The notes under the pieces: model-generated
Told to the model about the DNA's origin: nothing
Databases searched by the model: none
Seen by the model: only the letters and a program-made list of their open reading frames with translations
Shown here: positions 1-37,094 of the stretch, piece by piece
Layout of the letters: each line of letters begins with the position of its first letter
How positions within the stretch are numbered: position 1 is the stretch's first letter
IMG/VR virus record: IMGVR_UViG_3300050331_000118
Coordinates: 1-37,094 of that record
Direction: 5' to 3' (one strand)
Origin: a virus
Lineage: Duplodnaviria; Caudoviricetes
Length of the DNA: 37,094 nt
Position numbers and translations under genes: made by a program

Positions 1-873
1 ATGAGCACCCGGTCAACGAAAACGGCAATAGCCGACACGATGGCCGGGACAAGGCTGATCCGCGCGAATATCTCGGACATCCGGGTCGGTGCGCGGCTGC
101 GCCGGGTGCTGCCCGACCGGGTCGAGGCGCTGCGCGCGAGCTTTGCCGAAAAGGGGCAGTTGGTGCCAATCGACCTCGTCGAGGTCGATGGCGGCATGCG
201 CCTGGTCTACGGCGCCCACCGCCTGGCGGCGCGCGCGGCCGATGGCGCCGAGGACGTCCTTGCCGTGCTGCATCCGCGCGGGACGTTCGGCAGCGAGACA
301 GAGCTCCTGCTGCGCGAAGTCGCCGAGAACTTCGATCGCTTCGAACTGACCGTGCTGGAGCGGGCGGCGAACGTCGCCGCGCTGCGCGACATCCACTTGG
401 CCGAGCATGGGCAGGCAAAGCGGGGGCCAAAGCCGAAGCAGACCGTCGACGCGGCGATAGACGAGATTAGTGCCAAGTTGGCACTGAATTTCCCCGAGGT
501 CGTGCAGCGCGTCCTGAAGCTGTCCCGGCGCGATGTTTTCCGCGCCTTGAAAGTTGCTTCAATCGCGCCCGATCTGCGCGACCGGCTCGCAGCCCATGCC
601 ATTGCCGACAACCAATCCGAACTGCTCGCCATCGCGGCGGAAACGCCAGCGCGCCAGCATCGCATCGTCGAACTGCTGACGGCCGACGAGACGCCTGCCG
701 ACAGCGTCGCCGAGGCGCTCGCGATCATCGACCAGTTGCCGCCGCCGGTGGTGCTCCGCCCCTACGAACGTCTTTCCGAGGGCTTCTCCCGGCTCAAGCC
801 CGACGAGCGCGCCCGCTTCTTCGAGATGCATGCCGACGACATCGACCGCTGGCTGGCGGCAAGGGGCAAGTAA
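1..873 (+). CDS. ParB/Srx N-terminal domain (ParB-like) protein
   Basis: ParB-N pattern: RLRRV..VEAL..SF...GQLVPI, LVYGAHRLAA (GxxR box), ENFDRFELT..ERA, followed by a helical/HTH-like region. Confidence 0.85.
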   Translation: MSTRSTKTAIADTMAGTRLIRANISDIRVGARLRRVLPDRVEALRASFAEKGQLVPIDLVEVDGGMRLVYGAHRLAARAADGAEDVLAVLHPRGTFGSETELLLREVAENFDRFELTVLERAANVAALRDIHLAEHGQAKRGPKPKQTVDAAIDEISAKLALNFPEVVQRVLKLSRRDVFRALKVASIAPDLRDRLAAHAIADNQSELLAIAAETPARQHRIVELLTADETPADSVAEALAIIDQLPPPVVLRPYERLSEGFSRLKPDERARFFEMHADDIDRWLAARGK

Positions 874-874
874 G

Positions 875-1342
875 ATGGTACGCGACCGCGGCGACAGAGC
901 CACCAGCGACCTGTTCTCCTGGGAACCGCCCCCGGTAGCGGTAGGCTACAGCGAAGAGGTCTCCGGCCGGGGTGAATTGCAGAACCGTATTGCCCGGCTG
1001 ATCTCCCGCGCCCTGCGGGATGCGCGAGACGACGGCAAGCCCCGCGGCCAGGTGGCCCAGGAACTCGGCCGGGAGTTGGGGCGGACCGTATCCGAGGACA
1101 TGCTGGACAAGTGGGCCAGCGAGGCGAGCGAGGCGCACCGCATCCCTCTCGATGCGTTCATCGCCCTGATCCGCGTTACCGGTGCCCACCAGCTGCTCGG
1201 GTTCGTGCCCGAGATGTTCGGTTTCGTTGTCGTCGAGAAAAAATACGAGGCGATCATCGAGCTGCAGCTGCTCGAGGAGCACGAGCGCGAGATAGCAGCC
1301 TACAAAGCGCGCGTCAGTGCCAAGCTGAGGGCGCAGCGGTGA
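875..1342 (+). CDS. Small early regulatory/DNA-binding protein (CII-like)
   Basis: ATG 2 nt after the ParB stop; HTH-like segment RGQVAQELGRELGRTVSEDMLDKWASE; GTGA overlap with the transposase. Confidence 0.65.
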   Translation: MVRDRGDRATSDLFSWEPPPVAVGYSEEVSGRGELQNRIARLISRALRDARDDGKPRGQVAQELGRELGRTVSEDMLDKWASEASEAHRIPLDAFIALIRVTGAHQLLGFVPEMFGFVVVEKKYEAIIELQLLEEHEREIAAYKARVSAKLRAQR

Positions 1343-3528
1343 CGCCGACCATCGCCGCCTTGAAGGAATGGCTGACGGCGCGCGAGATCGCCGATGCCGG
1401 TTTTGTCGAGCTCCCGGGAACAGAGAGCGCCGTAGTACGCTTGGCCAAGCGGGAAGGCTGGGACGAGCACCCCGCCTTCGCGCGTCGCCGTGCGGGCCGC
1501 GGCGGCGGCATGGAATACAGCATCCGACTGTTGCCCGCGCTGGCGCAAATCCAGTGGGCCGACAGGCACCTGGTGGTGAGCCGGCCGGAGCCGGAGCCCG
1601 AGGTCGGTTTGGTCGCCACGGCCGTTGGCGCAGCGCTGTCGGACCGGGCCCAGCGCGAGCGCGACGCGCGGCTCGCTATCGTCGCCGCCTTCGAAGCCTG
1701 GTCGCGCGGGCAGCGCCTGCGGTTCATGGCCCGGGTGCACCTGTTTTCGAGCAAGTACCGGGCCGGCTCCCTGCAGGTCGACACGTGGGTGAAGGACACC
1801 ATCCCCGCGTTCTCCGAGCGCTCGCTGATCCGTTGGTACTCGGCAAGGAAGGCCGGCCGCACCGACAGCCTGGCCGTCGACCGCGGCGCGGCCCGCAAGG
1901 GCACCGGCAAGCTCGAGACCGCCAATGACGGCCAGGTCAAGACCTTCATCCTGGCGCTGATCGCGCACCAGCCGCACCTCGCCGCGCACGACGTGCGCGA
2001 CCAGGTGGAGGACCGGTTCGGGCGCACGATCGAGGTCCGTGGCCGGCACGAAGCGCTCCCGCCGGTGCGCGCCTTCCAGCGCACCATCGCGGCGCTCAAG
2101 GCGTCGCATAAGGTCGCCCTCACCAAGGCGACCAATCCGGACCTCTACCGCTCGACCATGGCGCCGGCCGGCACCGGCACGTTGCGCCACATCACCGAGC
2201 CGAATGCACTGTGGATGATCGACGCCTCGCCCGTCGACGTGCTGTGCACCGATGGCCGGCATTCGATGTATGGCTGCATCGACATTGCCACTCGGCGCTT
2301 CGTGATCACCGTTTCGAAGACGCCGCGCGCCTCGGCCGTGGCTTTGATGATCCGCAAAGCGATCCTCGCCTGGGGCGTGCCCGAAACGATCAAGACCGAC
2401 AACGGCTCCGACTTCGTCGCCCGCGATACCAGGCGGCTGTTCGCCTCGCTCGGCATCGAAATGGACGTGTCCGACGCCTACTCGCCGCAGCAGAAGGGCC
2501 ATATCGAGCGGGCGATCAGGACGTTCCAGCACAATGTCGGGCCGCTGCTGCCCGGCTTCATCGGGCACTCGGTGGCGGATCGAAAGGCGATCGAGGCGCG
2601 CAAGAGCTTCGCGCAGCGCCTCGGCGAGAGCGAAGCCGACACGTTCGGGGTCGCGATCTCGTCGGCGGAGCTGCAGCGCTATGTCGACCAGTGGCTCGAG
2701 CAGGTGTACCAGCACCGCCCCCACGCGGGTCTCAAGGGCCGGTCGCCGTTCGAGCGAGCGGCGGAATCGCGGGCCTCGATCCGGACGGTGGACGAGCGCG
2801 CCCTCGATCTGCTGCTGATGCCGGTGGCCGGCAAGGATGGCCGCCGTACGGTCACCAAGTTCGGGGTCCGCATCGACGGCTACCACTACCAGACACCGAC
2901 GATCCTGCCTGGCGCCGAGGTCCTCGTGCGCATGGACCCCAACGACGCTGGCCGCGCCTATGCATTCGCGGCCGATGGCGGCGAGTACCTGGGCGAGGCT
3001 CTATGCGCCGAGCTGCGTGGCCTGCACCCGGCGACGCTGCAGAAGGCGACGCGCGAGGCGCATGCCGAGATCATCGGCGGCCACATAGCGCAGGCCAAGG
3101 CCGATATCCGCAAGCTGGGGAAGAAGCCGCTGATCGAGGCGGCCCTGCGGGTCGCGGCGAGCAAGGTGCCGAATGTGATCCCGCTCCCCAGGCGCGAGGA
3201 ACAGCATTCGACGCCGCAGATCGAGGCGGCGATCGCCGCCATGGCCGGGGAGCCGGTCAAGCCGGTGACCAGCAACGAGATCGACGAGTTTCATGCCCGC
3301 CAGCTGTCGGAGGCGGAGAACGCACCGCCGGCCAATGTCCGCAGGCTGCGGCAGACCGAAACCCCACACCAGCGCTTCGCGCGCGCCCTCGACGTCGAGG
3401 GGCGGCTGTCCGCCGCCCAGCCGGTGGAAGAGCGCGAGCTGGGATGGCTGGAGGCCTACCGCACGGGCGTCGAGTACCGCTCGATGCGGGAGAGCTGGGA
3501 AGAGAGCAACGGCTCGATGAGCCTGTAG
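1339..3528 (+). CDS. Mu-type DDE transposase (MuA-like)
   Basis: N-terminal Mu DNA-binding domain (EWLTAREIA..LPGT...GRGGGMEY); catalytic motifs WMIDAS, KTDNGSDF, KGHIER; C-terminal Mu-transposase-like region. Start chosen at the GTG overlapping the upstream TGA. Confidence 0.93.
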   Translation: MTPTIAALKEWLTAREIADAGFVELPGTESAVVRLAKREGWDEHPAFARRRAGRGGGMEYSIRLLPALAQIQWADRHLVVSRPEPEPEVGLVATAVGAALSDRAQRERDARLAIVAAFEAWSRGQRLRFMARVHLFSSKYRAGSLQVDTWVKDTIPAFSERSLIRWYSARKAGRTDSLAVDRGAARKGTGKLETANDGQVKTFILALIAHQPHLAAHDVRDQVEDRFGRTIEVRGRHEALPPVRAFQRTIAALKASHKVALTKATNPDLYRSTMAPAGTGTLRHITEPNALWMIDASPVDVLCTDGRHSMYGCIDIATRRFVITVSKTPRASAVALMIRKAILAWGVPETIKTDNGSDFVARDTRRLFASLGIEMDVSDAYSPQQKGHIERAIRTFQHNVGPLLPGFIGHSVADRKAIEARKSFAQRLGESEADTFGVAISSAELQRYVDQWLEQVYQHRPHAGLKGRSPFERAAESRASIRTVDERALDLLLMPVAGKDGRRTVTKFGVRIDGYHYQTPTILPGAEVLVRMDPNDAGRAYAFAADGGEYLGEALCAELRGLHPATLQKATREAHAEIIGGHIAQAKADIRKLGKKPLIEAALRVAASKVPNVIPLPRREEQHSTPQIEAAIAAMAGEPVKPVTSNEIDEFHARQLSEAENAPPANVRRLRQTETPHQRFARALDVEGRLSAAQPVEERELGWLEAYRTGVEYRSMRESWEESNGSMSL

Positions 3529-3530
3529 CA

Positions 3531-3561
3531 GGAAAGAAAAAGCCCCGGTTGCAGCCGGGGC
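3531..3561 (-). terminator. Intrinsic terminator-like hairpin on the minus strand between the A and B genes
   Basis: Minus strand reads GCCCCGG-CTGCAA-CCGGGGC followed by TTTTTCTTT. Confidence 0.55.
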
Positions 3562-3588
3562 CTCAACGGTGACGAAGAGGACGCGAAT

Positions 3589-4335
3589 ATGACGACTGCC
3601 AACCTACCGGTCAAGAGCCAGGCTCCGGTGATGCTGAAGAACGTTTCGGCATTCCTGCTCCTGGCCGACAAGCTGATCGACCGGCCTGCCGGGCTGTCCG
3701 GCTTCGGATGCTTCTCGGGCTATTCGGGCCTGGGCAAGTCCATGGCCTGCCAGCACGTGCAGAACAAGCGCCAGGCGATCTACCTCGAGTTCCGCGACTG
3801 GTGGACGCGCAAGGTGTTCCTGGAGAACCTGCTCGCCGAGCTCGGCGTGATGACGCCACCCCGCCTGATCGCCGACATGATGCGGCGGATCATTGCCATC
3901 CTGGGCGACGATCCTGACCGGCTCCTCATCCTCGACGAGGCCGACAAGCTCGTCGACAAGGGCATGGTCGAGCTGGTGCGCAGTCTGCAGGCCGACACGC
4001 AGATCCCGATCGTGCTCGTCGGCGAAGAGCTGCTGCCGCAAAAGCTCAAGTCCGTTGAACGCGTCTTCAACCGCGTACTTGAGTGGGGCCTGGCGCAGCC
4101 CTGCGACCTCGCCGACGCCAAGCTGCTGGCCGGCCGCTGGTGCGGCGGCGTCGCGATCGATGACGGTCTGCTCGAGGAGATGATCCGCAAGGCCGGCGGC
4201 AATGCTCGCAAGATTGCGTCCTCGCTCAACATGGCGCGCAACTTCGCCGCCAATACCGGCCTTAAGGCGCTCGATCTCGACAACTACGACGGCGGCTTCT
4301 TCACCGGCGAACCGCTTACCCGGGCGAGGCGGTGA
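3589..4335 (+). CDS. MuB-like AAA+ ATPase (transposition target-capture protein)
   Basis: Walker A GYSGLGKS, Walker B LLILDEAD, GGNARK sensor region; directly follows the transposase; GAGGA RBS. Confidence 0.9.
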   Translation: MTTANLPVKSQAPVMLKNVSAFLLLADKLIDRPAGLSGFGCFSGYSGLGKSMACQHVQNKRQAIYLEFRDWWTRKVFLENLLAELGVMTPPRLIADMMRRIIAILGDDPDRLLILDEADKLVDKGMVELVRSLQADTQIPIVLVGEELLPQKLKSVERVFNRVLEWGLAQPCDLADAKLLAGRWCGGVAIDDGLLEEMIRKAGGNARKIASSLNMARNFAANTGLKALDLDNYDGGFFTGEPLTRARR

Positions 4336-4994
4336 GCGTCATGACAATCTTCGAAATCGACCTCAAAGGCGCCCGTCTCAAGGGCTATGACCACTACTGG
4401 CGCGTGATCCGCGAACTGGGTGCCGACGGCGCCGAGTTCACGATCGCGGACGTCGTCCAGCAATCCAACGCACACCCCGACAGCGTGGGCGACTATATCC
4501 GCCGCCTGACGCGCACCACGCCGCCCATCCTCGAACACGTCGGCTGGCGCCAGGTGCGCAACCCGCGCTGGCGCCCGGGCGTGTGGACCAAGGCGCGCAC
4601 CTTCCGCCTGCTGCAGAGCCCACGCGAGACGCCGTCCGTGCGTCGCAACGGCGAAGAGAGCCGCTACGGCCGCATCCGCCAGCACATGTGGAACATCCTG
4701 CGCGGGCCGCAGGGGCGCGCGGGGATCGACGCGCGCGAACTGGTGATGCTGGCCGAGACGGAAGAATTCCCGATCGCACTCGGCACCGCCAAGGAGTACC
4801 TGCAGAAGCTGGAGGCCGCCGGGTATCTGTCCGTCGAGCAGGTGGCAGCCCAGCACCGCCTTACCCGCTACCGCCTCCGGCCGTCGATGAATACCGGGCC
4901 AAAGGCACCCAAGCTGCTCAAGACGCGGGTGGTCTACGACCCCAACCGGAAAGTGATCGTCGGCACCGCTCTAGCCGAGGAGGCGTCGCCATGA
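4332..4994 (+). CDS. Conserved Mu-like early protein, probably tandem winged-HTH
   Basis: Two similar HTH-like repeats (FTIADVV..SVGDYIRRL; IDARELV..TAKEYLQKLEAAGYL) and a NTGPKAP..VYDPN tail; coupled to MuB. Confidence 0.7.
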   Translation: MSVMTIFEIDLKGARLKGYDHYWRVIRELGADGAEFTIADVVQQSNAHPDSVGDYIRRLTRTTPPILEHVGWRQVRNPRWRPGVWTKARTFRLLQSPRETPSVRRNGEESRYGRIRQHMWNILRGPQGRAGIDARELVMLAETEEFPIALGTAKEYLQKLEAAGYLSVEQVAAQHRLTRYRLRPSMNTGPKAPKLLKTRVVYDPNRKVIVGTALAEEASP

Positions 4995-5416
4995 CCCCGG
5001 GGCCGCAGAAGGGCCGCGGCGCCAATGGCGCCGATGGTCTCAGTTTCGTCGAGAAGGCCACGCGCGCCTGGGGAGCGCCGCTGCCCGAGTGGGTCGAGGC
5101 GCTGGCGCAACTCGCCGACGCGCAGGGGCTCACAGCGGCGGGCAAGGCGATCGACTATTCCGGCTCGCTCGTCTCACAGGTGCTCGCCAACAAGTACGCC
5201 GGGGACGTCGGCCTGGTCGAGGAGAAGGTCCGCGGTGCCCTGCTCGGCCTCACCGTCGAGTGCCCGCGCCTCGGCGAAATGACCCGCAGCGTCTGCCTCG
5301 AATGGCAGAAAAAGCCGCTCGCCCACACCTCGTCGCTGCGCGTCGAAATGTACCACGCCTGCCGCAGCGGCTGCCCGCATTCGCGCCTGACAGGAGGCAC
5401 CGATGACCGCAAATGA
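4991..5416 (+). CDS. Putative HTH regulator with C-terminal Cys/His cluster
   Basis: ATGA overlap with GGAGG RBS; AAGKAIDYSGSLVSQVLANKY HTH-like segment; CPRLG..C..W...ACRSGCPH. Confidence 0.7.
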   Translation: MTPGPQKGRGANGADGLSFVEKATRAWGAPLPEWVEALAQLADAQGLTAAGKAIDYSGSLVSQVLANKYAGDVGLVEEKVRGALLGLTVECPRLGEMTRSVCLEWQKKPLAHTSSLRVEMYHACRSGCPHSRLTGGTDDRK

Positions 5417-5918
5417 CCTCATGGGCCGCTACGCCGACGTGCAGCTGGCCATCGACGGGCTGCTGCAGCTTTCGCGGGTGGTGCGCGAGCACGCCGTGCC
5501 GCTTCCCGGCGACCTTAAGCTGATCGAGGACGGGCTGTTCGAGGTCGGGCACGAGCTGCTCGAAATCGCTGGCGCGCTCAAGGCCGAAGCCGAGGCCGCG
5601 CAGGCCGAGAACGAGGCGGCCCTGGAACTGCTCGAGCAGTGCCAGACGCTGCTCGCCAGGTACGAGCAGCAGGCCGAGGAGAACGGGCTGGTGCCCGCCA
5701 TCCTGGCCGACCGCGCCCTGCGCGGTGCACCGGCCGAAAGCTTCCAGACGGAACGCTACGAGGTCGAGATCAACGCGGAGGCGGGCGTGGCCGTGGTGCG
5801 GGAGCGTCGCCCCGCGCTGCTCCCTGCGAACGTGGTCGCACTGCCCACCGGTCTCGCCCGCGAAATCTACCGGCAGGGCCGGCCGCGTCTGGGCCCGGAG
5901 ACGGGAGGTGCGGCATGA
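5403..5918 (+). CDS. Hypothetical protein
   Basis: AGGAGG RBS, phage-like codon use, coupled to the next gene. Confidence 0.65.
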   Translation: MTANDLMGRYADVQLAIDGLLQLSRVVREHAVPLPGDLKLIEDGLFEVGHELLEIAGALKAEAEAAQAENEAALELLEQCQTLLARYEQQAEENGLVPAILADRALRGAPAESFQTERYEVEINAEAGVAVVRERRPALLPANVVALPTGLAREIYRQGRPRLGPETGGAA

Positions 5919-6259
5919 CCCGCGGTCTGGCTGATACCTGGCAGGTCGACGTTCACGACGTCGCCCGCCGCATGCTGGCGAGCCCCGCGGGGCTCGCATC
6001 GCTCACACGCCTCGAGGCGGTGGCGCTCGCCGGCTTCGTCATCCAGCAAAATGACGGCGACGCGCCCGAACTCCGGGCGCCGGCAGATCCGTTCGAGCGA
6101 GCGCTGCCGGCGTCGCTGGCGGCGGCCGTCGCCCGGTTCATCCGGGCGTACGAGGAGGCGCTGCAGAACAGCACCCTGGTCGGGGGCTGGCAGGACGACA
6201 GCGACGCCGCTTTCAACACCCTCAAAACCCGCTTTGAACAGGAGTTTCCGAATGTCTGA
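5915..6259 (+). CDS. Hypothetical protein
   Basis: GGAGGT RBS and ATGA overlap. Confidence 0.6.
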   Translation: MTRGLADTWQVDVHDVARRMLASPAGLASLTRLEAVALAGFVIQQNDGDAPELRAPADPFERALPASLAAAVARFIRAYEEALQNSTLVGGWQDDSDAAFNTLKTRFEQEFPNV

Positions 6260-6914
6260 ACTCACCCCGCCGACCGATCATCAGCCTGCCCCGGACGGCA
6301 CCATCATCATCGGCGGCAAGTCGTACATGCCGGACGCCCGCGGCGGCTTCGTGCCGGTGGAGACCATCCGGCCCGAGGATCGTCTCGAGGATGAGGTCGT
6401 CCGAAAGGTGATCAGCTTTGCCCGCGAGCTGTCGGCGCAGATCTCGCGCTTCAAGGGCCACACATTCGAAGACCTCTCCAGCTTCGACCAGCTGCTGGAT
6501 CAGCAGTATCAGGTGAAGCGGCGGGGGACGAAAGGCAATCGTACCTACATGTCGCATGACGGCCTGCTCAAGGTGCAGGTCGCCGTGGCCGACCAGATCG
6601 AGTTCGGCCCCGGCCTGCAGCAGGCCAAGGCCCTCATCGACGAATGCCTGGTCGAGTGGACGGACGAAGGCAGGGTCGAGATCCGCGCGATCGTGTTGCG
6701 AGCCTTCAACGTGGACAAGGGCGGGCTCATCAACAAGGCTGAGCTCTTCAGCCTCCTACGCCTCAGCATCGACGACGAGCGCTGGCAGCGGGCGATGGAG
6801 GCGATCCGCGACGCGATCCGGATCGTCGGCTCCAAGCAGTATTTCCGCTTCTACGAGCGCTCGGAGCCGGGCGGTCGGTGGACGGCCATTACCGTCGACC
6901 TGGCGCAGGCATAG
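6252..6914 (+). CDS. DUF3164-family protein (Mu-like phage early protein)
   Basis: YMPDARG..VP.E.IRPED.LED, KGNRT..SHDG, FGPGLQQAKALIDECL.EW, AF.VDK.G.IN, WQRAMEAI.D...GSKQY.RFYER; AGGAG RBS. Confidence 0.85.
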   Translation: MSELTPPTDHQPAPDGTIIIGGKSYMPDARGGFVPVETIRPEDRLEDEVVRKVISFARELSAQISRFKGHTFEDLSSFDQLLDQQYQVKRRGTKGNRTYMSHDGLLKVQVAVADQIEFGPGLQQAKALIDECLVEWTDEGRVEIRAIVLRAFNVDKGGLINKAELFSLLRLSIDDERWQRAMEAIRDAIRIVGSKQYFRFYERSEPGGRWTAITVDLAQA

Positions 6915-6923
6915 GGGGCGAGG

Positions 6924-7130
6924 ATGGCCAAGGTCAGAACTCACCTCAGCAGAGCGTTTGTGTCCGTCGACCTCGCGGGGACCTATGCGGCCGATGGGGC
7001 CTTTCACAGTGCCGCGCGCTGTCTCCGGCAGGCCGTCGATCATATGGAGAAGGCAGCGGCGCAGAGCGATCGCGACCATTGCCACCTGTTCGAGAGGCAC
7101 GCCCTCTCGGAGAGCGAGGTCGCGTCATGA
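6924..7130 (+). CDS. Small hypothetical protein
   Basis: GAGG RBS; fills the gap and overlaps the next gene by ATGA. Confidence 0.5.
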   Translation: MAKVRTHLSRAFVSVDLAGTYAADGAFHSAARCLRQAVDHMEKAAAQSDRDHCHLFERHALSESEVAS

Positions 7131-7375
7131 AACTCCCGCTCACGCAACTCGTCCCCATCGTCGAGCGCCTGCAGCAGGCCCATTCCTCGGCACCGCAAGT
7201 CGTCGTGGATGTCCTGACCGCCATGCACGGCGCCCGGGTCCGCTACATCGCCGGCACCTATGAGCTGCGCATGGGCGGCGTCGCCGGAACGTCCACTTCG
7301 GGCAGCGACAATGGGCTGCTCGGGAGCTGGCTGCGCGCGGCACGCCGCAAGCTGGAGAGGAGCGCGGGCAAGTGA
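7127..7375 (+). CDS. Small hypothetical protein
   Basis: GAGGT RBS, overlap-coupled at both ends. Confidence 0.6.
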   Translation: MKLPLTQLVPIVERLQQAHSSAPQVVVDVLTAMHGARVRYIAGTYELRMGGVAGTSTSGSDNGLLGSWLRAARRKLERSAGK

Positions 7376-7761
7376 TCGACATCCGCATCCCCCGCACCGT
7401 GCCGCAGATCCCCGCCCGGCAGGCGGCCCGGTTCGCGCCGGCGGCGTCGCGCCAAGAGGCGCCGGCTGCCATGGACGGGCTGTTCCCGATCGCCCGGCAG
7501 ATCCTTGCGGCCGAGACCGATCGCGCTTGTGCCGCGATCCTGCTGCGCCTCGCCGACGACACGCTGGTGACCAAGGGCCAGGTGCTCCGCGAGGCGTGCC
7601 TTGCTGCCGGTTTCGGCATGGGCACGCAGTTTCTCGACATCCGCCTCGCGGCGTTGTCCGCGGTGCGCGACCGCGAGGGCAGGCTGCCCGAGCAGCACGT
7701 GCGCGCTGTCGAGAACTGGCGCCGCGGCCTGGTCGCCCTGGCCCAGGGAGGTGCGGCATGA
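7372..7761 (+). CDS. Hypothetical protein
   Basis: GAGGAG RBS, GTGA overlap. Confidence 0.6.
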   Translation: MIDIRIPRTVPQIPARQAARFAPAASRQEAPAAMDGLFPIARQILAAETDRACAAILLRLADDTLVTKGQVLREACLAAGFGMGTQFLDIRLAALSAVRDREGRLPEQHVRAVENWRRGLVALAQGGAA

Positions 7762-7994
7762 CGAACGAGCTGACGAAATCGGATATCGACCGACTGTGGG
7801 AGCTCCGCGACTACGGCCCGGCCGTACGCAATGCAGGTGACGGTTGGAAGCTCAACGGCTCGAACCGGCGCCGCGATGGCATGGAGAAGCTCATCAGGCA
7901 CGGTTATGCGCGGGAGCTGGGCACCGGCCGCAAGGCGGAGGTCCGCATCACCGACGCCGGCCGGGCGAGGCTTGTGAAGGCATACAGCAAATGA
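7758..7994 (+). CDS. Small winged-helix-like hypothetical protein
   Basis: GGAGGT RBS; EKLIRHGYA....VRITDAGRARL resembles a wHTH wing. Confidence 0.6.
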   Translation: MTNELTKSDIDRLWELRDYGPAVRNAGDGWKLNGSNRRRDGMEKLIRHGYARELGTGRKAEVRITDAGRARLVKAYSK

Positions 7995-8164
7995 GCAAGC
8001 CGCTCCTCACCATCCGCGCCACCATCACCCGCGAGGGCAAGCGCCAGGTCGCGTTCGAGACCGATGTCGACCGGCCCAGGAACCCGACCCCGCAGGCCTT
8101 TGCCAAAAAGATCGACGCCGCCTTTTCCGAAGTCCGCAAGGCCGTCGAGGAGGAATTGCTGTGA
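7991..8164 (+). CDS. Small hypothetical protein
   Basis: ATGA and GTGA overlaps at both ends. Confidence 0.5.
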   Translation: MSKPLLTIRATITREGKRQVAFETDVDRPRNPTPQAFAKKIDAAFSEVRKAVEEELL

Positions 8165-8745
8165 GCACAATCGCCGCCATCTACGGCGCCCGCAAGAGCG
8201 CCGGCCTCGACGACGACACCGCCCGCGACCTGTACCAGCGCGAGACCGGCAAGCGCTCGCTGCGCCTGATGACGCCGGGCGAGCAGGTGCGGGTGCTGCA
8301 GGCGCTCAACCGAGCGGCCAGCCCAGCCGCGAGGCAAGTCGGCGGGCCCTACGCGAAGAAGCTGCAGGCGCTGTGGCTCGATGCCTTCAACCTCGGCATC
8401 GTCCATGACCGGCGCGACAGCGCCATGCTCGCCTTCGTTGCCCGGCAGAGCGGCATCGAGCGCACAGAATTCCTGCGCGAGGCGGGCGCGGCGCGCAAGG
8501 CTGTCGAGGGGCTGAAGGCATGGATTGCGCGGGCCGGCGGCGTCGAATGGGCGGACCATGATGACGCGATGGACGCCGTCATCGCCGCCCAGGCGCGGAA
8601 GCTCGGGCTCAACGGTTTGCTGCTCGAGGAAGCCAGCAGGGAAGCACAGGCCTATCTCGCCTGGCGCGGCGGCGAACTCGGCCGAGGCGACAAGATCGGG
8701 ATCATGCAGCTGCTCGGCGAGCGCATCCGCGGGGAGGCGCGCTGA
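8161..8745 (+). CDS. gemA: GemA-like (Mu gp16, DUF1018) regulatory protein
   Basis: AIYGARK..GLDDD..R......TGKRSLR.M...E...VL, KKLQALW, AL.AFV.RQ.G, AVEGLKAW. Confidence 0.85.
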   Translation: MSTIAAIYGARKSAGLDDDTARDLYQRETGKRSLRLMTPGEQVRVLQALNRAASPAARQVGGPYAKKLQALWLDAFNLGIVHDRRDSAMLAFVARQSGIERTEFLREAGAARKAVEGLKAWIARAGGVEWADHDDAMDAVIAAQARKLGLNGLLLEEASREAQAYLAWRGGELGRGDKIGIMQLLGERIRGEAR

Positions 8746-9134
8746 TGGTCGCCTACAACTTCAAGTCTTCATTCGTCGATCAGATCTCCGCCCGGACGAA
8801 GCGCCAGACGGTTCGCCACCAGGGCGGAAAGCGCCACGCGCGCCCTGGTGAACGTGTCCAACTCTACACCGGTCTGCGCACCAGGCACGCGAGGAAGATC
8901 ATCCCCGACCCGGTTTGTATCCGCGTCGCGCAGATCGTCATCCCGGTCGGGCGGGCCTATGAGGCAAAGGTAGGCCGCATCGAGCTCGATGGCATCCCAC
9001 TCGCCGACGATGAGATGGAGGCTTTCGCCTGGGCGGACGGCTTCCTCAGCCTCAGACACTTTGGCCGGTTCTGGCTGGCGACCCATGGCGAAGGCCTCTT
9101 CACCGGCGTCGTCATCTACTGGGCAGACGCATGA
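8745..9134 (+). CDS. ASCH-domain protein
   Basis: F...FV.QI...TKRQTVR...PGE.VQLYTG.RT; AFAWADGF; VVIYW. Confidence 0.75.
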   Translation: MVAYNFKSSFVDQISARTKRQTVRHQGGKRHARPGERVQLYTGLRTRHARKIIPDPVCIRVAQIVIPVGRAYEAKVGRIELDGIPLADDEMEAFAWADGFLSLRHFGRFWLATHGEGLFTGVVIYWADA

Positions 9135-9853
9135 GCAAGGCCGGGCCCACCTCGACGGCGGTACGGGCCTCCCGGCGGAACGCCGCGAGTGCGCTCGACT
9201 TCTTCCCGACGCCGCCCTGGGCGGTGCGCGCGCTGGTCGGTGAGGTGCTGCGGCCGCAGCTGGGCGCGCCGATGTCGGCCATGTCGGTATGGGAGCCGGC
9301 CTGCGGTGCGGGACATTGCGCCATCCCGCTCGCCGAGACGTTCGGGCGCGCGTTCGCGACCGACGTGCACGACTGGGGCTATGGCGCCGTCCGCGATCTC
9401 GATTTTTCCTTCTGCGGCCCGGGCGAGGCGCCCTGGCCGGTCGACTGGGTCATCACCAACCCGCCCTTCACCCTGGCTGCGATGTTCGCCCGGCGCGGCC
9501 TTGCGATCGCGCGGCGCGGCGTGGCGCTGCTGCTGCGGCTGCAGTGGCTCGAAGGGGGTGAGCGGTACCACCAGTTCTTCGCCCCGGGCGCGCCGCACCG
9601 GGCCAGCAGGATCGTCGTCTTCGCCGAGCGCGTCCCGATGATCGAGGGCGCTTGGGATCCCGAAGCCAGCTCGGCGACGGCCTATTGCTGGGTGATCTGG
9701 GACAAGCGGGACGTGCCCAGGGGCCCGGGTATCCCGACAGTGCATCTGCCGCCCGGCATGGCTGACGCCTACACGCGTCCCGCCGATGAAGCCCTCGCCA
9801 TGCGGGGCGAAGCGGCCCGCCGGCGGGCCAGGCGGACGGCAGAGGTGGCGTGA
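9131..9853 (+). CDS. SAM-dependent amino (N6-adenine/N4-cytosine) DNA methyltransferase, orphan
   Basis: DFFPTPPW, motif I VWEPACGAG, motif IV WVITNPPF; no adjacent restriction endonuclease. Confidence 0.85.
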   Translation: MSKAGPTSTAVRASRRNAASALDFFPTPPWAVRALVGEVLRPQLGAPMSAMSVWEPACGAGHCAIPLAETFGRAFATDVHDWGYGAVRDLDFSFCGPGEAPWPVDWVITNPPFTLAAMFARRGLAIARRGVALLLRLQWLEGGERYHQFFAPGAPHRASRIVVFAERVPMIEGAWDPEASSATAYCWVIWDKRDVPRGPGIPTVHLPPGMADAYTRPADEALAMRGEAARRRARRTAEVA

Positions 9854-10092
9854 TGGGCGCGCGGGCTCTTTCCCCCGAGGAAGTGAGCCGGCTGCGGGGG
9901 GAGCGCCGCATCCTCGCCGACAAGATCGCCCGCCTCAGGGTGCACGGGGCCGAGTGGCGCCGACTGCACCATCGGCAGGCAGGCATTACCCGGCAGCTGC
10001 TCGAAGTCGAGCTGGGCGGGCGCGTGACGGGGCCGGCCGATCCGGCAAGCGACAAAGACGAAGAGGAGCGTCTGGCATGGTGGCAGAAGTGA
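9853..10092 (+). CDS. Small hypothetical protein
   Basis: GAGGT RBS, TGATG coupling at both ends. Confidence 0.5.
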   Translation: MGARALSPEEVSRLRGERRILADKIARLRVHGAEWRRLHHRQAGITRQLLEVELGGRVTGPADPASDKDEEERLAWWQK

Positions 10093-10337
10093 TGAGGCGA
10101 CGGCAGGCCAGCCTGGTGGTGTCGGATCACGCGGTGCTGCGGTGGTTGCAGGTCGAATACGGCCTCGACGTCGAACGGGTGCGCGAGCACCTCACGACGC
10201 GTGCGACCGACGCCGCCGAATACGGCGCCATCGCCCTGCAGACCGGCAGGGTCAAGATGCTGCTCAGGGACGAAGGCGTGATCGGCGAGGCCACCAAGGT
10301 GGTCATGGTCGACGTCCGGGGCCGCGCGAGGCCCTAG
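10092..10337 (+). CDS. Conserved small phage protein
   Basis: VVSDHAVLRWL...YGLDVE motif common in phage proteins; TGATG coupling (alternative start 10077). Confidence 0.6.
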   Translation: MRRRQASLVVSDHAVLRWLQVEYGLDVERVREHLTTRATDAAEYGAIALQTGRVKMLLRDEGVIGEATKVVMVDVRGRARP

Positions 10338-10735
10338 TGAGCAGCGACCGCCTGGGCCTGCCGGCCGTCCTCGCCGAGATCGCCGAAGCCGCGGGGCTCG
10401 ATGCCGCGCGGGCGATCGCGGCCGCCAAGGGCGGGCAGACGGTCTATATCCCCCACCGGGCGCGAGAGGGCCACTGGCTCACCGACCTGGTGGGGCTGAC
10501 GGCGGCGCAGCAGATCTGCGCCCATTTCGCCGCCCCCTCGGCTGGCGGCCGCGCTGCCGGGCAGCGCGTCCTCATCCCCATGGCCAGGGTACGGGCTGGC
10601 GAGGTGATGATGCGGGCGATCGAGGCGGGTGGCTCGGCCAACCGCATCGCGGCGACCACAGGCAGGCACGAGCGCACGGTGCGGCGCTACCGCCGCAAGC
10701 TCAGGGCCGGCGGCATGGGGCCGCTGTTCGAGTAG
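10337..10735 (+). CDS. Mor/C-family late transcription activator
   Basis: LPAVLAEIAE..GLDAA..IA...GGQTVYIP dimerisation motif plus C-terminal HTH (SANRIAATTGRHERTVRRY); last early gene before lysis. Confidence 0.85.
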   Translation: MSSDRLGLPAVLAEIAEAAGLDAARAIAAAKGGQTVYIPHRAREGHWLTDLVGLTAAQQICAHFAAPSAGGRAAGQRVLIPMARVRAGEVMMRAIEAGGSANRIAATTGRHERTVRRYRRKLRAGGMGPLFE

Positions 10736-10852
10736 CTGCCGCGCCTAGCCTAGCACGGCGTGTCGCCCTGCACTCTGTTGTAGGATCGCCCGGCGATGGG
10801 CCACCAGCCCTAGCGACTGTTCTCTGTCCGTTCCCGGCGATATGCTCGGCGC

Positions 10853-11116
10853 ATGTCGACATCGAGGGACAATGATGATCCTGCCAAGCGTATTTGGCCA
10901 GGCGGCTCGCACCAGAACACCCTGGGCGGAACCTCCATTGAAGTGGCGACGCGGCGGATGCTCGAGAAGAATCGGGAATGGTCGCTGCTACCGGGTAATG
11001 TGCAGTATGAAGCGCTGAGGCGAGAGGGCCATGAGCTGCGGGCCCGGCAGAAGGCGGCAGGCAGGCCAAACGGGATGATAGGCCCGCCCAACCCATACAA
11101 GCCGCACCGGAAGTGA
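10853..11116 (+). CDS. Small accessory (moron-like) hypothetical protein, possibly leaderless
   Basis: TATGCT -10-like hexamer at 10841-10846, 6 nt before the ATG; no SD; atypical codon use. Confidence 0.45.
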   Translation: MSTSRDNDDPAKRIWPGGSHQNTLGGTSIEVATRRMLEKNREWSLLPGNVQYEALRREGHELRARQKAAGRPNGMIGPPNPYKPHRK

Positions 11117-11251
11117 CGAGCCAGCGCACGCCCGTTTCCTGAGTGCGGCCTTGACCAGTCCTCGCCACGAGTGTCCCCTTTGGACCAGCAAAGGGCGTCG
11201 ACTACGCCGAGCGAGTTGCCGGCAAGAGGCTCTGATCGAAAGGGGGCGAAC

Positions 11252-11890
11252 ATGGACCTCATCACCTCATCGTTGGCGCCGATGAATGACCTTAGAGCCC
11301 GGCACCAGGCCGTCATTGACCTCATCTGCTTCAACGACCAACGGGCGACGGAATTTCTGCGGCTGTACGTGACGGTCGCGCTCGCTGCAGGCGCAGGAGC
11401 GATCAGCGCTTTTGCCGGGGATCAGTTGCTTACAAAGGCCACCGGCTGGGGACTACTCGCGTCCCTCATACCGCTTGCCGCCGGGTGCTTCTACTGCTTG
11501 GAGGCGTCGAAATCCGCCGTTCTGAATCTCCCCGGTCGAGGCGCCGAGTTCTGGAAATGGGCTGGCGGGGACGAGGTCTCAGAGCAGGCGGTAATACAGG
11601 CATACCTCGAGAACCTCGAGGCGAAGCAGAAGGCCAACAATGAGATTAACTATCGCTCGGCGAGGGATTTAGCGCAGGCGAAGCAGGCTGGCATTGTTGC
11701 AGCCATGGTTGGCCTGGTGGTGGGACTGATCGCTGGCGCCATTATCGCAGCCACGGTTAGCCTGGCGGCGGGTCTGATCGCTGCCGCCATTGTCACCTGG
11801 GCTTCGGCTTCGGATCGTCGCTCTTCTGATTATCCCAATCAGTCGGCGGCGGCGGAGGAGGCGGAGGCGGTGCGGGCCGGGGTTCCTTAG
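11252..11890 (+). CDS. Accessory multi-pass membrane protein, Pycsar-effector-like topology
   Basis: AAGGGG RBS; NDQRA then two hydrophobic helices, a soluble loop, NNEINYRSARDL and C-terminal hydrophobic helices; lower GC than flanks (alternative GTG start 11171). Confidence 0.65.
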   Translation: MDLITSSLAPMNDLRARHQAVIDLICFNDQRATEFLRLYVTVALAAGAGAISAFAGDQLLTKATGWGLLASLIPLAAGCFYCLEASKSAVLNLPGRGAEFWKWAGGDEVSEQAVIQAYLENLEAKQKANNEINYRSARDLAQAKQAGIVAAMVGLVVGLIAGAIIAATVSLAAGLIAAAIVTWASASDRRSSDYPNQSAAAEEAEAVRAGVP

Positions 11891-11906
11891 GGTCGTCGTT
11901 TACCAT
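11793..11906 (-). CDS. 37-aa poly-proline peptide MVNDDPKEPRPAPPPPPPPPPTDWDNQKSDDPKPKPR (absent from the ORF track)
   Basis: Hand-translated; AGAGGAG RBS 7 nt before the ATG and a TTCACA-N17-CATTCT promoter immediately upstream. Confidence 0.65.
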   Translation of the reverse strand: MVNDDPKEPRPAPPPPPPPPPTDWDNQKSDDPKPKPR

Positions 11907-11930
11907 CGTGAGTCTCCTCTTCGCTCGCAG

Positions 11931-11959
11931 AGAATGCGCCGACTGCGATCAGATGTGAA
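11931..11959 (-). promoter_or_regulatory. sigma70-type promoter for the antisense poly-Pro peptide gene
   Basis: Minus strand TTCACA (11959-11954), 17-nt spacer, CATTCT (11936-11931). Confidence 0.55.
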
Positions 11960-12002
11960 GAGCGCACCCCACCACTTCTAAGGGCCAAAAGAAACGACGC
12001 CC

Positions 12003-12047
12003 CGGACATTTGTCCGGGGCGTTTGCGTATGGCCTGCGAGGCACAAT
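12003..12047 (+). promoter_or_regulatory. Putative late promoter for the lysis/packaging operon with activator dyad
   Basis: CGGACA-TT-TGTCCG-GGGCGTTTG (12003-12025), identical to 19933-19955; -10-like CACAAT at 12042-12047. Confidence 0.7.
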
Positions 12048-12106
12048 CGTACCCGATTTGACGCGCCGGGCAATCCCCCCGGCGCATGTCGTAGAGCGGG
12101 TGCACC

Positions 12107-13006
12107 ATGCGGACATCGGACCAGGGCTTAGAGATGCTGGAGGGCGAGGAGGGCGTGGTGCTGCGCGCCTATCGCTGCCCCGCCGGCGTGTGGACGATCG
12201 GCACCGGGCTCACGGCCGCCTCGGGCGTCGTCAAACCGAAGAAGGGCATGACCATCACTCGCGAGGAGAACCGCCGGCTGACGCGGCTCGCGCTGGCGCG
12301 CAACTACGAGCCGCGGGTCGCCAGAGCGCTCGGCGCTGTCGCCCAGCACGTCTTCGACGGGGCCGTCAGCTTCGACTGGAATACCGGCGCCATCCTTCGG
12401 GCGAGATGGGTGGGCGAGTTCCTGGCCGGCCGGATCGCGACGGCCGCGCTGCGTTTCAAACAGTGGAACAAGGCCGGTGGGAAGGTGCTCGCCGGGCTCA
12501 CGGCGCGGCGCGGCCGGGAGTGGACGCTGATCGAGTTCGGTCGCTACCCCGCCGGCGCGTCATCGGTGTCCGAGCCCGCCGATTACGCCGCTGACCTGCG
12601 TGCTCTCGGCTATCGCGAGGCGAAGCTCGGCCAGGCTGTGCGCGCCTTCCAGGCCGAGCACGGGCTCACCGTCGACGGCATCGTCGGACCGGCGACGCGC
12701 GCCACCATCGCCCGCGTCAAGGCGGAGCGGCAGGCGGACAAGGCGACGGGCGCCGCGAGTGCCGGCGGCGCGACCGCGGGCGGCGGCGCCGAAGTCACGG
12801 TCAACCCCGCGCCCGGGAGCACGGAGGGCGTCGACCTGTCCACGCTGCTCTGGGCCCTCGGCGGCGCCCTGGTACTCGGCCTCACCGTCTATTTGCTGTT
12901 CCTCGCCTGGCGCTATCGCGGCCCGCTCTTCGCCTGGCTGCCCGAGCCGGTGAAGGACTGGTTCGAAGGCCGCGGCATCGTGCTCGGCCGCCGCGTGCGC
13001 ACCTGA
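12107..13006 (+). CDS. Endolysin: GH24 lysozyme + peptidoglycan-binding domain + C-terminal transmembrane helix
   Basis: EG....[46 protein letters not shown]; [21 protein letters not shown]; [22 protein letters not shown]. Confidence 0.92.
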
Positions 13007-13032
13007 TTTTCAGCCCTTGAAAGGCCCGTTAA

Positions 13033-13551
13033 ATGGCAAAGACAAACCCGCTGATCGGCATCTTCACCAGGCTCGGCACGCCGCTGCTCAAGCTCGTGGT
13101 CGAAGAAGTGCTGCCGCCGCCCCTCGACCGGCTGGGTGGCAAGGCCATCGACGTGCTCGCCGGTGCGCTCGGCACCGAGCCGACGCCCGAGGCGATTGCC
13201 GCGAAATACGAGGCCGAGCCGGAGGCTACAGCCGCCGTGATCCGCCAGGTCGAGGCCAACCCGGACGCCATCCTCGCCGGCGTCGCCCAGCAGAAGGAAA
13301 CCAATGCCATCTTCGCCCAGGAGGCGAAGGAGCCGTGGTGGGCCTGGGCGTGGCGGCCGGCCGGCATGTGGGGGCTGGGCGTGCTGTGGTTCTGGAACAT
13401 CATCGTGCTGCACGTGCTCAATGCGATCTTCAAGATCGCCCTGCCCCCGGTCGACCTGTGGGTGCTGTTCAACCTCTCGGCTCTCTACATGGGCCTCTAT
13501 ATGGGCGGCCACACGGTCAAGGATTTCGTCGCCCGGAAGTGGGGCGCGTGA
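13033..13551 (+). CDS. Putative holin (3TM/GTA-holin-like)
   Basis: Follows the lysin; [10 protein letters not shown] motif, two C-terminal hydrophobic helices, [10 protein letters not shown] end. Confidence 0.7.
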
Positions 13552-13835
13552 TGAAGAAGGTCTCACCTGACAGCGTCGCGCAGGACATGCTGCGCGCCTT
13601 CATCGAGCGCATCGAGAGGATGGAGGAGGAGAAGAAGGCCATCTCCGACGACATCAAGGACATTTATGCCGAAGCCAAAGGCAGCGGCTTCGACACCAAA
13701 GTGCTCCGCGACATAGTCAGGATCCGCAAGCAGGACCACGCCGAACGCATGGAGCACGATAGTCTTCTGGAACTCTACATGGCGGCCCTGGGGATGGCTG
13801 CCGCACCTGCAGAAGACGATGGGGGCGAGGAGTGA
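13551..13835 (+). CDS. GapR-like (DUF2312) nucleoid-associated protein
   Basis: [50 protein letters not shown]....LELY..ALG. Confidence 0.92.
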
Positions 13836-14053
13836 GCGCGGGCTTCGGCAATCGCGATTTCGAACTCGCCGAACAGCGGGCCGAGCAGGAGCGCCTGACC
13901 TCGATAATCGCGGCCAGCGCCGCGCTCGAGGAGGAAGGCTCCGACCACTGCATCGACTGCGGCGCCGACATCAGCCGGGCGCGGCGCGAGGCGCTGCCCT
14001 CGGCGCGGCGCTGCGTCGGCTGCCAGCACGACTACGAGCGGGGGTGGAAGTGA
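13832..14053 (+). CDS. TraR/DksA-family C4 zinc-finger protein
   Basis: [26 protein letters not shown]. Confidence 0.88.
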
Positions 14054-14379
14054 GCCTGGACGACATTCGGAATGTCGCGGCGCTGGGATCGTCGCTGCTC
14101 GCCATCGGCACCGCCATATACGCCTGGCTGACCAGCCGCTCGCGGATCAACGCTACCGAAATCCGCGACCTGCAGAGCGACATGGCCCAGCACAAGGTCA
14201 AGCTCGCGGCCGTCGAACAGACGCTGGGCCAGATGCCCAACAAAGACACAGTGCATCAGCTCGACCTCAAGGTCAGCCAACTCAACGGGTCGATCGGCGT
14301 CCTCGCCGAATCGCTCAAGGCCGTGGAGCGCACGGCATCGCGGATCGAAGCCTACCTGCTGGACCAGGGCAAGAAATGA
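14050..14379 (+). CDS. DUF2730-like membrane-anchored coiled-coil protein (Mu gp25 position)
   Basis: N-terminal hydrophobic helix; VEQTL..MP.KD.VH.L; IEAYLL end; synteny. Confidence 0.75.
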   Translation: MSLDDIRNVAALGSSLLAIGTAIYAWLTSRSRINATEIRDLQSDMAQHKVKLAAVEQTLGQMPNKDTVHQLDLKVSQLNGSIGVLAESLKAVERTASRIEAYLLDQGKK

Positions 14380-14681
14380 GCACCACCGACTACGAACGCC
14401 ACCTCACGCTGGATGCCCGCCTGGTCATGCTGCGCGCCATGCGCGACCAGACGGACGGCCGCATGAACGAGGTCATCCTCGAGGCTGTCCTTGACAGCTT
14501 CGGGCACCGGCGCAACCGCGATTGGATCCGCACGCAGCTGCGCGAACTCAAGAATTTGGGCGCCGTCACCCTCACCGAGGCGGGCACTGTGATGATCGGC
14601 GCCATTACCCGGCTCGGCCTCGATCACGTCGAGCGGCGGGCGATCATCGAGGGCGTGGCACGGCCTTCGCCGGAGGTGTGA
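14376..14681 (+). CDS. Mu gp26-like winged-helix protein
   Basis: DARLVMLRAM...NE.IL...L..FG...RDW.RTQL..L...G.V...ITRLGLDHVE....IEGVARPSP. Confidence 0.8.
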   Translation: MSTTDYERHLTLDARLVMLRAMRDQTDGRMNEVILEAVLDSFGHRRNRDWIRTQLRELKNLGAVTLTEAGTVMIGAITRLGLDHVERRAIIEGVARPSPEV

Positions 14682-14682
14682 G

Positions 14683-15285
14683 ATGGCGGTCGCCGCACGA
14701 GCAAAGGGGCGGGGCCGGCTCAACGGTCTCGAGCAGCTGCCGCCCGAGTGCGGCCCGATCATCGCCTGGGCCAACGAGCAGCTGCGCAACCGCGACCGCA
14801 CCCAGCAGGAGATCTACCAGGAGTTCTTCGACCGGATGCAGGCGCTGCAGCGCGAGCATCACGGCGAGCTCGAGTTCACCATCCCGTCGAAATCGGCCTT
14901 CAACCGCTATTCGATCAAGCTCGCCGCCCTCAGCGCCCGCATCGACGAGACGCGCGAGATCGCCAACCAGCTGGCGAAGAGTTTCGATGCCGAGGCCAGC
15001 GACAATCTCACGGTGCTGGCGGCCGAGGCGGTCAAGACGCTGGTGTTTGAGCTGCTGACGGCCGGCGGCGAGGCCGGGTTCGAGGCCAAGGAGGCCAAGG
15101 CCATGGCCGACGCGCTGCGCTCGGCCAGCCAGGCGCAGAACATCTCGACGCAGCGCCGACAGAAGGTCGAGAAGGAATTCGCGACCAATGCGGCAGCCGC
15201 CGTCGACAAGGTGGCCAAGGCCAAGGGCCTGACCGCCGAGACGGCCGCGGCGATCAAGTCGCAAATTCTCGGGGTGAGGGGATGA
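14683..15285 (+). CDS. Terminase small subunit, Mu gp27/DUF3486-like
   Basis: LEQLPPE, PSKSAFNRY, GLTAETAAAIKSQILG; position before the large subunit. Confidence 0.85.
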   Translation: MAVAARAKGRGRLNGLEQLPPECGPIIAWANEQLRNRDRTQQEIYQEFFDRMQALQREHHGELEFTIPSKSAFNRYSIKLAALSARIDETREIANQLAKSFDAEASDNLTVLAAEAVKTLVFELLTAGGEAGFEAKEAKAMADALRSASQAQNISTQRRQKVEKEFATNAAAAVDKVAKAKGLTAETAAAIKSQILGVRG

Positions 15286-15485
15286 TGGTCCCTATCGACA
15301 GCCAGGGCACCCGGATCAATCCCGACCTGGTCGCCAGCCTAACATGGGACCGGCGGTTCTACATGAACGGCAGCTCGTCCAGCCTCGTGATCCGCATGGC
15401 CGACGGAACAGTGCATCGTGTCGAGCACGGCTATGGCGTCGACGCCTACGAGATCGAGCGCGCGATCCTCCGGGGGCAACGATGA
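15282..15485 (+). CDS. Small hypothetical protein
   Basis: GAGG RBS, ATGA overlaps; short beta-rich sequence. Confidence 0.55.
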   Translation: MMVPIDSQGTRINPDLVASLTWDRRFYMNGSSSSLVIRMADGTVHRVEHGYGVDAYEIERAILRGQR

Positions 15486-15664
15486 GCGAGACCCGCACCA
15501 CGAGGCAGGTCGCCATCGGGACGCCTGTGTCCATTGAGAAAGGTGTCGGCCGCGTGGTCGGCGGAGTGGCCGCCGGCTACATCGTGCGGCTGGACGCCGA
15601 CGGCAGCGAGTGGATTCGCACGGGCAGAGAGGTGCGTCCCGTGCGCACCGGAAGACCGAAATGA
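15482..15664 (+). CDS. Small hypothetical protein (SH3/KOW-like beta sequence)
   Basis: ATGA overlaps at both ends; IGTPV....GVGRVV....YIVRLD..G.EW. Confidence 0.5.
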   Translation: MSETRTTRQVAIGTPVSIEKGVGRVVGGVAAGYIVRLDADGSEWIRTGREVRPVRTGRPK

Positions 15665-17346
15665 CCGCCCCCTTTACCAAAGAACAATGGGCAGAGATCC
15701 GGCGCGCGTCGATGACGCACGTCGCCGGCGCCGGCCAGGTGAGCGTCGAGCAGCTGCCCAATGTGCTGCTCTCCTACCAGGCCGAGGGCGTCGGGCTGCT
15801 CGACAGCGCCGGCACGCACGTCCTGGTCATCGAGAAGAGCCGCCGCATCGGCTTCACCTGGGGGCTCGCGTCCTACGCCGTGCTCAAGGCCGCCAAGGTC
15901 AAGGCCGCCGGCGGCATGGACGTGATGTACATCTCCTACTCCCAGGAGATGACGCGCGAGTTCATCGACGCGTGCGCCATGTGGGCCAAGGCCTTCGCGT
16001 CGGCCGCGCTGGAGGTCGAGGAGTTCCTGTTCGACGGCGGCGACGCCGAGGGCGGCAGCGCCATCAAGGCCTTCCGCATCCAGTTCGCCTCCGGCTTCGA
16101 GATTTTGGCGCTGTCGTCGGCGCCGCGCGGTCTGCGCGGCAAGCAGGGCGTGGTCATCATCGACGAGGCGGCCTTCGTCGACAACCTCGCCGAGCTGCTC
16201 AAGGCCGCGCTCGCCTTCCTGATGTGGGGCGGGCAGGTGGTTGTGTGCTCCACCCACAACGGCGCCGAAAATGCCTTCAACGTGCTGGTGCAGGATATCC
16301 TGGGCGGGCGGTCGAAGTACAAGCACATGCGCATCGACTTCGACGAGGCGCTACGCCAGGGGCTCTACCAGCGTATCTGCCTCGTGCGCGGCATCGAGTG
16401 GTCGCCCGAAGTCGAGGCCGAGTGGCGCCAGGAGATCATCGACTTCTACGGCGACGGCGCCGACGAGGAGCTGTTCTGCATCCCCTCGATGGGCTCGGGC
16501 GCCTGGCTGACCGGGCCCTTGATCGAAGCCCGCATGACGCTGACCGAGGAACAGGCGCCGATCCTGAGGCTGGAGCTGCCGCCGGACTATCTGCACCGGC
16601 CGGAACTGGAGCGCCGGGCGCTGCTGGCGCCGTTCATGGCGGAACTGGCGGCGGCGCTCGCGGCGCTGGATCTCGACCTGCGTTACGCCCTCGGGTTCGA
16701 CTTCGCCCGCGTCGCCGACCTCTCGGTTGCCCAGCTGCTGGCGATCGAGACGACGTTGCGGCGCCGATCGGCGTTCACGGTGGAGATGCGGGGCGTTCCC
16801 GGCGACGAGCAGAAGGCGATCGTGCGCGACATCCTGATGGCAGTGCGCAGCCGGCTGGTCGGCGCGGCGTTCGATGCCACCGGCATGGGCTGGACGGTGG
16901 CCGAGGACATGGGGCGGATCTTCGGCCTGTGGCATGAGACCGACAATCCCTCCGGCCTGATCCGGGCGATCAAGTTCACCCAGGACTGGTACCGGGTGGA
17001 AATGCCCCCGCTGAAGGTAGCGTTCGAAGATGCCGCAATCCTCCTTACGAAGTTCGCCGAGCACCTGTCCGACCTGCGCCTGGTCAAGGTCATCCGCGGC
17101 ATCCCCATGGTGCCGCCGACCCGCGTCGGCGAGATGGGAAAGAAGCGCCACGGCGACTTCGCCATTGCCCTGGGGCTCGCCTGGTTCGCCAGCCGGCTGC
17201 AGTGGCACGAGTACGACTACAAGCCGGCGACGCTGCCGCCCAGCCGGTTCGAGGAGCGGGCAGCCGAGGGCGAGTGGCACTACAGGGCGGATGAGCGGGA
17301 CAACGGGTTCCGGCTGGGATCGATGCGACGGGGAGGCGCCTGGTAA
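15661..17346 (+). CDS. Terminase large subunit (Mu gp28-like)
   Basis: LLSYQ, Walker A KSRRIGFT, Walker B VIIDEAAF, STHNG, nuclease motifs GFDFARVAD, FDATGMG, HGDFAIA. Confidence 0.95.
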   Translation: MTAPFTKEQWAEIRRASMTHVAGAGQVSVEQLPNVLLSYQAEGVGLLDSAGTHVLVIEKSRRIGFTWGLASYAVLKAAKVKAAGGMDVMYISYSQEMTREFIDACAMWAKAFASAALEVEEFLFDGGDAEGGSAIKAFRIQFASGFEILALSSAPRGLRGKQGVVIIDEAAFVDNLAELLKAALAFLMWGGQVVVCSTHNGAENAFNVLVQDILGGRSKYKHMRIDFDEALRQGLYQRICLVRGIEWSPEVEAEWRQEIIDFYGDGADEELFCIPSMGSGAWLTGPLIEARMTLTEEQAPILRLELPPDYLHRPELERRALLAPFMAELAAALAALDLDLRYALGFDFARVADLSVAQLLAIETTLRRRSAFTVEMRGVPGDEQKAIVRDILMAVRSRLVGAAFDATGMGWTVAEDMGRIFGLWHETDNPSGLIRAIKFTQDWYRVEMPPLKVAFEDAAILLTKFAEHLSDLRLVKVIRGIPMVPPTRVGEMGKKRHGDFAIALGLAWFASRLQWHEYDYKPATLPPSRFEERAAEGEWHYRADERDNGFRLGSMRRGGAW

Positions 17347-18960
17347 ATGGCCGATTTCTACAGGGGCCTGGTCGACTATCGCGGGAGGCCGATCAGGAAG
17401 GCCGAGCTCGTCTCCGAGCAGGCGGCGCCGACGACGCGCGGCATCCGCCAGCCCTATGGCGGGCACCCGGCCGCCGGCCTCACCCCGGGGCGCCTCGGCC
17501 GCCTGCTGCGCGAGAGTATCGAGGGCAGCCCCGAGCGCTACCTCGAGCTGGCCGAGGACATGGAGGAGCGCGACCTGCACTATACGGGCGTGCTCTCGAC
17601 CCGGAAGCGCCAGGTGGCCGGGCTCGACATTGCCGTCGAGGCGGCGGGCGACAGCACCGAGGAAGAGGCGCAGGCCGAGCTGGTGCGCGAGGTGCTCGCC
17701 CGCGACGAATTCCAGGACGAGCTGGTCGATATGCTCGATGCCATCGGCAAGGGGTTCTCCTGCTGCGAGATCATCTGGGACACCTCGGAGAGCCAGTGGC
17801 GGCCGCGCGCCATCAAGTACCGCGACCCGCGCTGGTTCGAGTTCGACCGCGAGGAGCCCGAGAAGATCATGCTGCGCGGCGACGGCGGGCAGCCCGAGGA
17901 GCTCAAGGCCTTCGGCTGGATCGTGCACCGGGCCAAGGTCAAATCCGGGCTCACCATCCGCGGCGGCCTCGCCCGCGCCGTCGCCTGGACCTATCTGTTC
18001 AAGAGCTTCACCCTCAAGGACTGGGCCATCTTCTGCGAGGCCTACGGGCAGCCGCTCAGGCTGGGCAAGTTCGATCCCGCGGCCAGCGAGGCCGACAAGG
18101 ACAGGCTCCTCGAGGCGGTGGCCAATATCGGCTCGGACTTCGCCGCCATCATCCCGGCGGCGATGACCGTCGATTTCGTCAAGGCCGACATCTCCGGCAG
18201 CCACGAGCTGTACGAGCGGCGCGCCAACTGGCTCGACCAGCAGGTGAGCAAGCTGGTGCTGGGCCAGACCGGTACGACCGACGTCATCAAGGGCGGCGGC
18301 TATGCCAGCTCCAAGGTGCATGACGGTGTGCGCGAGGACATCGAGAAGGTAGACGCGCGCCAGCTCGCCGCCACCCTCAACCGCGATCTCGCGCGCGTCC
18401 TGGTCGACCTCAATTTCGGGCCACGCCCGATGGGCGCGAAGTATCCCAGGATCACCATCGGCCGGCCCGAGGAAGAGGACGTCAAAAGCCTCGTCGACAA
18501 CGTCACCCGGCTGATCCCCTTCGGCCTCAAGGTCGGCATGGCGACGATGCGCGACAAGATCGGCATTGCCGAGCCCGAGCCGGACGAAGAACTGCTGACG
18601 CCGCCGAAACCGGCGCTGCCCTCTCCCGCGACAGAACAGCCGACCCCGGCCGGGCGCCGCGACGACGCGGATCCGGCCGAGGATGAGGACGTATCCGCCC
18701 ACAAGGCCGGCGCGGTGCCCGGCGACGCGATCGACCAGGCCGTCGCCGACATGCTGGCGGATGGTGGCTGGGAACCGCTGGTCAGGCCGGTGGTCGAGGG
18801 GCTCGACGAGGAGATCGCCGCCGCCGCGAGCGAGGATGAGGTGCGCGACATCCTGCGCCGGCGCGCCACCACCATGGGCGTTGCCGCCTTCACCGACCTG
18901 CTGGCGCGCTCGGCCTTCGTGGCGCGCCTCGCCGGCGAGACCGATGAGGAGCTTGCCTGA
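17347..18960 (+). CDS. Portal protein (Mu gp29/DUF935-like)
   Basis: LAEDMEERDLH, DAIGKGFS..EIIW, DWAIFCEAYGQPLRLGK, SKLVLGQTGTT. Confidence 0.93.
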   Translation: MADFYRGLVDYRGRPIRKAELVSEQAAPTTRGIRQPYGGHPAAGLTPGRLGRLLRESIEGSPERYLELAEDMEERDLHYTGVLSTRKRQVAGLDIAVEAAGDSTEEEAQAELVREVLARDEFQDELVDMLDAIGKGFSCCEIIWDTSESQWRPRAIKYRDPRWFEFDREEPEKIMLRGDGGQPEELKAFGWIVHRAKVKSGLTIRGGLARAVAWTYLFKSFTLKDWAIFCEAYGQPLRLGKFDPAASEADKDRLLEAVANIGSDFAAIIPAAMTVDFVKADISGSHELYERRANWLDQQVSKLVLGQTGTTDVIKGGGYASSKVHDGVREDIEKVDARQLAATLNRDLARVLVDLNFGPRPMGAKYPRITIGRPEEEDVKSLVDNVTRLIPFGLKVGMATMRDKIGIAEPEPDEELLTPPKPALPSPATEQPTPAGRRDDADPAEDEDVSAHKAGAVPGDAIDQAVADMLADGGWEPLVRPVVEGLDEEIAAAASEDEVRDILRRRATTMGVAAFTDLLARSAFVARLAGETDEELA

Positions 18961-19733
18961 TGCCGCTCGAACTCAAGCCGGTGCAGCCGCGCGACGCCAT
19001 CGAGGCGCTGCTCACCCGCGGCCGGCAGCTGGCCCCCAGCTTCGCCTGGCAGGAGGTCTACGCGGACCTGCACGCCACCATGTTCACCGTCGCCAAATCG
19101 CACGGCTATGACGTCCTCGAGGACATCTTCAAGGCCCTGCTCCAGGCACTCGAGGAGGGCCGCACCTATCGCGAGTTCGCCGCCGAGCTCACGCCGCTGC
19201 TGCAGCGCAAGGGCTGGTGGGGCCGATCCCGCCAGGTCAATCCGGCGACGGGGCTCGAGGAGAGCGTGCAGCTCGGCTCGCCCCGGCGGCTGGAGCTGAT
19301 CTTCGACGCCAACATGCGGGTGAGCTACGCCGCCGGGCACTGGGCCAGCTTCGAGCGCAACAAGGCCGTGCGGCCGTTCCTGCGCTATGTCGCCATCATG
19401 GACGAGCGCACGCGGCCGACGCATGCGCTGCACCACAACCTGGTGCTGCCGGTCGACCACCCCTACTGGGCCGTCTGGGCGCCGCCCTGCGGCTGGAGCT
19501 GCCGGTGCACGCTGCAGAGCCTTAGCAAGAGCGACGTCGACGCGCTCGGGGCAGCGGCGAAATTCGTCCCGCCCGAGATCCCCGCCCGGCCGTGGACCAA
19601 CAAGGTGACGGGCGAGACGCGCGTCATCCCGGACGGCATCGACCCCGGCTGGGACCACAACCCGGGCAAGGCGGGCTTCAGCGAGACGCTCAGGCGCATC
19701 GGGCAGAAGCCGGACCCGCTCGGCATCCGCTGA
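18960..19733 (+). CDS. Head morphogenesis protein (Mu F/gp30-like)
   Basis: FTVAK, RRLELIFDANM..SYAAG, D.RTRP.H, HPYW....PPCGWSCRC, IDPGWDHNPG. Confidence 0.92.
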   Translation: MPLELKPVQPRDAIEALLTRGRQLAPSFAWQEVYADLHATMFTVAKSHGYDVLEDIFKALLQALEEGRTYREFAAELTPLLQRKGWWGRSRQVNPATGLEESVQLGSPRRLELIFDANMRVSYAAGHWASFERNKAVRPFLRYVAIMDERTRPTHALHHNLVLPVDHPYWAVWAPPCGWSCRCTLQSLSKSDVDALGAAAKFVPPEIPARPWTNKVTGETRVIPDGIDPGWDHNPGKAGFSETLRRIGQKPDPLGIR

Positions 19734-19833
19734 CGGCTCGGAGGGGGTCGCGGAAATCCGCCCCAGGCGCGCGCAAGGGCCCTTTTGCGCTGCCGACATA
19801 CGTGCGCGGTCGCTCTTGCGGCGCCAGCCCCCT

Positions 19834-19849
19834 TTAAAACCCGTTTAAC
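19834..19849. promoter_or_regulatory. CtrA-consensus box TTAA-N7-TTAAC
   Basis: TTAA AACCCGT TTAAC in the F-I intergenic region of an otherwise very GC-rich sequence. Confidence 0.5.
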
Positions 19850-19932
19850 GGCATATCCAGCCCCGGGCGAGGAGCGCATCGGGGCGTGCCGGCGGTGTCA
19901 GGGGTGAAAAGGCGCTCGCGGGGCGATTGGGG

Positions 19933-19977
19933 CGGACATTTGTCCGGGGCGTTTGGCCGGCGCGAATAAGCCAGCTT
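19933..19977 (+). promoter_or_regulatory. Putative late promoter for the head/tail operon with activator dyad
   Basis: Second exact copy of CGGACATTTGTCCGGGGCGTTTG (19933-19955); CAGCTT at 19972-19977 has the same offset as CACAAT in copy 1. Confidence 0.7.
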
Positions 19978-19984
19978 CGCCGGT

Positions 19985-21115
19985 ATGAGCAAACGCGTCA
20001 ACTCCGTCGCTTTCGGCGCCAGCGCCGCCCAGCCTGCCAATGGCTCGGCGGACGGCTTCGTGCTGATCCTGCCGGCCGGCACCTTCACCGGCCGCGACGG
20101 CCGCGGCCCGTTCCATGCCGGCGACCGCGCCGCCATGGAAAAGATCGTGGCGCGCACGCTGGCCCATTTCGGGGCCACCGAGCTGATGATCGACTACGAC
20201 CACCAGAGCTTCTTTGCGACCAGGCCCGACGTCGGCGGCACCGCCAAGGCGGCCGGCTGGATCAAGGAGTTCCAGGTGCGCGACGACGGCATCTGGGGCC
20301 GCCCCGAATGGACGCCGGCGGCCAGGGCGGCGATCGAGGCCGGCGAGTACCGCTACCTCTCGCCCCTGTTCACCTCGAGCCAGAAGACCGGCCAGGTCGG
20401 CCGCCTCGAGAGCGTGGCGCTCATCAACACTCCCAATCTCGACCTCACCGCCTTCGCGGCGCGGGCCGACGAACTTTTTCAGGAAGAGGACGAAGACATG
20501 AAGTCGATCGCCAAGGCCCTCGGGCTCGACGACAACGCCAGCGAGGCCGCGATCCTCGCCGCCATCAACGCCTTCGGCACCGGCATCGTCGCCATGGCGG
20601 CGGCGATCGGGCTCAAGCCGGAAGCCAAGCTCGACGAGGTGGTCTCGGCCGTCAGCGCCTTCGCCGCCGATCGCGGCAAGATCGCCGTGGCCGCCGGGCT
20701 CAAGACCGATGCCAAGGCGGACGAGATCGTCACCGCCATGTCGGCCAAGGGCGGCCAGGTCGACCCGGCACAGTTCGTGCCCATGGCCATGTTCACCGAG
20801 CTGCAGACGCAGTTCAGGACGCTGCAGGAGACCGGCGCCAGCGAGAAGGCCGAGCAGGCCGTGGCCGAGGCCATGAGCGCCGGCAAGATCACGCCGGCCA
20901 ACAAGGACTGGGCCCTCAACTACTTCAGGAAGGACCAGGCGGGCTTCGAAGCCTTCGTCGCCAACGCGCCCAGGTTGACCGGGCAGCAGCTCACCGCCGC
21001 AAAGGCCGAGCCCGGCAAGCCGGCGCTCACCGACGCCGACGAGGCCGTGATCGCGGCCATGGGCGTGAGCCGGGAAGACTACCTCGCCTCCAAGCAGAGC
21101 TTCGAGACGGCCTGA
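19985..21115 (+). CDS. Prohead protease/scaffold (Mu I/gp32-like)
   Basis: LPAGTF.GRDGRGP, IDYDHQ, AAGWIK, WTP.A...I..GEYRYLSP.F, VALINTPNL; alanine-rich scaffold C-terminus. Confidence 0.93.
   Translation: MSKRVNSVAFGASAAQPANGSADGFVLILPAGTFTGRDGRGPFHAGDRAAMEKIVARTLAHFGATELMIDYDHQSFFATRPDVGGTAKAAGWIKEFQVRDDGIWGRPEWTPAARAAIEAGEYRYLSPLFTSSQKTGQVGRLESVALINTPNLDLTAFAARADELFQEEDEDMKSIAKALGLDDNASEAAILAAINAFGTGIVAMAAAIGLKPEAKLDEVVSAVSAFAADRGKIAVAAGLKTDAKADEIVTAMSAKGGQVDPAQFVPMAMFTELQTQFRTLQETGASEKAEQAVAEAMSAGKITPANKDWALNYFRKDQAGFEAFVANAPRLTGQQLTAAKAEPGKPALTDADEAVIAAMGVSREDYLASKQSFETA
20498..21115 (+). CDS. Probable nested in-frame scaffold protein (Mu Z-like)
   Basis: Purine-rich AGGAAGAGGA RBS before an internal ATG (MKSIAKALGL) at the protease/scaffold boundary, as for Mu I/Z. 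Confidence 0.6.
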   Translation: MKSIAKALGLDDNASEAAILAAINAFGTGIVAMAAAIGLKPEAKLDEVVSAVSAFAADRGKIAVAAGLKTDAKADEIVTAMSAKGGQVDPAQFVPMAMFTELQTQFRTLQETGASEKAEQAVAEAMSAGKITPANKDWALNYFRKDQAGFEAFVANAPRLTGQQLTAAKAEPGKPALTDADEAVIAAMGVSREDYLASKQSFETA

Positions 21116-21169
21116 CCGCCTCGCTTACCGACACCGCGGCAGGCGCCGCTGCAACCAAGGACCGCTCCC

Positions 21170-21592
21170 ATGTCTCTCACCGCTGACCGCAACACCAGGG
21201 AAGCCGCCGGCCGCATCTATTCCGGCCCGGTGGCTGCCGCCGTCAAATGCTTCGCCGGCGCCATGCTCGTCCGCGACGCCTCCGGCAACGTCAAGCCGGC
21301 GGTCACCGCCACCGGCCTCGTCGCCGTCGGCCGCTGCGAGAAATACGTCGACAACTCGTCCGGTGCCGCCGGCGACGTCGACGTGCCCTACAAGCCCGGC
21401 GTCTTTCGCTGGGCCAATTCCAGCGCCGCCGACGCGATCACCAAGGCCGAGATCGGCGACGATTGCTACATCGTCGACGACCTGACGGTGGCCAAGACCG
21501 ATGGCTCCAGTAGCCGCTCGATCGCCGGCAAGATCGTCGACGTCGACGCCAACGGCGTCTGGGTGGCCACCGGCGTCGCCGGCAGCTTCTAG
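21170..21592 (+). CDS. Capsid decoration/cement-like protein
   Basis: LTADRNT, DNSSGAAGD..V....GVF.WANS, IG..CYIVDD.TV, AGKIVDVD..GVWV; between protease and capsid. Confidence 0.75.
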   Translation: MSLTADRNTREAAGRIYSGPVAAAVKCFAGAMLVRDASGNVKPAVTATGLVAVGRCEKYVDNSSGAAGDVDVPYKPGVFRWANSSAADAITKAEIGDDCYIVDDLTVAKTDGSSSRSIAGKIVDVDANGVWVATGVAGSF

Positions 21593-21621
21593 CCCGCAGC
21601 CCCGAAACAGGAACCACTGCA

Positions 21622-22518
21622 ATGATCATCACTTCCGAAAATCTCCGGGCGCTGCGCACCGGCTTCAATGCCAGCTTCCAGCGGGCGCTGGGGGCCGCCA
21701 CCTCCATGCAAGCCCGCGTCGCCACCCCTGTCCCTTCGACCACCAAGTCCAACACCTATGGGTGGATGGGCAAGATCCCGGGGATGCGTGAGTGGGTCGG
21801 GCCGCGCCAGATCATGTCCCTGTCCGAAAGCGGCTACGTCATCGTCAACAAGCCCTACGAGCAGACGATCGGCGTCGACCGGGACGACATCGAGGACGAC
21901 AACCTCGGTATCTACGCGCCGCTGTTTTCCGAGCTCGGCGAGGGCGTCGCCGCGCATCCGGACATCCTGGTGTTCTCGCTGCTGAAAAACGGCTTCACCA
22001 CCGAGTGCTTCGACGGGCAGAACTTCTTTGACACCGACCATCCGGTGATCGGCGACGACGGCGAGACGGTGGGCGTCTATGCCAATACCGACGGCGGCGC
22101 CACTACGCCCTGGTTCCTGCTCAGCACCCGTCGCGTGCTGAAGCCCCTTATCTTCCAGGAGCGCAAGAAGCCGCAGTTCGTCGCCCTCGACAATCCCGAC
22201 GATCCCAACGTCTTCCACAACAAGCAGTACCTCTACGGCACCGACGCGCGCTGGAATGTCGGCTTCGGGTTCCCACAGATGGCCTGGGGCTCGAAGCAGA
22301 CGCTGGACGCGACCCACTACGCCACCGCCCGCGCCGCGATCTCGGGCTTCAAGGGCGACGGCGGCCGGCCGCTTGGGCTGGTACCCGATCTGCTGGTGGT
22401 GCCGCCGAGCCTCGAAAGCGCTGGCCGCAAGCTCCTCAACTCCGAGTATGGCGCCGGCGGCGAGACCAACGAATGGAAGGGCACGGCCGAGCTGCTCGTG
22501 GTGCCCTGGCTCGCCTAG
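21622..22518 (+). CDS. Major capsid protein (Mu T/gp34-like)
   Basis: YGWMG..PGMREWVG.R, DIEDDNLGIY.P, CFDGQNFFDTDHP, KPLIFQER, YGTDAR.NVGFGFPQMA, LVVPPSLE. Confidence 0.95.
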   Translation: MIITSENLRALRTGFNASFQRALGAATSMQARVATPVPSTTKSNTYGWMGKIPGMREWVGPRQIMSLSESGYVIVNKPYEQTIGVDRDDIEDDNLGIYAPLFSELGEGVAAHPDILVFSLLKNGFTTECFDGQNFFDTDHPVIGDDGETVGVYANTDGGATTPWFLLSTRRVLKPLIFQERKKPQFVALDNPDDPNVFHNKQYLYGTDARWNVGFGFPQMAWGSKQTLDATHYATARAAISGFKGDGGRPLGLVPDLLVVPPSLESAGRKLLNSEYGAGGETNEWKGTAELLVVPWLA

Positions 22519-22535
22519 CCGGACTAGCGACCCTT

Positions 22536-22614
22536 CCGATCCGCCGGCCGCAGCCGGCGGGTCTTGGAGAGGGAGCTGCGTGGCTCTCTCTGCAAGACCC
22601 GAGACCCGAAAGGA
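22536..22614 (+). repeat. Structured two-hairpin element, copy 1
   Basis: CCGCCGGC-CGCA-GCCGGCGG hairpin, then an 18-position stem GGGTCTTGGAGAGGGAGC/GCTCTCTCTGCAAGACCC, then GAAAGGA RBS. Confidence 0.8.
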
Positions 22615-22619
22615 CTGCC

Positions 22620-22979
22620 ATGTCTCGCAAGTACTTCTACCTCATGGCCGCCAGCATCGCTGCTGCAGGGCTTCTCATCTCCGGGGCCGCCATGGCCGCC
22701 CTCGACGTCCAGGACGATCCCCTGGCTATCGCGGCGATCATCGGCGAGCCGCCGGCAGATGGCGATGCCCTCCATTGCGAGGCCGACCGTGTGCCCGCCT
22801 ATGCAGTCGAGGTCCTCTTCACCGAGAGCGTCGACCTCAAGCTCTGCGAACCGGCGCTGTTCGCGGCGACCGGCGATTGTCTCGCCGCTGTGAACTTCGG
22901 CGCCGACACCGACGACCTCATCGTGGTCGGCATCCGCTTGCTGGGCTGCGCGGAGAGCGGCCGAAGTCCCCCTGGCTAG
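22620..22979 (+). CDS. Accessory exported/membrane-anchored acidic protein
   Basis: AAAGGA RBS; signal-peptide-like N-terminus MSRKYFYLMAASIAAAGLLISGAAMA; four Cys in the mature part. Confidence 0.6.
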   Translation: MSRKYFYLMAASIAAAGLLISGAAMAALDVQDDPLAIAAIIGEPPADGDALHCEADRVPAYAVEVLFTESVDLKLCEPALFAATGDCLAAVNFGADTDDLIVVGIRLLGCAESGRSPPG

Positions 22980-22986
22980 AGCCATC

Positions 22987-23060
22987 CCGATCCGCCGGCT
23001 GCGGCCGGCGGGTCTTCCAGGAGGAGCCCCTCGCGGCTCCTGCTGCAAGACCCGAAAGGA
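22987..23060 (+). repeat. Structured two-hairpin element, copy 2
   Basis: CCGCCGGC-TGCG-GCCGGCGG hairpin, then a 19-position stem GGGTCTTCCAGGAGGAGCC/GGCTCCTGCTGCAAGACCC, then GAAAGGA RBS. Confidence 0.8.
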
Positions 23061-23068
23061 GACGCGTC

Positions 23069-23752
23069 ATGGCCAAGAGAGCCACCAAAACCCCAAAGCA
23101 GGTGCTGCAGCCGAAGGTAGCCGCCGGCGCCCCGCCCGCACCTGCCACGGCCGCAGCGGCGATCGCGGCCCTGACGCCGGAGCAGCTCGCCGCCCGGGCG
23201 GCCGAACTCGACCAGGCGCGAGCGACGATGAAGGCCGCCGGCGAGCGCGCTGCGCAGGCCCAGGCGGCGCTGGATGCACTGCCGAAAGATGCCGCTGACG
23301 AACAGCGTCAGGACGCGCTCGACCTGTTGGCGGAGGCCGAGGGGGCGGTGCTGTCCGCCGAAGCGAGCTTCAAGGCACTGGCGGACCTCAACGAGATACC
23401 AGCGGGCTCGCACGGGGATGGCCACGCCGTCGCTGCAGGCCCCAAGGGGAACCACCGGACACAAGGGGCCGGCCCCAACCCCGGCGCGGTTGCGAGCGCG
23501 TCGGGAACCCATACCCCCGCGAGCGACGACCAGGGCGGGGCCGGCAATGAGGCCGGTCCCGCCGGCGGCGATCACGCCGCGCTCGATGGCGGCGTGCTGG
23601 TGGTGACCACAAAGCGCCCGCAGCGCTGGCGCGCCGGCCGGCGCTTCGCCAAGGGCGAGGAGGTGCGCGTCCCTGTCGACGAACTCACCGAGGCCGACTT
23701 CCGGGCAATCACGGAAGACCCGGTGCTCGAGGCCCGCGTGGAGCCAGGCTGA
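23069..23752 (+). CDS. Mu gp35/HI1506-like protein with long N-terminal extension
   Basis: AAAGGAG RBS; C-terminal RWRAGRRF...V.V..LTE....AI..DP.L motif; position after the capsid gene. Confidence 0.7.
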   Translation: MAKRATKTPKQVLQPKVAAGAPPAPATAAAAIAALTPEQLAARAAELDQARATMKAAGERAAQAQAALDALPKDAADEQRQDALDLLAEAEGAVLSAEASFKALADLNEIPAGSHGDGHAVAAGPKGNHRTQGAGPNPGAVASASGTHTPASDDQGGAGNEAGPAGGDHAALDGGVLVVTTKRPQRWRAGRRFAKGEEVRVPVDELTEADFRAITEDPVLEARVEPG

Positions 23753-23760
23753 GGCGCTTT

Positions 23761-23835
23761 CGCGGGGTGGCGCAGCGGCAGCGCGCGAGGCTCATAACCT
23801 CGAGGTCGCGGGTTCGAGTCCCGCCCCCGCAACCA
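23761..23835 (+). tRNA. tRNA-Met(CAT), initiator (fMet)-like, with encoded CCA
   Basis: Full cloverleaf: acceptor CGCGGGG/CCCCGCA with C1:A72 mismatch, D stem GCGC/GCGC, anticodon arm CGAGG-CTCATAA-CCTCG, T arm GCGGG-TTCGAGT-CCCGC, ACCA end. Confidence 0.93.
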
Positions 23836-23877
23836 GTTTGAAGGGCGCTCCAACCCGGCTGCAGGCGACCTTCAAGA

Positions 23878-23910
23878 CCCCGGCGGCGGTGTGACGCTGC
23901 CGCCGCCGGG
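23878..23910 (+). other. GC-rich hairpin downstream of the tRNA
   Basis: CCCGGCGGCGG...CCGCCGCCGGG inverted repeat, preceded by a TTGAAGG/CCTTCAA stem; no strong U-tract. Confidence 0.55.
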
Positions 23911-23935
23911 AACTCTTCATTCGAGAGGATCGGAC

Positions 23936-24133
23936 ATGACCATCATCGTCTGGCTTGCCACTTTCATCGCCGCCTTCGTGGGCGTCCTCGTGAGGATCGC
24001 CCTGCAGCCCTCGCCGGCGTCCGACTATTTGCGCCACGTGCTGCTCGTCGCCTTCGTCGCCGCCCTGATCGCAATGGTCGTCATCGGCGGCGCCTGGGAC
24101 CTATATTCCGCTCTCGGGGGCCTTGCCTCGTGA
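23936..24133 (+). CDS. Small two-TM membrane protein
   Basis: GAGGA RBS; two hydrophobic helices; GTGA overlap with gp36. Confidence 0.65.
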   Translation: MTIIVWLATFIAAFVGVLVRIALQPSPASDYLRHVLLVAFVAALIAMVVIGGAWDLYSALGGLAS

Positions 24134-24561
24134 ACTACGTCACCCAGCAGGATCTGATCGACCGCTTCGGCGAGCCGGAGCTGGTCCAGCTCACCGATCG
24201 CACGAACCGGCCGGCGACGACGATCGACGCCACCACGGTGGCGCGCCACATCGCCGACGCGGAATCGATGATCGACGGCTATCTCGGCAAGGTCTACGCG
24301 CTGCCGCTTGCCACCGTGCCGCCGGTGCTGGTCAAGATCGCCGCGGATCTCGCGCGCTATTTCCTGCATGGCCCATCCGCCGAAAAGGACGGCGCGGTCG
24401 AGCGCGCCTATCGCGACGCCAGGGCCTGGCTCAACGACGTCGCCGGCGGCGCCGTCGTCATCGAGAATGCCGGTGTGATCCCGAGCCAGGCCGGTGGCGG
24501 CCGCATCCAGACCTCGGCGCCGGATCGCGTGTTCACGCGCGACAGCATGGGTGAGTTCTGA
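24130..24561 (+). CDS. Head-tail connector (Mu gp36/DUF1320-like)
   Basis: YVTQQDLIDRFG..EL.QLTD, IADAESMIDGYL...YALPL, DLARY.L, Y.DA..WL..VA.G. Confidence 0.92.
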   Translation: MNYVTQQDLIDRFGEPELVQLTDRTNRPATTIDATTVARHIADAESMIDGYLGKVYALPLATVPPVLVKIAADLARYFLHGPSAEKDGAVERAYRDARAWLNDVAGGAVVIENAGVIPSQAGGGRIQTSAPDRVFTRDSMGEF

Positions 24562-25145
24562 TGCCGCCGGCCGGCGTCAGCATCGTCCTCGACGACGCGG
24601 CCGCCAGGGCGGCGCTCGCCCGCGTGGCCGAGGCGGCGGCACACCCGCGCGGCGCCATGGACGCGATCGGAGCGCATTTCGTGTTCTCGAGCCGGCGCAA
24701 CATCGAGCAGGAGGCCTCGCCCGAGGGCGTGCGCTGGCCGCCGCTGTCGCCCCGGACCGCCAGCAAGCGGGTTGGCCGCGGCCGGCGCGGCACCGCCAAC
24801 ATGCTGCGGGTGAAGGGCCGGCTCTATGCCTCCATCGCCTATGCCGCGACCGACGCCGCCGTCGAGTGGGGCTCCAATTTGCGCTACGCACGCATCCACC
24901 AGCTGGGCGGCGTCATCGCCATGCCGGCCCGCAGCGGCAGCGTCACGCTCAAGAAGATCCGCAAGGGCGGTGGCGTGCGCACGCGCTTTGCCCGCACCGG
25001 CGCCAAGGGCGGCGAAGTCAGGGCCGTCTCGATCCGCGGCCACGAGCTGCGCATCCCCGCGCGGCCCTATATGGGCATCTCCGCCTATGACCGGCAGCGC
25101 GTGCCCGAGATCGTCACCGAGTACCTGGAGGCAGAGGCCAGATGA
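24561..25145 (+). CDS. Virion morphogenesis / tail completion protein (Mu G-like)
   Basis: SPEG..WPPLS..T, L...GRL..SI, GSNLRYARIHQLGG, IPARPYMGIS. Confidence 0.9.
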   Translation: MPPAGVSIVLDDAAARAALARVAEAAAHPRGAMDAIGAHFVFSSRRNIEQEASPEGVRWPPLSPRTASKRVGRGRRGTANMLRVKGRLYASIAYAATDAAVEWGSNLRYARIHQLGGVIAMPARSGSVTLKKIRKGGGVRTRFARTGAKGGEVRAVSIRGHELRIPARPYMGISAYDRQRVPEIVTEYLEAEAR

Positions 25146-25576
25146 GCACGATCGCCGAGATCAAGGCCCGCCTGCTCGCCGCCGGAACGCCGTTCGCCGT
25201 CGTGGCCGGGGCGACGGCGCTCGCCCGGGTGAAGGACCGTCCGACCGGCGTGCTGCCGCAGGCCTTCGTGCTGACGGCCAAGGAAGCGGCCGCCGAGAAC
25301 CAGCGCGCCACGGGCCCGGTGCTGCAGCGCATCGAGCGCGACATCATGGTCGTGATCGTCGCGGAAGACCTGGGCGATGCCGATGGCGACCGCGCCAACG
25401 ACCAGGTCGAAACCTGCTCGGCCTGGTGCAAGGCGCAGCTCGTGGGCCTCGTGCCCTCCGACATGCGCGAGCCGGTTACCTATGTCGGCGGCGAGATCGT
25501 CGAGGCCCGGATCGGCTGCGCCTGGTTCGAGCAGACGTTCGCCGCCCCGATCTATCTCAGCGAAGGAGGCGCCTGA
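25142..25576 (+). CDS. Putative tail terminator (gp37-like)
   Basis: Position between the G-like gene and the tail tube; PQAFV, QL.G..P, WF...F pattern. Confidence 0.65.
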   Translation: MSTIAEIKARLLAAGTPFAVVAGATALARVKDRPTGVLPQAFVLTAKEAAAENQRATGPVLQRIERDIMVVIVAEDLGDADGDRANDQVETCSAWCKAQLVGLVPSDMREPVTYVGGEIVEARIGCAWFEQTFAAPIYLSEGGA

Positions 25577-25731
25577 TGCGCAAGCCGAGCAAGGCAACGA
25601 GCGGGCCGCAGCAGCGGCCGAGCGAGGGCGGCAGCTATGTGCGCCGGCCCGATGGCGGCCTCGAACGCCGGGGCGACCCCCAACCCATGACCCCGGCCGA
25701 GCCGGCACCAACCACCGGAGGCGATGAGTAA
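25576..25731 (+). CDS. Small hypothetical protein
   Basis: AGGAGG RBS, TGATG and TAATG coupling; GGSYVR.PDG.L motif. Confidence 0.55.
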   Translation: MRKPSKATSGPQQRPSEGGSYVRRPDGGLERRGDPQPMTPAEPAPTTGGDE

Positions 25732-26645
25732 TGCTGTCCTCGAAACTGGCGATCCTGGCCAAGCTCGAAACCGTCTACGGCACCGACCCGGTGCCGACCG
25801 GCGCCGCAAATGCCATGGTGCTGTCGGACGTCCGCATCACGCCCTATGAGGGCCGCGAGGACCCGCGCAACATCGTCGCGCCCTACCTGGGCAACATGGG
25901 CGCGAAGTTCTCGGGTTCGTTCGCCCGGCTCGAGGCGAGCTTCGAACTGGCCGGCGCCGGCGCCGCCGGCACCGCCCCCGCCTGGGGGCCGCTGCTGCGC
26001 GGCTGTGGCTTTGCCGAGACCATCGCCGCCGGCGTCGACGTCGACTATTCGCCGGTGTCCGGCGGCTACGAGTCGGTCTCGATCTACTACAACGAGGACG
26101 GCGTCCGGCACGTCCTGCTGGGCGCCCGCGGCAATGTGGTGCTGTCGCTCGAGGCGACCCGCATCCCGCGCGGCCGCATCAACATGGTGGGCCTGCTCGG
26201 CCCCATCGCCGACGCGGCGCTGCCCGCCGTGACCTACACCGGCTTCGAGGAGCCGCTGCCGGTTGGCAAGGCCAATACCACCTTCACCCTCGACGCCGTG
26301 GCGGCGTACATGCACAGCCTCGAGATCGACGGCGGCGCGACCGTGTCGCCGCGCTTCCTCGTCGGCTACGAGGGTATCGACCTCACCAACCGCAGCGCCA
26401 CCGGCACGGTCGTGATCGACAAGCCGGCGATCGCCACCAAGGACTGGTTCGCGGCGCTGGGCAGCCGGGTGGCCCTGGCGCTCGCCCATGGCACCACCGC
26501 CGGCAACATCGTCGAGATCGCCGCCCCCAAGGTGCAGATCGGCCGGCCGACCTCGGGCAGCGCCGAGGGCGTGTCGACGCTGTCGATCCCGCTCGGCTTC
26601 ACGCCCGACGCCGGCAATGACGAGCTCGTCATCACCGTCAAGTAA
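25731..26645 (+). CDS. Major tail (tube) protein
   Basis: ILAKLET.YG.D..PTGAANA, ELAG.G.AGTAPAWGPLLRGCG, HGTTAGNIV, GNDEL; precedes chaperone and tape measure. Confidence 0.85.
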   Translation: MLSSKLAILAKLETVYGTDPVPTGAANAMVLSDVRITPYEGREDPRNIVAPYLGNMGAKFSGSFARLEASFELAGAGAAGTAPAWGPLLRGCGFAETIAAGVDVDYSPVSGGYESVSIYYNEDGVRHVLLGARGNVVLSLEATRIPRGRINMVGLLGPIADAALPAVTYTGFEEPLPVGKANTTFTLDAVAAYMHSLEIDGGATVSPRFLVGYEGIDLTNRSATGTVVIDKPAIATKDWFAALGSRVALALAHGTTAGNIVEIAAPKVQIGRPTSGSAEGVSTLSIPLGFTPDAGNDELVITVK

Positions 26646-26680
26646 CCCGGTCTTCAAGGCCCTTTGAACGGAGCGTCACC

Positions 26681-27052
26681 ATGAAGTTCACGATCACCAC
26701 CGCACACGAGTTCCGCTGGCCGGTCAGCGTCACGCTGCCCGATCCGGAGAAGCCGGGCGAGCACCTCGAGCAGCATTTCGAGGGCGTCTTTTCGGCCATC
26801 CCGCTCGACGAGGCGGAGGCGCTGTTCGAGGGCTTGGACGGCGGCACGGCGGCGGCACGGGCCAGCGAAGCCGAGATCCGGCTGGTCGAGCGGGTGCTCA
26901 TCGGCTGGGAGGGCGTCGTCGATGAGGCCGGCAAGCCGGAGCCGTTCACTCCGCTCGCCCTCGCCCGGGCCAACCAGTGGAGCTGGTTCCGGCGCGCCGT
27001 GATCCAGGCCTACCGCAAGGCCCTGGCCGAGGACCCCGCCAGGGGAAACTGA
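26681..27052 (+). CDS. Tail assembly chaperone (G-like)
   Basis: F.WPV.V..P, VLIGWEGVVDE.G.P.PFT; ends in the slippery heptamer G GGA AAC before TGA. Confidence 0.8.
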   Translation: MKFTITTAHEFRWPVSVTLPDPEKPGEHLEQHFEGVFSAIPLDEAEALFEGLDGGTAAARASEAEIRLVERVLIGWEGVVDEAGKPEPFTPLALARANQWSWFRRAVIQAYRKALAEDPARGN

Positions 27053-27435
27053 TCGCGGCCGCGCGGGCCTGGGCGTTTGCCCAGATGGGCAAGGCAGACC
27101 CGCGGCGGCCGCTAGCGATCGACGATAGCCTGAGGGCGGAGTTCGCCGCCCTGGGCGTCGAGGTGAAGAGCCGGGGGCACGAGGACGAGTTGCTGCAGAT
27201 CTGGGACATCCATGAGCAGGCGTGGCGGGCGTTCCTCGCGCTCGCGACGCAATGGCGCGTGGCCAGCCTCGAAACGCTCGAGCGTGCCCGCCTCGTGCGC
27301 CTCGGGCTCGACTATGCCGCGATCCCGCCGGTGCTGGCGCTGCTCGGCATCCGCAAGGACCGGCAGCGGATTTTCGCGCAGCTCACGGTGCTCGAGCACG
27401 CGGCCCTTGTCGCCTTCGCCGAGGCGCAGAGCTGA
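27043..27435 (+). CDS. Tail chaperone -1 frameshift extension (GT-like, DUF1799-like)
   Basis: Open -1 frame after GGGAAAC (27043-27049); AWRAFLALATQWR...GLDYAA...LE.AAL; stop overlaps the tape measure ATG. Confidence 0.8.
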   Translation, partial: GKLIAAARAWAFAQMGKADPRRPLAIDDSLRAEFAALGVEVKSRGHEDELLQIWDIHEQAWRAFLALATQWRVASLETLERARLVRLGLDYAAIPPVLALLGIRKDRQRIFAQLTVLEHAALVAFAEAQS

Positions 27436-29375
27436 TGCCCGCTCCCTTCGTCATCTCCATGAAGCTGGTCGGCGACGCGAGTTCGGGCGTCGCCGCCGTC
27501 AAACAGCAGCAGGCCTCGCTGCAGGCGCTCGAGGCCACCGCCTTCAACGTGCAGATGAACACGGCCAATATCGCGGCGCAGTTCCAGGACATCGGCGTCA
27601 CGGCCGCCATGGGCATGAACCCGCTGATGATCGCCCTGCAGCAGGGCACGCAGCTGTCGGCCGCGATCGGCTCGGGCCGCGGCCTGCTGGGCACGGTTTC
27701 GGCCCTGAGCAGTGCCTTTGCCTCGATCATCAATCCGGTTTCGCTCGCGACGATCGCCGTGGTCGGGCTGGGCGCCGCCGGCGTGCAAGCCCTAATGGGC
27801 ATGATGAACTCGACGGAAGACGCGACCGCGTCGCTCGAGGAGCATGCCGACTGGCTCGACGAAATCCTCGCGGGCTATGAGCACACGCGCACCGCCGCGG
27901 AGAAGGCGGCCGCGGCGGCGCAGCGCTTGCCGCGAGGCGTGGTGGCCTCCGACCTCGAGGCCAGCCTACGGGACCAGGAAGACCGGGCACGTGCGATCGG
28001 GGAGCGCGTCTCCCAGATGCGTCGCGACATCGAAGCGGCTCTGGCCCAGCAGCAATTAATGGCGGCAGTCGAGCCAACCGCGCCGGGCCTCGATCTAGCC
28101 AACATGCAGGCGGCAATCGACCTGCTCGACCAGTTCGGCCTCAGCGCGACGATGACCTCGGCCGAGCTCGGCGACGTCATGTCGGCGGCGCGGGATCTGC
28201 TGGACACCACCGACAGCCCGATCATCCGCCAGCTGGCGACAGATGTTTTCGACCTGGCTGAGGAGCTCAGGAAGGTCGCCGGTGCTGCGGATATGTCGAG
28301 GGCGGCGCTGGTCGATCTCAACAATCAGGCCGCTCTGATGGAGATCTCCGGCGCGACCGACCGCGCCACGGCCGCAATTGATCGCATCCGCGACTTCGCT
28401 CCGGAACTCCGGAGCCTGCGAGAGCAGGCCGCAGAGGCGCTTGGCGAAGCCCTTGGCGCCCCCGATGCAATCCTGCGGCAGGCCGCCCAGGCCGAGTACG
28501 ACCGGACGATCGCAGCGCTCGACGAACAGGGGCGCCGCCGCGAAGCGGAACGGGTCGGGCGCGCCGGCGGCAAGTCGTTCGACCGCTGGGGTAATGCACA
28601 GGCCGACATGCGCGAGCGCCTCGAGCAGGCGCGCCTCGAAGTGCAATTGCTCGGCGCCTCGACCTTCGAGGCGGAACGGCAGCGCACGGCCCACGAGCTG
28701 CTCAACAAGGCGCGCGAGGCCGGCATTCCCATAACCGACCAGGTGCTGACCCAGATCGGGCAGCTGTCGGGCGAGTACGCCGCCGCCCAGGCGGAACTCG
28801 AGGCGGTCACCGAGGCCCAGCAGCGCGCCAATGAGGAGCTCGACTTCTACCGGGGCACCTTCAGGTCCTTCGTGCTCGACCTCAAGGGCGGCCTCAGGGA
28901 CGGCATGTCGGTGTGGGACGCCTTCGGCAATGCCGGCGCCAATGCCCTTGACCGCATCGCCGATCGCACCCTCGGCATGGCCGCGGACGGCATCTTCGAT
29001 CTCATCTTCGGCGCCGTGATGGGCGGCATCGGCGGCGGGCTGGGCGGCGGCGTCGGCTTTTCGCGGCCCGGCAATTTCTCGATCGGCGGCATGGCGAGCT
29101 ACGCCGCCGGCACCAGCTTTCACCCCGGCGGTCCCGCCCGGGTGCACGGCGAGGAGATCATCGAGCTGCCGCGCGGCACGCGGGTGCACAGCGCCCAATC
29201 GGCTGCCGGCACGCAGCCGGCCGGCCAGAACGTCGTCTTCCAGCTCATCGACCAGCGCCGGTCAGGCACCGTCGATCGGGAAGAGCGGACGGGCCCCAAT
29301 GGCGAGAAGATCCTGCGCGCCATCGTCCGCGACGAAGTGCGCCAGGCCTCGCGCCGCGGCGCCCCGGGGTTCTAG
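27435..29375 (+). CDS. Tail tape measure protein (646 aa)
   Basis: N-terminal AAQFQDIGVT..MGMNPLMIALQQGTQL motif, long Ala-rich helical body, C-terminal YAAGT..HPGG...VHGEEIIELPRG.RV. Confidence 0.92.
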   Translation: MPAPFVISMKLVGDASSGVAAVKQQQASLQALEATAFNVQMNTANIAAQFQDIGVTAAMGMNPLMIALQQGTQLSAAIGSGRGLLGTVSALSSAFASIINPVSLATIAVVGLGAAGVQALMGMMNSTEDATASLEEHADWLDEILAGYEHTRTAAEKAAAAAQRLPRGVVASDLEASLRDQEDRARAIGERVSQMRRDIEAALAQQQLMAAVEPTAPGLDLANMQAAIDLLDQFGLSATMTSAELGDVMSAARDLLDTTDSPIIRQLATDVFDLAEELRKVAGAADMSRAALVDLNNQAALMEISGATDRATAAIDRIRDFAPELRSLREQAAEALGEALGAPDAILRQAAQAEYDRTIAALDEQGRRREAERVGRAGGKSFDRWGNAQADMRERLEQARLEVQLLGASTFEAERQRTAHELLNKAREAGIPITDQVLTQIGQLSGEYAAAQAELEAVTEAQQRANEELDFYRGTFRSFVLDLKGGLRDGMSVWDAFGNAGANALDRIADRTLGMAADGIFDLIFGAVMGGIGGGLGGGVGFSRPGNFSIGGMASYAAGTSFHPGGPARVHGEEIIELPRGTRVHSAQSAAGTQPAGQNVVFQLIDQRRSGTVDREERTGPNGEKILRAIVRDEVRQASRRGAPGF

Positions 29376-29378
29376 GCC

Positions 29379-30005
29379 ATGCCGATCGACATGCCCGCCT
29401 ACGCCTTCGAGAGCATCGGCGTCAGCCCCGAGCTGGGCATCAGCCACGCGCGCACGGAGGCCGGCCTGGTCGTCACCTCGAGGCGCGCCGAGCCATTCTG
29501 GCGCGGCAGGATGACAACGGAGCCGCTGGCCGGTACGCACGGCAGCAACGAGCACGCCGACTTCCGCGCCTTCCTCAGCCGCTGCGTCGATCTCAACCTG
29601 CGCGTCGACTTCGTGCACCCGCGCCACCGCTATCCCTCGGCCTACACGGCGGCGACCTGGCCGATGGCAGACGACGCGACGCTCGCCGCGCTCACCGACC
29701 GCCGCAACATCGTCGTGACCGGGCTCACCGTGGGGATGACCCTGAAGCGTGGGGACCGGCTCGCCCTTTCCCAGGGCAGCCTCATTGCGCATCGCTGGCT
29801 CGCCGCCGACGTCGTCGTCGCCAGCGCGATCGCGCAGGCGCTGGAGCTGACGCCGCGGCTGCCGCTGGGCGTCTTCGAGGCCGGCGCCGCCGTGGCGCTC
29901 AAGGACCCGATCATGCGGCTGATGATCGTCCCCGGTTCCTGGGACGACGAAGAGGTGGGCCAGCCGGCGCCGATCGGGTTCGAGGTCATGGAGTCGCTGG
30001 CGTGA
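29379..30005 (+). CDS. Distal tail protein-like
   Basis: First gene after the tape measure gene; beta-rich; assignment by synteny. Confidence 0.6.
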   Translation: MPIDMPAYAFESIGVSPELGISHARTEAGLVVTSRRAEPFWRGRMTTEPLAGTHGSNEHADFRAFLSRCVDLNLRVDFVHPRHRYPSAYTAATWPMADDATLAALTDRRNIVVTGLTVGMTLKRGDRLALSQGSLIAHRWLAADVVVASAIAQALELTPRLPLGVFEAGAAVALKDPIMRLMIVPGSWDDEEVGQPAPIGFEVMESLA

Positions 30006-30649
30006 AGACGTTCGACCCCGCCACCGTTGCCCGCCACGCCGCCGGCGAAGTCGACGCCATCGATGCGCTGACGCTGGTGTTCGACAGCGGTGTGGTCAAC
30101 CTCGCCATCGGCGTCATCGGGCAGTTCACCTGGGACGATGCCACCCTCGGCACACAGACCTTCCACGGTGCCGGCAAGCTGGTCGAGCTCGACGTGCCGG
30201 AGAGTGCGCTCGGCCCGGAGAGCCGGGCCATTACCGCGACGCTGCACGAGACCTATCTGCCCGAGGGGGCCGACGTCCCTGTCAACGTCTTCGACGACGG
30301 CATCCGCGCCACGATCGACGAAGAGGACTGGGAGGGCCGTACGGCCATCGGCTCGATCTTCTGGCTCGACGCCGGCGGCGCCATCGTCGAGCGCGAGCAG
30401 GTCTTCGTGCGCCAGATCGACGCCATGCCGATCGAATGGGACGAGGCCGGCAACCCGCTGCGCAAGGCGGTGCTCGAGGAGCCCGACATCATCCAGCGCG
30501 ACGTCGAGGGGCGGACGGCCAACACCGAATCCCAGGCGCTCATCGACGCCACCGACGACAGCTTCGTGCATGTGGGCGCGGCGCGCACCGAGAAGATCCA
30601 TTTCGGGCGGCGGGCGGAAACGCCGGTGGAGACCAGAAATGGCCGCTGA
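30002..30649 (+). CDS. Tail tip/hub protein
   Basis: F.GAG.LV.L, EEDWEGR, Q......D..F..V......IHFG; synteny. Confidence 0.6.
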   Translation: MKTFDPATVARHAAGEVDAIDALTLVFDSGVVNLAIGVIGQFTWDDATLGTQTFHGAGKLVELDVPESALGPESRAITATLHETYLPEGADVPVNVFDDGIRATIDEEDWEGRTAIGSIFWLDAGGAIVEREQVFVRQIDAMPIEWDEAGNPLRKAVLEEPDIIQRDVEGRTANTESQALIDATDDSFVHVGAARTEKIHFGRRAETPVETRNGR

Positions 30650-31088
30650 GGACATGCAGATGCGGCCGCGCCCGCCGGGGTGGGAGGCCCGCTACGTGGC
30701 GACGCTGGAGCGCCACCTGGCCGCGCCCTTCGCCTGGGGGGAGTCGGACTGCCTGGTCGTCGTCGCCGATGTCGCCGAGGCCCTGACCGGCCATAATCCG
30801 CTGCCCCCGAAATCCCGCCGCTACCGCTCGGATCTGGCCGCCATGAAACAGCTCCGCCGGCGGGGCTTCGAGACGATCGGGGCGGCGCTCGCGGCCCATT
30901 TTGCCCGCATCCCCACCGTGCAGGCCCGCCGCGGTGACTGCGGGGTGGTCGAGCAGATGGTCGGGGGCCGGCGGCAGCAGGCGGCGGTCATCGTCATGGG
31001 CGCGATCGCCGTGGGCAAGGGCCCTGAGGGGCCGATACACGTGCCTTTGAGCCGACTTAAAGCCGTTTTCGCGATCGGGGGGCGCTGA
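30639..31088 (+). CDS. NlpC/P60-like (DUF6950-like) tail-tip protein
   Basis: PFAWGESDC, ARRGD; position before the J-like gene; start uncertain (30639, 30654 or 30660). Confidence 0.75.
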   Translation: MAAEDMQMRPRPPGWEARYVATLERHLAAPFAWGESDCLVVVADVAEALTGHNPLPPKSRRYRSDLAAMKQLRRRGFETIGAALAAHFARIPTVQARRGDCGVVEQMVGGRRQQAAVIVMGAIAVGKGPEGPIHVPLSRLKAVFAIGGR

Positions 31089-33476
31089 ATGCCGCAGCTG
31101 GCGCCCGTACTCGGCCAGATCGCGATCAACCTTGCAATCGGCGTCGCCGCTTCGGCGCTGGCGAGCGCGTTGCGGCCGGCCGCGCAGCAGCGGCCAGGCA
31201 CCGCCGCAAGGCGCGGCTTCAGCTTCGAGATGACGTCAGGCGAGACGGTGCCCTATTCGGCGGTCTTCGGCCTCGGCCGGGCCCGCGGCTCGCTGCATTA
31301 CTGGAACGAGTATGGCGAGGGCGACGGCTACCATCTGCAGCTCGTTATCCGCGTCGGCGTCGGCGAGCATGACGGGCTCCACACCTTCCTGGTGGATGAA
31401 AAGCCGGTCACCCTTGCCGGCTCCAACGCCGACCCCAAGGGCCGGAGCGTGGTGGAGTACACTGAGGGCGCCACGCCCTATCTCTGGGTCAAATACTACA
31501 CCGGCGCCGCCGGCCAGGTGGCCGACCCGGAGTTGATCGCCAGGGCCAGCCCCGCCGGCCGCTGGACGGCCAACAGCACCGTGACGGGCTGGGCCTACAT
31601 GATCGTGACGATCCGCTATCACGCCGATCTCTACGGCTCGACGCTGCCCCGCTTCGGCTCGGTGTGGCGTGGCCTCAAGCTCTACGACTGGCGGGTGCCC
31701 GGCGCCATCTGGGGCGACCATGCCACTTACGTGTTCAGCTCCAACCCGGCGGTGATCCGCTACAATTTCCGCCGCGGCATCTACGTCAACGGGGTGCGGG
31801 TGCTGGGCATGGGCTTCCCCGCTGCCGCCCAGGACATGGCTTACTACACGGCGGCCGCCAACCGCTGCGACGAGGACTTCTTCGACCCCGAGACCGTGCT
31901 GACCTTCCCGGTGTTCGAGTTCGGCCGCGAGATCGGCGACGAAGAGGAGAAGCTCGGCGTGCTGCGCGAGATCGATGCGAGCTATTGCGGCTCGAGCTTC
32001 AAGCGCGGCGGGGCCGACGCGCCGCTGCCGGCGCAGCAGCTGGTGGCGGTGATGACACTCGCCGATGGCGATCGCCTGCGGCGCGGCGAGGGCAGCTACT
32101 ATCCGGTGACCGCCGACCGCAAGGGCAGCGTGTCGAGCAAGCACACGATGTGGCACGGCGCGTTTGTGTCGGCAGCGGCCGGGTGGGAGCTGGCGCCCTT
32201 CACCCCGCGCGTCAGCGGCGAGCTGGAGAGCGTGCTGGGCGGCCGGCGGGCCACCACGCTCGACCAGCCCTTCGAGCGGCTGCAGCAGCGCGCGCAGCTG
32301 CGGGCGGAGATCGCGCTCAGGCGCCAGCTCTACCCCGCGACCCGCACCGAGACCTTCGGGCCCGTCGCCTTGCGCCTCGAGCCTGGCGACGCCGTCACCC
32401 GCAACTGCGAGTGGGGCACGATGCTCATGGTCGTCGAAAAGACGGACCCGCTGCCCGACCGCACCGGCGTCACCGTCACCCTCAGCCAGTGGAGCAACAC
32501 GATCGTGCCGGCGTCGGGCGACAGCTTCGTCACCATCCCGGCGACGCCCGGCGCCGGGCCGGCCGACCCCAGCCGCACGATCGTGGTCTCGGGCGGCAGT
32601 ATCGTGCCCTACCAGCGCAGCGGCGGCGGCGCCGAGTTGCCGTACGGCCGGGCCACCTGGACGCCGATCACCGACCCCAATGTCGAGCAGGTGCTGATCC
32701 GGCTGTGGCCGTCGAGCGGCACCGAAGCCGACGACAAGGAGGACTTCCTGGCCGACAGCAGGCTGACCAGCGCCAAGCTGGTGGGGCCGCTGCAGCCGGA
32801 GACGGCCTACACGTACAAGTTCCTGCCGATCCGCCGCGACGGCCGCCAGGGCCTGTGGAGCAACCCGGCGGAGTTTGTCACCGGGGCCATGACGGTGCCG
32901 GCGGCCGGCCTCGACGATGAACTGGCGTGGATCAGCGCCCAGGTGCGGCGTACGATCAGCAATATCCATCAGCTGGGCGCACTGCTCACCGAGCAGGACA
33001 TCGCCAACTCCTACGACCGGCAGGAACTCAAGCGGGAGCTGGAGGTCCGCGCCGGGGCGCTCGCGGCGTCGTTCAAGGAGGAGATCAACGTCGCCATCGG
33101 CCCGGGCGGCGCGATTGGGACGGCGCTTTCATCGCTCTACGCGGCCATGGGCGGCAATACGGCCGAAGTGCTGGTGCGCTGGGAGGCCGTCGCCACCCCC
33201 GCGGGCGTGGCCGCACGCTGGGCGCTGCAGCTGTCGGTCGACGGTGCCGCCTTCGCCTCCGCCGGCATCTACCTGGAAGTGAGCGACCTTGGCGTCTCCC
33301 GCATCGTGCTGGATGCCGGCCAGACCGTCATCACCACGGATGGCGGGGGCACGGTTGCGGCGCTGTTCGACGCCAACGGCGCCCTGATCCGCGACCTGCG
33401 GACCGCCACGATCGAGGGGCCGGGAGGCGCCTCCTTCTGGAACCTCACCACCGGCGCCTTCAGGGTCTCGACGTGA
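31089..33476 (+). CDS. Tail tip / host-specificity (J-like) protein
   Basis: GLKLYDWR, SSNPAV, AAANRCDE, LEPGDAV, FN3-like segment (LQPETAYTYK), C-terminal coiled coil and beta region. Confidence 0.85.
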   Translation: MPQLAPVLGQIAINLAIGVAASALASALRPAAQQRPGTAARRGFSFEMTSGETVPYSAVFGLGRARGSLHYWNEYGEGDGYHLQLVIRVGVGEHDGLHTFLVDEKPVTLAGSNADPKGRSVVEYTEGATPYLWVKYYTGAAGQVADPELIARASPAGRWTANSTVTGWAYMIVTIRYHADLYGSTLPRFGSVWRGLKLYDWRVPGAIWGDHATYVFSSNPAVIRYNFRRGIYVNGVRVLGMGFPAAAQDMAYYTAAANRCDEDFFDPETVLTFPVFEFGREIGDEEEKLGVLREIDASYCGSSFKRGGADAPLPAQQLVAVMTLADGDRLRRGEGSYYPVTADRKGSVSSKHTMWHGAFVSAAAGWELAPFTPRVSGELESVLGGRRATTLDQPFERLQQRAQLRAEIALRRQLYPATRTETFGPVALRLEPGDAVTRNCEWGTMLMVVEKTDPLPDRTGVTVTLSQWSNTIVPASGDSFVTIPATPGAGPADPSRTIVVSGGSIVPYQRSGGGAELPYGRATWTPITDPNVEQVLIRLWPSSGTEADDKEDFLADSRLTSAKLVGPLQPETAYTYKFLPIRRDGRQGLWSNPAEFVTGAMTVPAAGLDDELAWISAQVRRTISNIHQLGALLTEQDIANSYDRQELKRELEVRAGALAASFKEEINVAIGPGGAIGTALSSLYAAMGGNTAEVLVRWEAVATPAGVAARWALQLSVDGAAFASAGIYLEVSDLGVSRIVLDAGQTVITTDGGGTVAALFDANGALIRDLRTATIEGPGGASFWNLTTGAFRVST

Positions 33477-34267
33477 TGGCGACCGTGCTCATGACAGACC
33501 CCGCAACGGGCCGCGTGGCCATCTTCGACGAAGCGCCGGGCGGCGGCGATCCGGCCGACCCCAACGCGCTGCGCAACCGGCCGCTCAACAGCCCGGCCGC
33601 CTGGCTGGCCAAGGTCTTCTTCCATTCGGACTTTGACTATTACGAGGTGGTTGCGGGGCCGACCAACGTCGCCATCACGCATCCCACAGTGGCCGGGAAG
33701 ACCACCGAGACGGCCACCCTGCCGAAACTGGTGCACTACGGGCAGACGGTAGTGACCCATCACACCCTTCTCGCCCACGGACTTGGATATGTCCCATCGT
33801 ACATGGTCATCACAGGCAGCATGCTGCTGCCCCCTTGCACCCGCATTCAGGCTGACGGCGCCGGAACGCTCAGCTCGCGCTCGCGCTGGGTGACCCCCTA
33901 CGCGACGACTAGCGCGATCCGGCTGATGGATGTCGGTCATTCCTCCGACGTGGCACTCGCTGCGATGGCGGCGACTTATGGTGTCGTCGTCTTCAAGCAG
34001 CCGGCGTTCAGCAACAACTATCTCTTCGATTTCGACCCCGCCAGCGGGCGGGTACGCCTTGGCAAGGGCAAGTTCGACAGTGCGGTACGACGCCTGCGCC
34101 TTGCCGGCGCCGCCGGAGACTCGCCCTACGACATTCCGCTCGGCCCCACCATTGACATCGCCAACGGCAGAACGCGCGTGGTGCTGCCGGATGGCTCCGT
34201 TCTCAGTGAGAGCGGCTACGACGGCGGCTTCGCGGGCCCGTCAACCTTTCAAGGAGCAATAGCATGA
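33476..34267 (+). CDS. Tail-associated hypothetical protein
   Basis: TGATG coupling; FFHSDFDY, HGLGYVP motifs typical of phage minor tail proteins. Confidence 0.65.
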   Translation: MATVLMTDPATGRVAIFDEAPGGGDPADPNALRNRPLNSPAAWLAKVFFHSDFDYYEVVAGPTNVAITHPTVAGKTTETATLPKLVHYGQTVVTHHTLLAHGLGYVPSYMVITGSMLLPPCTRIQADGAGTLSSRSRWVTPYATTSAIRLMDVGHSSDVALAAMAATYGVVVFKQPAFSNNYLFDFDPASGRVRLGKGKFDSAVRRLRLAGAAGDSPYDIPLGPTIDIANGRTRVVLPDGSVLSESGYDGGFAGPSTFQGAIA

Positions 34268-35070
34268 GCGGCGGGTTCCGGGTCGAGAGCGGTCATATGC
34301 TGATCGAAAAGGATGGGCGCACCACCTTCGACACCGCCCATCGGGCGGCCGAACTCGTGCCGTCCGCCGCGATCCACCTTACGGACTACAGCATTGCCTA
34401 TCCGGACCTGTGGAAGGGTACGATCTACCACCAGACCCGGCGGACGAACGAGTTCTTTGGCATCGACTATTTTGGGTGCTCGACCTGGCTCGGGATCGTC
34501 GAGCAGGAATGGGGCCCCGACCGGCCATCGCCGAACACCCTTCCAGATGCCGTCCTCGGCACCGTGCCGGCAGGAACGGACTATCTCGAGGTTTGGGTCA
34601 ATCTGCAGCGCACCCTCGACCCGGTCGGTCTGTTCGTTTCGGAAAGCCTGAAGACCTATATCGCCGCGGGGGAGTGGGTAGAGCTGCAGGGCGGCTCCTG
34701 CCTGATCGAGGGCACCGGGCCGATCCGGCGGCTGTTCGAAATCAGGCTCGACGGCACGAACGCTATTCTGCGCCGCCGACAATCGGTGACCAGGGATGGG
34801 CCCTTCGTTCGATCCAACGGCAGCGCGGCGCTTGGCAGCGCGGCCTTCTACTATGCCGGCACCAATGCACCGGTGGACGTGACGAAGTACGCCTCCTACG
34901 GCGCCCTCATACAGACGCTCGGCGAAGATTCCGGCGACACCCATCGCCCCGCCGACAAGAAGGGCGGCTCGGCCAACAACACGCCGTGCTCCATGAGCCA
35001 CGCAGGCAAGAGCTACGCCTCGACCTGGACGGGCAGCCTGATCATCACTCCCGGCCGCATCAGCGCCTGA
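34264..35070 (+). CDS. Tail-associated hypothetical protein
   Basis: AGGAG RBS, ATGA overlap; beta-rich. Confidence 0.65.
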   Translation: MSGGFRVESGHMLIEKDGRTTFDTAHRAAELVPSAAIHLTDYSIAYPDLWKGTIYHQTRRTNEFFGIDYFGCSTWLGIVEQEWGPDRPSPNTLPDAVLGTVPAGTDYLEVWVNLQRTLDPVGLFVSESLKTYIAAGEWVELQGGSCLIEGTGPIRRLFEIRLDGTNAILRRRQSVTRDGPFVRSNGSAALGSAAFYYAGTNAPVDVTKYASYGALIQTLGEDSGDTHRPADKKGGSANNTPCSMSHAGKSYASTWTGSLIITPGRISA

Positions 35071-35083
35071 AGGAAACGCACCC

Positions 35084-36736
35084 ATGAAGTCTGGCCATTA
35101 TTCCATCGGCACCATCACCGTCGCGGCGGGCGGCACGACCGTTACGGGCGTCGGCACCAGCTGGGCCGGCAAGGTGTTCGAGGGCGACCTGCTGCACGAC
35201 CCGGTACAGGGCCTCATCGCCCGCGTGACCGCCGACGTCGTCGACAATGGCCTGATGCAGGTCAATCCCTGGCCTGGCGCGGCGCTCGACGGGGCGCCCT
35301 ACGAGATCCTGTTCATGCCCGACAGCGTGCGCGCCAGCGAGCGGGCGCGGCGGCTGCTCGAGCTGGTGGCGCAGGCTGCGAATACCGGCATCGGCATCGA
35401 CGCGTGGGGCGACCTGGCGGGCCGCGCGGCCCATGACGCGGCGGCAGCAGGCTTCGCTTATCTGTCGACCGATGGGGACGGGGCGCTGATCAGCGATCCC
35501 GTGGTGTTCATTAAGGCGTCGTCGGCATCGGCCGATTGGGGCGATGTCATTGAGTTCCGGGGAGCGCGGGGCCCCCAAGGGCCATCCGGACTCGTCGGCA
35601 TCTGGCGCGGGGCGTGGGTGACGGCAACGGCCTATGCGCTCAAGGACATCGTGCGAGAGGGTGGCTCCTCCTACATCTGCAAGACGGCGCATACCTCGGG
35701 TGCGACGTTTGCCGGGGACGTGGCCAATTGGGACTTGGCGGTCGCGAAGGGCGATACAGGAGCCACGGGCGCCGCTGGCACCAACGGGACCAACGGGACC
35801 AACGGCGTCGACGGCACCGGCCTGTTCTCGCGCGTCCGGGTTGTCGATACGATCGGCGCTGCCGTGGCGACAGCCTATGCTAGTGGGTCCACCATCGACG
35901 GGGTGGTGCTGGCGACGAACGACCTCGTGCTGCGGGCAACCAGCGGCGGCAATGTGGAGGACGGCATCTACGTGGTCCCGCCGGCGGGGGCAGCCTCGCG
36001 CGCCCCGTCCTTCGACACATACGACGAGATCCCGGGCGTCTACATTTCCGTCATGGAGGGCGTAGCTAATGCCGATTCGCTCTGGCGCTGCACGAGCAAC
36101 AAGGGTGGCGTGCTGGGCACGACGGCGCTGGTGTTTGCGCAGTTCTCGGGCGGGGTAAGTCTCGGCGCCGTAGTCGAGGATGTTCTGCCGGACGCCGCCA
36201 GCATCCGCGACCTAGGTAGTGCGGCCAAGGCGTGGGCTGAGGTGCATGCGGATATGCTGGTTGTGCCCGGCATCAAGTTCCCCGCCATTCAGGTCGCCTC
36301 GGCGGATCCGAACACCCTCGACGACTACGAAGAGGGGACGTGGACCCCCATTATTTCATTTTCGACGCCTGGCGACCTCGCCGTTACCTACGGCCTCCGG
36401 ATCGGCGATTACGTCAAGATCGGGCGGCTGGTTTTCGCGCCATTCGTGCTCACGACGTCGGCGTTTACCCACACAACGGCCTCCGGAAATTTCCAAATTA
36501 CCGGCCTGCCATTCGCGATCTCAGGATCGGCGGGTGAGGCCCGCGGGTCCATTGGCTTCGGCGGTTGGACGAAGGCAAACTACACCATGACCTCCATCCA
36601 GACCCCGGCCAATCAGACCTACCTATCGGTCGTGGCCTTCGGCTCGGGCCAGAATGCTACCGGTTTGAATGCCCCAGACGTCCCCTCCGGCGGAGCGAAC
36701 AAGAACATAGGCGGTCAGACCCTCTATCTCGTGTAA
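35084..36736 (+). CDS. Tail fibre / receptor-binding protein (mosaic)
   Basis: N-terminal YSIGTITV..G.TTVTGVGTSW anchor, Gly-X-Y collagen-like runs, WRGAW...TAY...D.V...GSSYIC module, C-terminal LDDYEEGTWTP / Y.KIGRLV domain. Confidence 0.85.
   Translation: MKSGHYSIGTITVAAGGTTVTGVGTSWAGKVFEGDLLHDPVQGLIARVTADVVDNGLMQVNPWPGAALDGAPYEILFMPDSVRASERARRLLELVAQAANTGIGIDAWGDLAGRAAHDAAAAGFAYLSTDGDGALISDPVVFIKASSASADWGDVIEFRGARGPQGPSGLVGIWRGAWVTATAYALKDIVREGGSSYICKTAHTSGATFAGDVANWDLAVAKGDTGATGAAGTNGTNGTNGVDGTGLFSRVRVVDTIGAAVATAYASGSTIDGVVLATNDLVLRATSGGNVEDGIYVVPPAGAASRAPSFDTYDEIPGVYISVMEGVANADSLWRCTSNKGGVLGTTALVFAQFSGGVSLGAVVEDVLPDAASIRDLGSAAKAWAEVHADMLVVPGIKFPAIQVASADPNTLDDYEEGTWTPIISFSTPGDLAVTYGLRIGDYVKIGRLVFAPFVLTTSAFTHTTASGNFQITGLPFAISGSAGEARGSIGFGGWTKANYTMTSIQTPANQTYLSVVAFGSGQNATGLNAPDVPSGGANKNIGGQTLYLV
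35780..35805 (+). repeat. 9-bp tandem repeat (ACCAACGGG x ~3) encoding TNG repeats
   Basis: ACCAACGGG ACCAACGGG ACCAACGG inside the collagen-like linker. Confidence 0.8.
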
Positions 36737-36752
36737 ATTAGGAGATCGGAAG

Positions 36753-37094
36753 ATGCACAAGCAAACGATACTGGATCAGATCGAAATCACCCGCGATGGC
36801 ACCATAAACCTGCGTTTTGCAAAGGAAATCGTGGACGATGATGGCTCCGTCATCGGCAGCGAATGGCACCGTACGGCAATCCCTCCCGGTCAGGACGTCG
36901 ACGCGCAGATCGCCGCCGTAAACGAGCACTTGGTCACCCACCTTAAATGTTCGCCGGTGGCCGCCTCGGAGTTGCAGCGAGTGAAAACACTGCTCCCTAT
37001 GGTATGGACCGACGACGTCCTGGCAGCCTACGCGGTGCGGAAAGCGACAATCGAGGCCGCATCCGCTACGGGCGCTTTAAGCGGCCCGACCTGA
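36753..37094 (+). CDS. Putative tail fibre assembly/accessory protein
   Basis: AGGAG RBS; DQIEI..DG.I.LR....I.DD.G..I...WHR....PG.D, WT..V..AY; directly after the fibre gene. Confidence 0.65.
   Translation: MHKQTILDQIEITRDGTINLRFAKEIVDDDGSVIGSEWHRTAIPPGQDVDAQIAAVNEHLVTHLKCSPVAASELQRVKTLLPMVWTDDVLAAYAVRKATIEAASATGALSGPT

Follow-up and report, generated by a model that had tools for sequence, protein, structure and literature searches.

A proline-rich peptide gene set opposite a distantly PycTM-like membrane protein gene: an apparently mobile two-gene cassette in a Mu-like provirus

We uncovered what is apparently a real, conserved and undescribed two-gene cassette, in which the gene for a predicted three-helix membrane protein is faced on the opposite strand by a short gene for a charged, proline-rich peptide; judged from its sequence it follows the theme of a membrane effector with a partner, and its function is hypothetical. 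No description of this pairing was found in the literature searched, with most subscription papers and supplements lying outside that search and with defence-prediction tables being a place where the membrane family could be listed. The stretch of DNA analysed, hereafter the window (37,094 nucleotides), is an IMG/VR provirus with a Mu-like gene set comprising a Mu transposase, an AAA protein, GemA, a Mor-type activator and a Mu portal protein. Its host is probably an alphaproteobacterium, because the named relatives of the finding come from Alphaproteobacteria, mostly Hyphomicrobiales. A public contig, possibly derived from the source sample itself, is identical to 10600-11958 with 0 differences. 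The features of the locus are as follows:

10736..12106: lower-GC insert between the gene for the Mor-like late activator (10334-10735) and the lysin gene (12107-13006)
11240..11246, plus strand: purine-rich, RBS-like stretch ahead of the ATG of the membrane protein gene, judged from the sequence
11252..11890, plus strand: membrane protein gene, 212 aa, three hydrophobic helices; phrog_25606 (unknown function)
11692..11787, plus strand: 48-nt tandem duplication, copies 83% alike, adding 16 residues in the third helix
11793..11890: 98-nt coding overlap, taking up the last part of the membrane ORF 11252-11890 (plus strand)
11906-11793, minus strand: peptide gene, 37 aa, ATG start; acidic start, nine-Pro run, motif P-x-D-W-x-x-x-K-S, basic end
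11920-11914, minus strand: RBS AGAGGAG, 7 nt ahead of the peptide ATG
11931..11959, minus strand: predicted sigma-70-type promoter of the peptide gene, TTCACA (11959-54), 17 nt, CATTCT (11936-31)
11987..12022, minus strand: terminator-like hairpin with a U tail, arms 11997-12008 and 12011-12022, between the cassette and the lysin gene

The original prediction had placed a complete minus-strand expression unit here, and the 37-aa ORF, its ATG, its RBS and its overlap with the last 98 nt of the membrane gene are all found where it had put them. Apart from the nine-Pro run (11870-11844), none of the six frames holds a run of five or more prolines. Of the proposed promoter, the two hexamers are indeed present, but they score only 8/12, a stock scanner reports 0 promoters and 3 minus-strand sites this good occur in the window. 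Weak when taken alone, the predicted promoter draws support from the relatives: of 19 peptide genes, 11 have a site scoring 8/12 or better in the 150 nt upstream, as against 3.4 expected from shuffles, and in six of those 11 the -10 element ends 24-28 nt ahead of the peptide ATG. The terminator-like hairpin is a single find where 1.0 is expected by chance, and no terminator was found between the two genes in the window. The description of the peptide gene as the only well-supported minus-strand gene holds within the window, where just two minus-strand ATG ORFs of at least 25 aa have a strong RBS, the other one lying inside the terminase gene, and where 0 of 116 minus-strand ORFs of at least 65 aa match PHROGs. 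Since the provirus is about 94% complete, a leftward repressor gene may simply lie outside the window; the IMG/VR record itself seems to begin past the repressor region. A ParB-like gene (1-873, plus strand; phrog_3264) precedes the Mu transposase gene, and a DNA methyltransferase-like gene (9131-9853, plus strand; phrog_799) is located in the early region.

The minus-strand gene looks both real and conserved when the loci of the membrane family are compared. On inspection, the membrane gene meets a short ORF, charged and rich in Pro, tail-to-tail at 22 of 27 distinct loci, the window counted, and the strands are opposite in all 22. A fixed rule that calls for the opposite strand, an RBS, 25-80 codons and a stop close to that of the partner is passed by 20 of the 27 loci as compared to 13 of 84 control genes (p 3e-8); a composition cut-off, picked after the peptides had been seen, separates them as 16/27 versus 1/84. 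The convergent RBS-led ORF expected at homologous loci is thus present, and with it the co-occurrence on which the idea of a two-component accessory module depends. Most loci were located via a motif of the membrane protein; the choice of membrane genes is biased by this, the presence of the peptide is not. Loci were removed as duplicates (L002, L025-L028, L031, L033, L034, L036, L044, L046, L047, L049), as cut before the stop (L023, L029) or as weak matches (L041-L043, L054).

The part of the peptide that is conserved is a motif just past the prolines, left unremarked in the first reading: P-x-D-[W/T/H]-x-x-x-[K/R] occurs in 20 of the 22 peptides, those of L035 and L037 lacking it. Among positions of 17 aligned peptides that do not anchor the alignment, K is found in 15/17, S in 12/17 and E in 12/17. 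The motif residues are kept by synonymous codons, with Ser encoded as both AGC and TCN, and the retention of these K, S and E positions through synonymous changes points to selection acting on the peptide. Neither the overlap nor the proline run is the conserved feature, because the former ranges from -3 to 98 nt among the relatives (commonest 4) and the longest run from 1 to 9 in the 21 peptides measured; the 98-nt overlap, to which the original prediction gave weight, is hence a local trait. A profile of the peptide finds 18 database proteins at E up to 10, of which 14 are at E up to 0.001, some being input peptides; the proteins found are unnamed or hypothetical, and the Atlas gave no usable match for the peptide. 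Of the 3 matches from motif scans of viral contigs, 2 are known loci and the third lies by chance antisense to an ATPase gene, too small a sample on the occurrence of the peptide without the membrane gene. One membrane gene faces a tandem pair of peptide ORFs, both of which contain PPPDW, at two loci (L013:1218-1637 and L032:258-627, minus strand). A read-through fusion of the peptide and the membrane protein was considered and is ruled out by the opposite strands and the variable frame.

For the membrane protein, phrog_25606 is the sole clear family assignment. It has 8 close homologues, and 159 representatives, itself included, are gathered at E 0.001; Asp-29 is kept in 98 of 115 family members. 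The predicted structure is all-helical (pLDDT 94), and searches with it against solved structures and folds bring up generic helical bundles only. Pfam, PADLOC, NCBIfam and Rfam give no family, PADLOC returning one weak row (E 0.015); tblastn finds nothing in annotated phages with 4 queries, and against plasmids one query came back empty while three brought up a single distant record. There is an alternative start at 11282. The last 32 residues of the protein in the window are read-through over the peptide gene, a minority layout among homologues that recurs in 4 of the 8 close ones and in 3 further representatives. The 48-nt duplication is not present in the 8 closest homologues; it stretches the third hydrophobic segment to about 45 residues and could either add a helix or impair the protein.

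The original prediction had called this protein Pycsar-effector-like, which stands at the level of the superfamily and fails at that of the Pfam family. The family profile aligns with an 18-row PycTM alignment over 140 columns at 95.3% (hhalign, E 2.4e-8), a score that membrane helices can inflate, and PycTM clusters rank second and third among the Atlas structure neighbours, their TM values of 0.59 and 0.63 being under the naming bar of the tool. PF18967 is not matched by the protein of the window, nor by any of 115 family members at E 0.01, and weak precomputed PF18967 marks are seen on 4 of the 8 close homologues. We therefore read the protein, from profile and structural comparisons, as a probable distant relative in the PycTM (pJV1-SpdB3 3TM) superfamily and not as a member of the PycTM family. 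PycTM itself disrupts membranes once activated, according to the available text of PMC11224242. The PR...FFG signature of PycTM is replaced in the window family by LPGR..FW.W, and in view of this replacement the function may have shifted from that of PycTM. No Pfam cyclase family was detected at E 1e-5 in 137 ORFs of at least 110 aa within 4 kb of the membrane gene at 18 loci; because no cyclase was found beside the membrane gene, the pair does not appear to be Pycsar. The same kind of rule finds an abutting opposite-strand ORF at 0 of 20 PF18967 loci examined, and PF18967 proteins are also found away from evident defence genes.

The pair sits in a variable slot between the Mor and lysin genes, a moron position. 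In the window its neighbours are Mor, an 87-aa ORF and the lysin; the 1.37-kb insert that holds it has a GC content of 62.5% versus 68.4%, and a GC3 of 0.71 versus about 0.9. The family is found in 0 of 28 related Mor loci, and the 1372 nt that lead to the lysin here compare with 21-645 nt from Mor to the first long downstream ORF in the 27 related loci with enough DNA. The proposed moron position before the lysis genes is thereby borne out: the pair lies between conserved genes, is absent from relatives and deviates in composition, with a promoter and a terminator of its own predicted. The 87-aa ORF (10853-11116, plus strand), likewise within the low-GC insert, has no clear RBS and no family match; tblastn found no match for it in the 28 related Mor loci, and it may be a remnant or a second accessory gene. 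In L088, the Mu-like relative with the most similar lysin, a different 121-aa gene occupies the same slot right after Mor; its product may resemble a thermonuclease-type protein, going by a motif.

The pair travels jointly in prophages, integrative elements and an IS1595, as a cassette some 600 bp long. In all four of the non-Phyllobacterium pairs compared, DNA likeness is nearly confined to the two genes (about 550-650 bp). Genes for integrases, recombinases, transposases or phage structural proteins lie within 4 kb at 6 of the 18 loci scanned, and 2 more are viral contigs; the scan took in 137 of the 156 ORFs of these neighbourhoods, with the membrane genes and an overlapping frame set aside. 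The spread is patchy: within one order, 5 of 401 genomes match the family strongly. In a class-wide draw 2 of 401 match, one of which is the centre genome. In L010 (4468-5639) the cassette directly follows an IS1595-family transposase gene, with the peptide on the transposase strand, and may ride this element as a passenger. A distant relative on a plasmid (L048; NZ_CP049211.1, about 44-55 kb) is placed between a methyltransferase/GIY-YIG operon and a reverse transcriptase gene, surroundings that are defence-island-like.

Five loci lack the peptide (L014, L015, L016, L020 and L022). They are chromosomal, belong to a Phyllobacterium-type lineage and keep the membrane gene intact; the three that appear in the tree group as a single Phyllobacterium clade, nested and with short branches (100/100), and these are syntenic over kilobases with Asn at the position of the conserved Asp-29. 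This is one loss in a settled copy, and a nested, short-branched, syntenic lineage with Asn at that position fits domestication. Unless the copy concerned is disarmed, its loss of the peptide speaks against an antidote that cannot be dispensed with. The copy without the peptide offers a natural control for function.

A related family forms a sister clade (hhalign 98.4%), one protein of which is named a Pycsar effector in UniRef. On inspection all 13 of its distinct loci have a small Pro/Lys-rich opposite-strand ORF; four of these loci (L081, L085-L087) were added after the pattern had been noticed, and all four fit. The layouts comprise 7 head-to-head loci whose start codons overlap or adjoin, a divergent case that is weaker, 4 tail-to-tail loci and 1 with both; the head-to-head loci, the weak divergent case and the locus with both layouts make up one clade (100/96). 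The pairing is weaker evidence than that of the window family: RBS signals are uneven, no motif is shared with the window-type peptides or among the sister-clade ORFs, and chance head-to-head ORFs occur at 13 of 22 window-family genes, although their charged-plus-Pro content is at most 0.53 versus 0.53-0.75 in the sister clade. The start codons overlap or nearly so, mostly in a CATG or ATGCAT palindrome, in L038, L039, L040, L050, L051, L081 and L085, which puts the RBS of the small ORF within the antisense strand of the membrane gene. In L086 related basic ORFs stand on the opposite strand at either side of the membrane gene (2300-2470 and 3026-3172); they belong to a different peptide type, which recurs at L048:5494-5658, and L086 is a possible intermediate between the tail-to-tail and head-to-head layouts.

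We propose, with a probability of about 0.4, that the pair is a mobile cassette in which the peptide would be an antidote that keeps a predicted membrane-damaging protein shut. The membrane protein would oligomerise and breach or depolarise the inner membrane, as reported for PycTM; the small, charged and probably short-lived peptide, made from its own sigma-70-type promoter, would bind the cytoplasmic face of the protein via P-x-D-W-x-x-x-K, the prolines serving as a stiff spacer. Were the supply of peptide to stop, either because a phage shuts off host expression or because the element is lost, the effector would be set free, resulting in abortive infection or addiction. The overlapping opposite-strand transcript may moreover damp the mRNA of the membrane gene as a second layer. 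We favour an antidote because a housekeeping-type promoter with a strong RBS suits the steady supply of a small labile protein, and because joint mobility suits addiction or defence. Against it count the intact membrane genes without a peptide at the five Phyllobacterium-type loci, and the invariable placement of the partner on the other strand, whereas protein antidotes are usually co-transcribed with their toxins. In a search for covariation between the two proteins, the match of W/T in the peptide to Gly/Asp at residue 97 of the membrane protein looked suggestive, yet it came second among 165 columns, and even the top column lacked significance (permutation 0.057, 13 lineages). A complex predicted from two membrane chains and one peptide scored 0.11 (mark 0.32), which speaks neither for nor against binding. 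A more far-reaching picture, which we hold to be doubtful, is that of a PycTM-superfamily branch in which the cyclic-nucleotide signal has been swapped for a tiny encoded opposite-strand ligand, with RNA- and peptide-level control from one locus, and which defends or addicts alphaproteobacterial mobile elements.

First among the alternatives, though unlikely, is a non-lethal pair, in which the membrane protein excludes superinfecting phages or has some other function at the envelope and the peptide is its cofactor, or in which the peptide acts on a separate host or phage target. The moron position, the PF18967 relatives outside evident defence loci and the Phyllobacterium copies that persist although the peptide is gone would all agree with such a role, as would the family name pJV1-SpdB3, which is reportedly taken from a Streptomyces plasmid-spreading protein; however, it leaves both the always-abutting opposite-strand peptide gene and the joint transfer unexplained. 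Next, and unlikely as well, the peptide could be an activating ligand that replaces the Pycsar cyclic nucleotide and opens the membrane protein, the opposite strands preventing co-production until a trigger arrives. Such a ligand would accord with the lack of a cyclase family in the neighbouring ORFs, the opposite strands, found at each of the 22 paired loci and likewise in the sister clade, the short conserved motif and a loss in Phyllobacterium that would do no harm, but the housekeeping-type promoter and strong RBS at many loci suggest steady expression, and no conserved regulator or sensor gene is found near the 18 loci.

Less probable again is control exerted mainly by an antisense RNA in the manner of type I systems, with the peptide as a second product or with its translation only stabilising the antisense transcript. 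The opposite-strand geometry in two forms, a 3' overlap here and a start overlap in the sister clade, corresponds to type I layouts in the available text of PMC4147584, no terminator separates the genes in the window, and dual-function cis-antisense RNAs exist, for example SR7/SR7P (available text of PMC12612679). On the other side stand the amino-acid motif kept through synonymous change, the lack of an Rfam match at threshold, a coding overlap of mostly few bases and a partner of 165-212 aa, which is not a small type I toxin; a structured antisense RNA is not supported either, the peptide mRNA region folding no better than shuffles (z +1.3).

The suggestion in the original prediction that the poly-Pro run senses EF-P or the state of translation appears very improbable. 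Runs of three or more prolines need EF-P, and 16 of 21 peptides have such runs, but the run length varies, being at most 2 in 5 of the 21, and the conserved residues sit after the run. A chance origin of the small ORF from GC-rich antisense sequence, DNA of this kind yielding many antisense ORFs such as those of the control genes, is scarcely credible in the face of the motif, RBS, promoter position and synonymous variation over many genera, and of the database proteins matching the peptide profile.

Stand-alone PycTM-like genes look orphaned where their partner is a 30-60 codon opposite-strand gene, often dropped or left hypothetical in annotation; here, an orphan-looking PycTM-like family gains a defined partner and a motif. 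If the peptide does gate the membrane protein, this would be a mode of control not found for the superfamily in the literature searched, and one that is testable with a cassette of about 700 bp. If true, the pair would also give Hyphomicrobiales phages, whose accessory genes have received little study, a candidate module for defence or addiction, and would supply a search rule for other orphan effectors, namely a short RBS-led opposite-strand ORF at either end.

Among known systems, the cassette resembles the Pycsar/Pucsar effectors (PycTM, PucTM; PF18967) in its three-helix membrane protein, similar size and full-length profile match, and differs from them in the lack of a cyclase found nearby, a score below the Pfam cut-off, another loop signature and the peptide gene as partner. 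In a Pycsar/Pucsar system, a cNMP cyclase gene (PycC/PucC) stands next to the gene of an effector that responds to cCMP, cUMP or cGMP. Type II toxin-antitoxin systems consist of two genes in one operon; with these and with toxin-antidote abortive-infection modules the pair shares the form of a two-gene mobile cassette, a small low-complexity partner and a patchy spread, whereas it forms no operon (opposite strands 22/22), its partner has no DNA-binding domain or family match, and neutralisation is hypothetical here. Like the type I systems (txpA/RatA, bsrG/SR4, symE/SymR), it occurs in prophages and joins a membrane or toxic gene to a small opposite-strand partner, and in the available text of PMC4147584 type I loci have the same two layouts, a 3' overlap and a start overlap. 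The cis overlap exists here at the level of coding sequence (98 nt in the window, -3 to 98 nt among relatives), but the type I antitoxin is a non-coding RNA, RatA having no ORF in the available text of the same source, while the partner described here encodes a peptide under apparent amino-acid selection and may act as an RNA as well. Furthermore, the presumed toxin, with 3TM and 165-212 aa (212 aa and three helices in the window), contrasts with the small hydrophobic peptide of about 60 aa or less that is the typical type I toxin, to which SymE, of 113 aa, is a known exception (available text of PMC4147584). Bacillus subtilis SR7/SR7P, as given in the available text of PMC12612679, is a dual-function cis-antisense RNA that overlaps the 3' end of a gene and encodes a peptide of about 40 aa; the cassette is like it in having a peptide-coding opposite-strand transcript, predicted here, over the 3' end of a gene, and is unlike it in that SR7P targets enolase and not the product of the overlapped gene, and in that SR7 is chromosomal whereas the cassette is apparently mobile.
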